Program-made: the position numbers and the translations under genes
Notes under the pieces: generated by a model
Told to the model about the DNA's origin: nothing
Database searches by the model: none
The model's input: only the letters and a program-made list of their open reading frames with translations
Shown here: positions 1-56,630 of the stretch, piece after piece
How positions within the stretch are numbered: position 1 is the first letter of the stretch
Layout of the letters: the number at the start of each line of letters is the position of its first letter
Assembly (NCBI GenBank): GCA_017436325.1
Contig: JAFSDI010000017.1
Span: forward strand, 1 to 56,630
Direction of reading: 5' to 3'
Length of the DNA stretch: 56,630 nucleotides
DNA from: Alphaproteobacteria bacterium
Lineage (GTDB): Bacteria > Pseudomonadota > Alphaproteobacteria > Rs-D84

Positions 1-136
1 TGTCAACCTTAGACGATATTGCGGTTGCGATTTGTGATGCGACCTGTTCGCGCATATATGCACTGGACGGGATGCTGGCGATTGCCGGCGCAGTTGTCGA
101 AATTAGTGTAAGCGTTAAAAAAATTGTTTTTTTCAT
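1..136 (-). CDS. exported protein, N-terminal fragment (gene continues past the window start)
   Basis: The ATG at 136-134 (reverse strand) is preceded by the SD GCAGGAGGG (complement of 142-150). The translation MKKTIFLTLTLISTTAPAIASIPSSAYMREQVASQ... is a typical signal peptide. The ORF is missing from the ORF track only because the window edge truncates it. Confidence 0.45.
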   Translation of the reverse strand, partial: MKKTIFLTLTLISTTAPAIASIPSSAYMREQVASQIATAISSKVD

Positions 137-167
137 TTGTGCCCTCCTGCTTGGTTGGTTGTTAATT

Positions 168-420
168 AAAAAACCACTGAAAGTCTTTCTTATTCAAGTG
201 GTCAGGAGGTTAACGACAATCTTTGGAATTGTGCTGCTTATTCAGTATATTCGCAAGCCCTCCTGACCCATATCGGTCAGGAGTTTGTTCATCGAATAAA
301 AAATAGCGCGAACCTGCGCCAATAAATTTTTATTCAGACGCCAAAGAGAGGTCGTTACACCCCAATACGATAGTTCAATCGTATCGAGTTTATTGTATAT
401 TTTTTTGTCTGATTGTGCAA
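168..420 (-). promoter_or_regulatory. structured leader RNA module, copy 4 of 4 (promoter + hairpins + long-range helix + terminator) upstream of the 1-136 gene
   Basis: The promoter is TTGCAC-N17-TACAAT (complement of 415-420 and 392-397). In the RNA sense, X is CUCCUGACC (276-284), Y is GGUCAGGAGGG (258-268), a UAUAC motif lies at about 245-250, Z is CCUCCUGACC (200-209), and the terminator is CCACUUGAA/UUUCAGUGG plus U6 (168-201). Z is also complementary to the SD at 142-150. The module is homologous in layout to 28952-29243 and 56244-56536. Confidence 0.6.
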
Positions 421-599
421 TAGAAAAATACTTGTAAAAAAAATTGTTTTTTATTTTGATATTATTTATTGATTATCGACATTTTGCATGTAGACGCACA
501 TATGTTTATATATACCTACATTTTTATAGGGATAATATAACATAATTTATATTTTCTTGACAAGATAAAAAATCTTTCACGATGCAAAACATTGAAATA

Positions 600-619
600 C
601 ACCGCCCAAATGGGCGGTG
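600..619 (-). terminator. hairpin downstream of the autotransporter gene
   Basis: The hairpin CACCGCCC-AAAT-GGGCGGTG (8-bp GC-rich stem) lies 14 nt past the stop at 633. The trailing sequence on the minus strand is U-rich but not a clean U-run. Confidence 0.45.
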
Positions 620-632
620 CGGTTATAGATAG

Positions 633-3600
633 TTAAAATTCATATCTGAAATTTAAACGACCTGTTTGCGAGGTATAATCTTCGCGTGCTTCGATATCAT
701 AATTTAATGACATCTCTAGCCCCATATAATTCATACCGATACCAATACCAACTTCGTTCGCAATACGTGACAGACGTTCGCCACTTAATATATACGAATT
801 TACACCAGGCATCGTGACAACTATATCATTGTGGTCGGATATTAAATCGTACTTTAATGCATAACGAAGCTGTGGACGAATAATCCAACCGTTGTACATA
901 TAGATATCAAATTCATAACGTGTACCAAGCGATGCTGTTAAATAATTAGCATTGTCAAACTTGTTGCTGATACCCAATGAATTAGTGTAATCAGATGAAT
1001 CTAGGTACATATATTGCAAGGATAATTCCGGTGTAAGACCACCAAGAAATTCATACCCTGCGGCAACGCGCGCACCAAACGTATCAACATCATAATCCGA
1101 TGTTATACCAATGCCAAAGGCATTACCGTCTTCGTGATAATCTGCCATAGTATAATTCAATATCGCGTCCATATACCAGACACTTGGCTGATAATGACCA
1201 TAGATAAAGATACTTGATGAATCTATGTCCGTATCACGTGTAGCGCCTGAAATATCTGAGTGCGAATACATATAACCAGCACCTAAGGTCAAATCATCGG
1301 CAAACATTCTGTCAAAACCAACGGCAATACCGCGAGTGTAGCCATTAAATGCACTGCTATGTTTTGACTTGTTATACAGTCCCTGGGCCCAGATGCCACC
1401 AAATTCGACATCTGCATCACCGCCACTGCGACCAATGCCTGCCAACATCATACGATCTAAAACTAATGATGAAAGCGCGTTTTGCGTGTATACGCTGGCA
1501 GACTGTGCAACAAAGTTTTTTTCTGGGTTTATTGCAGCGCCCGCTTCTTCAACAGCAGCAATATCTGATGCTGTGCCAGAAGCTAGTTTTTCTTGGAATA
1601 TTACCGATAAGTCATTTAGACGAACAGACGAAGATTCTGATGAACTTGAAATTACACGCGCAGTTTCTGGTGTAATATTATTCTGTGACGCAATATCTTC
1701 AACAGATTTTATGGTCGCGGTCACATCGCCACCAGACCAGGTCAAATCATAAATCGAACTGACAATATCAATATTGTTAAATGTCTGATTGCCAAAGACG
1801 TGAAATATACCAGCCTTGTCCAAAGATAACTTTAATGTACCAGTGCCTGTAAAACCACCGTCATCATTCACTGTAATCTGTGCTGTATCCCCGCTGCGCA
1901 ATGTCGCCAACATCGTACCATCAAGAACTATTGAGCCCTGAGTTATATCACTGCTGCCGATATCCATCGTTGCACCAGTCGCGATATTTAGTATACCACC
2001 GCCTGTGATGCCGCCACTGAAAACAGAATCCGCGTTAAGGTTAATAGTTCCATCGTTGTGAATGTCATTCTGCACACCGTTTGCAGTGTTACCTTTAAAT
2101 GTTGCAGAACCGTTAAAGGTAACTGTATCATTATTATAAATCGCACCACCATAACCACCAGACGTGTTGTTCGTAAATGATACGTCATTATTAAATACTA
2201 TTGTTGATGTGCCTGTTGTGCCACCAGATGACGATACATAATTCCATATCGCACCGCCATCCAAGGTCGATGTATTTTTATTAAAATATGTCGAACCATT
2301 TATTGTAATATCAGAATCTTGACCAGAACCATCAAATGCACGCGCAACTATCGCACCACCATAGGCACCAGAACTGTTAGAATCAAAACGATTTATACTG
2401 TCTGCATCACCAATAACTAATGTTGCCGTTCCTGTATTGCCACGATTATGTATTGCGCCACCACCGCTTTTGGTCGCACCTGTATCATTGGCGATATTAC
2501 CTTGAAACGTATTTTGGGCACCTGTAATATTTAAATCACCGGCATTAAATATTGCACCACCATAACCACTGGCCGACTTATTACCTGTAAAAGATATATC
2601 TGATGCAGATAATGTTACAGTACCACCATTATCAAATGCACCGGCACTGTTGCTGGTCTGGTTTGCAGCAAACAAGATATTTCCAGTCGTATCTAATGAA
2701 ACAGAACCGCTATTCTTTAGGCCACCGCCATTGCTGCCACTGTTATTTGAAAAAATAAAATCACCAGATGTACCAATAATATTTCCCCTGTTTACCAAAG
2801 AACCATTTAAACTGTTTGTATTATCAGAAAATGTCGCACCATCGGAAAATGACACTGTTGCACTTGTAGAATTATTTAATAATGTACCAACACCAGTATT
2901 GCTGGAAAATGTCGCACTGTCTTTAAAGGTTAAACTGGACATCGCTTCGCCGATATATATCGCAGATGCACCTGATGCGACATTATTGCTGAAAGTCGCA
3001 GACTGTGCAAAAGTAGTATTACCGCCCATAATAGCAAGTGCACCACCACTTTTACCGGCGCTGTTACTGTCAAAACTTGCAGCACCATTAAATATCATAT
3101 CGCCAGCAGACATAATCGCACCACCCTGAGATGCTGATTCATTGCCAATAAAATTTGCATCGCCCGCAAAAACAATCATACCATTTCTGTGATTTATCGC
3201 ACCACCACCTGCATATACCCCATTCATACTTTCTGTAACTTGGTTATTACTGAAAGTCACAGAATCAGTAAATAATATATCTGGTGATGTTGCATTGCCA
3301 AGACCATAATTAAATATCGCACCACCACCATTGTTATTGTTGGTGGAATTATTTTCAAAGTTCGCAGAACCATTAAATATAATCTTGCCACCTTGTGTAT
3401 AACCAACACCAGACAATGATGATAGCCAGCCATTACCAATAACGCCACCCATACCGCCGTTATTCAGCGAATTTCCTGAAAAACTGCTGTCGCCATTAAA
3501 AACTAAATAGACACTTGGTACATCCTGCATATAAAAAACACCACCGTTGTTCGCAGTTGTCGAAGCAATGTTTTCTGCGACTAAATCTGTATACGTTGTG

Positions 3601-3710
3601 TTGGTATCAATAACTTGACGCGCTGTAATTGTTTCTGAGAACGCAGGCATAACCAATAATGCTGGCAATACAGACACACCCAGAAGTTTAGTATAAAAAT
3701 TGTTTTTCAT
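633..3710 (-). CDS. autotransporter outer-membrane protein with Pmp-type (GGAI / FxxN) passenger repeats
   Basis: The track ORF is 633-3785. I moved the start to the ATG at 3710, which has an AAGGA SD just upstream and is followed by the signal peptide MKNNFYTKLLGVSVLPALLVMPAFSE. The passenger domain carries many GGAI-type repeats (GGGAIFN, GGGAINH, QGGAIMS, YGGAIFN, GGGAIHN, YGGAIVA, DGGAIWN, YGGAIYN). The C-terminal beta-barrel-like domain ends in ...RLNFRYEF. Confidence 0.8.
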   Translation of the reverse strand: MKNNFYTKLLGVSVLPALLVMPAFSETITARQVIDTNTTYTDLVAENIASTTANNGGVFYMQDVPSVYLVFNGDSSFSGNSLNNGGMGGVIGNGWLSSLSGVGYTQGGKIIFNGSANFENNSTNNNNGGGAIFNYGLGNATSPDILFTDSVTFSNNQVTESMNGVYAGGGAINHRNGMIVFAGDANFIGNESASQGGAIMSAGDMIFNGAASFDSNSAGKSGGALAIMGGNTTFAQSATFSNNVASGASAIYIGEAMSSLTFKDSATFSSNTGVGTLLNNSTSATVSFSDGATFSDNTNSLNGSLVNRGNIIGTSGDFIFSNNSGSNGGGLKNSGSVSLDTTGNILFAANQTSNSAGAFDNGGTVTLSASDISFTGNKSASGYGGAIFNAGDLNITGAQNTFQGNIANDTGATKSGGGAIHNRGNTGTATLVIGDADSINRFDSNSSGAYGGAIVARAFDGSGQDSDITINGSTYFNKNTSTLDGGAIWNYVSSSGGTTGTSTIVFNNDVSFTNNTSGGYGGAIYNNDTVTFNGSATFKGNTANGVQNDIHNDGTINLNADSVFSGGITGGGILNIATGATMDIGSSDITQGSIVLDGTMLATLRSGDTAQITVNDDGGFTGTGTLKLSLDKAGIFHVFGNQTFNNIDIVSSIYDLTWSGGDVTATIKSVEDIASQNNITPETARVISSSSESSSVRLNDLSVIFQEKLASGTASDIAAVEEAGAAINPEKNFVAQSASVYTQNALSSLVLDRMMLAGIGRSGGDADVEFGGIWAQGLYNKSKHSSAFNGYTRGIAVGFDRMFADDLTLGAGYMYSHSDISGATRDTDIDSSSIFIYGHYQPSVWYMDAILNYTMADYHEDGNAFGIGITSDYDVDTFGARVAAGYEFLGGLTPELSLQYMYLDSSDYTNSLGISNKFDNANYLTASLGTRYEFDIYMYNGWIIRPQLRYALKYDLISDHNDIVVTMPGVNSYILSGERLSRIANEVGIGIGMNYMGLEMSLNYDIEAREDYTSQTGRLNFRYEF

Positions 3711-3858
3711 GTATATCCTTTTTTTTGCTTGTACATTTTTAGATATACAACTTGTGTAAAAAAAAATAACTAGGTTCGTTTTCACAACCTAGTTATTAAG
3801 ATAAATTTTATAAAATTATTAAGACATTTCAATTAACATAATAAATAAATTATGTTAC

Positions 3859-4590
3859 TTAACGAGTGTTTTGTCTTAGTACTTTTTGTGCCGCGTTATA
3901 AGTAATGGTTCCAGGCACAAAATCCATAACAAATCTGTCGACTATTTCTGTTGGGAAACCGCCGACAAGTAGTGCGTCCAAGAATAATAATGATGTATTT
4001 GGATGCGATTTTAAGTATTTACGCATACTGTCAACAACAATTTCAGATTCGACATCTGTTAAAGAATCACCTTCTGTTAATTTTTTTGCCAAATCAGGAT
4101 ATTCTGTTGCCAAAGATTTCATTATATTGCCTAAACTTGGGCCTAATTTCGCCAAGGTATCGTTTAATTTCGTATTCAATTCCTTGTTTGATAATGTTTT
4201 TGCTATTAATTTCTTGGTCACAATATTTGCGCCAGCACCAAACAATAAAGCCAATACGAAAATAGAAAAGGAATGTGACACTATATTAAATTGTTTCTCT
4301 GTCCAATATTGTTGGAATAATATGGTTTTGTATTCCCCGTTATCGTTATAAAAATATGTACTGTCAATAAAGTTAATCATTGCAGCAGAAAGTATAATAA
4401 ACGTTCCACGAGTAGCCAATGAAACCTTTTCATAAAAAGGCATTTTTAAACGGCTGCCATCATTTTTGTGGATTATTTCTTCGTATACATAATGTGCGTG
4501 CGGATCAAAAAACGAACGGTTTGTTTCCGCTTTTTTTTCTGCAAGCACTTCACGACTTTGCGCAAATTTATTTTTTTTCTTGTTTAACAT
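3859..4590 (-). CDS. hypothetical membrane protein (two predicted TM segments)
   Basis: The track ORF is 3859-4644. I moved the start to the ATG at 4590 (MLNKKKNKF...), which has an AAGGA SD upstream. Two hydrophobic stretches are present (GTFIILSAAMINF, FSIFVLALLFGAGANIV). No family was recognised. Confidence 0.5.
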   Translation of the reverse strand: MLNKKKNKFAQSREVLAEKKAETNRSFFDPHAHYVYEEIIHKNDGSRLKMPFYEKVSLATRGTFIILSAAMINFIDSTYFYNDNGEYKTILFQQYWTEKQFNIVSHSFSIFVLALLFGAGANIVTKKLIAKTLSNKELNTKLNDTLAKLGPSLGNIMKSLATEYPDLAKKLTEGDSLTDVESEIVVDSMRKYLKSHPNTSLLFLDALLVGGFPTEIVDRFVMDFVPGTITYNAAQKVLRQNTR

Positions 4591-4711
4591 ATACAATCCT
4601 TTTTGATTATCAATTTGTTTATCACATATATAAATATAATACATATTTTTATTTTGTCAATTGTTTTTTCTATTTTTTAGACTGTATTCTGATGTTATTA
4701 GTTTCGATATA

Positions 4712-5539
4712 TTATTCATCTAGTGCCAGAATAAATATCCCCAACTTATCAGCCTGCTTAATCACGTTTTCTTTATCAACAACAAAACAGGTTTTTGTAT
4801 TAACAACAATCCCACGCAAATGCGCAGCCGCAACAGCATTAACCGTATCAACACCAATCGCAGGTATATCAATCCGTAAATCCTGATTCGGCTTTGTCAT
4901 CTTGGCAAAAACACCGCTTGATTTTTTTACCTTTTGACGCATTTGCACAATGCGTTCCAGCATACGTGCCGTGCCTTCGGCTGCTTCTACCCCCAGAACA
5001 TGCGTGTCAACAACAACAGATGCACCAATATCTGCAGCACCGATTAGATGCGAAACCTCTATCGCGCGCGCTATATTTTTTTCATCAGATTTGGTTGGTT
5101 TGCGCTTTGTTTGTACACCTGAAACTTCAAATGTTAATTCTGGTGCTAAATCTTGTGCAGCAACAATTTCAAATCCTTGGTCTTCAAGAACCTTGTTAAA
5201 TGCAACAGCCATCGAATCATACCCCCGTTGATGTTTTATTATTTTTAATAGTGTTCGTAATGTCCAAAAATCAGGACGTAAATCAGATAAATTAGGATGC
5301 CCCAATGAACCAACAAATACAACCTTGGTTATGCCACGACTGCGCACCGCACGTACCGCACGCCCTGCCCCGCCAAGACGAATTACCATATCCGGATTCA
5401 GGCGCATATCTACAAAATTTTTTAGTCCTATGATAAATACGTCCCAACCTGCCCTGCGTAATGCATCACGCGTAAAAAAAGGCAGATCTAATGCGCCGGC
5501 AACCAATGCTATCTTTTTATCAGTTTTTTTTGCGTTCAT
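4712..5539 (-). CDS. lpxI: UDP-2,3-diacylglucosamine pyrophosphatase LpxI-like (DUF1009 family)
   Basis: The N-terminus KIALVAGALDLPFFTRDALRRAGWDVFIIGL and the C-terminal ...AAEGTARMLERI...KPNQDLRIDIPAIGVDTVNAVAAAHLRGIVVN match my recollection of LpxI layout. LpxI is the lipid A enzyme typical of alphaproteobacteria. Confidence 0.65.
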   Translation of the reverse strand: MNAKKTDKKIALVAGALDLPFFTRDALRRAGWDVFIIGLKNFVDMRLNPDMVIRLGGAGRAVRAVRSRGITKVVFVGSLGHPNLSDLRPDFWTLRTLLKIIKHQRGYDSMAVAFNKVLEDQGFEIVAAQDLAPELTFEVSGVQTKRKPTKSDEKNIARAIEVSHLIGAADIGASVVVDTHVLGVEAAEGTARMLERIVQMRQKVKKSSGVFAKMTKPNQDLRIDIPAIGVDTVNAVAAAHLRGIVVNTKTCFVVDKENVIKQADKLGIFILALDE

Positions 5540-5627
5540 ATTTTATATGGTACGAATAAATCAAACTGGAATCAAGTTACAATTTATGATAAAATTAACT
5601 AAACGATAGTATTTATAGGTTAAAAAA

Positions 5628-6398
5628 ATGAAAAAAATATCTTATTTTTCTTTAGTCGTATTCGCATTATTGAACTCTGCTGCGAATGCGTCATATGATG
5701 ATGATAAATTCAAGGCAGAAATTGCTGATGGACTGGATTTAGTCGTTGCAGAAGATACCGCAATATTTATCCAAGATGATGCACCAGGTGAACTGGGGCG
5801 CGAAGTTTATGAAATCGCAGACGCTGTTAATCCTGATGATACAAGATTGTTCATACCAACAACACACTATTTGCGTATGGGTGCCGGAATTAATATAGGT
5901 GACGCGTCATCCAAGGCGCTTTATAATGGTGCAAAATTTAGTTTATCAGACAGCTATTCTGTGCAAATTGGATTAGGTTGGAACCTGTCGTCTTATGTGC
6001 GCGCAGAATTAGACTTGCAGATGTCTGAATTTACGTTTTCTGGTCTGGACAACCTGCAGGCGACACAACATACAATTGATGGAATGTTGTACTTTGATTT
6101 TGCACGCAGATATGTGCAAATGGGGGACATCACAAAACGAAGAACTTTTGTTCCTTATATGGGAATCGGCGCAGGATTTGGTACATTTGATTACCAAGGA
6201 TATGATGGCAAAGACGGTTTAATGATTGCAACACCACAAGTCGCATTAGGTATTAACTTTATGCTGACAGACTTAATCGGTATCGATGTTATGTATCAAT
6301 ATAAAATGCTTGTCAGTAATGGCTTTGGATGGGGGGCAGAAACACTGGATATCAATAACATAAGTAATATTATGACATCTATACGTATGAACTTTTAA
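5628..6398 (+). CDS. small outer-membrane beta-barrel protein (OmpA-like barrel / porin-family surface antigen)
   Basis: The signal peptide is MKKISYFSLVVFALLNSAANA. The sequence shows an alternating amphipathic pattern and ends in ...SIRMNF, with the terminal Phe typical of OMPs. Confidence 0.6.
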   Translation: MKKISYFSLVVFALLNSAANASYDDDKFKAEIADGLDLVVAEDTAIFIQDDAPGELGREVYEIADAVNPDDTRLFIPTTHYLRMGAGINIGDASSKALYNGAKFSLSDSYSVQIGLGWNLSSYVRAELDLQMSEFTFSGLDNLQATQHTIDGMLYFDFARRYVQMGDITKRRTFVPYMGIGAGFGTFDYQGYDGKDGLMIATPQVALGINFMLTDLIGIDVMYQYKMLVSNGFGWGAETLDINNISNIMTSIRMNF

Positions 6399-6415
6399 TA
6401 AACAAGGCAAATAAA

Positions 6416-7054
6416 ATGAAAGCAAAATTACTATTTACACTTGTCTGTATTGCACCAATGACTGTGAATGCAGCAATACCATATCGTGTCGAACAAGTTA
6501 AAATGCCAACCGTTCAAGAAAATGAAACTTATGCCAGTGAACATAGATTCTATATCGGCGGAATGTACAACCTGTCTTTGTGGCAAGATTATACAAACGA
6601 TGCTAATTTGGCAATTAACGGCAAAAGCAGTAAAAACTTTGAGGGGCTGGTTGGTATGCGAATTTTTGATACCTTCAGAATGGAATTAAACTATATACAC
6701 CAAACAGCCAAATGGAATCAATTGAAATTCGACAGCGAAACAATATTGGCCAATGCAATAATTGATGCAAGAATTGACAGTTTATATCGAATCTTAAGAA
6801 ACCAAATGATTATGCCTTATGTCGGGATTGGCGCTGGCGCAGCATGGAACTTTGGCAGCGATGGCACACAGGTAACAAAAAAAATATCACCTGTTGTCGC
6901 TGCAATGGCGGGTATCAGCGTTGAATTCAACCCTATATTCGCACTAGATTTTGGATACAGATATTTATATATGTTCAGCCAGAAAAACAATGTTATGCCA
7001 GAATTTAACCCATCTGCACACCAATTTCGTATAGGGGCAAGGGTCGGCTTTTGA
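6416..7054 (+). CDS. small outer-membrane beta-barrel protein, paralogue-like neighbour of 5628-6398
   Basis: The signal peptide is MKAKLLFTLVCIAPMTVNA and the C-terminus is ...FRIGARVGF. It shares the motif P-Y-[MV]-GIGAG with the upstream gene (VPYMGIGAGFG versus MPYVGIGAGAA). Confidence 0.6.
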   Translation: MKAKLLFTLVCIAPMTVNAAIPYRVEQVKMPTVQENETYASEHRFYIGGMYNLSLWQDYTNDANLAINGKSSKNFEGLVGMRIFDTFRMELNYIHQTAKWNQLKFDSETILANAIIDARIDSLYRILRNQMIMPYVGIGAGAAWNFGSDGTQVTKKISPVVAAMAGISVEFNPIFALDFGYRYLYMFSQKNNVMPEFNPSAHQFRIGARVGF

Positions 7055-7070
7055 TTAGGTGTATATAAAT

Positions 7071-7994
7071 ATGAATAAATGCCCATTCTTTGAAAAATGC
7101 GGTGGATGTATGTTTGATTTTACAGCCACAGACTATAAAAAACAAAAATTAAACACAATTAATAAAATTCCTGTAACCGACCAACCAATATGGTTGGAAC
7201 CAGGTAATCGCAGACGTGCAGATTTTGCATTTTCTGGGGGAAAGTTCGGACTGTTTGAATCAAAAACAAAGAATATAATCCCAATCAGCAAATGCCCAAA
7301 CCTGACACAAGAAATCAATGACATTTTATCAAAACTTATAAAACTGCCTTGGGTTGGAACCGGCGCATGCCTGATTACAAAATGCGACAACGGTATTGAT
7401 GTCGCAATAACATCTGATGTGCCGTACTTTTCTGCGGAATTTAAAAACGCAATCGCAACACTGACTGTTGTTAGAGCAACCTGGAACAATAAAGTCATTA
7501 TACAAAATAAAAAACCAATTATTTCATTTGGAAATACCACTGTCGAATATCCAGCAAACGCATTTCTGCAACCAAGTATTTTTAGCGCGGATATTATGCG
7601 TAAAATGGTCAAAGAATATACAACTGATTTTAAACGAATCGCTGATTTATTCTGTGGACTGGGAAATTTTACATTCGAAACAAATGCTGATGGATTCGAC
7701 CTTGTTGGCACAGGTAATAAACGCGATTTATTTAAAAAACCATTAAGTACCGCAATGCTAAACCAATACGACTGTGTAATAATGGACCCACCGCGTGCAG
7801 GTGCACTGGCACAAACAAAAGAAATCGCAGACAGTAATGTAAGACGCGTGATTTATATTTCCTGCAATCCTGATACTTTTATGCGAGATAAAAAAATTCT
7901 GGAAAAAGGCTGGTATAAAAATATAAAACTTATTCCAATAGACCAATTTGTCGGCAGCAGCCATTGGGAACTATTTTCCGTATTCGATAAATAA
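7071..7994 (+). CDS. RNA (uracil-C5)-methyltransferase, RlmD/TrmA family (no TRAM domain)
   Basis: An Fe-S-type Cys cluster (CPFFEKCGGCMFDF ... SKCPNL) is present, together with the SAM-MTase motifs DPPRAG and YISCNP (catalytic Cys). The track ORF starts at a GTG at 7059; the ATG at 7071 is preferred. Confidence 0.7.
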   Translation: MNKCPFFEKCGGCMFDFTATDYKKQKLNTINKIPVTDQPIWLEPGNRRRADFAFSGGKFGLFESKTKNIIPISKCPNLTQEINDILSKLIKLPWVGTGACLITKCDNGIDVAITSDVPYFSAEFKNAIATLTVVRATWNNKVIIQNKKPIISFGNTTVEYPANAFLQPSIFSADIMRKMVKEYTTDFKRIADLFCGLGNFTFETNADGFDLVGTGNKRDLFKKPLSTAMLNQYDCVIMDPPRAGALAQTKEIADSNVRRVIYISCNPDTFMRDKKILEKGWYKNIKLIPIDQFVGSSHWELFSVFDK

Positions 7995-8019
7995 AATTGC
8001 GCCCCAAAAGGCGCATTAT

Positions 8020-10251
8020 TCATTTTCCAAATTTTCCACTGCGCGGAAATCCAACCGGAACAGTACGCCCCTGTGATGCGCGCTTAGCACGCCATGGCGC
8101 CCAGTCATCCAACTTTGTCGTGCCACGACCAGTCGTCCATCCAAATCCATCAGCGGCATTAAAGAACATAACATCAAGAACATATGTTCGTTCAGCATTG
8201 TATTTTTGTAAAATTACACCCTTGCCACGCGACATCTGCGGAATTTCATCTGTGGCAAATATTAATAACTTGTCATTAGAACCAGACATCGCAATACTGT
8301 CACCAGAAACCATAACGCACATATGTGCAGGATTTTTTGGGTCTGTGTTCATAACCTGTTTACCGTTCTTGGTTTGCGCAACACACGCATCGCCAGTTAT
8401 TACAAAGCCGTTACCATGTCGCGAAACAAGTAAATATTTTGCATTCACATCAAGAACAAACGCATGAACTATTTCTTCATCTGCGCCAATATCAGCCATC
8501 ATACGAACAGATTCACCAAAACCGCGCGCAGACGGTAATTCATTCGCAGATAATGTGAACATTTTGCCACCAGATGCAAATAAATTAATTTTATCCGTTG
8601 ATTGTGCATGAAACGCAGTTTGCAATTCATCCCCTTCTTTGAACTTTAAATCCAGCGCACCTAAATCAAGATGCCCCTTGGCCGCACGTATCCAGCCCAT
8701 CGTAGATAATATAATTGTCAAAGGTTCTTTTTCTATGAATTCATCCGCATTTACGACAAGTTCTTCGGTCTGCACCGCCCAGGTCGTGCGACGACGACCA
8801 AGTTTTGTCTTTTTATCGTAAGTAGTTTTTATATCATTAAACCATGCTTTTAATTGCTGATTTTGTGTTTCTTCACTGGCTAATAATGCCTGCAGCTGTG
8901 CCTGTTCTTCCCGCAGGGCGGCATCTTCGCGCTTTATTTCCATCTCTTCCAATTTGCGCAATGAACGCAGACGAGTGTTTAATATTGCCTCTACCTGAAT
9001 TTCTGACAAATTAAATTCTGACATCAAAACAGATTTCGCATCGTCTTCGTTACGAATTATCTCTATTACACGGTCTAAATTTAAATAAACAACCAGCAAA
9101 CCACCCAAAATTTCAAGCCGGCGGGCAATATTCGTCAAACGCCAATTCGTGCGCCGACATAATACAGACTTTTGATGCGCAACAAATTCACGCAATACAT
9201 CACCAATCCCCATAACACGTGGCGCGCCATTGGAATCAATAACGTTGAAATTCATATTAAAACGATATTCCAAATCAGTCAGTGCAAATAAATGCGCCAT
9301 CATCTTGTCAGCCGGAATATTGCGCGATTTTGGTGTAATAACAATACGAACATCAGTTGTAGATTCATCTATTATATCATCAACCAAAGGTAACTTTTTG
9401 CCATCAATTAATGCACCAATCTGTTCAACTAATTTTGACTTTACAATACCATACGGAATTTCAGTAACAACAACCTGCCAACCACCACGTTCAAGATTTT
9501 CTATTTCCCAACGGGCACGTATGCGAAATGCACCGCGACCAGTATCATAGTTCTTGACAATCGTATCAAAATTATCAATCAAAACGCCACCCGTTGGAAA
9601 ATCAGGACCGACCATTTTTTTGATAATTTGCGCAGTTGTCGCATCAGGGTTGTCAACAACTAGGTTTAAAGCATCACAAACCTCTGCCACGTTGTGGGTC
9701 GGTATGTTCGTCGCCATACCAACCGCAATACCCATTCCACCATTGGCTAATAAATTCGGAAACGCACCAGGCATAACAACAGGCTCAACAGTTGTGCCAT
9801 CAAAGTTTGGCATCATATCAACACTGTCTTCATCCAAACCTTCCATAATCAACATAGCCGCAGAAGTCATTTTGGATTCTGTATATCGATATGCCGCCTG
9901 AGGATCACCATCAATGTTACCAAAATTCCCCTGACCATCAATCAAAGGATAACGAACAGAAAAATCCTGAGCCAGACGTACCATCGCGTCATAAACAGAA
10001 CTGTCACCGTGCGGATGATAATGCCCCAATACATCACCAACAACTGTTGCGCACTTTCTGAACGCCGCATTAGGTGCCAATCGCTGACGAAGCATAGAAT
10101 ATAAAATTCGGCGATGTACAGGCTTTAACCCATCGCGCACATCAGGCAATGCACGTGATACAATCGTGCTGACCGCATAAGATAAATAACGTTCTGATAA
10201 TGCATCAGATAGTTGCTGTGATTCAATGTTTTCAATAAATTCTTTTCCCAT
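8020..10251 (-). CDS. parC: DNA topoisomerase IV subunit A
   Basis: The motif [34 protein letters not shown]...HPHGD matches the GyrA/ParC N-terminal domain. A length of about 745 aa fits ParC rather than GyrA. The track ORF starts at a TTG at 10260; the first ATG is at 10251. Confidence 0.85.
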
Positions 10252-10410
10252 AATGTTCAAAATTTAAAACATTTGAAAAAAAATAACAACAGAAAAAAAT
10301 TAGATTTATTTTTAACATATTAATAATAATAAATACTGCCAAGGAATAAGCATAAAAAAAAACACATCATTGATAATTGATATACGACAACACCGTAAAG
10401 ATGACTGAAC

Positions 10411-10444
10411 AAAAAAAAATTCCCCCAATCGGGGAAATTTTTTA
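10411..10444 (-). terminator. rho-independent terminator after rpmA (bidirectional shape)
   Basis: The hairpin TTCCCC-CAATC-GGGGAA (10420-10436) is flanked by an A9 run and a T-run. It lies immediately downstream of the rpmA stop on the minus strand. Confidence 0.7.
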
Positions 10445-10714
10445 TTATTTTGCTTCGGCGTCTTCTGGGATAACCGAAACTGTTTTGCGGTCGCCATTGC
10501 CTTTTTTGAATTTGACAATACCAGCGATTTTCGCAAACAGTGTGTGGTCTTTGCCCATACCAACATTCAATCCAGGGTGTACAGATGTACCACGTTGACG
10601 AATGATGATGTTTCCAGGGATAACACGACTGCCACCAGATTTTTTAACACCTAATCTGCGTCCTGGTGAATTGCGTCCGTTCATTGATGCCGAACCCGCT
10701 TTCTTATGTGCCAT
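10445..10714 (-). CDS. rpmA: 50S ribosomal protein L27
   Basis: The translation begins [25 protein letters not shown]...[22 protein letters not shown], and an AGGAG SD lies upstream. Confidence 0.95.
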
Positions 10715-10725
10715 AGTATCGCTCC

Positions 10726-11025
10726 TTAGGCTTTAATATCTGTTATTTTCAGAACAGTAATATACTGACGATGGCCCTTGGTGCGGCGATAATTCTGGCG
10801 ACGTTTCTTTTTGAAAACCAGAATTTTGTCAGCGCGTTTCTGTTCGACAACTTCTGCAACAACCTTGGCACCGTCCAAGAATGGGGTACCAACCTTGTCA
10901 CCGACCATTAATACTTGGTCGAATTCAACTGTACCTGTGGCATTCAGTTTTTCAACCTTGATAACATCGCCCTGTGTAACGCGATATTGTTTGCCACCGG
11001 TTTGAAAGATTGCAAATTCGCTCAT
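10726..11025 (-). CDS. rplU: 50S ribosomal protein L21
   Basis: The translation begins [27 protein letters not shown]... and ends ...[14 protein letters not shown]. The gene order rplU-rpmA is conserved. Confidence 0.95.
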
Positions 11026-11095
11026 ATTCTTTCTCTTGTTTATTTTGTTGTTTATTATTAATATTTTGCGCCATTTTGACGAAAAGTTTATGCAA

Positions 11096-11123
11096 ATTTT
11101 ATGTTTTTTTTACAAAAAGTCAA
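11096..11123 (-). promoter_or_regulatory. sigma70-type promoter of rplU-rpmA
   Basis: On the minus strand the promoter reads TTGACT (11123-11118), a 16-nt spacer, then TAAAAT (11101-11096). This lies about 70 nt upstream of the rplU ATG. Confidence 0.55.
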
Positions 11124-11165
11124 GCATTTTGTCGAAAAAATTATGCAAACCCCATTTTTAAGCAT

Positions 11166-11195
11166 TGAAAAAGCCCCCAATTGGGGACTTTTTTA
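11166..11195 (-). terminator. rho-independent terminator after rpmG
   Basis: The palindrome CCCCAATTGGGG (11175-11186) is flanked by A and T runs. It lies about 15 nt downstream of the rpmG stop. Confidence 0.7.
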
Positions 11196-11208
11196 GTTTT
11201 AACTGAAA

Positions 11209-11388
11209 TTAATGAGGCATTTTCGCTTCTGTAAAAATAACGTGCTTGCGCAATTTTTTATCGTATTTACGGAATTTCATTTTGCCTGCTGTATTTTCAG
11301 ACTTTGTATTTTTCGTTGTGATATAGAATACCCCAGTTTCAGGATTTCTTAATTGTACAACTTCTTTGCTACCTTTTTTAGATGCCAT
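11209..11388 (-). CDS. rpmG: 50S ribosomal protein L33 (59 aa; below the ORF-track size cut-off)
   Basis: My own translation of the reverse strand gives MASKKGSKEVVQLRNPETGVFYITTKNTKSENTAGKMKFRKYDKKLRKHVIFTEAKMPH*. The FY.T.KN...K..RKYD...RKHV.F.E.K pattern is characteristic of L33. Confidence 0.9.
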   Translation of the reverse strand: MASKKGSKEVVQLRNPETGVFYITTKNTKSENTAGKMKFRKYDKKLRKHVIFTEAKMPH

Positions 11389-11484
11389 TTTTATCGCCTT
11401 TATATTATTATGCGAAGATTTTATGTTAAATTTTACTGGAAATCAAGTTTTTTTTATAATAAAATATAAAAAGTTGATTTTTTT

Positions 11485-11569
<85 letters not shown>

Positions 11570-11610
11570 AACCTTTCCCCCCCGCGGATAACAATTGAGC
11601 CATAAGTAAA

Positions 11611-11687
11611 ATGTAGAAATTGGTAGACGCGCTGAATTTAGGTTCCCTGCGCAACCCATAAGAGTGCGCCGCTCTTTACCCGCACCA
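11611..11687 (+). pseudogene. decayed tandem duplicate of tRNA-Leu (non-functional)
   Basis: Residues GAAATTGGTAGACGCGCTGAATTTAGGTTCC...CATAAGAGTGCGCCGCTCTTTACCCGCACCAAACCTTACCCCCCGCG repeat the tRNA and its 3' flank. The 5' acceptor strand is missing, the anticodon stem is broken, and the T-arm is mutated (GAGTGCGCCGCTC). Confidence 0.6.
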
Positions 11688-11774
11688 AACCTTACCCCCC
11701 GCGCGCAACAGGTCAAAAATTCCTTTGAATACTGTCATATATATAAAAGCCCAAATTTATGATATATTCTTATT

Positions 11775-12074
11775 ATGGTCACAGATGTTAAATATTTTAT
11801 TTCCCAGACCGGCGATGGTTTTCAAGCGGTATACCAAGGGCAAACCATTGGTGAAATAACTTTTGCCCGTGTTGGTTCAGATAAAATAATAATTGACTAT
11901 ACTGGGGTCGCCCCAGAATTTCAGCACCAAAATATCGGATTAACATTAGTTCGAAACGTCGCAAATATGGCACGTGTTCAGCACAAACATATTTTAGCAC
12001 TGTGTCCTTTTGCGCGCGCAATGTTCAATCGATATTCAGAATTTGACGATGTTCGTTTAATGCGTGTCCATTAA
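11775..12074 (+). CDS. small GNAT-like N-acetyltransferase (YjdJ-type)
   Basis: This 99-aa protein contains ...GEITFARVGSDKIIIDYTGVAPEFQHQNIGLTLVRNVANMARVQHKHILALCPFARAMF. The layout matches the minimal GNAT fold with a C-terminal CPF motif, as I recall it. Confidence 0.55.
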   Translation: MVTDVKYFISQTGDGFQAVYQGQTIGEITFARVGSDKIIIDYTGVAPEFQHQNIGLTLVRNVANMARVQHKHILALCPFARAMFNRYSEFDDVRLMRVH

Positions 12075-12135
12075 AAAATTACATTGCAAGATTTTTGCTT
12101 TTTTTCTAACATTTCTTTTATAGAAAGGAAGAATT

Positions 12136-13521
12136 ATGCCAAAAATATCACGCCCAATGTTAATTTTCTTAATTTTCTTAAATGGTTATGTCAGTTTATC
12201 TTTGGAATTATCTGTTCTGCGCCAATTATCTTTTTATGTTGGCAGCAGTGCAGTTATAACCAGTATTATTATGGCAATTTTTCTGGGGTTTATGTCACTG
12301 GGGTATTTTGTTGGCGAATCACAGCGTGTAAATAATGCAAAAATACGTAAAATTTTAAATATCAGCTTTTTAATTATCGCCGCATTATCTGTCTTTGGGG
12401 CCAGCTTTCCATTGATAACGACTTATTTTATAATGATGTATAATGGCGGTATAACTTCTGGTGCGGTACAGACATTTATTTATTCACTAATATTTTTATC
12501 TGCTGGGCCATTTTTATTTGGTTTTAATACAACACTATTGTCACGACAATTACATTCACTTGGTAAAAATTGCACAGGCAGTATAATGGCATGGGATACA
12601 ATCGGTTCTGTGTTTGGTTCTATTGCAACGACATTGTTGCTGATGCCATTTCTGGGAGTGAATTATACAGTTGTTTTAATAACACTATTGGCGGTGGTGG
12701 GCGCATTGATTTTAAGCAGAACACTGTTGGTTTGGATAATATGTATTATTATACTTTTTGCATCTGTATTTATAAACAGCAATACATACCAACGTCGCAC
12801 ATTTGGTATTTTAGTAAACAATGCTAATTCTACGATTTCTGTACTGGAAGAAGAAGGCGAGCGAATATTGTATATGAACGGTCTGCCAATGAGTGTATAT
12901 TGGCCTGAATCAGGTGCCGCAGCAGAATATATAAACTATCTGAATCAAAATTTTATCTATACTATGCCCCAGAACAAGGTATACAAAATTCTTGTACTTG
13001 GCGCAGGTGGATTTACGCTGGGGCTGCAAGACACACATAATGATTATACTTTTGTTGATATCGAACATACCCTGCAACACGTGTCTGAAAAATATTTTCT
13101 GGGACAAAAATTGACCCCAAACAAAAAGTTCATTGTTGCAGATGCTAGTCAATTTTTAAAAAATACCGATATACAGTATGACTTTATTTTATTAGATGTG
13201 TATTCAAATTCATTTCAAGTCCCCGAAGGATTTATTACAGCTGAATTTATGTCACGACTGCGTTCGCGCGTTGCCCCAAATGGTATAATCGCAATGAATA
13301 TGATTGTTTCAGCAGAATTTGGTGATAAATATTCACGTGTTTTTGACAATACTTTCCACACTGTATTTCCATATAATACAACACGTCAGATTATTGGTGA
13401 TTTTGACCCATGGAATAATACTGATGGGGCGTCTAATATTGTATACATATATTATAACGTTGAAAATAATGGTCGCATTTATACAATAAACAAAACACCG
13501 GTAATATATGATAGACAATAA
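12136..13521 (+). CDS. membrane-anchored spermidine-synthase-like (SpeE-fold) protein
   Basis: The N-terminal ~210 aa contain multiple TM segments. The C-terminal half carries ILVLGAGGFTLG (a SAM/dcSAM-binding Gly loop) and DFILLDVYS, as in the aminopropyltransferase family. An AAAGGAAG SD lies upstream. Confidence 0.6.
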   Translation: MPKISRPMLIFLIFLNGYVSLSLELSVLRQLSFYVGSSAVITSIIMAIFLGFMSLGYFVGESQRVNNAKIRKILNISFLIIAALSVFGASFPLITTYFIMMYNGGITSGAVQTFIYSLIFLSAGPFLFGFNTTLLSRQLHSLGKNCTGSIMAWDTIGSVFGSIATTLLLMPFLGVNYTVVLITLLAVVGALILSRTLLVWIICIIILFASVFINSNTYQRRTFGILVNNANSTISVLEEEGERILYMNGLPMSVYWPESGAAAEYINYLNQNFIYTMPQNKVYKILVLGAGGFTLGLQDTHNDYTFVDIEHTLQHVSEKYFLGQKLTPNKKFIVADASQFLKNTDIQYDFILLDVYSNSFQVPEGFITAEFMSRLRSRVAPNGIIAMNMIVSAEFGDKYSRVFDNTFHTVFPYNTTRQIIGDFDPWNNTDGASNIVYIYYNVENNGRIYTINKTPVIYDRQ

Positions 13522-13792
13522 AGTTTATTTATAAAATATAAGCACAAAGTTCCCAGATTAAGAAAACTTTTTTAATCAGACATTCAACAACCTTTCATAT
13601 ATAAAGCATTCCATTTGTGGTGATATTTTTTTGATAAACCGTATATATTCATCAAAAAACTATAACTGGCACAACCATCCAAGGTACAATAACTATATTG
13701 ACTGCTGCATTGCGCGTGGCCTGTTATACTGCCCAAATTGCCATAATTAGCACTAAAGGTCATAGTTGATTCATCTGCGGTATAATCAATCG

Positions 13793-13824
13793 CCCCACAA
13801 AATTTCGAAATAAATTTTGTGGGG
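13793..13824 (-). terminator. 13-bp perfect hairpin downstream of sodB (probable terminator or RNA-stabilising stem)
   Basis: CCCCACAAAATTT / AAATTTTGTGGGG with a 6-nt loop lies about 57 nt past the sodB stop. No clean U-run follows the stem. Confidence 0.4.
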
Positions 13825-13880
13825 CACAACGGGGGCAGGAAATTAAAAGAATAAAACAATCGTTTTTATTGCAAATTTAG

Positions 13881-14468
13881 TTATTTCTTTAAATTTTCTG
13901 CAACGAAGTTCCAGTCAACCAGATTATTTAAAAAACTGTCTATGAAATCTGCACGCTTGTTTTTATAATCCAGATAATACGAATGTTCCCACACGTCAAG
14001 TGTTAATATTGGCGTCATATTATGTGCAATCGGTGTATCTGCATTGCTGGTATTTATAATCTTTAAAACATCACCATCGCGTACCAACCATGTATAGCCA
14101 CTGCCAAATAAACTGGTCGCAGCAGTCTTGAATTGCTGTGCAAAATTTTCCGCACTGCCAAACTGTGCAATTATTTCTGCTGGAATTTCTGCATCACACT
14201 TTGGACACATTCCATGAAAGAAAAAGTCGTGATTGTAAACCTGGGCCGCGTTATTAAATATCTTTTGTTCTGCTGGTTTTTTTGCAGATTCTTGAATTAT
14301 ATCAATTAACGACATTTCTGCATATGGGGTGTCAGATATCAATTTGTTCAGGTTTTCTATATATGTCGCAACATGACGACCATGATGCGTTTCAAGTGTT
14401 TCAGCAGATATATATGGCGCCAATGCATCTGGCGCATATGGTAAAGGAAACTGTGATAGTGTAAACAT
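13881..14468 (-). CDS. sodB: superoxide dismutase (Fe/Mn family)
   Basis: The motifs FTLSQFPLPYAPDALAPYISAETLETHHGRHVATYIENLNKL...DVWEHSYYLDYKNKR are canonical for Fe/Mn-SOD. An AAGGAG SD lies upstream. Confidence 0.9.
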   Translation of the reverse strand: MFTLSQFPLPYAPDALAPYISAETLETHHGRHVATYIENLNKLISDTPYAEMSLIDIIQESAKKPAEQKIFNNAAQVYNHDFFFHGMCPKCDAEIPAEIIAQFGSAENFAQQFKTAATSLFGSGYTWLVRDGDVLKIINTSNADTPIAHNMTPILTLDVWEHSYYLDYKNKRADFIDSFLNNLVDWNFVAENLKK

Positions 14469-14602
14469 ATTTTTCTCCTTGGTGTTTGTTTCATCTTATT
14501 GTGCTTTATTAAATAAAATTATCAACAGGAAAATTTTATTAAAAATATCTTGCACATTAATTAATATATTTTCTATAATCGAATTATTAGAAAGGAGTAA
14601 AT

Positions 14603-15166
14603 ATGAAAAAATTGTCGCTGTTGTCTGCTGTTTTAGGTTTGTCTTTGGTAGGCAGCGCAAACGCAAATGAAACAATAACAATTTATTATTCACCAACATG
14701 TCCATATTGTCACTATGCACGTAATGATATCTCTGACGGCTTGATTTATGAATACCCAAATATTTCTGTTACAGAAATTGATGTTTCAAAATCTGAAAAT
14801 CGTGGCCTTTTTGGTTCAGCACTGGAAAAATGCGGATTGGAATCTGGCGGGGTGCCTGTGGTTGTTTTTGGCGACACTTGTAAACAAGGATATTCAGGAC
14901 TGTTGAAAGACGAAGTTCGTAAATTTTTAGATGCCAATCTTAATGAAGATGAAAAAACACAAGTTGCCGCTAATCGCAAGGCAATGGAAGAGAATGCAGA
15001 TGACTTTAAGGCAAACAATACAGATCGTAAAAATGCGGTTACACAATATGTTCATAAGCAATCTGAAAATACAGAAAAACCTGCAGAGAAACCTGTTGAA
15101 AAACCTGCGGAGTCAACCGTTGAAAGTCCAGCAGAACAGACTGCAGAAGTTGCCGATGCAAAATAA
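14603..15166 (+). CDS. exported thioredoxin-fold (glutaredoxin-like, CPYC) protein with a C-terminal EKP-rich repeat tail
   Basis: The signal peptide is MKKLSLLSAVLGLSLVGSANA. A CPYC redox motif (YYSPTCPYCHYA) and ...GGVPVVVFG are present. The tail reads EKPAEKPVEKPAESTVESPAEQTAE. A GAAAGGAG SD lies upstream. Confidence 0.55.
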   Translation: MKKLSLLSAVLGLSLVGSANANETITIYYSPTCPYCHYARNDISDGLIYEYPNISVTEIDVSKSENRGLFGSALEKCGLESGGVPVVVFGDTCKQGYSGLLKDEVRKFLDANLNEDEKTQVAANRKAMEENADDFKANNTDRKNAVTQYVHKQSENTEKPAEKPVEKPAESTVESPAEQTAEVADAK

Positions 15167-15285
15167 TGTTAATTAGATAATATTGTGTATTTATTTGGGG
15201 CTGATATTCTTTTTTTGATATTTAGTAAGGTTTTGTCTTTAAAAAATAATATCAGCCCAGTTTATTTATATAACAGGAATAAAAT

Positions 15286-16050
15286 ATGTTCGATTTAACT
15301 GTACTTGATTATGTTTATATTGGTGTAGTGTTGGCTTCTACGATTTGGGCAACAATACGTGGCGGGGTATATGAAACAGTCGCAACAATGTCTTGGGTCG
15401 TTGCGGCAGTTGCGGCGCGTTTTGCTTCGCCTTGGTTGGATAAATTATTACAATCTTGGTTCAATTTGTCGGATTCAACTGTTGGAACGTTGGTTGCGTC
15501 TTATTTCGTGGTTTTCTTTGCTGTATTGTTATTATTTGGTTTTCTAAACCAAAAATTGCGCGATAAAATCCAAGACAGTATTATGAATATAACAGATAAA
15601 ACACTGGGGGTTATTTTCGGAATAATTCGCGGCGTTGTCGTTATGGGGGGCGTGTATTGGGGCGCACTGTGGTATTATTCTGATATGCCTTTCTTACCAC
15701 AATGGTTGGCACAGGCACGTATGCGACCAATTATGCAAATAACAGCAGTAAAATTAGACGAATGGTTCTTTCCAGGCCCTGAAAATAAGCTGTTGGCACG
15801 TGATGTGGCGGGCGCACGTGAAGCAATAGAAATTTATAATAATTTAATTAATCCTGCGATTACAGAAAAGTTAAAAGAAAAAAATACCGATGATTCCGCA
15901 ACTGTTGATACGTCAGAAGAAACAGGATATAAATCGTCTGAACGCGCAGCATTGGAAAACCAATTACTGCAGATAGAAACTGTTGCGCGCGCAATTGAAG
16001 AACAGACGGAAAAATCAGAAGAAAATATATCAGCAGATTCTGTACAATAA
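15286..16050 (+). CDS. cvpA: CvpA-family membrane protein
   Basis: The N-terminus reads MFDLTVLDYVYIGVVLASTIWATIRGGVYE... Four TM segments are followed by a hydrophilic tail, which is typical of colicin V production protein homologues. Confidence 0.7.
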   Translation: MFDLTVLDYVYIGVVLASTIWATIRGGVYETVATMSWVVAAVAARFASPWLDKLLQSWFNLSDSTVGTLVASYFVVFFAVLLLFGFLNQKLRDKIQDSIMNITDKTLGVIFGIIRGVVVMGGVYWGALWYYSDMPFLPQWLAQARMRPIMQITAVKLDEWFFPGPENKLLARDVAGAREAIEIYNNLINPAITEKLKEKNTDDSATVDTSEETGYKSSERAALENQLLQIETVARAIEEQTEKSEENISADSVQ

Positions 16051-16052
16051 TT

Positions 16053-16075
16053 TCCCCATTTGGGGATTTTTTTTC
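16053..16075 (+). terminator. rho-independent terminator after cvpA
   Basis: TCCCCA-TT-TGGGGA followed by T9 lies directly after the stop codon. Confidence 0.7.
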
Positions 16076-16267
16076 TTTGATTCTGATTGCTGTCTGGATT
16101 CTTTTTACGCAGGAATTTTGTGTATGCACAGCGCACTGTTTATATTTATAACCTGCACTGTTTTCTTGTCAAAACAGTGTTCGTTCTTTGCCATAGCTAT
16201 GCCGTTACAAATTGTGACAATAACACAGATACCGTAAAAAAATCTTATACAATATCTTTTGTGACAT

Positions 16268-16297
16268 CAAAAAAACCTGTAGTTAATTACAGGTTTT
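16268..16297 (-). terminator. terminator after the 16318-16836 gene
   Basis: AACCTGTA-GTTAAT-TACAGGTT is preceded on the plus strand by A7, which gives a U-run on the minus strand. It lies about 20 nt past the stop. Confidence 0.6.
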
Positions 16298-16317
16298 GGG
16301 GTTGTCGTAGGTTATAT

Positions 16318-16836
16318 TTATTTCTTCTTTTTAACATCTGACTTTTTTAACTTAACGGTTGGCTTAACACGCTTTTTTGCAGATGGTCTTTTTATTTCTG
16401 CAGACATTATTTCCATATCTGCTTGTTCATCAGAGGCGTCTACAAAACCTTTGATTTTTTTATGCAAATCAGGATGCCTGTCCGCATACCTTTTTATGCC
16501 AATCAAGATTGCAGCCGCAATTAATTTTTCGATATCCTGAATATCAAGATGTTCTGATAACTTGCTGCGAACGTTGCCCATTATATTATTCAATGCGTTC
16601 TTGGCACGTCTGATAAAGGTCCTGCGCCTGTGTGCACGAACAATCTCGCGCAGCCACATCAGAATAATCATCGCAACCAATGGTACAATTACACAAAATA
16701 GAAAATACCGATACCAACTGTCACAAAATGCAGTCGGAAACATCGCATCGCATACACGTTGAAAGTGCAATACTGATACTGCCAACATTTCATAAACAGC
16801 CAATACAGTAAAACAAATTTTCGATTTTAAAAGCAT
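16318..16836 (-). CDS. hypothetical membrane protein with a Lys-rich tail
   Basis: An AAGGAG SD lies upstream. Two TM segments are present, and the C-terminal tail is basic (...KRPSAKKRVKPTVKLKKSDVKKKK). No family was recognised. Confidence 0.5.
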   Translation of the reverse strand: MLLKSKICFTVLAVYEMLAVSVLHFQRVCDAMFPTAFCDSWYRYFLFCVIVPLVAMIILMWLREIVRAHRRRTFIRRAKNALNNIMGNVRSKLSEHLDIQDIEKLIAAAILIGIKRYADRHPDLHKKIKGFVDASDEQADMEIMSAEIKRPSAKKRVKPTVKLKKSDVKKKK

Positions 16837-16904
16837 CTTTTTCTCCTTGGGTTCTTAATACTGTAATTTTATAAAAAATATTATAAAAAATCGTCAGGTA
16901 TCTA

Positions 16905-16939
16905 TTCCGAAAATAAATTCCCTGTATTTCACAGGGAAT
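16905..16939 (-). terminator. rho-independent terminator after nrdG
   Basis: ATTCCCTGT-ATTTC-ACAGGGAAT (16917-16939) is followed on the minus strand by UUUAUUUU. Confidence 0.65.
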
Positions 16940-16962
16940 GAAGGGAGAGAAGAAGATTAAAT

Positions 16963-17664
16963 TTATTCGCGCCAAACAACAGTTTCAAACATCTGATTAA
17001 GCCTGTGACGCAAATCATCATCAATGAAAAATTGATTTCTTTGCGCGTCTGTTGTTTTGCAATCATCTGTTTCAAAGTGCGGTACATATTTCTGAATTGC
17101 AATATTCTTTACATCACGATCAGATAATATGTTCGCAATTTGCATTAAGTCAGACTTATTAATATAACGCGGGTCACATGTTATTCGTACTTCGAATTCC
17201 TTGCCCGTGGTTCGCCATATGTCTAAACTTTTTATCATATTATCATAGGCAATGTTTTGACCGGTTAAATCAGGATACTTTTCACGTGTAGCCTTGAAAT
17301 CTAGACCAATCCAGTCAATTGTGTCAGATGCTTGCCCCAATACGTGCGGATAAAATCCGTTTGTGTGTATGCCTATCTTGAAACCCATTTCACGTACTTG
17401 TTGCATATACTGAATTAGTGCGGGGCCTTGCATTAACGCTTCGCCACCAGAAAAAACAACCGCCTCTAACTTGCCAATACGATTATGCAACCATTCAAGT
17501 ATGCGCGATGGATCGTATTCACCATTGCCAACAGATAATAAATGTGGATTGGAACAATATGCACATCGCAATGGACAACCAACCAAGAATATTACCGCAG
17601 ATAATTTCCCAGGATAATCTATTGTCGTGAACGGAACCAATCCACCAATCTGAATTTCAGCCAT
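16963..17664 (-). CDS. nrdG: anaerobic ribonucleoside-triphosphate reductase activating protein (radical SAM), long form
   Basis: The radical-SAM cluster motif is CPLRCAYCSNPH, and ...VVFSGGEAL is also present. The gene lies directly downstream of nrdD and the glycyl-radical peptide gene. At 233 aa it is longer than the E. coli-type NrdG. Confidence 0.8.
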   Translation of the reverse strand: MAEIQIGGLVPFTTIDYPGKLSAVIFLVGCPLRCAYCSNPHLLSVGNGEYDPSRILEWLHNRIGKLEAVVFSGGEALMQGPALIQYMQQVREMGFKIGIHTNGFYPHVLGQASDTIDWIGLDFKATREKYPDLTGQNIAYDNMIKSLDIWRTTGKEFEVRITCDPRYINKSDLMQIANILSDRDVKNIAIQKYVPHFETDDCKTTDAQRNQFFIDDDLRHRLNQMFETVVWRE

Positions 17665-17667
17665 ATC

Positions 17668-17850
17668 TTATGCTGCTTTCTTTAACAAATCACAGTGACG
17701 TTGACCCGCAGATAGACTGTTCGCCTCTGTAAAGGTTTTGCGTTCGCAGAATTCTGAATATTTACCAATGTTAAAGTTCTTTACAGGTCGAATAAAACCC
17801 ATTGAACGTGAAAAAACTTCGCATGGTGTTCTGTGTGCATTTTCAATCAT
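17668..17850 (-). CDS. stand-alone glycyl-radical domain peptide of class III RNR (NrdD C-terminal module)
   Basis: This 60-aa ORF has its own AGGAG SD. The sequence ...CEVFSRSMGFIRPVKNFNIGKYSEFCERKTF matches the NrdD C-terminal pattern [ST]R..G[YF]......[WF]N.GK..E...R that surrounds the radical glycine. Confidence 0.65.
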   Translation of the reverse strand: MIENAHRTPCEVFSRSMGFIRPVKNFNIGKYSEFCERKTFTEANSLSAGQRHCDLLKKAA

Positions 17851-17892
17851 AATATTCTCCTACGTTTGTTAGATTTGTTATTTTTATTTATT

Positions 17893-19926
17893 CTATTGTT
17901 TGTTTTCTTGGTTAGCGGCATTTTCTGCATCGCACTTTGGACAAAATTCGTGTCTGCCAGGCAAATATCCATGCACAGGACAGATTGAAAACGTTGGTGT
18001 CAATGTCATATATGGCACTTTATAGTTTTCAAATATTGTTCTGACGATTTTTTGTGCCGCATCACCCGAAGAAACCGGTTCGCCCATATACAAGTGCAAC
18101 ATTGTGCCACCTGTATATTTGCGCTGTAGCTCTTCTTGATGTTCCAGTGCAACAAATGGATCATCTGTAAAATTCACTGGCAATTGTGTCGAATTTGTAT
18201 AATACGGTGCATCCTTGGTACCAGCAGTGATGATATCGGGGAAGTTCTTGACATCTGTTTTTGCAAAACGATACGAACATCCTTCTGCTGGGGTTGCTTC
18301 TAGATTATACAAATTCCCTGTTTGTTCTTGGAATGTCGCCAGATTTTCACGAATAAAATCCATAACGTCCAAAACCAACTTCTTGCCCATCGGTGTGGCA
18401 ATATTTTCACGATCACCCGTAAAATTACGAACCATTTCATTCGCACCATTCACACCAATTGTCGAAAAGTGATGATCCCAGTTGCCCAGATAACGTTTTG
18501 TGAATGGATATAGGCCACGTTCCATATTCTTGGAAATAATATCACGCTTGATTTCCAATGCGTCACGACCTAAATCCAATAAGCGCTTTAGTTCTGTGAA
18601 CAAACCTTCGCGGTTGCCACGATGTACATAACCTAAACGCGCTAAATTAATTGTAATAACACCAATCGAACCTGTCTTTTCCGCAGAACCAAACAGACCA
18701 CCGCCACGCTTTAGCAATTCACGTACGTCCAGACGTAAGCGACAGCACATAGAACGAACATCTGTTGGATTCAAATCAGAGTTCAAAAAGTTCTGGAAAT
18801 TTGGTATCCCGTATTTCGCAGCCAATTCAAATAATGGTTTTACATTGGGGTGTTCCCATGGAAAATCATTAGTAATATTATATGTCGGTATCGGGAATGT
18901 AAATGGACGACCAAGCGCATCACCTTCGGTCATAACCTCTAAGAATGCCTTGTTTATCATATCCATTTCTGGTTGCAAGTCACCATAGGTAAAGTCTTGC
19001 TGTTGTTTGCCAACAAATGGATGTTGCGATTTTAAGTCTTCTGGACATGTCCAATCAAATGTGAAATTTATAAACGGTGTCTGTGTACCCCATCTGCACG
19101 GAACAGCACAATTAAAGACCAATGTTTGCATCGCATTTTTTACATCTGCATACGATAAGTTATCAATCCTGATATATGGCGCCAAATAAGTATCAACAGA
19201 TGAAAATGCCTGCGCACCCGCAAACTCGTTCTGCAAGGTACCTAAAAAGTTCACCATATGCGAAATTGCGGTTGCCATATGCTTAGCCGGTTCGCATTGC
19301 AGATATCCGTCAACACCATTAAATCCTTCGTATAATAATTCACGCAAAGACCAGCCAGCACAATACCCAGTCAACCATCCCAAATCATGTATATGAATTG
19401 CAGCAGTCTTGTGCGCATCAGCAACGGCCCGCGGATACAGATTTAACCAATATTCCGCGGTGACGCGTTCACTGGTACGCAATATCAGCCCACCGATGGA
19501 ATAGCCGACATTTGCATTTTCTTTGATACGCCAATTTGAACCACCAACATAGCCTTCGATTACCTCAACAGCGTCAACCATAGATTCGCGAATTTCAGTC
19601 CGCTTTTGACGATATATGATATATGCCTGTGCTGTCTTGTATGCCTTGTTATCCATTAATGTTTTGATAACAATGTCTTGGATATGTTCAACAGATGGTG
19701 TCTTTTGTGCAAAACTGTCATCAAGATTCTTTAATACATCTTGGGTAATTTTTACAATTTCTACATCTGAAACCTCTGCCGTGACGGCAACAGCTTTCTT
19801 AATAGCCTCATATATTTTCTTGGAATCAAAAGGCACTGTTTCACCGCTGCGCTTTTGTACCGCAACCAAATGAGTGACCAGTGTCGGTGTAATCTGAATT
19901 TTAATTTCGCTTTGTGTTTCTGACAT
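17893..19926 (-). CDS. nrdD: anaerobic ribonucleoside-triphosphate reductase, catalytic subunit lacking the glycyl-radical tail
   Basis: An ATP-cone-like N-terminus (VQKRSGETVPFDSKKIYEAIKKA) and a class III core are present. The C-terminal Zn-ribbon is CPVHG...CPKC, after which the ORF ends at a TAG. A GGAG SD lies upstream. Confidence 0.85.
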   Translation of the reverse strand: MSETQSEIKIQITPTLVTHLVAVQKRSGETVPFDSKKIYEAIKKAVAVTAEVSDVEIVKITQDVLKNLDDSFAQKTPSVEHIQDIVIKTLMDNKAYKTAQAYIIYRQKRTEIRESMVDAVEVIEGYVGGSNWRIKENANVGYSIGGLILRTSERVTAEYWLNLYPRAVADAHKTAAIHIHDLGWLTGYCAGWSLRELLYEGFNGVDGYLQCEPAKHMATAISHMVNFLGTLQNEFAGAQAFSSVDTYLAPYIRIDNLSYADVKNAMQTLVFNCAVPCRWGTQTPFINFTFDWTCPEDLKSQHPFVGKQQQDFTYGDLQPEMDMINKAFLEVMTEGDALGRPFTFPIPTYNITNDFPWEHPNVKPLFELAAKYGIPNFQNFLNSDLNPTDVRSMCCRLRLDVRELLKRGGGLFGSAEKTGSIGVITINLARLGYVHRGNREGLFTELKRLLDLGRDALEIKRDIISKNMERGLYPFTKRYLGNWDHHFSTIGVNGANEMVRNFTGDRENIATPMGKKLVLDVMDFIRENLATFQEQTGNLYNLEATPAEGCSYRFAKTDVKNFPDIITAGTKDAPYYTNSTQLPVNFTDDPFVALEHQEELQRKYTGGTMLHLYMGEPVSSGDAAQKIVRTIFENYKVPYMTLTPTFSICPVHGYLPGRHEFCPKCDAENAANQENKQ

Positions 19927-19951
19927 CTTAAAAACTCCAATTCTTGTAAAA

Positions 19952-20017
19952 ACACAACATATAGTGGTTGTTTATTAAGTTCGATAACAATATATAGTTT
20001 TATTGCTTAATCGGCAA
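19952..20017 (-). promoter_or_regulatory. nrdD promoter with two NrdR boxes
   Basis: The boxes are ACACAACATATAGTGG (19952-19967) and TAACAATATATAGTTT (19985-20000). Both fit the NrdR consensus acaCwAtATaTwGtgt and their starts are 33 nt apart. On the minus strand the promoter TTGCCG-N17-TATATT (20017-19989) has its -10 inside box 2. Confidence 0.6.
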
Positions 20018-20360
20018 TATATAAAAACGCAAAAAAAATTTTTTTTTGCTTTACTTTAAAAAAAGCAGGTTTTCTGCATACTTCAGTGCAATTACAGAAT
20101 CGGTCAATTGGCACGAACTGACCTTTTGTACAATAAAAAGCCGTTTTTTGTCCTAGGATATGATTCGTTTTTGTGTATTTTTACCAGATATAGATACGAA
20201 TCTTTTTCTTTTTTACTATATATTGTAATGATTCGAATCGTATCTGCAATATGGCCTGGATGATTATTAGGTTGTTTTTCCTGATGTATTTGTATATATT
20301 AAAAATATTGTCATTATGGTGATGACAATATAACAAACTATATATCTTAAGGTTTTTATT

Positions 20361-21947
20361 ATGATGAAAAATATATATGAAATGCTGCAAGATGTATGTT
20401 CACGGAATAAAGACGGTATTTTCTTTGTCAGACAGAACGAAACCTATGCAGAATTATTAAAAAAAGTAAAACGCCGCGCAGTATTGCTGGCAGAACGCTT
20501 TGGTATTAAAAAAGGCGATACAGTCGGAATCTTGTCTGGGAATACCCCTGATTTCTTGCGGACATACTTTGCGATTACATCACAAGGTGCGCGCGCATTA
20601 ATGCTGGATACTGGTTTACAGACAACAGAACATATTAATATGATGAAGCGTACTGACTGTAAACTGTTGCTGGCACAAAAGTCATTGTTTATAGATGATG
20701 CGCCCTGTGAAATGTTTGATATCGAAAATATAGACGATACAAATGAAGATAACTTTTTAATGACGCAAACAGAACGCAGTGATATCGCACAATTGTCGTT
20801 TACATCTGGTTCAACTGGAAATCCAAAAGTAGTTGGTCTGACACACGATAACCTGTTGTCTTTATCAGACGGGGCACAATTTTATAAAGACGTAATTCAC
20901 CCCGGGTATACTTTCTATGGATTTTTGCCTTTGTACCATATATATGGTGTTGTAATTAATATCATCGTACCTGTTTCACTGCAGGGAAAGTTGTTGCTGC
21001 AACCAATATTAAAACCACAGGAATTTATCAAGGACTTTAAACAATATAAGCCAGAGGTTATACCGGCAGTGCCACGTATATGGGAAGTTTTCTATAAGAA
21101 AATTGCAGACAGCGCACGCGAAAAACACGTTTGGACACTGATGCGTGTGGTCGTTGCTATGCGCCATGTATTGCGTGCAATCGGTCTGGGGGGGCTGGTA
21201 AAAAAGGTCACAAAACCTGTTCACGATGCATTTGGCGGAAATACAAAGGTTTTGGTGTCGGCCGGCGCAACACTAAAACCATCAATTCGTAAATTCTATG
21301 AAAGTATGGGATTTGTAGTCGGTGATTGCTATGGCCTGACAGAAACAACAGGTCCTGCAAATTTTAACTTTGCATTCCGCCGCGCAGATGGTTCTATGTA
21401 TTATGCAGGCCCGCTGCCAGGAAATGAAATTCAAATCCATAATCCAGATAAACATGGTGTTGGTGAAATTTGGGTTCGTGGAAATATGGTTATGACAGGA
21501 TATCTGGAAAATAACGATGCAAATAAAGAAGCATTTGAAAACGGTTGGTTCAAAACCGGCGATATTGGATGTCTGGATAAATATGGTCGTTTAACTGTAA
21601 AAGGTCGTCAAAAGCAGGTCATCGTTCTGGATAGCGGAAAAAATGTTTATCCAGATGAACTAGAGGACCTGTATATGCAAAATGATGAAATATTGAATGC
21701 GGCGGTCTTTGAATATGTTATCAAAGACAAAACCGTACCGTTTGCAGTATTTCAGGTAAAACCAGGAACAACTGTTGCACGTGTTGCAATGTTACTAAAA
21801 AAATCTAATCTGGCGATTGCGCAGTATAAATGGGTACGACACTTTGCAATTACAGAAGAAGAACTGCCATCAACGTCTGCAAAGAAAGTAAAACATTTTG
21901 CAGTTCGCGATATGCTTAATCACGGCGCATTTACACGGGCAGAATAA
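20361..21947 (+). CDS. AMP-dependent acyl-CoA/acyl-ACP synthetase (long-chain fatty-acid ligase family)
   Basis: The AMP-binding signature is SFTSGSTGNPKVVGLTHDNL. Downstream motifs are ...GYGLTET-like (CYGLTETTG) and ...GWFKTGDIG...GRLTVKGRQK. Confidence 0.75.
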   Translation: MMKNIYEMLQDVCSRNKDGIFFVRQNETYAELLKKVKRRAVLLAERFGIKKGDTVGILSGNTPDFLRTYFAITSQGARALMLDTGLQTTEHINMMKRTDCKLLLAQKSLFIDDAPCEMFDIENIDDTNEDNFLMTQTERSDIAQLSFTSGSTGNPKVVGLTHDNLLSLSDGAQFYKDVIHPGYTFYGFLPLYHIYGVVINIIVPVSLQGKLLLQPILKPQEFIKDFKQYKPEVIPAVPRIWEVFYKKIADSAREKHVWTLMRVVVAMRHVLRAIGLGGLVKKVTKPVHDAFGGNTKVLVSAGATLKPSIRKFYESMGFVVGDCYGLTETTGPANFNFAFRRADGSMYYAGPLPGNEIQIHNPDKHGVGEIWVRGNMVMTGYLENNDANKEAFENGWFKTGDIGCLDKYGRLTVKGRQKQVIVLDSGKNVYPDELEDLYMQNDEILNAAVFEYVIKDKTVPFAVFQVKPGTTVARVAMLLKKSNLAIAQYKWVRHFAITEEELPSTSAKKVKHFAVRDMLNHGAFTRAE

Positions 21948-21961
21948 TAAACCTGAATTAT

Positions 21962-21992
21962 AAAGATGGGGAATTTACCCCCATCTTTTTTT
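21962..21992 (+). terminator. rho-independent terminator
   Basis: AAAGATGGGG-AATTTAC-CCCCATCTTT is followed by a T-run. It lies 15 nt after the stop codon. Confidence 0.75.
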
Positions 21993-22002
21993 ATTCTCCG
22001 TA

Positions 22003-22031
22003 TTGACAAATTGATATAACGTACCTATATT
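22003..22031 (+). promoter_or_regulatory. sigma70-type promoter of the 22062 gene
   Basis: The promoter is TTGACA (22003-22008), a 17-nt spacer, then TATATT (22026-22031). Confidence 0.55.
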
Positions 22032-22061
22032 AATAAACAGGCAGATGAAAGGATTGCAAAT

Positions 22062-22538
22062 ATGCAAAATAATAAAAAAGACAATGCTTTTAGAAAAAAC
22101 ACCCAGACCACTGTTAATTTAGAGGCGCTGGTTATGGCCGGTGCACGTGCCGCGCAAGAACGTGTAAAAATTTTAGGCTATATTTTTGAACTGGAACAAA
22201 GTCTTAGAAACAATCGTCAAGACAGGGAAGATGTTATCGAAACTGAAAATGCAATTAAAAATCATGAGGCACGCCTTGATATGCTAAATCAGACAATCAA
22301 AAATGCAGATGCCGCAAAAAAGAAACTGTTAGATGGTTTGAAATCTCAGAAAGAAGAAATCGAAGACAGAATGGAATTCTATTCAAGAAAAATTGATGCA
22401 TGTACAATCAATATGTATGATAACAGATTTTTAAATGTCGAATCCGACTGTGATGCATATAACGAAGAATATTCACGCCTGTATAACGAATCTAGAAAAA
22501 TCGTGGCGGAAATACATAAAATACAAAATATAAAATGA
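22062..22538 (+). CDS. hypothetical coiled-coil protein
   Basis: An AAAGGA SD lies upstream. The sequence is heptad-rich and charged (…ELEQSLRNNRQDREDVIETENAIKNHEARLDMLNQTIKNADAAKKKLLDGLKSQKEEIEDRME…). No signal peptide and no recognisable family were found. Confidence 0.5.
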   Translation: MQNNKKDNAFRKNTQTTVNLEALVMAGARAAQERVKILGYIFELEQSLRNNRQDREDVIETENAIKNHEARLDMLNQTIKNADAAKKKLLDGLKSQKEEIEDRMEFYSRKIDACTINMYDNRFLNVESDCDAYNEEYSRLYNESRKIVAEIHKIQNIK

Positions 22539-22567
22539 AAAACAGCACCGTTTTGTGCTGTTTTTTT
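22539..22567. terminator. bidirectional terminator between convergent genes
   Basis: AAACAGCAC-CGTTTT-GTGCTGTTT is flanked by A and T runs. It fills the whole gap between the stops at 22538 (+) and 22566 (-). Confidence 0.7.
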
Positions 22568-23807
22568 AATTACATATGACAATATATGGGGGCCTTGATT
22601 TTTCTTGGTTTATCCCACGTTCACCACAATCCATACAATTAAACTTACGATTTTGTGAACGGTTACTGTCCAACATAACAGGAATATCAATCAGTTCTTG
22701 GACACGGTCAATATAAAGCCGATTTGGAAAACCAAAGTAAAAGGCACGTGTACCACCACTGCATTCTGTGGCCAAACCAGGATAACAAGCGGGGTCAGTT
22801 AATTTTTCAGAATCCGGTACACATGCAGCCTGACACGTTTCCATATTGGTTATCAGCTTTTCACAATCTGTACACGATGTTTGCGGAACATGCAGGGTTG
22901 TCCCCAACGCACCAGTTGTTGTTGCGCCAAATATATGATCGCACTTTGTTGTATCACTTATATCGGTCGGGTTAAGCACACATTCCCATTCCAAGGTATT
23001 ATAATTTAAACGCGCAACCATCTTATCAGGACATTGTTTTTCTGGGAATGGACTGATACATTCCCACACGTTTTCAACCATAACCGCAGTTTGATTGTCT
23101 GCACATAGCGGCCTTTTGGATTCGTCTGGTACACACTGATAGGAATCAGAATCCCATATCATATCACCACCACAATCTGTCTTGGTATTAAAACTGATAC
23201 ACTGCCAACGACCAAATCGAAATACTTTTGTAGTACCAACTGGACATTCAACATCTAAGACCTGGGGCGCAACAAATTCAGTTGCGGTATCTGGCAATTC
23301 ATATTGGGTCAAATACACCAGTTGACCTTCTTGCAAACCCATTTCGCTTATAATTTCCTTTGGAACGATTCGCTTAGTCGCAGTTCCGCCAGACATAATC
23401 ATATTTTCATGAAAAATACCGAATGTCCCTGCGTCAGGATAATATTTCTCTAGAACCTCCATCATACTGTTATAATTATCAGGATTAATTGGCGCACTGA
23501 CAGATACTAAATAACTGAATGCAGGCTTTTTATTCCTGACAATCTCGCAGGATGTTTTTTTTAATCTGCTATCCAGACAAATAAATTTACTAATAATCTG
23601 GTTTTGCTGAATGCAAATATCTTGAAAGTCTGTACCGTTAATGTTCGAATTCTGAACCGCTGCAACACACTGGGCAATCGTACGCAGGTCAGACTGAACA
23701 ATCGCATATTCAGTCGTCTGGGTCACAATATTTTGACTGGGGCTGTCCAGTAAATAATAGCCCGCCATAAACAATGCAACTAAAATCATTATAAAAATAT
23801 TCATCAT
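22566..23807 (-). CDS. membrane-anchored Cys-rich extracytoplasmic protein, unknown family
   Basis: An AGAGGGA SD lies upstream. The N-terminal TM anchor is MMNIFIMILVALFMAGYYLL. I count 22 Cys, mostly in the C-terminal 230 aa, with three W-[QE]-C-[IV] modules (RWQCIS, VWECIS, EWECVL). Confidence 0.6.
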   Translation of the reverse strand: MMNIFIMILVALFMAGYYLLDSPSQNIVTQTTEYAIVQSDLRTIAQCVAAVQNSNINGTDFQDICIQQNQIISKFICLDSRLKKTSCEIVRNKKPAFSYLVSVSAPINPDNYNSMMEVLEKYYPDAGTFGIFHENMIMSGGTATKRIVPKEIISEMGLQEGQLVYLTQYELPDTATEFVAPQVLDVECPVGTTKVFRFGRWQCISFNTKTDCGGDMIWDSDSYQCVPDESKRPLCADNQTAVMVENVWECISPFPEKQCPDKMVARLNYNTLEWECVLNPTDISDTTKCDHIFGATTTGALGTTLHVPQTSCTDCEKLITNMETCQAACVPDSEKLTDPACYPGLATECSGGTRAFYFGFPNRLYIDRVQELIDIPVMLDSNRSQNRKFNCMDCGERGINQEKSRPPYIVICN

Positions 23808-23876
23808 TCCCTCTTGCGATTTATAAAAAGTCTAGGTAATATACAAATAAATTGCAACAGGAAATCTGATACTGAT

Positions 23877-24359
23877 ATGAAAAAAGTTTTGCTAAGCCTT
23901 GTTATAATCTGTTTAACAGCATGTGGTTTTAAGCCAATGTTTTCCGGTAATACCACAGATATCTATGTACATCCTATTAGTGGCATTAACGGAATCGATT
24001 TACGTAATGCGCTACGCGCACGGTTCGGTGGCCAACACGGACCAGAATCTGAATATTCACTGCAAATAAACCTGTCCACACCAAATAATCAATACAAGGC
24101 ATTGGAAAAAACAGGTGATGCAACGTGGCAAGAAGTGTCTTTGACCGCATCATACACTTTGACACATAATGGTCAGGTAATCGCAACAGGTACTGAAACA
24201 GCGGCGGAATCATATGTATTTGTTCGATATCTGGTCGCGTCAAATGCATCTTATAATAACGCAATTCAAAATACTATTCAGGTTCTGGCAGAAAAGATTG
24301 GAACACGTACAATCGTTGAAACACAGAAACATTCTGGAATAACATCGGATAAAAATTAA
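23877..24359 (+). CDS. lptE: LPS-assembly lipoprotein LptE-like
   Basis: The start was moved to the ATG at 23877 (MKKVLLSLVIICLTACGFKP), which gives a lipobox LTAC. The protein is about 160 aa and sits immediately upstream of holA with a TAATG overlap, the conserved lptE-holA arrangement. Confidence 0.6.
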   Translation: MKKVLLSLVIICLTACGFKPMFSGNTTDIYVHPISGINGIDLRNALRARFGGQHGPESEYSLQINLSTPNNQYKALEKTGDATWQEVSLTASYTLTHNGQVIATGTETAAESYVFVRYLVASNASYNNAIQNTIQVLAEKIGTRTIVETQKHSGITSDKN

Positions 24360-25348
24360 TGAAATGGCGTGACACTGATTTTAAAACAGGTATATGTGAT
24401 ATTCGTGCCGTGTTAATTTACGGCCCTGATGCGGGTCAAGTTGATGAATACTGCGATATCGCGATCGAAAAACTGGGGGTCGAAAAAGACAATCTGTTTG
24501 CACTGGATTCTAATGAACTTAATGAAAAGTCAGACGCATTGTTTACAGAAGCCTGTAGCCCATCAATGTTTGGTGGTCGTAAAATGGTTTTGATTTCAAA
24601 CGCAGGTGATTCAGATGCAAAAAATATATCTGATCTGGTAAATCATACCGGATTGTGCGCAACTGTTGTTATTGCAGCAGGTGATTTGCGTGCCGGTGGC
24701 GGATTGCGCACTTTGTTTGAAGGCGCAGACAATTTGGCAGCAATCGCATGCTATACCGATGATGCACGTACACTGGCCACATTGATACGAAATGAACTTT
24801 CTGCATCTGCCGGAATCCAACAAATTACCCCAGATGCAATGGCATATATGACATCACACCTGGGGGGGGACAGGGGTATAACACGTGGATTCCTGACAAA
24901 AATCGCCCTGTATGTTAACGATAAACGAATTGTAGAACTGTCTGACGTTGAAAAGTGCCTGCCAGATACGGGGGCGGCGGATATTGATGAATTTTTATAC
25001 TCTTTGACCGCTGGTCACGTTTCACAAACTATGACGGCACTAGATAGATTACTGTATGATAATAAAGAACCTAATATGTTGCTGCGAATGCTGGATAGCC
25101 ATTTTAAAAAACTGCAAAACGCGGTCGTTAATGGTCAATTGCCTAATTTATTTTGGAAGGTTCGTGATAAATTTAATGCAGCAATTAAAATTTGGCCAGA
25201 ATCTGAAATTACTGCTGTATTGATGCGCCTGAATGAACTGGAACGTCAATTACGCACAACAGGAATGCCTGCAGAAATTTTATTGCGCGATTTCGCACTA
25301 AAGTTGTCTGTGCGGGCATATAAATTTGCTGTAAAACGAAGGAATTAA
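24359..25348 (+). CDS. holA: DNA polymerase III subunit delta
   Basis: The size (329 aa), the N-terminal ...VLIYGPDAGQVDEY... and the position after lptE fit HolA. Sequence similarity is weak by eye, so the call rests largely on synteny. Confidence 0.65.
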   Translation: MKWRDTDFKTGICDIRAVLIYGPDAGQVDEYCDIAIEKLGVEKDNLFALDSNELNEKSDALFTEACSPSMFGGRKMVLISNAGDSDAKNISDLVNHTGLCATVVIAAGDLRAGGGLRTLFEGADNLAAIACYTDDARTLATLIRNELSASAGIQQITPDAMAYMTSHLGGDRGITRGFLTKIALYVNDKRIVELSDVEKCLPDTGAADIDEFLYSLTAGHVSQTMTALDRLLYDNKEPNMLLRMLDSHFKKLQNAVVNGQLPNLFWKVRDKFNAAIKIWPESEITAVLMRLNELERQLRTTGMPAEILLRDFALKLSVRAYKFAVKRRN

Positions 25349-25350
25349 TT

Positions 25351-26112
25351 ATGTTAGCATCTGTATACGCACCAAAAGATTTTAAAAGATTACGTGCCGC
25401 AGGCGATGTTGTCGCACGCTGCTTTGACTTTATTTCACCGCATATCAAGGCCGGTATTTCAACAGGCGAAATAGACAGAATGGTTGCACAATTTTTAAAA
25501 GAAAATGGTGCACGCTCTTCGGATTTAGGATATCAGGGATACCCAAAACATATTTGCACATCTGTAAACGATGTTATTGTTCATGGTATACCCAGCGATG
25601 ATTGTATTTTAAAAGATGGTGATATTGTTAATGTAGACCTAACCGCAGAATACAAAGGGTTTCATGGTGACGCATCACGTATGTTCACAATCGGCCGCGT
25701 TTCACAACAGGCACAAAAACTGGTTCAGGTTTGTCAAGACGCATTGAATGCAGCAATTTCTGTATGCGCACCAGGGGTACCACTGTCAGAAATCGGCAAA
25801 ACAATAGAGGCCGTTGTTCATCCACATGGTTTTTCAATTTCACGTGACTTTGTTGGACACGGTATCGGCAAGGTTATGCACGATGAACCACAAATATATC
25901 ATTTTTACGACAAGGTATGGGATAAAGTAAAAATGGTCCCAGGATTGGTATTTACAATCGAACCAATGATAAATACAGGATCTGCGGAATGTAAAATAGA
26001 TGCCGATGGATGGACAGCGCGTACCGTTGATGGCGGTTTGTCCGCCCAATGGGAACACACAATTGGCATTACAGAAGATGGCGCGATTATATTTACTGAA
26101 AAAATAGTCTAG
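25351..26112 (+). CDS. map: type I methionine aminopeptidase
   Basis: The motifs ...GYQGYPKHICTSVNDVIVHGIP...GDIVNVDL...GFHGD.SRMF...HGIGKVMHDEP...FTIEPM...WTA.T.DG.LSAQWEHT are the canonical MetAP metal ligands and layout. Confidence 0.9.
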   Translation: MLASVYAPKDFKRLRAAGDVVARCFDFISPHIKAGISTGEIDRMVAQFLKENGARSSDLGYQGYPKHICTSVNDVIVHGIPSDDCILKDGDIVNVDLTAEYKGFHGDASRMFTIGRVSQQAQKLVQVCQDALNAAISVCAPGVPLSEIGKTIEAVVHPHGFSISRDFVGHGIGKVMHDEPQIYHFYDKVWDKVKMVPGLVFTIEPMINTGSAECKIDADGWTARTVDGGLSAQWEHTIGITEDGAIIFTEKIV

Positions 26113-26121
26113 GGATACGAT

Positions 26122-26826
26122 ATGCCAAAAACAGATCCTGAATTCCATTCCGGACATCGTAGCAGATTAAAACAAAAACTGTTAGACGGTAAATTAACCG
26201 GCTATGAACTGTTGGAACTGTTATTGACATACGCGATACCACGGCGTGATGTACGACCCTTGGCACATAGTTTGGTGAAAAAGTTCGGCAGTGTTTATTC
26301 TGTACTGCACGCGTCTTTTGATGAATTGATTTCTGTATCTGGTATTGGTCACGGTGCGGCGACTATAATAAAATTAGCAAATGAACTGATTTCTGTATCA
26401 TATAAAGAACGTGCAGAAGCAGGTACATATTTGGCAGATGATAAATTTATTAGGGACTATTGCAGAAATTTGGTCGCAGGAAAACCAGTCGAAGAATTTC
26501 ACGTGTTGTATCTGGGAAATGACAGACGTTTATTGTTTGACGAAATACATAGCCATGGAACTATTAATCAATCTGCTGTATACCCGCGTGAGATATCAAG
26601 AAAAGCATTGCAACTGAACGCAATCAGTGTCATCTTGGTTCATAATCACCCCGTATCCGAAAATAATTTTTCAAGCGAAGATACAGCCATAACATCTGTA
26701 ATAGAAGCCTGCTTGAATTCGTTTAGTATTTCATTAATCGATCATTTCTTGGTGACATCTAATGGAATCGTTCATTCATTAAGAGCATCACCATGGCTGA
26801 ACAAATCATCATTTAAATCAATATAA
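26122..26826 (+). CDS. radC: RadC-family JAB/MPN domain protein
   Basis: The N-terminal HhH-like region is GHRSRLKQKLL...ELLELLL, and the JAMM-type motif is ILVHNHPVSENNFSSEDTAIT. Confidence 0.8.
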   Translation: MPKTDPEFHSGHRSRLKQKLLDGKLTGYELLELLLTYAIPRRDVRPLAHSLVKKFGSVYSVLHASFDELISVSGIGHGAATIIKLANELISVSYKERAEAGTYLADDKFIRDYCRNLVAGKPVEEFHVLYLGNDRRLLFDEIHSHGTINQSAVYPREISRKALQLNAISVILVHNHPVSENNFSSEDTAITSVIEACLNSFSISLIDHFLVTSNGIVHSLRASPWLNKSSFKSI

Positions 26827-26829
26827 ATT

Positions 26830-27267
26830 TTATGGATTTATCGGGCCTGTATCATATACATCAAGCCGTTCATACAATTCATCTGTCCCAAGTCTGTTAT
26901 TTCTGGTTTCCAACAATTCATTAAGTTCTGATATCGGGGCACGGATTGTTTTACACCCCTGTGCAAATATGTCATTACCATATAATAAATTTATAATTAA
27001 TCCAAGGGCTGATAATGTGCCGAACAACAATATAAGATTCTTTAGATTGTTAAAAATATCGTTCTTTGCACCGCGTATCATTGATATAGCCCAACCAGTC
27101 AACATCAAGCCTGTAAATACACTGATTATAACCCACGCATATTCCGCAAAAGTTTCAAAACTGCGCAGAATACAAGACGGATCTTCCATATAGATATATA
27201 CATCGTCTGCATACACCCCATAAAAACCCGAATTATTTAAAATCCTTATAATCGTTTCTGTGTTCAT
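26830..27267 (-). CDS. hypothetical two-TM membrane protein
   Basis: The ATG lies 9 nt after the stop of the upstream 27277-28305 gene, suggesting an operon. The hydrophobic segments are WVIISVFTGLMLTGWAISMI and LILLFGTLSALGLIINLLYG. Confidence 0.5.
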   Translation of the reverse strand: MNTETIIRILNNSGFYGVYADDVYIYMEDPSCILRSFETFAEYAWVIISVFTGLMLTGWAISMIRGAKNDIFNNLKNLILLFGTLSALGLIINLLYGNDIFAQGCKTIRAPISELNELLETRNNRLGTDELYERLDVYDTGPINP

Positions 27268-27276
27268 TTATCTGCT

Positions 27277-28305
27277 TTATGCACCCTGCTTTTTTGTGAA
27301 GAACCCAGGAATTGAAAAATCATCATCATTTGCAGCAATACCAGCCCACCCAAATAAATCACCAATTAGGCCACTGTCATCACGTTTCGCCTTCTTGAAT
27401 GGCAATATATTTTTTAATTTTCCAATCTTGCCATGTGATTCATTTTTCTTTGGAACGGATATTGTATCTTCTGTTTCAGCAAATTCAGATGCCAGTTGCG
27501 CCAATGTCGCATCTGTATCTGTATCAATAAAATCATCAAAAGATTCTTCTGAAACAATGTTTGTCTTTTCATCATATTCTGCAATTGATTGGTCTTCACG
27601 TAATGGGGTCATACTTTCCAATAATTGTTCAAGTGTCTTTTCAACCGGTGCAACAGGTGCGTCATCATTAATCATATCAGATATAGAAACAGTTGTTGCA
27701 ACCGTATCACTATCAGTTGCAGGCGCAATCAATTCAGAATCTATGCTGATACTTGATATCACAGGTTCTTCTTCGATTGCTGTAACATTTTCTGTTTCTT
27801 GGTCTGTAACTTCTGAAACAGATTCTGATTCTGAATCTGCGATTTCTGATTGCACTGCTTCGACCCCGGCCACCATTTCAGATGAATCAATGATATCTTC
27901 TTCCTGAACAGATAACACCGATAAAATAGGAATTATTGTGTCTTGTTCGGGTGCAACTGTAGTTGCCGTTTCTGACTGTTGTACATCAATTACTAAATCA
28001 GATTCTTTTTCTGGGGGTTGTGTTGATACATCCGTGGCAGACCCAATAATCTCTGTGACGGACTCATCTGCAACAGCCCCAGAATTTTCACAACAAAATG
28101 TCGCGGTTGGGGTTTCTGATACTGCTGTAATATCTTTTTCGGTCACACTAATGTCTGCAAGTGCATTATCACTGTCAACAGGCACACCAAATAAAATTGT
28201 ATCTTTTCCCAATCCTAATGCAGCACGAACCTGTTCAAAAGCGGCACGAACATCCGTCATATCAAAGACTTCATTCCCTGAAATATAGATAATTTTTGTT
28301 TTCAT
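27277..28305 (-). CDS. highly acidic, low-complexity protein with structured termini, unknown family
   Basis: An AAGGG SD lies upstream. The N-terminal ~45 aa are ordered (MKTKIIYISGNEVFDMTDVRAAFEQVRAALGLGKDTILFGVPVD). The central ~230 aa are D/E/S/T/V-rich. The C-terminus is basic and amphipathic (...GKIGKLKNILPFKKAKRDDSGLIGDLFGWAGIA...). Confidence 0.55.
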   Translation of the reverse strand: MKTKIIYISGNEVFDMTDVRAAFEQVRAALGLGKDTILFGVPVDSDNALADISVTEKDITAVSETPTATFCCENSGAVADESVTEIIGSATDVSTQPPEKESDLVIDVQQSETATTVAPEQDTIIPILSVLSVQEEDIIDSSEMVAGVEAVQSEIADSESESVSEVTDQETENVTAIEEEPVISSISIDSELIAPATDSDTVATTVSISDMINDDAPVAPVEKTLEQLLESMTPLREDQSIAEYDEKTNIVSEESFDDFIDTDTDATLAQLASEFAETEDTISVPKKNESHGKIGKLKNILPFKKAKRDDSGLIGDLFGWAGIAANDDDFSIPGFFTKKQGA

Positions 28306-28388
28306 ATAATTTACCCTTACAATAACACGGGTTTATTATATCACATTTTAATCTTGAACGCATATAAAAAATATCTTAAACTGTAATT

Positions 28389-28601
28389 ATGACAGATATA
28401 AAACAACAAATTTTCCAGGAACTGACTTCATTAGAAGATGCAGCTGCACGACTGCGCGGGACAGCAATACACGCCGGAAAACAAACAGATTTAGAAGTGG
28501 CAATCCTGTCTGAACAAGTGCGCACATTGCGTGATAAAAATGCACGGGCATCAGAAATGATTAATGAAACAATATCAATATTAGAGCGGCTAAAAAAATG
28601 A
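28389..28601 (+). CDS. small coiled-coil protein (zapA-upstream partner, DUF4164-like)
   Basis: This 70-aa helical, charged protein overlaps zapA by 4 nt (ATGA). Its position is the same as the conserved small gene that precedes zapA in alphaproteobacteria, as I recall. Confidence 0.5.
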   Translation: MTDIKQQIFQELTSLEDAAARLRGTAIHAGKQTDLEVAILSEQVRTLRDKNARASEMINETISILERLKK

Positions 28602-28876
28602 GTGTTGTATCAATACCAATCGTTAATAAAAATTACCCCATGGGATGTGAAGATGGACAAGAACATCGTTTAATAGAACTGGGGAAAATGGTTGATGCAC
28701 GGGCGCGTCAGATTTTAGATAAAATTGGGCCCTTGCCAGAAAATTCATTATTGGCGACACTTTGTATTGTCTTGGCAGATGAGGTTTTTAACCGCCCTGC
28801 CCCAGTGGCAACAGATGCTGATTTAAAAGAAATATTGGCGCGCATCCGCGAAATAAAACATAAAATATCCCAGTAA
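28598..28876 (+). CDS. zapA: cell division protein ZapA
   Basis: The sequence MSVVSIPIVNKNYPMGCEDGQEHRLIELGKMVDARARQI...LLATLCIVLADEVF matches the ZapA N-terminal pattern (V.I.G..Y...CEDGQE..L). Confidence 0.8.
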   Translation: MSVVSIPIVNKNYPMGCEDGQEHRLIELGKMVDARARQILDKIGPLPENSLLATLCIVLADEVFNRPAPVATDADLKEILARIREIKHKISQ

Positions 28877-28951
28877 TTAAAATTTAGTGCTGTATAAAAA
28901 TTTTAATCATACAAATACAAGTAACAGAATAATAAAAGTGCTTTTTATCGC

Positions 28952-29243
28952 TTGATAAAGCACGTATTCTGTGATATAATTTATCGTGAAATCGCAGGGA
29001 TGCGCTTTCGGGGCCTTAGAAAAGCCTTTCAAGAATCCATATAAGCAAAACTTATATTGGAAATCCGCGCATAAATGGCGCGTTTTGCGCTTTTTTTTGT
29101 GCAATTTGCCCTGTGCAAAATATATTTTGTCGGGGTGCCGTCGGTTATACCACAGGGGCCCAGCGCCCCAAAGACCGATGGGATCGATATTCTTGACGAT
29201 TTTTCTAACACCCCGACCGCCTTGTATCCTGTGGCGGATTTTT
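28952..29243 (+). promoter_or_regulatory. structured leader RNA module, copy 1 of 4 (promoter + 5' hairpin domain + three-way-junction domain + terminator) upstream of the 29266-30597 operon
   Basis: The promoter is TTGATA (28952-57), a 17-nt spacer, then TATAAT (28975-80). The 5' domain has hairpins and ends in a GC hairpin plus T8 (29091-98). P1 pairs GUCGGGGUG (29129-37) with CACCCCGAC (29209-17). P2 pairs CCGUCGGU (29138-45) with ACCGAUGG (29174-81). The UAUACCACAG motif lies at 29146-55. The terminator is CCGCC-N11-GGCGG-AUUUUU (29217-43). Confidence 0.65.
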
Positions 29244-29265
29244 AATAAAAAAAAACAGGAATATT

Positions 29266-29556
29266 ATGAAATTTATTTTTTGTGGAATTTTATTGTTAAT
29301 ACCGCCGTTTACAGGTATGGCTGTCACACTTGCAGAAAAGCAGGCAATTGTTAATCAACTGAATCTGGAGATTCAGGAACTGGACAAACAACTGATAAAA
29401 TGCAAAAAAAATAAAACTGTTTGGCAGGCAACAACTGCCACCGGCAGCATCGGAAATATTCTGACAGGCATAGGTATCGTATCAAAAACAAAGCAATTAA
29501 AACAATTAAACGCAGATGCACAACAAAAAACAGAAGGTGAAGGCAATGAACAATAA
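29266..29556 (+). CDS. small exported coiled-coil protein, unknown family (paralogue of the next gene)
   Basis: An AGGA SD lies upstream. The signal peptide is MKFIFCGILLLIPPFTGMA. A coiled coil is followed by the Gly/Thr-rich hydrophobic segment TTATGSIGNILTGIGIV. Confidence 0.55.
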   Translation: MKFIFCGILLLIPPFTGMAVTLAEKQAIVNQLNLEIQELDKQLIKCKKNKTVWQATTATGSIGNILTGIGIVSKTKQLKQLNADAQQKTEGEGNEQ

Positions 29557-29947
29557 AAAATTTATGGCTATTCTTCTGTTACTTGTACCGACACCTACAA
29601 TCGCCACAGATATGGACGTGCAATATCAAATGCTGGATTTACAAATCGAAAAATTAACCGCAGAACGAAATTCAAAAAAGGAATTGTTACACGAATGCGA
29701 AAAGGCCACCAGAAAATTTAAAATCGCAGGCACAGCGACACTTACCGCAACCGGAATCGGCGCAATTGTAAACGATAATCTTAAGAAAAAAATCGAAAAT
29801 ATGAGTGCGAATAATTCTGGAAATCATAACAGTATCGCAAACCCAGCAAGTATGCCAAACGCAATCGAAACAAATTGCAAACAAGTATGCGATGGTGACC
29901 AATCTTGTATTAAAGAATGTATCGAATTCTATCAAAAAAACAACTAA
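29546..29947 (+). CDS. small exported coiled-coil protein, paralogue of 29266-29556
   Basis: The start was moved to the ATG at 29546, which has a GAAGGTGAAGG SD. The signal peptide is MNNKKFMAILLLLVPTPTIA. A coiled coil is followed by GTATLTATGIGAIVN (compare the upstream gene) and a Cys-containing tail (CKQVCDGDQSCIKEC). Confidence 0.55.
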   Translation: MNNKKFMAILLLLVPTPTIATDMDVQYQMLDLQIEKLTAERNSKKELLHECEKATRKFKIAGTATLTATGIGAIVNDNLKKKIENMSANNSGNHNSIANPASMPNAIETNCKQVCDGDQSCIKECIEFYQKNN

Positions 29948-29970
29948 AACAACAAAAAAAGGAGTAAAAT

Positions 29971-30597
29971 ATGAAAAAAACTTGTTTAATGACACTGACC
30001 GCAATAATCGGTCTGACACAAGCTGCCGATGCCGGATTTATTGCACAACAATGCCAAAAAAAGGTAGATGCAGGAACACACATTTTGCTGAATGCAAATA
30101 CAAATGACGAAAGATGTGTCCCTGTGAATGCATGTAATGATTTGGACTTCGCACCATATTACTGCAATCGCCTGTTCAAAAATATTCAGGTTTCTTCGGT
30201 GCGCGATGCAGAAGAATTGGTTAATATGTTTATAAAAAACAATATGAATATTTCCGAAGGATGTGCATTCAAAGAAACTAATGCGCGTGTTGTCGGTCAG
30301 GACTTTGTACGCTGTGTATTGCCAAATGATGGATATATCGAATTTGAATTCGATGATTTAAGTGAGAGCAATTCTGAAACATCAGAATATTCTTATTTGG
30401 TCGGACAATGCATCGCATATGGTGGCAATATTGACGAGAGAGCAACACAAGACAAACCACTTTTAGCACAGATACCTGTAAATAACGCAAGAAAAGTCCT
30501 TAGATGTCGCGATGTAACAAAAGCACAATGCGAAGAAATGTACAATGGATACGCGGGATATGTCGAAGCAGATAAAACCTGTGTTTATAATCGTTAA
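29971..30597 (+). CDS. exported Cys-containing protein, unknown family
   Basis: An AAAGGAG SD lies upstream. The signal peptide is MKKTCLMTLTAIIGLTQAADA. The mature protein has multiple Cys. It is the last gene of the operon, just before the terminator. Confidence 0.6.
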   Translation: MKKTCLMTLTAIIGLTQAADAGFIAQQCQKKVDAGTHILLNANTNDERCVPVNACNDLDFAPYYCNRLFKNIQVSSVRDAEELVNMFIKNNMNISEGCAFKETNARVVGQDFVRCVLPNDGYIEFEFDDLSESNSETSEYSYLVGQCIAYGGNIDERATQDKPLLAQIPVNNARKVLRCRDVTKAQCEEMYNGYAGYVEADKTCVYNR

Positions 30598-30624
30598 AAA
30601 AACTGCCCATTGGGCAGTTTTTTT
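30598..30624. terminator. bidirectional terminator between convergent genes
   Basis: AACTGCCCA-T-TGGGCAGTT is flanked by A7 and T7 runs and lies between the stops at 30597 (+) and 30623 (-). Confidence 0.75.
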
Positions 30625-32605
30625 ACCATAACTTTACACGATTTTCCGGTGATAAATATAATTTATCATTGGCGGTGATACCAAATGCATCATACCACGC
30701 GTTAATATGTGGCAAAATTCCATTGACACGATTCTTGCCCAACGAATGTTCATCAATCTTGGTCAGACGCAATTCTTCGTCTGGTCTGATGTTTTGCCCC
30801 CACACACCAGCATACGCAACAAAGAAACGCATATCTGATGTCAGATTTCCAACCGTTTCAGATGCGTCACCGTACTTTTTGTACGCATCAAATGCAATCG
30901 TAACACCACCATAATCCGCCAGATTTTCACCCAGTGTAAATTCACCATTTGCATTTACTTCATTATTTATTTTTATCTTGTTAAAGAAATCCTTCATAAC
31001 ACTGGCACGTTCGTCAAAACCACGCGCATCATCCGCAGTCCACCAGTCTTTCATATTACCATCTTTATCAAAATGACGACCAGAATCATCAAAACCGTGC
31101 GTCATTTCATGACCAATAACCGCACCAATAGCACCATAGTTAAAAGCATCATCTGCAGACATATCAAAGAATGGATACTGCAAAATTCCCGCAGGAAAAC
31201 AAATTTCATTCGTTGATGGGTCATAATATGCATTCACTTCGTGTGCATTCATATACCAGATATTCGGATCTTTTTCTTTGCCAATTTTTTCAATCCAAAA
31301 TGCGTCTTCGAATTCGGAAACACGTATCATATTTTCCCACAAAGAATCGTCCTTGATTTCTAATTTCGAATAATCACGCCAACGATCAGGAAATCCGATT
31401 TTCGCACGAAATGTAGATAATTTTTCCAGTGCTTTTGATTTTGTTTCATCAGACATCCAATCCAGATTTTCAATCCTGTCACCGTATGCACGTTGCAGAT
31501 TCTTTACCAATGTTTGCATACGTTTTTTTGCATCGCCCGAAAAATATTTTTCAACATACAGACGACCAACTTCTTCACCCAAAGAATCATCAATTAATGC
31601 AACAGCACGTTTCCAGCGTGGCTTTTGTTCTTTTTGACCCGCCATAGTGCGATTGTAAAAATCAAATGCAATGTCATATGTTTTATCATCCAGTAATGTA
31701 TCCGCAGTGCTGACAATTCTGTATTTCAAATACGTCTTGATTAATTCAAAATCAGTATCGTTCATAATCGCAATCGATTCTGTTATTGCTTCTGGTTGAC
31801 CAATATTTATGAAATTCGCCGCACTGGCACCGCGCGCAGATAAAAACGCATCCCAATCAAAGCCAGAAAATTTTTCTTTGATTTCTGCAAGACTCATTTT
31901 GTGATAATTCGCATGCGGGTCACGTAATTTTTCTTTTGGATAAAAGGATTTTGCCATACGCGATTCTAATGCATATAATTTTTCAACATCACCTGATATG
32001 CCAAAGTTTTCTAATTGTCGTGCCATAAAATCTTTGTACTTTTTTCTGATTTCAACTGACTTAGCATCTGTATCAAAATAATAGTCACGCGACAACCCCA
32101 AGCCACCTTGGCCAATATTATACAAAAAGTGTTCGCTATCCATTTCATCCAGCGCAACACCGTCACCCCAAAACGCAGATGAAAATCTGTGCAGTTTACC
32201 TAAATATTTTTCTAAATCAGCGCGGGATAATTTATCAATTTCTGCAATTTGTGGCGCAACAGGTTTTGTGCCATCTGAATTTAATTTTTCTGCATCCATC
32301 GCAATTTTATAAAGCATACCAATCTTGCCAGAATCCTGTTGTGCGATTTCGCGTGTGCGTTGCAGGTTTGTATCACGCAATACATCAAATGCACCATAAC
32401 GCGAATAATCGTCAGGAATTGGATTTTTCTGTTGCCAACCATTAGTCGCATAATTATAAAAATCATCGCCTGCATTAAATTCAGTATTCATATTTTCTAG
32501 TTTTATCCCAGCATTCACTAACTTCTCCTTTTGTATATTGTGTGCCCATACAATTGCAGCAATTACTGCAACAATTCCAATTATGTTCCAAATTTTGCTT
32601 CTCAT
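30623..32605 (-). CDS. M13-family zinc metallopeptidase (neprilysin/PepO-like), membrane-anchored
   Basis: The N-terminal anchor is IWNIIGIVAVIAAIVWA. The HExxH motif is VIGHEMTHGFD, and the downstream motifs NAYY and ...GENLADYGG (the E ligand) are typical of M13 peptidases. Confidence 0.85.
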   Translation of the reverse strand: MRSKIWNIIGIVAVIAAIVWAHNIQKEKLVNAGIKLENMNTEFNAGDDFYNYATNGWQQKNPIPDDYSRYGAFDVLRDTNLQRTREIAQQDSGKIGMLYKIAMDAEKLNSDGTKPVAPQIAEIDKLSRADLEKYLGKLHRFSSAFWGDGVALDEMDSEHFLYNIGQGGLGLSRDYYFDTDAKSVEIRKKYKDFMARQLENFGISGDVEKLYALESRMAKSFYPKEKLRDPHANYHKMSLAEIKEKFSGFDWDAFLSARGASAANFINIGQPEAITESIAIMNDTDFELIKTYLKYRIVSTADTLLDDKTYDIAFDFYNRTMAGQKEQKPRWKRAVALIDDSLGEEVGRLYVEKYFSGDAKKRMQTLVKNLQRAYGDRIENLDWMSDETKSKALEKLSTFRAKIGFPDRWRDYSKLEIKDDSLWENMIRVSEFEDAFWIEKIGKEKDPNIWYMNAHEVNAYYDPSTNEICFPAGILQYPFFDMSADDAFNYGAIGAVIGHEMTHGFDDSGRHFDKDGNMKDWWTADDARGFDERASVMKDFFNKIKINNEVNANGEFTLGENLADYGGVTIAFDAYKKYGDASETVGNLTSDMRFFVAYAGVWGQNIRPDEELRLTKIDEHSLGKNRVNGILPHINAWYDAFGITANDKLYLSPENRVKLW

Positions 32606-32609
32606 ATCT

Positions 32610-33668
32610 TTATTTCACCAGTTTTGTTATTACATTGTCCAGTATCAATAAACCGCGTGCAGTTGCATAAATTCGGTTATCTGAAACCTGAACATATTCG
32701 GGGTGAGCGTTCACCCAATCTATATCAATAACGTTTTTTACGTCCTGTGTCAATCGACAACCACAAACAGTTCGCATTCCTGTTAATATTTTTTCAATTG
32801 CACGCTGGCCGTCCGACAAAGGATTAAACATTCCGCCGCCACCAGACTGTTCATACCAAACGCCGTCTAATAAAATACGACCCGCGGCACCTTGGCCTAT
32901 ACCAATATATGCACCGCCATCCCAGATATTTTCATTGTGACGACAATGACTATCAAATAATGCGTAATTTGAAACTTCATATCGTGGCAGATTCAAGTAA
33001 TCTGAAATCGCAAGGTACATATTTGCCATTTCTTCATTTTTTGGCATATCAAGATTCATTTTGCCAAATGGCGTATCTTTTTCAATGGTTAATTCATATA
33101 AAGAACAATGCGTCAGACCAATTGTATTTATTTGTTTACACATCTTTGTAATACTTTCCACAGTATCACCAGGTATACCATAAATAAAATCCGCAGAAAC
33201 ACGCATACCAAAATCCATCGCAACATTCAATAATTCAAATGCATCACGCGCAGTATGCGTTCGTCCTAAAAACTGTAATTCATTGTCGTCTAATCTTTGC
33301 ACACCAACAGACAGACGATTAAAACCCATTTGTTGCAAGGCTGATAACTTATCCTTGTCAATAGTTGCAGGATTAGCTTCTAGGGTGATTTCTGCACCAT
33401 CTGGGATAATAAAATATTTTTTTAACGCCGATATAATTCGCAACATATTTACCTGAGGAACCAAAGACGGTGTACCACCACCAAAAAATACCGTTGGTAC
33501 AAGAACTTTGCCCAACTTTTGTCCAAAATATGCAATTTCATCACAAATACTTTCAGTATATCTGTCCCAATCCGGACATGGACACGGACGTGAAAAAAAT
33601 GCGCAATATTTGCACTTTGATTTACAAAAAGGAACATGTATATAAATATTATGTGCGCACTGTTTCAT
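32610..33668 (-). CDS. hemW: radical-SAM heme chaperone HemW (HemN-like, oxygen-independent coproporphyrinogen oxidase family)
   Basis: The motifs IYIHVPFCKSKCKYCAF (CxxxCxxC) and ...FFGGGTPS are present. A size of 352 aa fits HemW rather than HemN. Confidence 0.8.
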   Translation of the reverse strand: MKQCAHNIYIHVPFCKSKCKYCAFFSRPCPCPDWDRYTESICDEIAYFGQKLGKVLVPTVFFGGGTPSLVPQVNMLRIISALKKYFIIPDGAEITLEANPATIDKDKLSALQQMGFNRLSVGVQRLDDNELQFLGRTHTARDAFELLNVAMDFGMRVSADFIYGIPGDTVESITKMCKQINTIGLTHCSLYELTIEKDTPFGKMNLDMPKNEEMANMYLAISDYLNLPRYEVSNYALFDSHCRHNENIWDGGAYIGIGQGAAGRILLDGVWYEQSGGGGMFNPLSDGQRAIEKILTGMRTVCGCRLTQDVKNVIDIDWVNAHPEYVQVSDNRIYATARGLLILDNVITKLVK

Positions 33669-33769
33669 AATGTCTTTATTTTACATTCTGAATTCTTTCA
33701 AGCAAGGTTTAAATTAAAATACTTTTATGAATTAAATTTTTATGTTATAATATGCATAACATATATACG

Positions 33770-35287
33770 ATGAAGGTAAGGATATTTTCTTTTTTAACAG
33801 GGATTTTTGCGCCATTGGCGGTGTTTGCCGCGAATGAGGGTGTGCCTTCGTACTATCAAATATCTGCTGTACCAAACTCTAATCAGGCATCGTACGGAAA
33901 ATACGCAGACCAAGGCTATACAAAATATGTCGGACATTCTGGTAATAAACAGGTCGTTGGTTCACGAACATATTCTTATCAGGTTCCGCGCCCACAGTTA
34001 CCTACTTTTACCGGCACGATGACACCGAATGGTATTGCAATGCCAATGGCGACAGAGCCAAAAACATATATTTGGGCAGAATATGTACGCCGATTTTCTG
34101 ACTTTGAATTTGAAACAGGGGTTAATTCTATATTAGAATGGGATGACATGATTTGGAATGAAATTCAGGTCGGTGCGCGTCATAATTTCAGCCTGCGTGA
34201 TTTTGATTTGTCTGTATTTGGTCAATATGCATATGGAACAATGTCACATGGCGGGCTATCTATGGACTATGACCTGAAACCATTTGATACATCCTATCCA
34301 GAATACGGTATATTTACAATTTCTATGGGCGACCAGTCGGGGCGCAGCAATCATTTTAAACTGGGCATATCTGCACATCATATCTGGGATATAGGTGGGT
34401 GGAAATTGTCACCAACCTTTGGATACGAGATTTTTAAACATAACCTAGAAATGGCAAATCATTATTATCCAAATCCTGGGGTGTATCTGCCACTGATGAC
34501 AGACCAAGGTTTTTATGTATATGGTAATGAACTGGGCGAATTCTTTTCTGTACCAGTTGGTGCAACACCGCCAGAGGACTGGTATCAAGTATGTATGTCG
34601 CCAGAAGATATCAAAGTTGTTACAAATACCCCAAGCGGTTCAAGTATTGACGGATTCCCATATCTGGGCGATGAATTGATGACTGGTGATTATCAAATTT
34701 CAATGGGAACTATTCCGTGGGGGGTCGATTCTGGCGAATGCGTTATTATCGGTGGCGATGGCCCTGTGATTGTAGAAGGCACTACACACATATATAATAC
34801 AACCTGGTCAGGTTTCTATGTCGGATTAGAAATAGAAAAACAAATGACATTGAAAGACAAACTGCGTATCTATATGCAATTTGGATTACCAAACTATTCG
34901 TCCGAAGGCATTTGGCCAAACCGTACAGACTGGCAACAAAACCCAAGCTTTTTAGACGAAGGAAATAACGGCGCTTATTCATATACAGCAGAAATGGAAT
35001 ATAATTATAAATTGTCCGAACGTCTGCAGTTGGCACTAAAAGTAGATATGAACCTGTTCCATGTTGGAAATATCCCTGGGGAATTATATGTCGCAGAATA
35101 CAGCCAATATGTAATCGATGAAAACGGCCAATATGTTATGCAAGAAATTATTGACGATTATGGTAATATATATTACGTACCATTGCTGGAAACTGTTCCT
35201 GCACATACCGAGTATGTCGCAGATTCTTTAAAGCGTGCAACCTGGCAATCATTTGGTTTGCATCTGGGCTTTAAATACGCATTTTAA
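33770..35287 (+). CDS. large outer-membrane beta-barrel protein, unknown family
   Basis: The signal peptide is MKVRIFSFLTGIFAPLAVFAA (ATG at 33770; the track start at 33752 is also possible). The protein is aromatic-rich and ends in ...LHLGFKYAF. Confidence 0.6.
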   Translation: MKVRIFSFLTGIFAPLAVFAANEGVPSYYQISAVPNSNQASYGKYADQGYTKYVGHSGNKQVVGSRTYSYQVPRPQLPTFTGTMTPNGIAMPMATEPKTYIWAEYVRRFSDFEFETGVNSILEWDDMIWNEIQVGARHNFSLRDFDLSVFGQYAYGTMSHGGLSMDYDLKPFDTSYPEYGIFTISMGDQSGRSNHFKLGISAHHIWDIGGWKLSPTFGYEIFKHNLEMANHYYPNPGVYLPLMTDQGFYVYGNELGEFFSVPVGATPPEDWYQVCMSPEDIKVVTNTPSGSSIDGFPYLGDELMTGDYQISMGTIPWGVDSGECVIIGGDGPVIVEGTTHIYNTTWSGFYVGLEIEKQMTLKDKLRIYMQFGLPNYSSEGIWPNRTDWQQNPSFLDEGNNGAYSYTAEMEYNYKLSERLQLALKVDMNLFHVGNIPGELYVAEYSQYVIDENGQYVMQEIIDDYGNIYYVPLLETVPAHTEYVADSLKRATWQSFGLHLGFKYAF

Positions 35288-35303
35288 ACTTTAAGGATAT
35301 TTG

Positions 35304-36350
35304 ATGATAAGACAAGGTTTTTTGTGGCTGATTGTCGCAATGTTTTTTACACCAATAGACGCGTTCGCACAACGTGGGTCTTTTGATGTCGATCGTTGGT
35401 ACAGTATACTGGATAATCTGCGTTCCCGCGCAATAAATGAAAATATTTCAGATGATGTTATAAACGATGTATTACGCACACCTGCATTTATCCCATCTAT
35501 AGTCAAAAGTGATAAAAATCAAGCAGAATTTAAGTTGACTCTGAACGGATATCTGGATAAAACCGTCAGCAAAGGCCGTATATCAAGCGGAAAAAAAATG
35601 CGCGCAAAATACCCAACTATGCTGGCAAATATAGAACAAAAATATGGTGTTCCCGGGCATATTATGTTGGCTTTTTGGGGGCTGGAATCAAACTATGGCG
35701 CTGTTAAATCGCGGCATAAATTAACAGACGCTTTTTTAACACTGATGTATGATGGTCGGCGCGAAACTTTCTTTTCAAACCAATTAATTGCACTGATGAA
35801 AATTGCAGATGATAATAATTTAGACATCACAAATATTCGTGGTTCTTGGGCGGGCGCAATGGGACACTTTCAGTTTATTCCAACAACCTTGGCGCAATAT
35901 GGGGCGGATGGTAATGGCGATGGTCGTATAGATATTATAAATAACATTAGTGATGCAATGCATAGCGCAGGTAACTATCTGAATAAATTAGGCTGGGATA
36001 AAAATGAACGTATCGTTAGACGCGTTGTTTTGCCTGCTGATTTTGATGTGAATTTACTGGATGGAAAAACAAAATTTTCTTTGCCAGAATGGTCCGCCTT
36101 AGGTGTGACTAATCCAGACGGTTCGACAATCCCACAAACTAAAATGATTGCAGGACTGGTTGCAGATGTAGCAGAAATAAAAGCACAACGCGCCAATTCA
36201 AGTGATGCAAATTCACCCGATACTGACATCGCACCAATGCCTGTTATAACAGCATATCTGACGTATCCGAATTTTTATCGTATTAAAAAATGGAACAATT
36301 CAAACTGGTATGCTATTGCAATTGCAAACCTGGCAGATAATCTGCACTAA
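35304..36350 (+). CDS. lytic murein transglycosylase (MltB/SLT_2 family)
   Basis: An AAGGA SD lies 6 nt upstream of the ATG at 35304 (the track ORF starts at a TTG at 35301). A signal peptide is present. The motifs are FWGLESNYG (catalytic Glu) and GAMGHFQFIPTT. Confidence 0.75.
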   Translation: MIRQGFLWLIVAMFFTPIDAFAQRGSFDVDRWYSILDNLRSRAINENISDDVINDVLRTPAFIPSIVKSDKNQAEFKLTLNGYLDKTVSKGRISSGKKMRAKYPTMLANIEQKYGVPGHIMLAFWGLESNYGAVKSRHKLTDAFLTLMYDGRRETFFSNQLIALMKIADDNNLDITNIRGSWAGAMGHFQFIPTTLAQYGADGNGDGRIDIINNISDAMHSAGNYLNKLGWDKNERIVRRVVLPADFDVNLLDGKTKFSLPEWSALGVTNPDGSTIPQTKMIAGLVADVAEIKAQRANSSDANSPDTDIAPMPVITAYLTYPNFYRIKKWNNSNWYAIAIANLADNLH

Positions 36351-36420
36351 AAAAATAAAACTATTGAAACACTTGATTTTGTTTGGTATTCTTTCCTGTA
36401 TAGAAACCTAAGGATTATTT

Positions 36421-37389
36421 ATGACAATCAAAGTTCGCGATTTCGAAGTGCGCCTGACCCGTAATAAAGATGAACGCAGACAAGTACGACAGTTGCGATA
36501 TGAAGTATTCGTAGAAGAAGAAGGCGCAGCCGCCACCGAAGAACAACGCGCACTGCGTGAAGAATATGATTCTTATGACAGATTTGCAGAATATATGGCT
36601 GTATTCCACAACGGTCGTGTCGTTGGAACATATCGAATAATCGATCGCAAGGCGGCTGAAAAAATGGACGGTTTTTATACCGAAAGTGAATATAATATCT
36701 CTAAGATAAAAAAATATCGTGGTAATATCGCAGAAATGTCACGTGCCTGTGTCGAAAAATCTTATCGCGATAATGGACTGGTGATGCGATTGTTATGGGC
36801 GGGTTTGGGCGAAATGATTGTCCGCAGAAAAATTGGTATCGTTTTTGGTGTTGCATCTTTTGTAGGCAAGAATCCTGCGCGCTCTGCCCAGGCAATATCA
36901 TATTTATACTATAATCATTTGACACCGTCACGTTTGCGTGCAACAGTTTTACCAGAAAAATTCGCAGATGGTGTAAATCCAAAACTTGGGCGAATGAATA
37001 TCCTGCCACGTGAATTCGTAGACGAGGCTGATGCGCGCGCTGAAATGACCCCGCTAATCAAGGGATATTTGCGTTTGGGCGCAACATTTGGCCGTGGTGT
37101 ATTTATTGATGCGCCGTTTAATACGTATGATGTGTTTGTAATGCTGGAAACACGCAAGATGAATGCAACATATCAAAAACATTTCTTGGGCCGTGAAAAT
37201 GCACTGGGGACACCAGATGATGACAAAGAAAATATTATTCGCACAGTCGGCAAGATTATGACATTCCCTGTTGTCGGGCCTTTCAAAATCTTACGCGCAG
37301 CCGTTGATTTCTTGCTGCGTGAAGATGCCGCAGATGCAGAATATATCGAAGATGCTGAACGCACCGATATAGATGAAAAAGAAGAATAA
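36421..37389 (+). CDS. olsB: ornithine-lipid N-acyltransferase OlsB-like (GNAT/hemolysin-like)
   Basis: The N-terminal sequence ...RQLRYEVFVEEEGA... and ...AEMSRACV are as in the acyl-ACP-dependent GNAT family. The gene is followed 6 nt later by a PlsC-type acyltransferase, the olsB-olsA arrangement. Confidence 0.6.
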   Translation: MTIKVRDFEVRLTRNKDERRQVRQLRYEVFVEEEGAAATEEQRALREEYDSYDRFAEYMAVFHNGRVVGTYRIIDRKAAEKMDGFYTESEYNISKIKKYRGNIAEMSRACVEKSYRDNGLVMRLLWAGLGEMIVRRKIGIVFGVASFVGKNPARSAQAISYLYYNHLTPSRLRATVLPEKFADGVNPKLGRMNILPREFVDEADARAEMTPLIKGYLRLGATFGRGVFIDAPFNTYDVFVMLETRKMNATYQKHFLGRENALGTPDDDKENIIRTVGKIMTFPVVGPFKILRAAVDFLLREDAADAEYIEDAERTDIDEKEE

Positions 37390-37395
37390 AAACAA

Positions 37396-38214
37396 ATGGC
37401 AAAACTACGTAAACAAAATATTTTTAATACAACAACTGCAACAATCAAATTCGTTTTGTTTTGGATAATGGTCGTTATTCAAGTGCCATTGTTGATTATT
37501 CTGCCACGCCGCACAGCAGTACGATATATGCCAATTTTTATGTGGTTTTTGATAAAACTGGCCGGAATCAAAATTGTTGTTCACGGGCAGGTATCAAAAA
37601 AACGCCCTTTGATGATTGTATCAAATCATATATCTGTATTTGAATTGGCGACTTTTCCATGCGTATTTAAGGGCAGTTTTATCGCAAAAAAAGAAATGGA
37701 AAATTGGCCTTTGGTTGGTTGGGTTGCAAAAAAATTTGGTGTAATATTTGTTGATCGCCGCCCATCGCACGCGCGGGACGCGCTGGCTGTGGTACAACAG
37801 GCGGTTCAAAATGTCCAATACCCAATGATTTTATTTCCCGAAGGCACAACAACAAACGGCGCGTATGTAAAGCCATTTAAAAGCACACTGTTTAATTTTG
37901 TCGAAAATTCAAACATAACGGTTCAACCGGTTGCAATGCATTATCGCTATAAAGATGGCAGTGTTATTGACGAACAAACAATGGCAGACCATTTTGCATA
38001 CTTTGATAACTCCAAGATGGATATGGGCCCACACTGCAAACGTGAACGCAGTGCATTTGGTCAAGTGTTTCACATAATGATGCTGGGTGGTTTTACTGTT
38101 GAAATCACAATGTTGCCACCGCCCCCCCTGATGGGGTTAGATAGAAAGCAGATTGCCGAAGTTCTGCAACAACAAGTTTCGGCAAAATATATGGAACTAA
38201 AAGATAAAAAATAA
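37396..38214 (+). CDS. olsA: lyso-ornithine lipid O-acyltransferase OlsA-like (PlsC family)
   Basis: The acyltransferase motifs are NHISVFE (NHxxxxD/E) and FPEGTTTNG. A TM anchor is present at the N-terminus. Confidence 0.6.
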   Translation: MAKLRKQNIFNTTTATIKFVLFWIMVVIQVPLLIILPRRTAVRYMPIFMWFLIKLAGIKIVVHGQVSKKRPLMIVSNHISVFELATFPCVFKGSFIAKKEMENWPLVGWVAKKFGVIFVDRRPSHARDALAVVQQAVQNVQYPMILFPEGTTTNGAYVKPFKSTLFNFVENSNITVQPVAMHYRYKDGSVIDEQTMADHFAYFDNSKMDMGPHCKRERSAFGQVFHIMMLGGFTVEITMLPPPPLMGLDRKQIAEVLQQQVSAKYMELKDKK

Positions 38215-38242
38215 GATTTAATAAATAAAAGAGAATACAGAA

Positions 38243-39679
38243 ATGAAGACAGCGATTACACCAACACGCGCAGAAAATTTTAGCGAATGGTATCAAAACC
38301 TTATTGTTGCAGCAGATTTGGCTGAAAATGCACCGGTGCGCGGTTGTATGACAATTAAACCCTATGGATGGGCAATATGGGAACTAATGCGTGATGAAAT
38401 GGACCATCGCATCAAGGCGCACGGTGTTCAAAATGCAAATTTCCCTTTGCTGATACCGATTGACTTTTTTAATAAAGAGGCAGAACATGTCGCAGGCTTT
38501 GCCAAAGAATGTGCGGTCGTAACACACCATCGCCTGAAGATGATTGATGGCAGTCTGCAACCAGACCCAGATTCAAAATTGACCGAACCATATATTATTC
38601 GCCCAACGTCTGAAACAATTATTGGCGAAGCGATGTCCCGTTGGGTTCAGTCTTATCGTGATTTGCCACTTAAATTGAATCAGTGGGTGAATGTTATGCG
38701 GTGGGAAATGCGCCCACGTATGTTCTTGCGTACGTCTGAATTTAATTGGCAAGAAGGACACAATGTATTCGCAACACACGAAGAAGCAAACGAAGATGCA
38801 CGCAAAATGCACAAAATGTATGGCGACTATATGCGCGATATTTTGGCAATCCCATCAATTATGGGTGAAAAAACCCCAGAAGAACGCTTTGCAGGGGCAG
38901 ACCATACATATACGCTGGAACATATTATGCAAGACGGCAAAGCATTACAGGCCGGAACATCGCACGATTTAGGACAGCATTTTTCAAAATCCTTTGGCAT
39001 TCAGTTCTTGGGGACAGATGGTAAATTACAACATGGATGGACAACATCATGGGGTACAACAACACGTATGATGGGGTCGATGTTTATGATTCATTCTGAT
39101 GATGATGGTCTGATTTTGCCACCGGCGGTTGCACCGTATCAGGTTGTAATTATTCCAATCACACGCGAAGAAACCGCAGAGGCGTTAAATACATACGCAG
39201 AACAATTGGGTGAAAAATTGCGTGCAAATGGTGTTCGTGTCTTGGTTGATACGACCGATATGCGTGCGCCTGACAAGATGTGGAAATGGATTAAACGCGG
39301 TGTTCCATTGCGTGTTGAAATTGGCAGTCGCGAAATGGATACAAACCAAGTAACGATTACCCGCCGTGATATCGGGCGCGAATCAAAGCGCACAATCACT
39401 TCAGACGAATTAATCGCGACTGTTAATGATATTATGCGCGATATCCATAATACTATGGTTGCGCGGGTTGAAAAACGCAATGCTGAAATGATACACGATG
39501 TCGCTGATTTAGATGCACTGGAAACGGCACTTTCCAATGGCGAAATTGGATTCTTTAGAATCAAATACGAAATGACCAAGAATGACCGCTTTGATGGTCT
39601 GATGGAACAGTACAAGATTACCCGCCGTTGTTTAGATGACAGAAATCCAGAATATGTATTTGTAGCAAAATCATATTAA
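38243..39679 (+). CDS. proS: proline--tRNA ligase (short form without the INS editing domain)
   Basis: The N-terminus reads ...FSEWYQNLIVAADLAENAPVRGCMTIKPYGWAIWE... Class II motifs are ...RPTSET...FRCW-like (MRWEMRPRMFLRTSEF.WQEGH). A length of 478 aa fits the short form. Confidence 0.9.
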   Translation: MKTAITPTRAENFSEWYQNLIVAADLAENAPVRGCMTIKPYGWAIWELMRDEMDHRIKAHGVQNANFPLLIPIDFFNKEAEHVAGFAKECAVVTHHRLKMIDGSLQPDPDSKLTEPYIIRPTSETIIGEAMSRWVQSYRDLPLKLNQWVNVMRWEMRPRMFLRTSEFNWQEGHNVFATHEEANEDARKMHKMYGDYMRDILAIPSIMGEKTPEERFAGADHTYTLEHIMQDGKALQAGTSHDLGQHFSKSFGIQFLGTDGKLQHGWTTSWGTTTRMMGSMFMIHSDDDGLILPPAVAPYQVVIIPITREETAEALNTYAEQLGEKLRANGVRVLVDTTDMRAPDKMWKWIKRGVPLRVEIGSREMDTNQVTITRRDIGRESKRTITSDELIATVNDIMRDIHNTMVARVEKRNAEMIHDVADLDALETALSNGEIGFFRIKYEMTKNDRFDGLMEQYKITRRCLDDRNPEYVFVAKSY

Positions 39680-39706
39680 AAAAAACGGGTTTTAGCCCGT
39701 TTTTTT
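39680..39706 (+). terminator. rho-independent terminator after proS
   Basis: A7-ACGGG-TTTTAG-CCCGT-T7 lies directly after the stop. Confidence 0.75.
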
Positions 39707-39778
39707 ATATAAAAATTCAAAAATCTGATATAGCCATAACAATATCATTTATATTGATTTTTTAATTCATAATTGTAG

Positions 39779-39974
39779 CCGAACTTGATAATAAAAAGTT
39801 CGGGGATTTCAAGTCCCATAAGCCGAGATATTTTAAACATCAGTTTATTTTGCCTGACCTAGGTTGGTTGGCTATCAGTAGTTATACAACAGTTTTTTCC
39901 AAAAGCTAAGAAGCCATTCGGCTTAACCCGACCATCATATCTTGAAAAAAACCGCGTGGGTGCGCGGTTTTTTT
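39779..39974 (+). ncRNA. structured leader RNA module, copy 3 of 4 (shorter and degenerate; no downstream ORF)
   Basis: Hairpin 1 pairs CCGAACUU with AAGUUCGG (39779-39803) and is followed by GGGG, as in the other copies. The UAUACAACAG motif lies at 39883-92. P1 pairs GGUUGG (39862-67) with CCGACC (39928-33). A P4-like hairpin AAGCC-AUUC-GGCUU is present. The terminator is ACCGCG-N6-CGCGGU plus U7 (39951-74). Confidence 0.45.
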
Positions 39975-40030
39975 CTTGCGGTATTCTCAATATAAACTGA
40001 GAAAAGGAGGAAACTTTAATCTTGTTGCCC

Positions 40031-42184
40031 TTATGAGCCAGAACCTTCACCTGAGTCAGATTCTATCGGTTTGCCTTCCAATGCACTGTACACCCAATTT
40101 TTTAACAACACAGGGTTAGGGGTATTACGGACATCGCCATTTACCGACATACATGTTATAATCTGTGGTCGACAGGCATTGATTGCAATATTGTTTGCTG
40201 TTTTTTCTTCATCAGTTTCCTGTTCAGCTTCAATACCTACATACTTATTTTGTGTCAAGCATGCTTCTACATCAGTTAAACAATTTTCGGCATACTCATT
40301 TAACAGATTATCCTGCATTGTTTTAATTTGAACTAATGTACGTTGCAAGTATTCCCTGACAACAGGATTAGCTGGATTATATGTACCATCTTTGTTATAG
40401 CTGACATCCTGACATTTATTTAGGACAGACATACACATACCATAATTTCTGCGATCTTCTTTGTCGTTATAACCGATTTTATGTTGTAAGAATCTGGCTA
40501 AATTATAATCTGTATTTACTGGCAAATATACACCACCACCACTATCTTCCAAAGAATCATTAATATAATCCGTTAAGGAGGAATTCGACCATGCATTTAA
40601 ACTGCTATCTTTAATTTGGTTCCAGGTTTTATACAAGCCTTCTGTCGTATAAACAGGCGGAGTCAATGAACCTGAACCAGAAGATTGACCTGGTTCTGAT
40701 CCAACAACAATTTCACCGTTTACGATATACTTGCCAGTTGGGTCAATACAATTTTCATAATCAGAACCACAGACAAAATCGTCCTGCATACATGAATCAA
40801 GCGCGTTTATGCAACCACGCAAATCATATGCATTCTTTTGCTGTGCAACCATTAAGCGCGCACGTTGCAGAACACTTTTTGCATTGCGTACTGTACGTGC
40901 CATTTCTTCGTTGCTGTCTGTTAAACTGCGTTCATAGGCAACACACTGCTTATCAATTTCCAAATCGTATGCATTTGAAATAATTGATACATCAACACCC
41001 TGGGCAGAACAATCTGTTAATACCGCCGCCTTGCAACGCGCAGCAGCTGTTTTATATAATTGTTCGCCACGCTGATTACTGATACTGTTGGTATTCGACT
41101 GATTACCACCAAACAATGATGCTAAATCAAAGCCAGTGCTGTCGATAGAGAAATCCAACATACCAGACAAATCAAAACTCATCCCTGTTTCTGTAGAAGA
41201 TGCCGTTCCGCCCTTTACATCGACAATCAATCTCTTGATTTTATCCAAATCATTCTTTAACTGTGAATTATCAGATTTTGACTGCATTGTTTCTTCTGCA
41301 ATTGTCTGCGTGAACAAGGTTTCAACTTCATCACCAGTCAAGCCAATATACTGAATCTGTTGTGCAACGTCTTGTAATGCCTCTGTCGCTGTTTTTAATG
41401 CTTCTTCGGTTTTGGCATAGTTCTTTAGATTCTTTGAACAGCTGCAACGTCCCTGATTATCATCCAGAACATTACAGAAATTATCCATACACTGGGTATA
41501 CTGCGCCTTGCAAAAATCAGTGATTTGCGCCAATTCATCCATTGACATCGCAACCTGCTCGGCCGATTCGCTGGCAGTTGTGCTGGCACCCACACTTGCA
41601 GTAACACTTGGGATACGTGCACGAACCGCACCAGAACGCATCGCAACACGACCTGTATACAATGGCGCATTAACAGTATCTGTTTGTGTAATTCCAGCAC
41701 GCGACACATCGACAGCCGGCGCATTATTATTTTGCATTGCACGGCGCGTTACAGAAATCTGTTCTTGGGATGTCGGACGCGCAACAGTCGAACGCGATAC
41801 AGCACCGCGTGTCATCGCACCCTGAGTCGTTGCAGTACGTGGTGCAACACGTTGTGTTGTCGCACTGCGTGACGATGGGGTCACACGACCAGTCGCAGCA
41901 ACGCGCCTTGCGCTGTTGTCCGCAGACGATGCAGCACCAGACACAGGCACTGCACGTGAAACAGTACGTCCAGGATTTGCAGTACCACGTGCCCCAGCAC
42001 GAGGAGACTGTACCGCCGGCGCAACATATACCGCACTTCCCTGCTCTATCGTTGCATCATCAGACACTTCTGTATCTGCAACATCTGAAACCTCTTGATA
42101 AGTTTCATCGTAATAAAGCGGTGCAACCTCTGCAAATGCAGGTAACACCAACAGTCCACTTAATACTGCAATAAATCTTTTCAT
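40031..42184 (-). CDS. large secreted protein: Arg/Ser/Thr/Ala-rich low-complexity region plus Cys-rich C-terminal domain, unknown family
   Basis: The signal peptide is MKRFIAVLSGLLVLPAFAE. Residues ~60-200 are R/S/T/A/V-rich quasi-repeats (...RVAATGRVTPSSRSATTQRVAPRTATTQGAMTRGAVSRSTVARPTS...). A Cys-patterned domain follows (FCKAQYTQCMDNFCNVLDDNQGRCSCS...). A GAAGGGAAG SD lies upstream. Confidence 0.65.
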   Translation of the reverse strand: MKRFIAVLSGLLVLPAFAEVAPLYYDETYQEVSDVADTEVSDDATIEQGSAVYVAPAVQSPRAGARGTANPGRTVSRAVPVSGAASSADNSARRVAATGRVTPSSRSATTQRVAPRTATTQGAMTRGAVSRSTVARPTSQEQISVTRRAMQNNNAPAVDVSRAGITQTDTVNAPLYTGRVAMRSGAVRARIPSVTASVGASTTASESAEQVAMSMDELAQITDFCKAQYTQCMDNFCNVLDDNQGRCSCSKNLKNYAKTEEALKTATEALQDVAQQIQYIGLTGDEVETLFTQTIAEETMQSKSDNSQLKNDLDKIKRLIVDVKGGTASSTETGMSFDLSGMLDFSIDSTGFDLASLFGGNQSNTNSISNQRGEQLYKTAAARCKAAVLTDCSAQGVDVSIISNAYDLEIDKQCVAYERSLTDSNEEMARTVRNAKSVLQRARLMVAQQKNAYDLRGCINALDSCMQDDFVCGSDYENCIDPTGKYIVNGEIVVGSEPGQSSGSGSLTPPVYTTEGLYKTWNQIKDSSLNAWSNSSLTDYINDSLEDSGGGVYLPVNTDYNLARFLQHKIGYNDKEDRRNYGMCMSVLNKCQDVSYNKDGTYNPANPVVREYLQRTLVQIKTMQDNLLNEYAENCLTDVEACLTQNKYVGIEAEQETDEEKTANNIAINACRPQIITCMSVNGDVRNTPNPVLLKNWVYSALEGKPIESDSGEGSGS

Positions 42185-42259
42185 AGCAAATCTTCCCTTC
42201 TCTTTAGACAGATTTTATCATATATCAAAAATTAATACAAGAGTATTTTTGACAAAAAA

Positions 42260-43282
42260 TTAAGATTTTTTTTCACCACTATTTATCTGCCAACGCCATG
42301 CAGACTGTAACGTATTTGATAGCGGAACTTTTGCACGCCAATTTAAAACCTTTGCCGCAGATGTTGCATCCGCCCAAATCGCAGGAACATCACCGTCACG
42401 ACGCGCAACTATTTCATATGGAACAGAAACGCCAGTCGCATCACGAAACGCATCTATCAATTCCATAACCGAATAACCGCGACCAGTCCCAAGATTAAAT
42501 GTACTTACACCATCTGTACCAGACAACATATTATTTAATGCCGCAACATGCGCCGCAGCCAAATCATTAACATCAATATAATCGCGAATACAAAAACCAT
42601 CTGGTGTATCATAATCATTACCAAAAACACGTAATATCGGACGAATTCCCGCCGCAGTTTGTGTTATGTACGGCATCAAATTATTCGGTATGCCAGATGG
42701 ATTTTCCCCAATAAATCCAGATGGATGCGCACCAATAGGATTAAAATAACGCAATAATGTCGCGCGCATCTTTGGATTTGCTGCGACACAATCACGAACA
42801 ATCGTTTCACCAATTACCTTGGTCTGGCCGTATGGCGATGTCGCCGGCTGAAGCGGGGTGTCTTCGGTGACAGGCAACGTTTCAGGCACACCATATACTG
42901 TTGCAGATGAAGAAAATACAATACTGGGGATTTCAAATTCTGTCATACATAATAACACATTCATCAATCCAACAAGATTATTGCGATAATATAACAATGG
43001 ACGTTGCACAGATTCACCCACAGCCTTTAACGCAGCAAAATGTATCACACCAACCGCATCAGAATGCCGCGAAAAAGCATCACGAAGCGCAGATAAGTCT
43101 GTACAATCAATCTGAACAAATTCGGGGCGCGTGCCTGTTATACGCTCAATGCCATACAATGAATCTGTTGTGGAATTTGATAAATTGTCAAAAACAACAA
43201 CCTTGAAACCAGATTCTTGTAACGCAACCGCGGTATGCGAACCAATATAACCTGTGCCACCTGTAATTATTATATTTTGCAT
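42260..43282 (-). CDS. galE: UDP-glucose 4-epimerase
   Basis: The motifs are MQNIIITGGTGYIGSH (Rossmann GxxGxxG), ...SSSATVYG and ...YGQTK (YxxxK). A length of 340 aa fits GalE. Confidence 0.9.
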   Translation of the reverse strand: MQNIIITGGTGYIGSHTAVALQESGFKVVVFDNLSNSTTDSLYGIERITGTRPEFVQIDCTDLSALRDAFSRHSDAVGVIHFAALKAVGESVQRPLLYYRNNLVGLMNVLLCMTEFEIPSIVFSSSATVYGVPETLPVTEDTPLQPATSPYGQTKVIGETIVRDCVAANPKMRATLLRYFNPIGAHPSGFIGENPSGIPNNLMPYITQTAAGIRPILRVFGNDYDTPDGFCIRDYIDVNDLAAAHVAALNNMLSGTDGVSTFNLGTGRGYSVMELIDAFRDATGVSVPYEIVARRDGDVPAIWADATSAAKVLNWRAKVPLSNTLQSAWRWQINSGEKKS

Positions 43283-43456
43283 AATATATGTCCCCCTGTG
43301 TTATATGAATCTATTATGTTATACATATAATATATATAACGAAAATTTATTGCAAAGGTAAAGTATCCTAAATCATTAAAAAACTTAATGATTTTTACTT
43401 GCAGGCAAATTATCTTTTGTTTATAATCTCAACACAACATATAAAGGCTAATTAAA

Positions 43457-45046
43457 TTGGGAATATTTAAAAAAGTTTCTATGTGGATTTTAACATTACC
43501 ATTGTTGGGATGCACAACTGTGCCAACAACAACACACGATACACGACTGGAACACTATTCGCCAAAAATTACATCAGACGATTTTAATTATAACCCTTAT
43601 GAAACACCAATTGCACAGTATTATGCAGATGAACTGCACGCAGAACCAGATATTTCCGGCGCAACACTTATTGAAGACGGACTGTCCGCATTTGTTATAA
43701 GATCTGCATTTGCACGAATGGCAACAAAAACCATCGATTTGCAGACTTATATTTATAGTAATGATTTTACGTCACGTGTCTTAATCGCAGAACTAAAAAA
43801 CGCTGCAGACCGTGGGGTAAAAGTTCGCATATTGCTGGATGATTATGGAACAAAATCTGATATAGTTGATGTTATGCTGCTAAATCAGCATCCAAATATA
43901 GAAGTCAAAGTATTTAATACTGTCGCAAACCGTTCAAAATTGTTGTACTATCCACAATTTTTAACAGATTTTAACAGACTTAATTCACGTATGCATAACA
44001 AACTGTTTATCGTAGATAATGTTGCCTATATCACAGGTGGCAGAAATGTCGGCAGTAATTATTTCTATCCAGAAACAGCATCAAACTTTTCAGATACTGA
44101 CGTTTTGTTTATTGGCGGTATGACAAAATATGCAACAAACAGTTTTAACGAATATTGGAATCATCACTTGTCAATTCCTGCGTCTGTATTTCCAAAAGCA
44201 AAATCAAAACGCGCATTGAAAAAATTAGAGCATTCTTTTGAACAAATCGAACAACGTAATGCAGAAAATATTCGCAAATATAATACTATAATCAATCTGG
44301 CACAGCGAGAATTTAAACATAAAAAATTTGACTTTAGTTGGGGACATGGGAAATTCTTGGCTGATCCGCCGCAGAAAGTCGAAATGACAATGGATGAAAA
44401 AGAATCTTATCGCGGTGAAATTGTAAAGGCACTGCAGCATTTGTGGAATACCACTAATAAGTCGGTATATATGTCCGCAGCATACTTTGTCCCAGGACAA
44501 GGCGGGCTGGAACATATGTTACGCGAAGAAAATTCTGGGGTACACTTAACAATTGTAACAAATTCATTGTCGTCAACAAATGCGCCAACAGTATACGCAA
44601 AATGGGAAAAATATAGAAAAAAACTGATTGAATCCGGCGCAGATGTCTATGAATTTATGGAGTCTGCAGAAAACCTGCGCGGGAAAGAACACGACCGTGA
44701 AAGAAAGCAGTCTAGTTTTTCTGTGTTGCACAGCAAAACAATGGTCTTTGACGATGATATTTCTTGGATTGGCAGTTTTAATCTTGACCCACGCAGCGCA
44801 TATTATAACACCGAAAATGTCGCAATATTCGAAAGTCGTGACTTCGCAGATAAATTACGCAATATGATTATTCAGGATACTAAAACATCTTGGCGAGTTT
44901 CACTGGATGAAAAAGGTAAACCTGTCTGGACAGGTAAAAGACCAGACGATACAAAACCACGCACATATCATCATGCGCCAGATACAGGTTTGCTGCGCAG
45001 ATTTTGGAAAACATTATGCAATTTAGTTCCTGAGAAATTCGTTTAA
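43457..45046 (+). CDS. phospholipase D / cardiolipin-synthase-like protein (two HKD motifs), probable lipoprotein
   Basis: The start is a TTG with an AAAGG SD. The lipobox-like sequence is LTLPLLGCTT. The HKD motifs are HNKLFIVDN and LHSKTMVFDD, each followed by GS.N. Confidence 0.8.
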   Translation: MGIFKKVSMWILTLPLLGCTTVPTTTHDTRLEHYSPKITSDDFNYNPYETPIAQYYADELHAEPDISGATLIEDGLSAFVIRSAFARMATKTIDLQTYIYSNDFTSRVLIAELKNAADRGVKVRILLDDYGTKSDIVDVMLLNQHPNIEVKVFNTVANRSKLLYYPQFLTDFNRLNSRMHNKLFIVDNVAYITGGRNVGSNYFYPETASNFSDTDVLFIGGMTKYATNSFNEYWNHHLSIPASVFPKAKSKRALKKLEHSFEQIEQRNAENIRKYNTIINLAQREFKHKKFDFSWGHGKFLADPPQKVEMTMDEKESYRGEIVKALQHLWNTTNKSVYMSAAYFVPGQGGLEHMLREENSGVHLTIVTNSLSSTNAPTVYAKWEKYRKKLIESGADVYEFMESAENLRGKEHDRERKQSSFSVLHSKTMVFDDDISWIGSFNLDPRSAYYNTENVAIFESRDFADKLRNMIIQDTKTSWRVSLDEKGKPVWTGKRPDDTKPRTYHHAPDTGLLRRFWKTLCNLVPEKFV

Positions 45047-45057
45047 TGGAAAATTTG

Positions 45058-46353
45058 TTAACTGTTTTCCTTGATAATCTTCCACAGGTTTTTAGCGCCG
45101 CTTTTTGTCTTGCCCCAAATCTTTTTAACATCAGATTGCAACATATCGCCCATCGATGTGTTTATCGCACCGCCAATTTCTGATGCTATTTTGCTGGCAT
45201 TCTTGGCAAGATATATCGATATCGCTAATACCAATATAGAAACAAAAAATCCAGAACTTTCAAACTTTGGCAATGCATCAGATGTGTTTAGCGTAACAAC
45301 CTCTGACAACAATCCTGCACATAACGATATGACAATAGATAAAACAACAAAATGCAAGGCAGCATCTATAAATCTGCTGACTTGCGATTTTAATGATTCT
45401 GCTTTGAACAAGTCCATAAAACCATTAAATATATCGCCAAGAATGCCTTTGTATGATGTCTTGCCAATCGTTTCTGCCAATGCTGTAAATGGCAACATCA
45501 TAATGCCTAAAAATAAGTCAGCAATAACACCAAACGCAACAAATATAAAACGCCAACCAATATATATAAAACCAACAACAAAAATTAAACCACACAAAAA
45601 TGAAAAAGCACTGTGACCAATACCCATAGACATCCAACGCCAACCAGTCGCAATGGCAGAATAACAAAAACCAGATAACCGTGTCGGCAAACACATTATG
45701 TCTGCGGCATAACCAGCATTTATTAAATTAGTGTCTGTGGTATGCGCAATGGTATATTCACGAATCGCAGCACATGTGTCTGGCAATTCCATACCAACAA
45801 TGCCAGAAACCACGTTCAAAATACCGTCAGATATATATGTGGCCGCAGTTAAAATCGGCGACATAACCATCATAAACGTCTGCGCGGGACCAATACGCAA
45901 TACTGCAATCCACATAAAAATAATTACGCCTTTTTTTATAATTTCAATGGTTTTTTCTTTGGCATCTGCCTTGGCTGTTATAATTGTGTATGCTTCGAAC
46001 ATAGTCCAAAATATATACGCAATTATCATAAATATTATTGTAAATCTGACCAATGACAAATCCAAAATATGCGCAACGTGTGACAGCCCATTCATAAACG
46101 CAAGTCCTATCTTGGCTTCTGGGGGAACATAATCTGCAACCACACGTTTTTGAAATTCGCCTTGGAATTCATTTATGTCATTTGTCATAGATGTAACAAA
46201 TAATTCACGATTAACGTCTGTGGCCCAGCTGCCATAGTCGCCAATATCACCCATCGGCAGGTTAGATTCTGCACAAAAAGACGACATCGAAATACACAGT
46301 GATATCAAAACCACAAGTAAACGTGATAAAAATTGTTTTATTATTCGTTGCAC
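45058..46353 (-). CDS. polytopic membrane protein, paralogue 1 of 5 (tentatively TrbL/VirB6-like)
   Basis: The start is a GTG with an AAGGTG SD, 11 nt after the stop of the preceding gene. A signal-peptide-like N-terminus and at least 6 hydrophobic segments are present. A Cys pair lies in the first large loop (PDTCAAI...DIMCLP). The core motif is IMMLPFTALAETIG. Confidence 0.5.
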   Translation of the reverse strand: MQRIIKQFLSRLLVVLISLCISMSSFCAESNLPMGDIGDYGSWATDVNRELFVTSMTNDINEFQGEFQKRVVADYVPPEAKIGLAFMNGLSHVAHILDLSLVRFTIIFMIIAYIFWTMFEAYTIITAKADAKEKTIEIIKKGVIIFMWIAVLRIGPAQTFMMVMSPILTAATYISDGILNVVSGIVGMELPDTCAAIREYTIAHTTDTNLINAGYAADIMCLPTRLSGFCYSAIATGWRWMSMGIGHSAFSFLCGLIFVVGFIYIGWRFIFVAFGVIADLFLGIMMLPFTALAETIGKTSYKGILGDIFNGFMDLFKAESLKSQVSRFIDAALHFVVLSIVISLCAGLLSEVVTLNTSDALPKFESSGFFVSILVLAISIYLAKNASKIASEIGGAINTSMGDMLQSDVKKIWGKTKSGAKNLWKIIKENS

Positions 46354-46364
46354 TGTAACACACC

Positions 46365-47852
46365 TTAATCAGACATACCTTTGGTAATTCCCTGGGCGAT
46401 TTGTTTTGGCACAGACCAAACCTTTTTGCCCAAACTATGAACCCATGCACCATAATCAAACTGTTCGCCAGTTTGTTCCATCTTGTTTTCATTACCGTTC
46501 GTAAAGCGAACAAGCGTACTGTTTGGCAATAATTTATCAATCCGTGGACTGATGATATAATAATATAAAAAGAATAAACAGACCATCATCAATAAAAATC
46601 CCCAACCGTCACGCAGAAAATCAAATGCGTCTGGATATATACGCTCAACCTGTGCACGGCGTGCAGTAAAACAATTCTTAAACAAGTCTTTATCAAGACC
46701 ATCTGACGTCATTGATACGGATTCACATTCTGAAAACACATTCATAACAGATAATGTTTGCGTGTCAGGATTATCTGCCTGCATACCCATCATTGGTGGC
46801 AATATCGCAGTATATCCATCTGCGGGTGCAGGGAAATACATATCTGCGGCATAAGAAATAGTGGCATACAATATAACCACCTTTAGGCTGATTGCAACTA
46901 TTCGAACCGCCGATGATACCAACATACCAATTGCGTTGCTGACCAGTGAGTTAGCCTTGGCCCAAACACCTTCGAATGCTGTTGCAGCCAATAACAATGG
47001 TAAAAAGATTATTATGAATACTAACTTAAATACAACTGATAAAACCTGAAAAAATAAATCAAAACCAACAATTAAAAACATTAGCACAAGTGTCAAACCA
47101 GCCAACCAGGTAAATACCCCACCACCCATATCAAGCCACGCATAATTCATCAGTGCAAAACCACCTGCAGCGCCAGCCAGCATTACACTATTCAAATTTC
47201 CCATAACACACATAAACGGACGCATTATCGGATTTAATATATCGGCAGATTCTGTTTCGCCAATCGCACTTAATGCATTACACTGCGCAGCATCAGAAAT
47301 GCCAGTCGCCGCCATCGCAAGTTCAGAACCAACATATAAAACAGGCGTTATTGTTAGCTGTGAAACAGTACGCAACGCAGTCGTACCACCCAAACCAAGC
47401 GCACCAATCAAAACACCAACAAATAAAATTCTAATACCTTGTTTCCAGACCTTATCGAACCATTCTTTAAATTCGAATTTATATTCTTTGGCATCTAAGG
47501 TCGCTGTCTTTTTTGCGTTGTTATACATATATTGTATCGTATGTATTAAAACAAATACACCAAAACCAAATACAACAAGAACCCATATACTATCAACCAT
47601 TATGTCCCAAAAACGATGAGTCGCATCACCAATAACAGCAAATAAATCAGAAATATACCGACACATAAAACAGCCATTCGCACTTGCAATATCGCCATTT
47701 TCAACACCAATAGATGATAAAAAATTATCCATACTGGTATACGTCATTGCAGAACCACCCAATGATGATGATAAATACCAAATGCCAACCCCCAGCGCAA
47801 TCGCACACATTATGATTTTTACGGCGGCCATAATTAATTTTGCTTTTAACAT
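46365..47852 (-). CDS. polytopic membrane protein, paralogue 2 of 5 (tentatively TrbL/VirB6-like)
   Basis: The ATG overlaps the stop of the upstream gene (TAATG). The N-terminal CxxC is NGCFMCRYISDLF. The loop Cys pair is AAQCNAL...RPFMCVM. The core LFFQVLSVVFKLVFIIIFLPLLLAATAFEG...SNAIGMLVSSAVRIV resembles the TrbL central region, as I recall it. Confidence 0.55.
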   Translation of the reverse strand: MLKAKLIMAAVKIIMCAIALGVGIWYLSSSLGGSAMTYTSMDNFLSSIGVENGDIASANGCFMCRYISDLFAVIGDATHRFWDIMVDSIWVLVVFGFGVFVLIHTIQYMYNNAKKTATLDAKEYKFEFKEWFDKVWKQGIRILFVGVLIGALGLGGTTALRTVSQLTITPVLYVGSELAMAATGISDAAQCNALSAIGETESADILNPIMRPFMCVMGNLNSVMLAGAAGGFALMNYAWLDMGGGVFTWLAGLTLVLMFLIVGFDLFFQVLSVVFKLVFIIIFLPLLLAATAFEGVWAKANSLVSNAIGMLVSSAVRIVAISLKVVILYATISYAADMYFPAPADGYTAILPPMMGMQADNPDTQTLSVMNVFSECESVSMTSDGLDKDLFKNCFTARRAQVERIYPDAFDFLRDGWGFLLMMVCLFFLYYYIISPRIDKLLPNSTLVRFTNGNENKMEQTGEQFDYGAWVHSLGKKVWSVPKQIAQGITKGMSD

Positions 47853-49039
47853 TATTCACCATCCTTTTTGCCGCCAGATATGATTGTTTTTCCAGTCTGG
47901 GTAACTTTGTCCAACGCAATTTTCCCGAACTTTATTAAATCTTCACCCAATTTTTCACCCAAGTCTTTCTTTTCATCAACATTGAATGCACTTAGAATCA
48001 TCTTTGTAATTTGTGGAATTTGCCCATATATATAATTTAATACATACATCAAAACCGTACAACTCATTAATGTCATCGCAGCCAGATTTTCCGTGTTTAA
48101 ATCAAATTCAAATATTTCACCAGTAGTTATCGCAGTCATCAATTCATTAATATTACCATCTGTCGCAGTAAAGAAATTAGCAACAATCATCATTATTACT
48201 GTATACGTTATTACAACAGAACCCAGTGTAACAATAGAATTTATTAAACTTTTTATCTGTTTTGTTCCAACTGAACCACCTAAATTTTTTGCCCATTCGG
48301 GAACACCAGAGATGCCTTGGAATGGAAATACCGCCAAAGATAACGGAAAAAAGAATGCAAACAATGCCATCGACATTATGACATCGACAAAATAACAACA
48401 GTATTTGAAAAACAATCTAAAAAATCCAATCGTTAATGCCAGCCCAATAAAAAACAATACAATATGCTTAATCAATGCACCAATTCCTAGTAAGGCTTGC
48501 CACGAAAATGCACTGTCCATAACAGCAATCCCAAGTTTCATATACGATTGAAACTGAGTCACTGTTGTTTTCATTATCATAATTATCTTGTCACGCAATT
48601 GCGGACGAAAGAAACTGTCGTCTGACATTTCTGTTGGTGTATATGTGACACGGGCGTTAATATCTGCATCTGTTTGCTGAGTCATATACTGTGTATAGGA
48701 TAACGTCATTTGCGCAACAGGTTCAAAAGTAATAGTCGATAAAACGCGCGGAAAAGTAATACCTGCCCCCATTATACCCAGCGCAACAATGCCAGAGATA
48801 AAAACTTTTTGTATAGAATTTTTATACCACGGGTCTGAAAAATCGCTCTTGAAATTTGCGTATATACTGTTTACTACGAATACAGTAAATATCGCGCAAA
48901 ATAAAACAACACATATCATACTGAAATAATCATAAATAGCCGCCGCCGCAATCGATACAATTTGAAACAATCTATCAAAAACAGAACAGCCCCAACACTG
49001 TATGGTATTGTCTATCAAAGATGCTGTCCAATTTGTCAT
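47852..49039 (-). CDS. polytopic membrane protein, paralogue 3 of 5 (tentatively TrbL/VirB6-like)
   Basis: The ATG lies 1 nt after the upstream stop. The N-terminal CxxC is IQCWGCSVFDRLF. The core motif is ALFAFFFPLSLAVFPFQG. The C-terminal tail is hydrophilic. Confidence 0.5.
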   Translation of the reverse strand: MTNWTASLIDNTIQCWGCSVFDRLFQIVSIAAAAIYDYFSMICVVLFCAIFTVFVVNSIYANFKSDFSDPWYKNSIQKVFISGIVALGIMGAGITFPRVLSTITFEPVAQMTLSYTQYMTQQTDADINARVTYTPTEMSDDSFFRPQLRDKIIMIMKTTVTQFQSYMKLGIAVMDSAFSWQALLGIGALIKHIVLFFIGLALTIGFFRLFFKYCCYFVDVIMSMALFAFFFPLSLAVFPFQGISGVPEWAKNLGGSVGTKQIKSLINSIVTLGSVVITYTVIMMIVANFFTATDGNINELMTAITTGEIFEFDLNTENLAAMTLMSCTVLMYVLNYIYGQIPQITKMILSAFNVDEKKDLGEKLGEDLIKFGKIALDKVTQTGKTIISGGKKDGE

Positions 49040-49040
49040 T

Positions 49041-50297
49041 TTACTTCTTTATCCAACCAATTGCTGTGCCTAATTTTTTGCCCATATCTTTTATGCCACC
49101 GTATAGGGTCTTGCTGTCTGATTTTACCTGATTGTACAGTCCATCTAGCCCACCACCAGTATACAACTTTAACTGTTGTTGCGTCATATCAAATATCTTG
49201 AAAAACAAGTAAAACGTTAATATCGCAGACAGCCACGTTACAGAATGTTCACCAAATCCCATTGCGGTATTTGCAGTTTGTGGCAAATTACTGTATGCAG
49301 AACCAGATGCAGCAACAACAAATACAGATGTATTCCATTGAAACAACGCCTTGATGACAGCCAAATCAATACACAACATAAAAGCACAGGCAATCATTGT
49401 GATGATTAAATCTTGCAAGGCCTTGGTTATACCACTGAATGCAGGCCATATATCAAACCATTTGTCACTGGATTTTACAACATAGGTAAATACATTAAAC
49501 GGATATAAAATTAATTGCATTCCAAAATTAAATATTCCCTGAATTATTAACAGCGCCATAAATAAATTACAACCCACAAATGTTATGACCAATAATAATC
49601 CAGTTATGATATTCAAAAAGTTTTCGCCCCCTTGGGGAACAAGTGTAAATAAACCACGCAATCCACTGTTAATAAACTCAAAACCGCGCTTTACAATCTG
49701 GTTGTTTGCATGTGATAAATCTGAAACAGGCTGAACCAAAAATTCACAGGATGCCTGTGAAACCCACCCCTTGTCAATTATACTGGATGGACATTCTATT
49801 TTGGGCGCAGAACCAGAATCATTTATGGTCTGTGTAATAGCATTTGTATATATCGCACCAAGTTCTAAAAATGGATTCACCAACCATTGTGTCAAAAATA
49901 CAGGACTTATCTGCAACAGCAGTACAGCCGCAATCACTGCACGCAACCCAGGTCGCATAACATTTTCTGCAATCTGCCAACCTGTTGCCTGACCTTCATA
50001 TATTTCGCCCCCACCAGAAAAACCAAAATAACCCAACCATTTCTTTGGAAAATACATCTTGAAAACATACAAGGTTATCGTTATCCCCAAAAAAAACCAA
50101 ACCAGTATATAAATAATACCATCGCCATTGCCAACAAAATATTCATAACCACGTGTGGCAATCATCATCAATGCATCAAGAACAACAGGAACAAATGGCG
50201 CCAGATTTAAATTATCTATCAATGATTGCGCATATGCAAAACTAGGCACAAAAAATGCCGATAATAAAAATGCAAAAAAACACGTTTTTTTCAACAA
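49041..50297 (-). CDS. polytopic membrane protein, paralogue 4 of 5 (tentatively TrbL/VirB6-like); first gene of the minus-strand operon
   Basis: The start is a TTG; no in-frame ATG lies near the 5' end. The signal peptide is LKKTCFFAFLLSAFFVPSFAYA. The loop Cys pair is KIECPSS...QASCEFL. The core motif is QLILYPFNVFTYVV. Confidence 0.5.
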   Translation of the reverse strand: MLKKTCFFAFLLSAFFVPSFAYAQSLIDNLNLAPFVPVVLDALMMIATRGYEYFVGNGDGIIYILVWFFLGITITLYVFKMYFPKKWLGYFGFSGGGEIYEGQATGWQIAENVMRPGLRAVIAAVLLLQISPVFLTQWLVNPFLELGAIYTNAITQTINDSGSAPKIECPSSIIDKGWVSQASCEFLVQPVSDLSHANNQIVKRGFEFINSGLRGLFTLVPQGGENFLNIITGLLLVITFVGCNLFMALLIIQGIFNFGMQLILYPFNVFTYVVKSSDKWFDIWPAFSGITKALQDLIITMIACAFMLCIDLAVIKALFQWNTSVFVVAASGSAYSNLPQTANTAMGFGEHSVTWLSAILTFYLFFKIFDMTQQQLKLYTGGGLDGLYNQVKSDSKTLYGGIKDMGKKLGTAIGWIKK

Positions 50298-50327
50298 CTA
50301 CATTCCCAAATATTTTTTATCTTTTCA

Positions 50328-50361
50328 ATTATATCATATTTGTTGCATAATATGGTATAAT
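50328..50361. promoter_or_regulatory. back-to-back extended -10 promoters for the divergent paralogue genes
   Basis: On the minus strand TGATATAAT is the complement of 50328-50336. On the plus strand TGGTATAAT lies at 50353-50361. The plus-strand -10 ends 8 nt before the ATG at 50370 and no SD is present, so the mRNA may be leaderless or have a very short leader. Confidence 0.4.
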
Positions 50362-50369
50362 TAAAAACA

Positions 50370-51668
50370 ATGAGTCGACTAAAAAAATTTTGGGTTGCAT
50401 TTTTATCTTTTCTGCCGTTAACAGCGGCGGCATGGGCTCCTTTTGTTGTCGCAGGTGCAGCAGGCGCAGTTGCAATTGCAGGATTTTCAATTTATCGCAG
50501 TCTTTTTCCAGTCAGTATGACAGATGCATATCAATTCTTTTCTACGTGCTGGTCATGCGAAATGTTTTCCGGAATTATGTCAACGATGTCTGACATCCTG
50601 CCCGCGATTTATTCCGCATTAGGAAAAACTATTGTGCCATTCGCAATTTTGCTGATGGCAATTTGGATAGCCTGGACACTGATAGATAATTTTTTAAACA
50701 ACAAAAACAAAGACTTTGAAAACCCATGGTCTTTGGCCAGTGATTTTACAAATAAACTTGTTAAACTGGGGATTATTTCTATCTTTTTATTGGCACCGCT
50801 GCCACGAATTATTAGCGAAGTCGCAATCCAGCCTATATTCAATATTGGACTGTCTTTGAACAGGGCTGTGGTTCACGATGATACATTTGATTCTTGCGTT
50901 ATCGCAACCGCAATTGCAGACCCAGCCTCAATCGACAAAAGTGCCGCAAATTCAGGTGCATTTTCACCAAAACTGCGATATAATTTAGCGTGCGAGCTGG
51001 CAGGTGTCCACCAATTAACAGGACTGGGGATGACCGTTGGATGGACAATGATTAATATGGCATTTAATCGTGACTATATGCATAAAATATTATGGAATGT
51101 CCCAATATTTCCAAATGTCATAATGTTCTTTGCAGGCTTTTTAATCTTGGCCCTGTTTTTAATGGCACTTATCCCGATACCAATATATTTCTTAGAAATA
51201 TTTATCAAACTGTCACTGGATTTGATTATGTTACCACTGATGTTATTGGCGTGGCTGTTCAAGGGATGGAAAATATCACTTCAAGGCGCAGGAAAAACAA
51301 TATCGCAAATTGTCGATGGTGTTATTAATGGGACACTGGGACTGGCTGTGACCGGCGTGTTTGTCAGTTTCGCAGTTATGTTTCTTGAGGCCTTGTTTGG
51401 CGATTGGCAAGGTCAATCTGTTCTGGCCACAGCAATAGCACAAAACGATTCGAAATTCTTGATGGATGCATTAATGCTGCGTAACGACAGTCTGATAACC
51501 ATTGTATTGATGGGAATATTTATCGCAATGTTTATGATAATGATTCCAGCATTATCAAAGACTTTGTTCAAGGTAGAAATTTCACAAGACTTCTATAACA
51601 CCACAAAAAAGAATACTCAAATAATGTGGAACGCATTGAAAAAGTGGTACGAAATGATAAAAAAATAA
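50370..51668 (+). CDS. polytopic membrane protein, paralogue 5 of 5 (tentatively TrbL/VirB6-like), divergently transcribed
   Basis: The N-terminal CxxC is STCWSCEMFSGIM. The loop Cys pair is FDSCVIA...NLACELA. The core motif is LDLIMLPLMLLAWLFKG. At least 7 hydrophobic segments are present. Confidence 0.5.
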   Translation: MSRLKKFWVAFLSFLPLTAAAWAPFVVAGAAGAVAIAGFSIYRSLFPVSMTDAYQFFSTCWSCEMFSGIMSTMSDILPAIYSALGKTIVPFAILLMAIWIAWTLIDNFLNNKNKDFENPWSLASDFTNKLVKLGIISIFLLAPLPRIISEVAIQPIFNIGLSLNRAVVHDDTFDSCVIATAIADPASIDKSAANSGAFSPKLRYNLACELAGVHQLTGLGMTVGWTMINMAFNRDYMHKILWNVPIFPNVIMFFAGFLILALFLMALIPIPIYFLEIFIKLSLDLIMLPLMLLAWLFKGWKISLQGAGKTISQIVDGVINGTLGLAVTGVFVSFAVMFLEALFGDWQGQSVLATAIAQNDSKFLMDALMLRNDSLITIVLMGIFIAMFMIMIPALSKTLFKVEISQDFYNTTKKNTQIMWNALKKWYEMIKK

Positions 51669-51735
51669 AAATCAAGCCTTTTATTTAACCTGCCCCCCTT
51701 TTTTATGAATACCGAATCTGATATAATTCATAGCA

Positions 51736-52245
51736 ATGACAAAGTTTCCGATTCTTTATTGGCCGCGCAGGACAACTGGGGATACAGAATACCAGTTGGC
51801 GCGTAAAGTAATAAATAATTCATGCGGTGTAATGCCTGATGTATGTACTGATGATTTAGATATCGCAGACATATTAAATAAAAATCCAAACGCAGTTATT
51901 TATTATCCTGTGTTCTGCGGTTCAACAGGATGGTGGGGCGAATTGCTGGGCAGCGATGGTGTCGTATGCGACAAACTGATTATATCGCCAGAATGTCAAC
52001 TGATGGTTATCGAATCCGAAAAACAGGTCAAACCAACCGGAAAAACACAATTGCTGGCAGCAGAGATTTATCCAACCAGCGGATTCTTTAAAAAAATGAA
52101 TTCTGGAATAGCAACTGTTGCAGATATGCTGGCCACGGATGCAGGTACTATATTAGCACTGTTTTCAGGAAAAAACCAATCACAGTTTATAAATATATTA
52201 GAATCTACGGGAAATTCCTATCTGGGCTGTATCGGCAGATATTAG
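51736..52245 (+). CDS. hypothetical protein (169 aa), unknown family
   Basis: This is the only long ORF in the interval. It has no signal peptide, no clear SD and contains several Cys. It follows paralogue 5 on the same strand. Confidence 0.4.
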   Translation: MTKFPILYWPRRTTGDTEYQLARKVINNSCGVMPDVCTDDLDIADILNKNPNAVIYYPVFCGSTGWWGELLGSDGVVCDKLIISPECQLMVIESEKQVKPTGKTQLLAAEIYPTSGFFKKMNSGIATVADMLATDAGTILALFSGKNQSQFINILESTGNSYLGCIGRY

Positions 52246-52259
52246 TTTGCTAATATTGC

Positions 52260-52287
52260 TTGATTTCTATAAAAATCATAGTATAAT
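52260..52287 (+). promoter_or_regulatory. sigma70-type promoter of rpmE
   Basis: The promoter is TTGATT (52260-65), a 16-nt spacer, then TATAAT (52282-87). This lies 34 nt upstream of the rpmE ATG. Confidence 0.55.
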
Positions 52288-52320
52288 TTTGTAGCTAAAA
52301 TTTAAAAAAAGGTAAAAATT

Positions 52321-52533
52321 ATGAAAAAAGGAATTCATCCAGAATACTATGAAATTAACGTCACAAGAACTGACGGTAAAACAATCAAAATGTATTCTTC
52401 TGTAAATAAAGATATGACTTTGTCTACTGATAACTTGAATCATTCCGCATGGACTGGTCAACGTTCGAACGCAGGCGAAAAAGGTCAACGCGCAGCTGAA
52501 TTTAAATCAAAATTTGCTGGCTTTAATTTCTAA
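52321..52533 (+). CDS. rpmE: 50S ribosomal protein L31 (non-Zn type)
   Basis: The sequence MKKGIHPEYYEINVTRTDGKTIKMYSS...HSAWTG...FKSKFAGF matches the L31 N-terminal MKKGIHP signature. It lacks the CxxC pair. Confidence 0.9.
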   Translation: MKKGIHPEYYEINVTRTDGKTIKMYSSVNKDMTLSTDNLNHSAWTGQRSNAGEKGQRAAEFKSKFAGFNF

Positions 52534-52566
52534 ATCAACAAATATGCATAAAGGCGGTGCAACGAT

Positions 52567-53271
52567 ATGGAACTGTTAATCAAAGGGTCAACAGAATTAA
52601 ACAAAATGTTTATGGCGTTGCAGCGCACTGCGTCTGGTTTGCGTCGCGACTTTGGTGAGGTTGAAAACCTGCAACAATCCTTGCGCAGTGCAAGTGATTT
52701 TGTCCAAAAGGCCGCAAACAGAATCGAAGAAAGCATTCTGTCTGATTTGCTGTTGGTTCGACCCGCAGCAGGTTTGTTGACACCAGATATGTCACGTGCC
52801 GGTGATGGTCGTGATGAATTTGTTTTGGCACTGTCTGGGGCATCTAATTTCGTTCGTGGAAACCCACATTTTGCGATTTCTTTGGCACTGCGTACAAATG
52901 ATGAAACAAAAATAGCACTGGTCTATTCACCAATTGACGAGCGCTTGTATTATGCAGAAGCAGGGAATGGCGCATATGTATTTTCTGCATTCCATTCGGC
53001 ACGCATCAAGGTTTCTAATATAAAATCTGCTTTTGAATCAACAATTGCGTACAATACGACTGATGCACGACCATTAAATGGCACAGTTCGCCGCACAGGT
53101 TGCCCAGCACTGGATTTAGCATGGGTCGCAGCAGGAAAATTCGATGCATATATATCAGACCCATTAGATTTTGCAGAAATTGCCGCAGGTGACTTGATAC
53201 TACGCGAAGCCGGCGGAACAATCGAAATGACAGCTGACTTGGTCGCGACAAATGCAAAAATAGAATTATAA
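52567..53271 (+). CDS. inositol monophosphatase/SuhB-family protein with degenerate metal-binding motifs (probable pseudoenzyme)
   Basis: The sequences RDFGEVENLQQS, ...NFVRGNPHFAISLAL and ...GCPALDLAWVAAGKFDAYI follow the SuhB layout. However, DPxDGT is replaced by LALSGAS, the EE(S/T) ligand region by TPDMS, and F-V-T-x-x-D by FVQKAAN. Confidence 0.7.
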   Translation: MELLIKGSTELNKMFMALQRTASGLRRDFGEVENLQQSLRSASDFVQKAANRIEESILSDLLLVRPAAGLLTPDMSRAGDGRDEFVLALSGASNFVRGNPHFAISLALRTNDETKIALVYSPIDERLYYAEAGNGAYVFSAFHSARIKVSNIKSAFESTIAYNTTDARPLNGTVRRTGCPALDLAWVAAGKFDAYISDPLDFAEIAAGDLILREAGGTIEMTADLVATNAKIEL

Positions 53272-53293
53272 ATCGCCAATTGGCGATTTTTTT
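53271..53293 (+). terminator. rho-independent terminator
   Basis: The palindrome AATCGCCAATTGGCGATT is followed by a T-run and starts at the stop codon. Confidence 0.75.
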
Positions 53294-53363
53294 ATTTTGA
53301 TGTTTTTTCTTCTTGCGTACGATTCATTTTTTGTTCTATGATTGTTTTGGAAGGAAAGGAATT

Positions 53364-54653
53364 ATGCATAGATTATCAATCTGCGTATTGTCGTTGTTTG
53401 TTACATCTGGTTTGTGGGCAAATACAAGAATGCCGGTGGTAAATATTGCCGCAGGCGGGGTTTCTGCACGCAGCGCATTTGGTGAAGAAATCGTTAAAAA
53501 CACAAAAAAAATAGAAGGACAAAAAGCAACACAAACACGCACTAAAAAAGTCGTGGCGCGCAATACAAAAAAAGCACACACACCACAAGTTATGCCGATT
53601 GCAAAAACTGATGTTGCTGTAAACAATTCAGATATTCTTAGCCCACAAAGACCAAGTCCTGATTTATGGGCAAAAAATGATGCAACACTGCGTATGCCAC
53701 ACCCAAGTGAATTTTCTGTATACAGAAACGATTCGATTCTGCCAGAAGAAAGTTTAGATTCTGCACCTGTTAATTCTGAAAAGTTTTTTGCAAAGACAGA
53801 AACTAAACCTGTGCAGGTTGCGAAAAGCAATACATCAGAATTAGATACACAAATCGCACGATTGATTGATTTGCAAAAAAAAGCAGAAGATAGTGTACGT
53901 ACAGTATCGTCACGCGTTATTGCCGCACCAATTACAGACGAAACTGTGAATGAACCTGTAAAATTAGCCGAATCATTAGACAAAACAGAAATAGATAAAC
54001 CCGTATCTTTGCGCCGTATGGTCGTTCCAATGAATGACGATGTTATTGTAAGAAAAGTAGAAAAAAATAAATCGCCAAAAATCGCGCGTGTGCGTGAGGA
54101 TATGACAAAAATGAGCCCATCCGAACTAAGAAATGCGTTTAGGAAAACTTTCTTGTCTGAAAATAAGCATTTATCAACTTATTCCGTTGATAGTTCTTTT
54201 GATACAATCAGTGATATGTCATCTTCGATAGAAGGTTTTACCGCAAAACGTGATTTGTCTGAAGATGGCGGAATCAGACCATTGGAAATAAAAATTAAAT
54301 TCAGAAATGCTGATTCTGCACTTTCGCGCGATAACTATACTTTGTTAACCGAATATGCAGGTATTGTTGTCAATAAACCAACACGCGCAATTCAGATTGC
54401 AATCCCAGAATATATGACAAAAAGCAAAGATGAACGCAAATTAGCCGCACGTAGATTAGCAATCGTTGAACAGGTGCTGAATGACAATGGTGTTTCACAA
54501 CAGCGCATCATCCCTGTTCTGTCACAACGAAATGAATCTGGGTTTGTTTTGCGCATAATTTCAAGCGAACAGTATGAAAGCCTGACCCAGCAACACAGAA
54601 ATATTTTTGGTGACGATATGGGTAAGACTACTTATAAAAGTATGACGTGGTAA
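53364..54653 (+). CDS. exported protein with a C-terminal OmpA/MotB-like peptidoglycan-binding domain
   Basis: The start was moved to the ATG at 53364 (AAGGAAAGGA SD; the track ORF starts at a TTG at 53313). The signal peptide is MHRLSICVLSLFVTSGLWA. The C-terminal sequence ...LAARRLAIVEQVLNDNGVSQQRI fits the OmpA_C pattern L...RA..V...L...GV...RI. Confidence 0.6.
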   Translation: MHRLSICVLSLFVTSGLWANTRMPVVNIAAGGVSARSAFGEEIVKNTKKIEGQKATQTRTKKVVARNTKKAHTPQVMPIAKTDVAVNNSDILSPQRPSPDLWAKNDATLRMPHPSEFSVYRNDSILPEESLDSAPVNSEKFFAKTETKPVQVAKSNTSELDTQIARLIDLQKKAEDSVRTVSSRVIAAPITDETVNEPVKLAESLDKTEIDKPVSLRRMVVPMNDDVIVRKVEKNKSPKIARVREDMTKMSPSELRNAFRKTFLSENKHLSTYSVDSSFDTISDMSSSIEGFTAKRDLSEDGGIRPLEIKIKFRNADSALSRDNYTLLTEYAGIVVNKPTRAIQIAIPEYMTKSKDERKLAARRLAIVEQVLNDNGVSQQRIIPVLSQRNESGFVLRIISSEQYESLTQQHRNIFGDDMGKTTYKSMTW

Positions 54654-55369
54654 AATATTTAAGAAATATTACAGACTTTTTATTCCCACCGGCATGTCCT
54701 TTGTGCGATATGCCGGTGTCTGTTCACGGACAACTGTGTCCAGATTGTTGGGGCAAATTTAACTGGATATCAGATCCAAAATGTATTAAATGCGGATACC
54801 CTTTTCCAGCAAATCTGGATTTAGGTAATACGCCACTTTGTCCCGTGTGCGCCGCAGGAAAATGCGAACTGGACTGGATTCGTTCCGCGTGTGTTTATGA
54901 TAACGCATCACGAAACGCGGTGTTGCCGTTTAAACACGCAGATAAAATAAAGTACGCAAAATTTATGGCACACGCAATGATTGCCGCACTGAATGACATA
55001 AATATTGATGCTGATTTGGTTATGCCGGTTCCGTTGGCACGTCAACGTCTGTTTCATCGCGGATATAACCAAGCAACCTTGTTAGCACAGCCAATCGCAC
55101 GGGCATTTAATCTAAAAATGGATTTAAATTCCGTTAACAGAAAATATCGTCCAGATATGGGACATAAAAACGCACGCGAACGAGCACAAAATATTCATGG
55201 TGTGTTTTCTGTGAAAAACAAAAATAAAATTACAGGGAAAAAGATACTGCTGGTCGATGATGTTATGACAACTGGCGCAACATTTTCTGAACTGCGCAAA
55301 GTCTTGTTACGGGCCGGCGCGACCGCAGTATATGGTATTACGTTTTGTCGTGTTGTTCGGGCAATTTAG
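54647..55369 (+). CDS. comF: ComF-family phosphoribosyltransferase-like protein
   Basis: The N-terminal double zinc-finger is CPLCD...CPDCW...CIKCG...CPVC. The PRTase motif is KILLVDDVMTTGAT. The start is a GTG overlapping the upstream stop. Confidence 0.75.
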   Translation: MVKYLRNITDFLFPPACPLCDMPVSVHGQLCPDCWGKFNWISDPKCIKCGYPFPANLDLGNTPLCPVCAAGKCELDWIRSACVYDNASRNAVLPFKHADKIKYAKFMAHAMIAALNDINIDADLVMPVPLARQRLFHRGYNQATLLAQPIARAFNLKMDLNSVNRKYRPDMGHKNARERAQNIHGVFSVKNKNKITGKKILLVDDVMTTGATFSELRKVLLRAGATAVYGITFCRVVRAI

Positions 55370-55737
55370 TTTAAATGTGTATTCTGCCTGTCTGCATCAA
55401 TCGTTTTTTGTATCGCCATTTTTGTTTCTTGAAAAATAATACGTGCAGAACAAAGCTCAAACAAATTTTCAATACGTTTTTCATCCGCAGTCAAATGCTT
55501 TGCCTGACTGGAAATTACTGCTTCGGCGATTAAATCGTCATTTGCCATAATAATATAGTTATAATGAATAATATTATCTGGCTTACTGCGCGAAACAAGA
55601 AAACTGATACACATATCCTTGTCAACATCAATAGAATATTCTTTTATCGCACCATCAGCAATATACGCAACACCAATCGCAGATGTCTGGATTATTCTTT
55701 TTAGATAACTATAGATTCTATCAGATTCATCTGGCAT
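55366..55737 (-). CDS. hypothetical cytoplasmic protein (123 aa)
   Basis: The ATG at 55737 overlaps the 3' end of the upstream gene by 11 nt. No signal peptide, TM segment or known motif was found. Confidence 0.45.
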   Translation of the reverse strand: MPDESDRIYSYLKRIIQTSAIGVAYIADGAIKEYSIDVDKDMCISFLVSRSKPDNIIHYNYIIMANDDLIAEAVISSQAKHLTADEKRIENLFELCSARIIFQETKMAIQKTIDADRQNTHLN

Positions 55738-56185
55738 TTATATAACCCTTGCTTTGTTGCGCCAATACTTTTTTGAGTCTTTTTAACTCATTCAGGTGTG
55801 TCTTGGTTGATTTTTTTATACAAACATCTAAAATCTTGGTAAATACATCATCACTTGCATCTATATTTTTTGAATAACCAAGTAATTCGGTTTTATAAGC
55901 AAAATTTTCTTTATTATAAATACATTCACCATCAAAAAATATTCTAAGATTTTTTGTTCCTGAACAATATGCAATCTGTAAAATTGGATAAGCACCATAA
56001 GTTTCAGATGATTTTTCTAATTTTTCTTTTGCGCAATCAGACGTATCTTGCATTTCCATATCTAATAAAACCGTATAAATATCAAACATATCGAATTTGT
56101 TTTCGGCGGCAATTTCACGACTGACATGATGAAAGATTTCATTTTGATTTAATATGTTTAAAACTTCTTTGAAAACGCGTTGCAT
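55727..56185 (-). CDS. hypothetical cytoplasmic protein (152 aa)
   Basis: The start is the ATG at 56185. This is the first gene of a two-gene minus-strand unit that diverges from leader copy 2. No motif was recognised. Confidence 0.45.
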   Translation of the reverse strand: MQRVFKEVLNILNQNEIFHHVSREIAAENKFDMFDIYTVLLDMEMQDTSDCAKEKLEKSSETYGAYPILQIAYCSGTKNLRIFFDGECIYNKENFAYKTELLGYSKNIDASDDVFTKILDVCIKKSTKTHLNELKRLKKVLAQQSKGYINAR

Positions 56186-56243
56186 AATGATGCCTTTTTA
56201 GAAAATATAGCACGCAAACAACATTTGTCAATCGTTTTTGTAT

Positions 56244-56536
56244 TTGCAACAGGTTCGCTTTTTCGATATAATAAAAGTTGAACTGGATGGGAATCTGGTT
56301 CGGGGCTGTCACAAGCCTGACTAATCCGGTGCAAATATATGTGAACATATATTAAGTGTCGTTATTCCGACAAAGATATTTCCTGTATTTGCATCGCAAT
56401 CTTGATTATCCCTGACTTTTATGGTCGGGGGGCTGTCCGCTATACAACAGGTGTTTACACTAAAAGCGGGCAGAATCAGTGATTAGTTGATTTGTGAACT
56501 CCCCGACCGCATTGATTTTCATTGCGGTTTCTTTTT
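56244..56536 (+). promoter_or_regulatory. structured leader RNA module, copy 2 of 4, upstream of the 56564 gene
   Basis: The promoter is TTGCAA (56244-49), a 17-nt spacer, then TATAAT (56267-72). Hairpin 1 pairs UUGAAC with GUUCGG and is followed by GG. X is CCCUGAC (56411-17). P1 pairs GGUCGGGGGG (56423-32) with CUCCCCGACC (56499-508). P2 pairs CUGUCCGC (56433-40) with GCGGGCAG (56466-73). The UAUACAACAG motif lies at 56441-50. The terminator is CCGCAUUG-N5-CAUUGCGG-UUUCUUUUU (56507-36). Confidence 0.65.
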
Positions 56537-56563
56537 ACACAAACAATTAAAGCGGGGGACATT

Positions 56564-56630
56564 ATGAATAAAAAAATTCTTTTGGGCAGTATATTTACAA
56601 TTTCAATTATCGGTATGACGCATGCTGAAA
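56564..56630 (+). CDS. exported protein, N-terminal fragment (runs off the window end)
   Basis: The ATG at 56564 has a GGGGGA SD 5 nt upstream. The translation MNKKILLGSIFTISIIGMTHAE... looks like a signal peptide. Confidence 0.45.
   Translation, partial: MNKKILLGSIFTISIIGMTHAE

Follow-up and report, generated by a model that had tools for sequence, protein, structure and literature searches.

Transcription attenuators of the trp type are built from alternately complementary segments, with 1:2 pairing allowing the 3:4 terminator to form, and the pbuE adenine riboswitch is an example of a transcriptional ON riboswitch. Riboswitches termed 'tug-of-war' (bioRxiv 10.64898/2026.06.17.733018) provide a comparison class for the leader RNA described here. 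Among phage leader RNAs, HK022 put consists of two stem-loops in a V shape and has no enclosing P1 (PMC9378689). The founding sRNA-Xcc1 (RF02221) was reported as an 88-nt sRNA, by Northern blot and end mapping in Xcc 8004 only (PMC2996969), and the literature describes it as a trans-acting sRNA. Members of RF02221 occur in integron cassettes of Xanthomonas campestris, in the phages Stx, Aaphi23 and APSE, and in Xylella islands; Stx phage P13374 carries isrK, C4 and Xcc1 in one region. The DNA analyzed here belongs to the alphaproteobacterial order Rs-D84, which includes Ca. Enterousia and has genomes of roughly 0.75-1.0 Mb with about 90% coding density, probably dependent on gut partners (PMC12306168).

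The window, meaning the whole 56,630-nt stretch of DNA that was analyzed, holds three good copies of a leader and one degenerate copy. Copy 2 (56244-56536, forward strand) consists of a promoter, a structured RNA and a terminator-like hairpin before the gene of an exported protein. Every element named in the original prediction (promoter, P1, P2, X, terminator and SD) was found where it had been placed. The sigma-70-type promoter (56244-56272) has a -35 element TTGCAA (56244-56249), a 17-nt spacer and a -10 element TATAAT (56267-56272), and matches consensus at 10 of 12 positions in a promoter scan; its spacing is, as claimed, that of copy 1 (TTGATA-N17-TATAAT). Transcription likely starts near 56279-56280, at the base of hairpin H1. 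H1 (56280-56301, GAACUGGAU-GGGA-AUCUGGUUC) has 9 bp and a GNRA-type GGGA loop, and is followed by H2 (56303-56318, GGGCU-GUCACA-AGCCU). The near-invariant UUCGGGG at 56299-56305, comprising the end of H1 and part of H2, repeats the sequence of the P1 5' strand. H3 (56327-56371) is formed by CGGUGC...GUGUCG around an inner AUAUAUG/CAUAUAU hairpin, then a conserved UAAUCCGA-type motif (UUAUUCCGAC).

Downstream of this 5' domain lies X (CCCUGAC, 56410-56416), a decoy strand able to pair with the 5' strand of P1. The anticipated 7-bp alternative helix, CCCUGAC with GUCGGGG across a 7-nt loop, was present and includes one U-G pair in copy 2. P1 itself is a 10-bp helix, with one G-U pair, between P1a (GGUCGGGGGG, 56423-56432) and P1b (CUCCCCGACC, 56499-56508). 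Within it, P2 (56433-56473) has an outer stem CUGUCCGCU/AGCGGGCAG, an inner stem GGUG/CACU, a UUUA loop and an internal loop of AUACAACA on the 5' side and AAA on the 3' side, with the strand CUGUCCGC (56433-56440) pairing with GCGGGCAG (56466-56473). P3 (AAUCA-GUGAUUAGU-UGAUU, 56474-56492) directly adjoins P2, so that J3/1 (UGUGAA, 56493-56498) is the sole single-stranded segment of the junction. J3/1 ends in a conserved AA, and the final C of the family's AAC motif is position 56499, the first base of P1b.

An intrinsic-terminator-like hairpin and U-tract (56507-56536) completes the leader. Its stem, CCGCAUUG (56507-56514) with CAUUGCGG (56520-56527), contains a central U-U mismatch and is followed by UUUCUUUUU. 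The first two C of this stem are the last two of P1b, and up to 4 nt are common to both in the minimum free energy (MFE) fold; the terminator thus begins inside the P1 3' strand, as had been proposed. Owing to its internal mismatch and loop length, this hairpin was not called by a strict terminator scan, and the terminator was therefore judged from fold and covariation. The structured RNA is about 255 nt long, and hairpin and U-tract lie 27 nt 5' of the start codon. The SD (GGGGGA, 56554-56559) and the ATG at 56564, followed by MNKKILLGSIFTISIIGMTHAE, begin the last segment of the window (56554-56630), which holds the first 22 codons of the gene. The 293-nt leader folds at -99.7 kcal/mol, beyond chance relative to shuffled sequences (z = -6.2).

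Copy 1 (28952-29246, forward strand; 86.3 bits with the family model) precedes three small genes, each with a signal peptide, at 29266-29556, 29516-29947 and 29971-30597; the separate signal peptides led us to reject a reading of 29266-30597 as a single frameshifted ORF. Copy 3 (137-385, core 165-269, reverse strand; 27.2 bits, E = 5.6e-5) has a covarying P1 (GGGUCAGGAGG/CCUCCUGACC) and the X segment CUCCUGACC, and lies upstream of a signal-peptide gene cut off at window position 1. Copy 4 (39770-39976, forward strand; 15.5 bits, E = 0.054) is a degenerate orphan with no co-directional gene downstream, in which H1-like and H2-like hairpins, an X segment (GCCUGACC), a UAUACAACAG loop and a terminator are recognizable. 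When copies 1 and 2 were compared on the named structure, 98.2% of cells were paired, with 6 compensatory double changes, versus 39-52% paired in controls with slid partners. The original prediction held that both P1 and P2 covary between these copies. This was borne out for P2, which has three double changes in the outer stem and one in the inner stem, with one more in the terminator. P1 did not behave as claimed: its sequence is almost identical in the two copies, with 8 of 10 pairs unchanged and one covarying.

A pattern scan of species genomes recovered more than 100 further copies, almost all from gut or rumen metagenome-assembled genomes (MAGs) of Alphaproteobacteria (Ca. Enterousia, order Rs-D84). 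The pattern fixed GTCGGGG, CCCCGACCGC and GCGGWTT and left X unconstrained, and the apparent invariance of the fixed bases is therefore partly circular. Across 116 members, 93.7% of cells were paired and 31 of 33 pairs covaried; double-change cells numbered 447 versus 102 in shuffles, and slid controls were 34-54% paired. Covariation in the family supports P1 to P3 as well as the terminator and a pair of 5' hairpins. It also upholds, family-wide, the proposal that structure rather than sequence is conserved, except in P1, which is conserved mainly as sequence (GUCGGGG/CCCCGAC). All 9 outer and 4 inner pairs of P2 show double changes, and the internal loop reads AUAnAAyA/RAA in most of the 116 members, while distal P2 is dispensable in some (L008, L022, L055, L064 and L097). 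P3 (helix 4 of the model) is 97% paired, with double changes at 6 pairs and a conserved UCA/UGA core. The terminator hairpin (helix 5) covaries, and on average 7 of the 11 final positions of the model are U.

Conservation extends through the 5' domain to the promoter. On a MAFFT alignment not fitted to structure, H1 and H2 together were 87% paired, with 141 double-change cells versus 56; H2 alone was 82% paired, with double changes at 5 of 5 pairs. Among 92 leaders, H1 had double changes at 9 of 9 pairs, 90% of cells paired and a GGGA loop in 64; several leader hairpins have GNRA loops. The family consensus of H3 is CGGUGC, a loop that is often GAAA, GCAUCG and UAAUCCGA; RNAalifold recovers H1 and H3, and the covariation of H3 was not counted separately. 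A TANNNT hexamer ends 4-8 nt 5' of H1 in 85 of the 92 leaders (92%) and is accompanied by a -35-like hexamer in 66, compared with 11% (-10) and 1.75% (both) at random positions. The family promoter is conserved about 145 nt upstream of P1.

The contig extended beyond the window showed that the copy 2 gene encodes a 292-aa Cys-rich protein (L001:8744-9622, minus strand) in which no Pfam family was found. As foreseen, it opens with a signal peptide; it shows no sequence relationship to the proteins encoded behind copies 1 and 3, yet all are exported, so that the refuting outcome named in the original prediction, a product both unrelated and non-exported, did not arise. Family-wide, an SD-preceded co-directional ORF lies within 90 nt in 91 of 105 leaders, and the start codon follows the terminator (GCGGWTT) by a median of 27 nt (interquartile range 24-31), a gap that leaves no room for a separate promoter. 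By a simple h-region test, a crude heuristic applied identically to the background set, 74 of these 91 ORFs (81%) have a signal-peptide-like N-terminus, compared with 29% in the background (Fisher p = 2e-21). The products are mostly secreted, lipoprotein or surface proteins; the genes that are not exported (about 19%) encode restriction-modification/methylase proteins, GT2 glycosyltransferases, a helicase and HTH proteins. A single regulated gene family was rejected, as the downstream proteins fall into 57 unrelated sequence clusters. We estimate 15-60 leader-fronted genes per genome of about 0.9 Mb.

Judged by reciprocal model searches, the leader core is a distant, sub-threshold relative of sRNA-Xcc1. 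RF02221 matched copy 2 over its full length (positions 1-87 of 87) at 33.9 bits (E = 3e-4) and copy 1 at 30.9 bits, and gave no match to copy 3. Five of 8 other members scored 37-44.5 bits, the best at 44.5, and no Enterousia member tested reached the gathering score of 53 bits, compared with 86.1 and 79.6 bits for phage controls. In the reciprocal direction, the family model R1 found Xcc1 of Aaphi23 (39.8 bits, E = 3.4e-9) and of P13374 (28.3 bits, E = 3.1e-6), each where RF02221 places it. At gathering thresholds, an Rfam search of the whole window returned tRNA only; at E values up to 10, the copy 2 region gave RF02221, a noise-level U4 match and nothing else. The mobile context that serves as a criterion for sRNA-Xcc1 (integron cassettes, phages, plasmids, islands) is not that of the leaders: copies lie among chromosomal housekeeping neighbors such as rpoC, plsX, secB and argS, and only one IMG/VR contig carries a leader copy.

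Pairing between X and P1a proved general. In all 102 leaders tested, P1a forms a duplex of -8 kcal/mol or better with the 30 nt that precede it; the mean is -14.2 kcal/mol, whereas shuffled sequence gives -7.8 and a different upstream window -5.6. Energies of the closed-P1 and X:P1a states average -42.1 and -44.1 kcal/mol, 2.0 kcal/mol apart, and are -46.6 and -48.6 kcal/mol in copy 2; closed P1 is the more stable in 21% of leaders. In most members P1b and terminator overlap by only 1-2 nt, rising to 4 at most in the MFE fold, and mutual exclusion is therefore weaker than in classical riboswitches. Promoter, helices, alternative pairing, near-equal energies, terminator overlap and gene association were all established computationally. 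The locus combines features expected of an attenuator, namely a covarying structured domain, a predicted terminator adjoining the closing helix 5' of an ORF, and near-isoenergetic exclusive pairings. No candidate ligand or factor emerged, and the varied functions of the downstream genes count against an attenuator, as do the dispensability of distal P2 in some members and the description of the founding relative as an 88-nt sRNA.

Collectively, these features suggest that copy 2 is probably a cis-acting transcription-attenuation leader, a riboswitch-like or factor-responsive ON/OFF switch in which termination would be the regulated step. Transcription from the leader's own promoter would start about 7 nt past TATAAT, and the 5' domain (H1, H2, H3 and later hairpins) would fold first. 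X (CCCUGAC) could then pair locally with nascent P1a (GUCGGGG), with P2 and P3 folding next. Emergence of P1b (CCCCGACC) would be the fork. In the presumed ON state, P1b would displace X and the 10-bp P1 would close around the three-way junction, capturing the two C at the base of the terminator stem and setting a rigid structure against the terminator; termination would be weakened, and RNA polymerase would enter the gene 27 nt downstream. In the OFF state, X:P1a would be kept and P1b left free, allowing the terminator to form in full and a leader RNA of about 255 nt to be released. An effector, either a small molecule or a protein, would presumably set the balance, with the conserved junction, the AUAnAAyA/RAA loop or the 5' domain as candidate contacts. 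As the leader fronts mostly exported-protein genes, such a switch would co-ordinate an exported-protein regulon. A leader peptide was rejected: alignments contain no conserved leader-peptide ORF, AUG or SD, short ORFs near P1a differ from copy to copy, and the AUGs in the H1 loop and at P1a are neither conserved nor preceded by an SD.

The element might instead be a stand-alone sRNA gene whose terminated product acts in trans, with downstream expression as incidental read-through. Kinship of the core with RF02221, the 88-nt sRNA-Xcc1 seen on Northern blot (PMC2996969), possession of a promoter and terminator, and the orphan copy at 39770-39976 all fit such a gene. We nevertheless regard it as unlikely, given the strict co-orientation with a gene that, in most copies, starts about 27 nt further downstream. 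Downstream genes would be left without promoters of their own, a conserved decoy and two near-isoenergetic states would be purposeless in a simple sRNA, and, in contrast to 88-nt Xcc1, about 145 nt of leader RNA precede P1. The two readings are compatible, as terminated leaders could also be active in trans. Control of translation, with C-rich P1b (CUCCCC) or X blocking the G-rich SD (GGGGGA) until P1 closure frees it, seems improbable. The anti-SD complementarity noted in the original prediction exists in copy 2 (UCCCC:GGGGA), and leader genes have a modestly more stable P1b:ribosome-binding-site duplex than do background ORFs (-8.75 vs -6.72 kcal/mol, p = 1e-7), although the background set includes spurious ORFs with weak SDs. 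A regulatory role was not established by this complementarity, since G-rich SDs are common in these genomes and any C-rich strand is complementary to them. In addition, the terminator hairpin and U-tract separate P1b from the SD, the match in copy 1 is weak (SD CAGGAA), and covariation between P1b and SD cannot be seen because P1b is near-invariant.

Processive antitermination or factor loading would have the RNA, alone as in HK022 put or with a NusG-, Q- or N-like protein, modify RNA polymerase so that it passes the leader terminator and further terminators within accessory genes. True Xcc1 RNAs are found in phage transcripts beside antiterminator (Q) and ant genes, and the leader precedes accessory-type genes (surface proteins, restriction-modification, glycosyltransferases). 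GNRA loops, characteristic of RNAs with tertiary structure or bound protein, cap several hairpins, and a recognition site is suggested by how strongly the sequences of P1, X and UUCGGGG are conserved; for P1 and X this conservation exceeds the needs of pairing, suggesting a further constraint outside the attenuator model. We consider this reading a long shot all the same, as put lacks an enclosing P1 (PMC9378689), no candidate factor gene was identified, and constitutive antitermination has no need of an X/P1 two-state design. A BoxB-like reading of H2 loops, some of which are UGAAAAA, was dropped owing to inconsistency across the family. Dispersed, multi-copy occurrence, inverted repeats (GGTCGGGG/CCCCGACC) and association with accessory genes recall a MITE- or Correia-like repeat or an invertible segment with no function at the RNA level. 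This was rejected as extremely improbable: copies within one genome have diverged with compensatory changes, the element keeps a fixed orientation and a fixed spacing from the start codon, and the interior has the same orientation in 105 of 105 pattern matches, though the pattern permits inversion. Covariation of P2, P3, H1 and H2 is also unexpected for a DNA repeat, and neither terminal repeats nor target-site duplications were noticed.

With more than 100 sequences and clear covariation, the leader family is well defined as a candidate for a novel class of riboswitch or attenuator. That such small genomes keep tens of promoter-plus-leader modules of about 290 bp before secreted, lipoprotein and other accessory genes is notable, and implies a single, strongly selected point at which the contact between cell and surroundings is controlled. 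We offer, as a tentative and rather speculative extension, that the 5' domain and Xcc1-type three-way junction may constitute an orphan RNA sensor class, riboswitch or protein-responsive antiterminator, gating much of the Rs-D84 secretome, and that phage and integron sRNA-Xcc1 may likewise be cis-acting leader switches rather than trans-acting sRNAs. If so, the switch would govern several per cent of the gene complement of these reduced-genome gut Alphaproteobacteria, a set of tens of genes, and Xcc1 elements upstream of symE, ant and ORF6N would be cis leader switches. For 15 years treated as a trans-acting, virulence-linked sRNA, sRNA-Xcc1 would possibly be a cis-regulatory module of phages, integrons and symbionts.

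Like the leader, sRNA-Xcc1 has a G/C-rich P1 of 9-10 bp (GGyCGGGG/CCCCGrCC) enclosing P2, a P3 directly adjoining P2, an 8-nt AUACAAyA loop on the 5' side of P2 with RAA on the 3' side, a J3/1 of 6-7 nt and a hairpin after P1; true RF02221 RNAs, too, are followed after 25-40 nt by a gene in the same direction (ant, ORF26, symE or that of an ORF6N protein). The leader differs in its additional conserved 5' domain of about 145 nt, its own promoter and the X decoy strand. After P1 it carries a complete predicted intrinsic terminator, U-tract included, whereas the hairpin of phage Xcc1 is ACCCU..AGGGU with no U-tract, and it is chromosomal, in tens of copies per genome before exported-protein genes, whereas sRNA-Xcc1 resides in integrons or phages. 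The phage leader RNAs P1 c4, isrK and HK022 put share with it the placement of a structured RNA before tightly controlled genes. The topology of put differs from that of the leader in a comparison based on published topology alone. Copy 2 gave no significant C4 or isrK match and no antisense target sites were identified; isrK/C4 kinship of the 5' domain was dropped, the H4/H5 region of copy 1 giving a weak isrK match (19 bits, E = 0.07) and 8 other loci none at E up to 0.01.

The chain X, P1a, P1b and terminator 3' strand resembles the 1:2/2:3/3:4 logic of attenuators, although, unlike in trp-type attenuators, the 2:3 pairing spans a 66-nt structured insert. In ON and 'tug-of-war' riboswitches, as in the leader, a P1-closed junction abuts an intrinsic terminator on its 5' side or runs slightly into it, a stable P1 should suppress termination, and exclusive folds have similar energies. 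The leader could therefore exemplify a natural structure-abutting-terminator ('tug-of-war'-like) mechanism outside Gram-positive bacteria. To our knowledge, its copy number per genome is far above that of any known riboswitch class. Relative to ON riboswitches, it adds an upstream decoy X and a large 5' domain, and it fronts heterogeneous, mostly exported genes in place of a metabolic pathway.

The leader RNA at 56244–56536 (+), termed copy 2, contained all of the elements listed for it in the original prediction, every one on the + strand. A promoter scan recovered TTGCAA (56244–49) and TATAAT (56267–72) separated by a 17-nt spacer, with 10/12 matches; the corresponding promoter of copy 1 (28952–29246, +) is TTGATA-N17-TATAAT. 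Back to back with the copy 2 promoter, 13 bp away, lies a near-consensus divergent promoter (56204–56231, −; TTGACA-N16-TATATT with extended TG, 11/12 matches) that serves a 152-aa gene at 55727–56185. Helix P1 of the three-way-junction core (P1–P3) pairs GGUCGGGGGG (56423–32) with CUCCCCGACC (56499–508), and P2 pairs CUGUCCGC with GCGGGCAG. X, an upstream strand able to pair with the 5' strand of P1 (P1a), is CCCUGAC at 56410–16, 7 nt 5' of GUCGGGG. As predicted, the terminator-like hairpin (CCGCAUUG/CAUUGCGG with one U-U mismatch, then UUUCUUUUU) starts within the 3' strand of P1 (P1b). A Shine-Dalgarno sequence (SD), GGGGGA (56554–59), and an ATG at 56564 follow, opening a reading frame with the N-terminus MNKKILLGSIFTISIIGMTHAE.

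The 293-nt copy 2 transcript folds at −99.7 kcal/mol (z = −6.2; −4.5 for the copy 1 leader). When copies 1 and 2 were compared on the named structure, 98.2% of cells were paired, with six compensatory double changes, versus 39–52% pairing in slid controls, bearing out the proposal that structure is kept between the two. The accompanying claim that both P1 and P2 differ in sequence yet stay complementary holds for P2 but not P1, where 8/10 pairs are identical and one of the six double changes falls. Pairwise covariation really sits in P2 and the terminator.

Across the family, a 116-member core alignment showed 93.7% of cells paired and double changes at 31/33 pairs, with 447 double-change cells versus 102 in shuffles and 34–54% pairing in slid controls; because this alignment was fitted to the model and the search pattern held the P1 core constant, the informative parts are P2 and P3, the terminator and, within P1, the top two pairs. 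No unpaired bases separate P1 from P2 or P2 from P3, and J3/1, the single-stranded segment between P3 and P1b, is about 7 nt with AAC at its 3' end. The asymmetric loop within P2 is conserved, with AUAnAAyA in the 5' strand and RAA in the 3' strand. A GNRA tetraloop closes P2 in 30/116 members, and a few members lack the distal portion of P2.

Every leader also has a conserved 5' domain upstream of the core, comprising hairpins H1 (GAAUCCAAU-GGGA-AUUGGGUUC), H2 (GGGGCU...AGCCC) and H3 (CGGUGC-loop-GCAUCG), the motif UAAUCCGA, one or two more hairpins and, at its end, X. In a plain MAFFT alignment H1 and H2 covary (87% of cells paired, 141 double-change cells versus 56 shuffled; slid controls 20–54% paired). 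A −10 hexamer ends 4–8 nt before H1 in 85/92 leaders (11% at random positions), accompanied at 16–18 nt spacing by a −35-like hexamer in 66/92 (1.75% at random). This fixed distance places the RNA 5' end at H1 and gives a length of about 255 nt to the U-tract. Many members display a GC hairpin and U-rich run immediately 5' of X, comparable to a terminator-like hairpin with a U8 tract in the copy 1 5' domain (29039–29110, +; GCGCAUAAAUGGCGCG UUUUGCGCUUUUUUUU), which has a weak isrK-like Rfam match (19.1 bits, E = 0.07). At the H1/H2 junction, a nearly invariant UUCGGGG (56299–56305 in copy 2, with an equivalent site in all leaders) repeats the P1a sequence. Alternating complementarity links UUCGGGG, X, P1a, P1b and the terminator 3' strand into a chain. 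Judged by complementarity, both G-segments are possible partners for X as well as for P1b, which might allow the 5' domain to relay a signal to P1.

The predicted placement of X opposite GUCGGGG proved general: in 102/102 leaders tested, P1a pairs with the 30 nt preceding it at −8 kcal/mol or below (mean −14.2, versus −7.8 shuffled and −5.6 for another upstream window), a pairing that was no selection criterion in the pattern search. Two states were compared, one with P1 (GUCGGGG:CCCCGAC) forced and one with P1a forced to pair upstream. Mean energies were −42.1 and −44.1 kcal/mol, respectively, a mean difference of 2.0, and closed P1 was the stabler state in 21% of leaders; the copy 2 values were −46.6 and −48.6 kcal/mol. 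The first one or two C residues of the terminator stem are the last bases of P1b in most members, and in the copy 2 minimum free energy fold the stem takes GACC, four P1b bases. The start codon lies a median of 27 nt past the GCGGWTT motif (IQR 24–31), leaving no room for a downstream promoter; thus transcription must pass through the leader.

A transcription attenuator is the best-supported reading of these features and one we consider moderately probable; its structural steps were shown by computation, while we infer which step is regulated, with what polarity, and that an effector exists. In the OFF state, X:P1a pairing would free P1b and allow the full terminator to form. In the ON state, closure of P1 would deprive the terminator stem of its basal G-C pairs, leaving the U-tract no longer flush with the stem and the terminator weakened. 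A presumed effector would exert its influence at the junction or the 5' domain. Action in trans as an sRNA is compatible with attenuation rather than exclusive of it, but leaves X and the spacing without explanation. The original prediction also gave P1b an anti-SD role, implying translational control by SD masking. The complementarity is present and slightly enriched; however, G-rich SDs are general in these genomes, and the terminator intervenes between P1b and the SD.

By analogy, the phage context of relatives and conservation at the sequence level are suggestive of a put-like or factor-loading antitermination element. A mobile repeat, in contrast, is contradicted by fixed orientation and by copies that have diverged with compensatory changes. 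The structured leader family is real and strongly supported, and attenuation is its likely function.

R1, a covariance model built on the leader core, was run over the window and scored copies 2 and 1 at 99.5 and 86.3 bits. It also identified copy 3 at the window start (137–385, −; core 165–269, 27.2 bits, E = 5.6e-5), whose P1 (GGGUCAGGAGG/CCUCCUGACC) and X (CUCCUGACC) have changed together, and a degenerate fourth copy (~39770–39976, +; 15.5 bits). The latter retains recognizable H1-like and H2-like hairpins, X (GCCUGACC), P1 (GGUUGG/CCGACC) and the UAUACAACAG loop, together with a terminator (CCGCGUGGGUGCGCGG plus U7) that is strong. Lying between convergent genes, it has no co-directional gene behind it; it may be orphaned or in decay, or may represent a stand-alone RNA.

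Extension of the contig through the adjoining 152-aa gene showed that copy 2 precedes a 292-aa, Cys-rich protein with the anticipated signal peptide, for which no Pfam family was found. Its homologues in other assemblies have different genomic neighborhoods and the same leader. Behind copy 1, three small ORFs of 96, 143 and 208 aa occupy different frames of 29266–30597 (+); all three have a signal peptide, and none belongs to a Pfam family. A single frameshifted gene was rejected, and the region resembles a small secreted-protein operon. The copy 3 gene (1–136) resembles another family, and the comparison originally proposed revealed no resemblance of the products behind copies 1 and 3 to the 292-aa protein. 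By a crude heuristic used identically on both sets, 74/91 downstream ORFs (81%) have a signal-peptide-like N-terminus versus 29% of 551 background ORFs (Fisher p = 2e-21). Judging by N-terminal motifs, the non-exported exceptions include likely DNA methylase/restriction genes and putative genes for GT2 glycosyltransferases, a helicase and small HTH proteins. The 106 proteins encoded downstream sort into 57 clusters, which, with the unrelated genes behind copies 1–3, indicates a portable control module rather than a 5' UTR tied to a single gene family.

A search of species-representative genomes with a pattern fixing only GTCGGGG, CCCCGACCGC and GCGGWTT matched more than 111 places, of which about 105 are real, nearly all in gut/rumen Alphaproteobacteria MAGs, many named Candidatus Enterousia. 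The leader-bearing MAGs are Rs-D84 bacteria with 0.75–1.0 Mb genomes; two leader-bearing contigs labeled Bacteroides fragilis and Muribaculaceae (L029 and L061) are probably mis-binned Rs-D84 contigs. R1 found its 116 members across the window and 99 fetched loci (~0.85 Mb), among them second and third copies missed by the pattern. Given the density of 3–4 copies in the 57-kb window and about one additional copy beyond the anchor per 56 kb of flank, we estimate, rather than count, leaders per genome on the order of tens. Divergent leader pairs occur elsewhere, e.g., at loci L076 (1693–1810 minus, 2712–2828 plus) and L007. One predicted viral IMG/VR contig (IMGVR_UViG_3300024272_005796) carries a full-scoring leader (L122:13239–13347, −; 92.8 bits) upstream of a 228-aa lipoprotein gene.

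At gathering thresholds, Rfam returned no match to the leader; the sole such match in the window was a tRNA gene (11485–11566, +; 82 nt, long variable arm, 58.3 bits). With E-value reporting, RF02221 (sRNA-Xcc1) was the only consistent match and always full length, at 33.9 bits for copy 2 (E = 3e-4), 30.9 for copy 1 and 37–44.5 for five other members, all below the gathering score of 53. The accepted members in phages Aaphi23 and P13374 reach 86 and 80 bits, respectively, and R1 recovers them in return (E = 3e-9 and 3e-6). Because of these reciprocal matches and the correspondence of helices, AUACAAyA/RAA loop, J3/1 and the hairpin after P1, we take the core to be a divergent branch of this Xcc1 architecture, though no member by Rfam's criterion: it is a new, sub-threshold variant. 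No description of the overall leader design and regulon was found in the sources searched.

In X. campestris, sRNA-Xcc1 has been described as an 88-nt sRNA (PMC2996969). The most widespread integron cassette of Xanthomonas is reported to carry it upstream of symE (bioRxiv 10.1101/2025.06.18.660453), and APSE phages to carry it before an ORF6N protein (10.1101/2020.03.17.996009); tandem arrays of it are described in a Xylella island (PMC12189769). We located it 39 nt before ant in Aaphi23 (L121:1498–1582) and just before ORF26, annotated 'antitermination', in the Stx phage P13374 (L120:1486–1569). In both phages it sits just 3' of a strong terminator-like hairpin; P13374 additionally has isrK and C4 RNAs ~850 nt upstream in the same orientation, and four Stx-phage records, including P13374, annotate a probably spurious 48-aa 'antB2' CDS across it. 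Positions before symE, ORF6N, ant and ORF26 show that co-directional leader placement is common to sRNA-Xcc1 and the Enterousia family, whereas the 5' domain, X decoy, true terminator and high chromosomal copy number belong to the Enterousia family alone.
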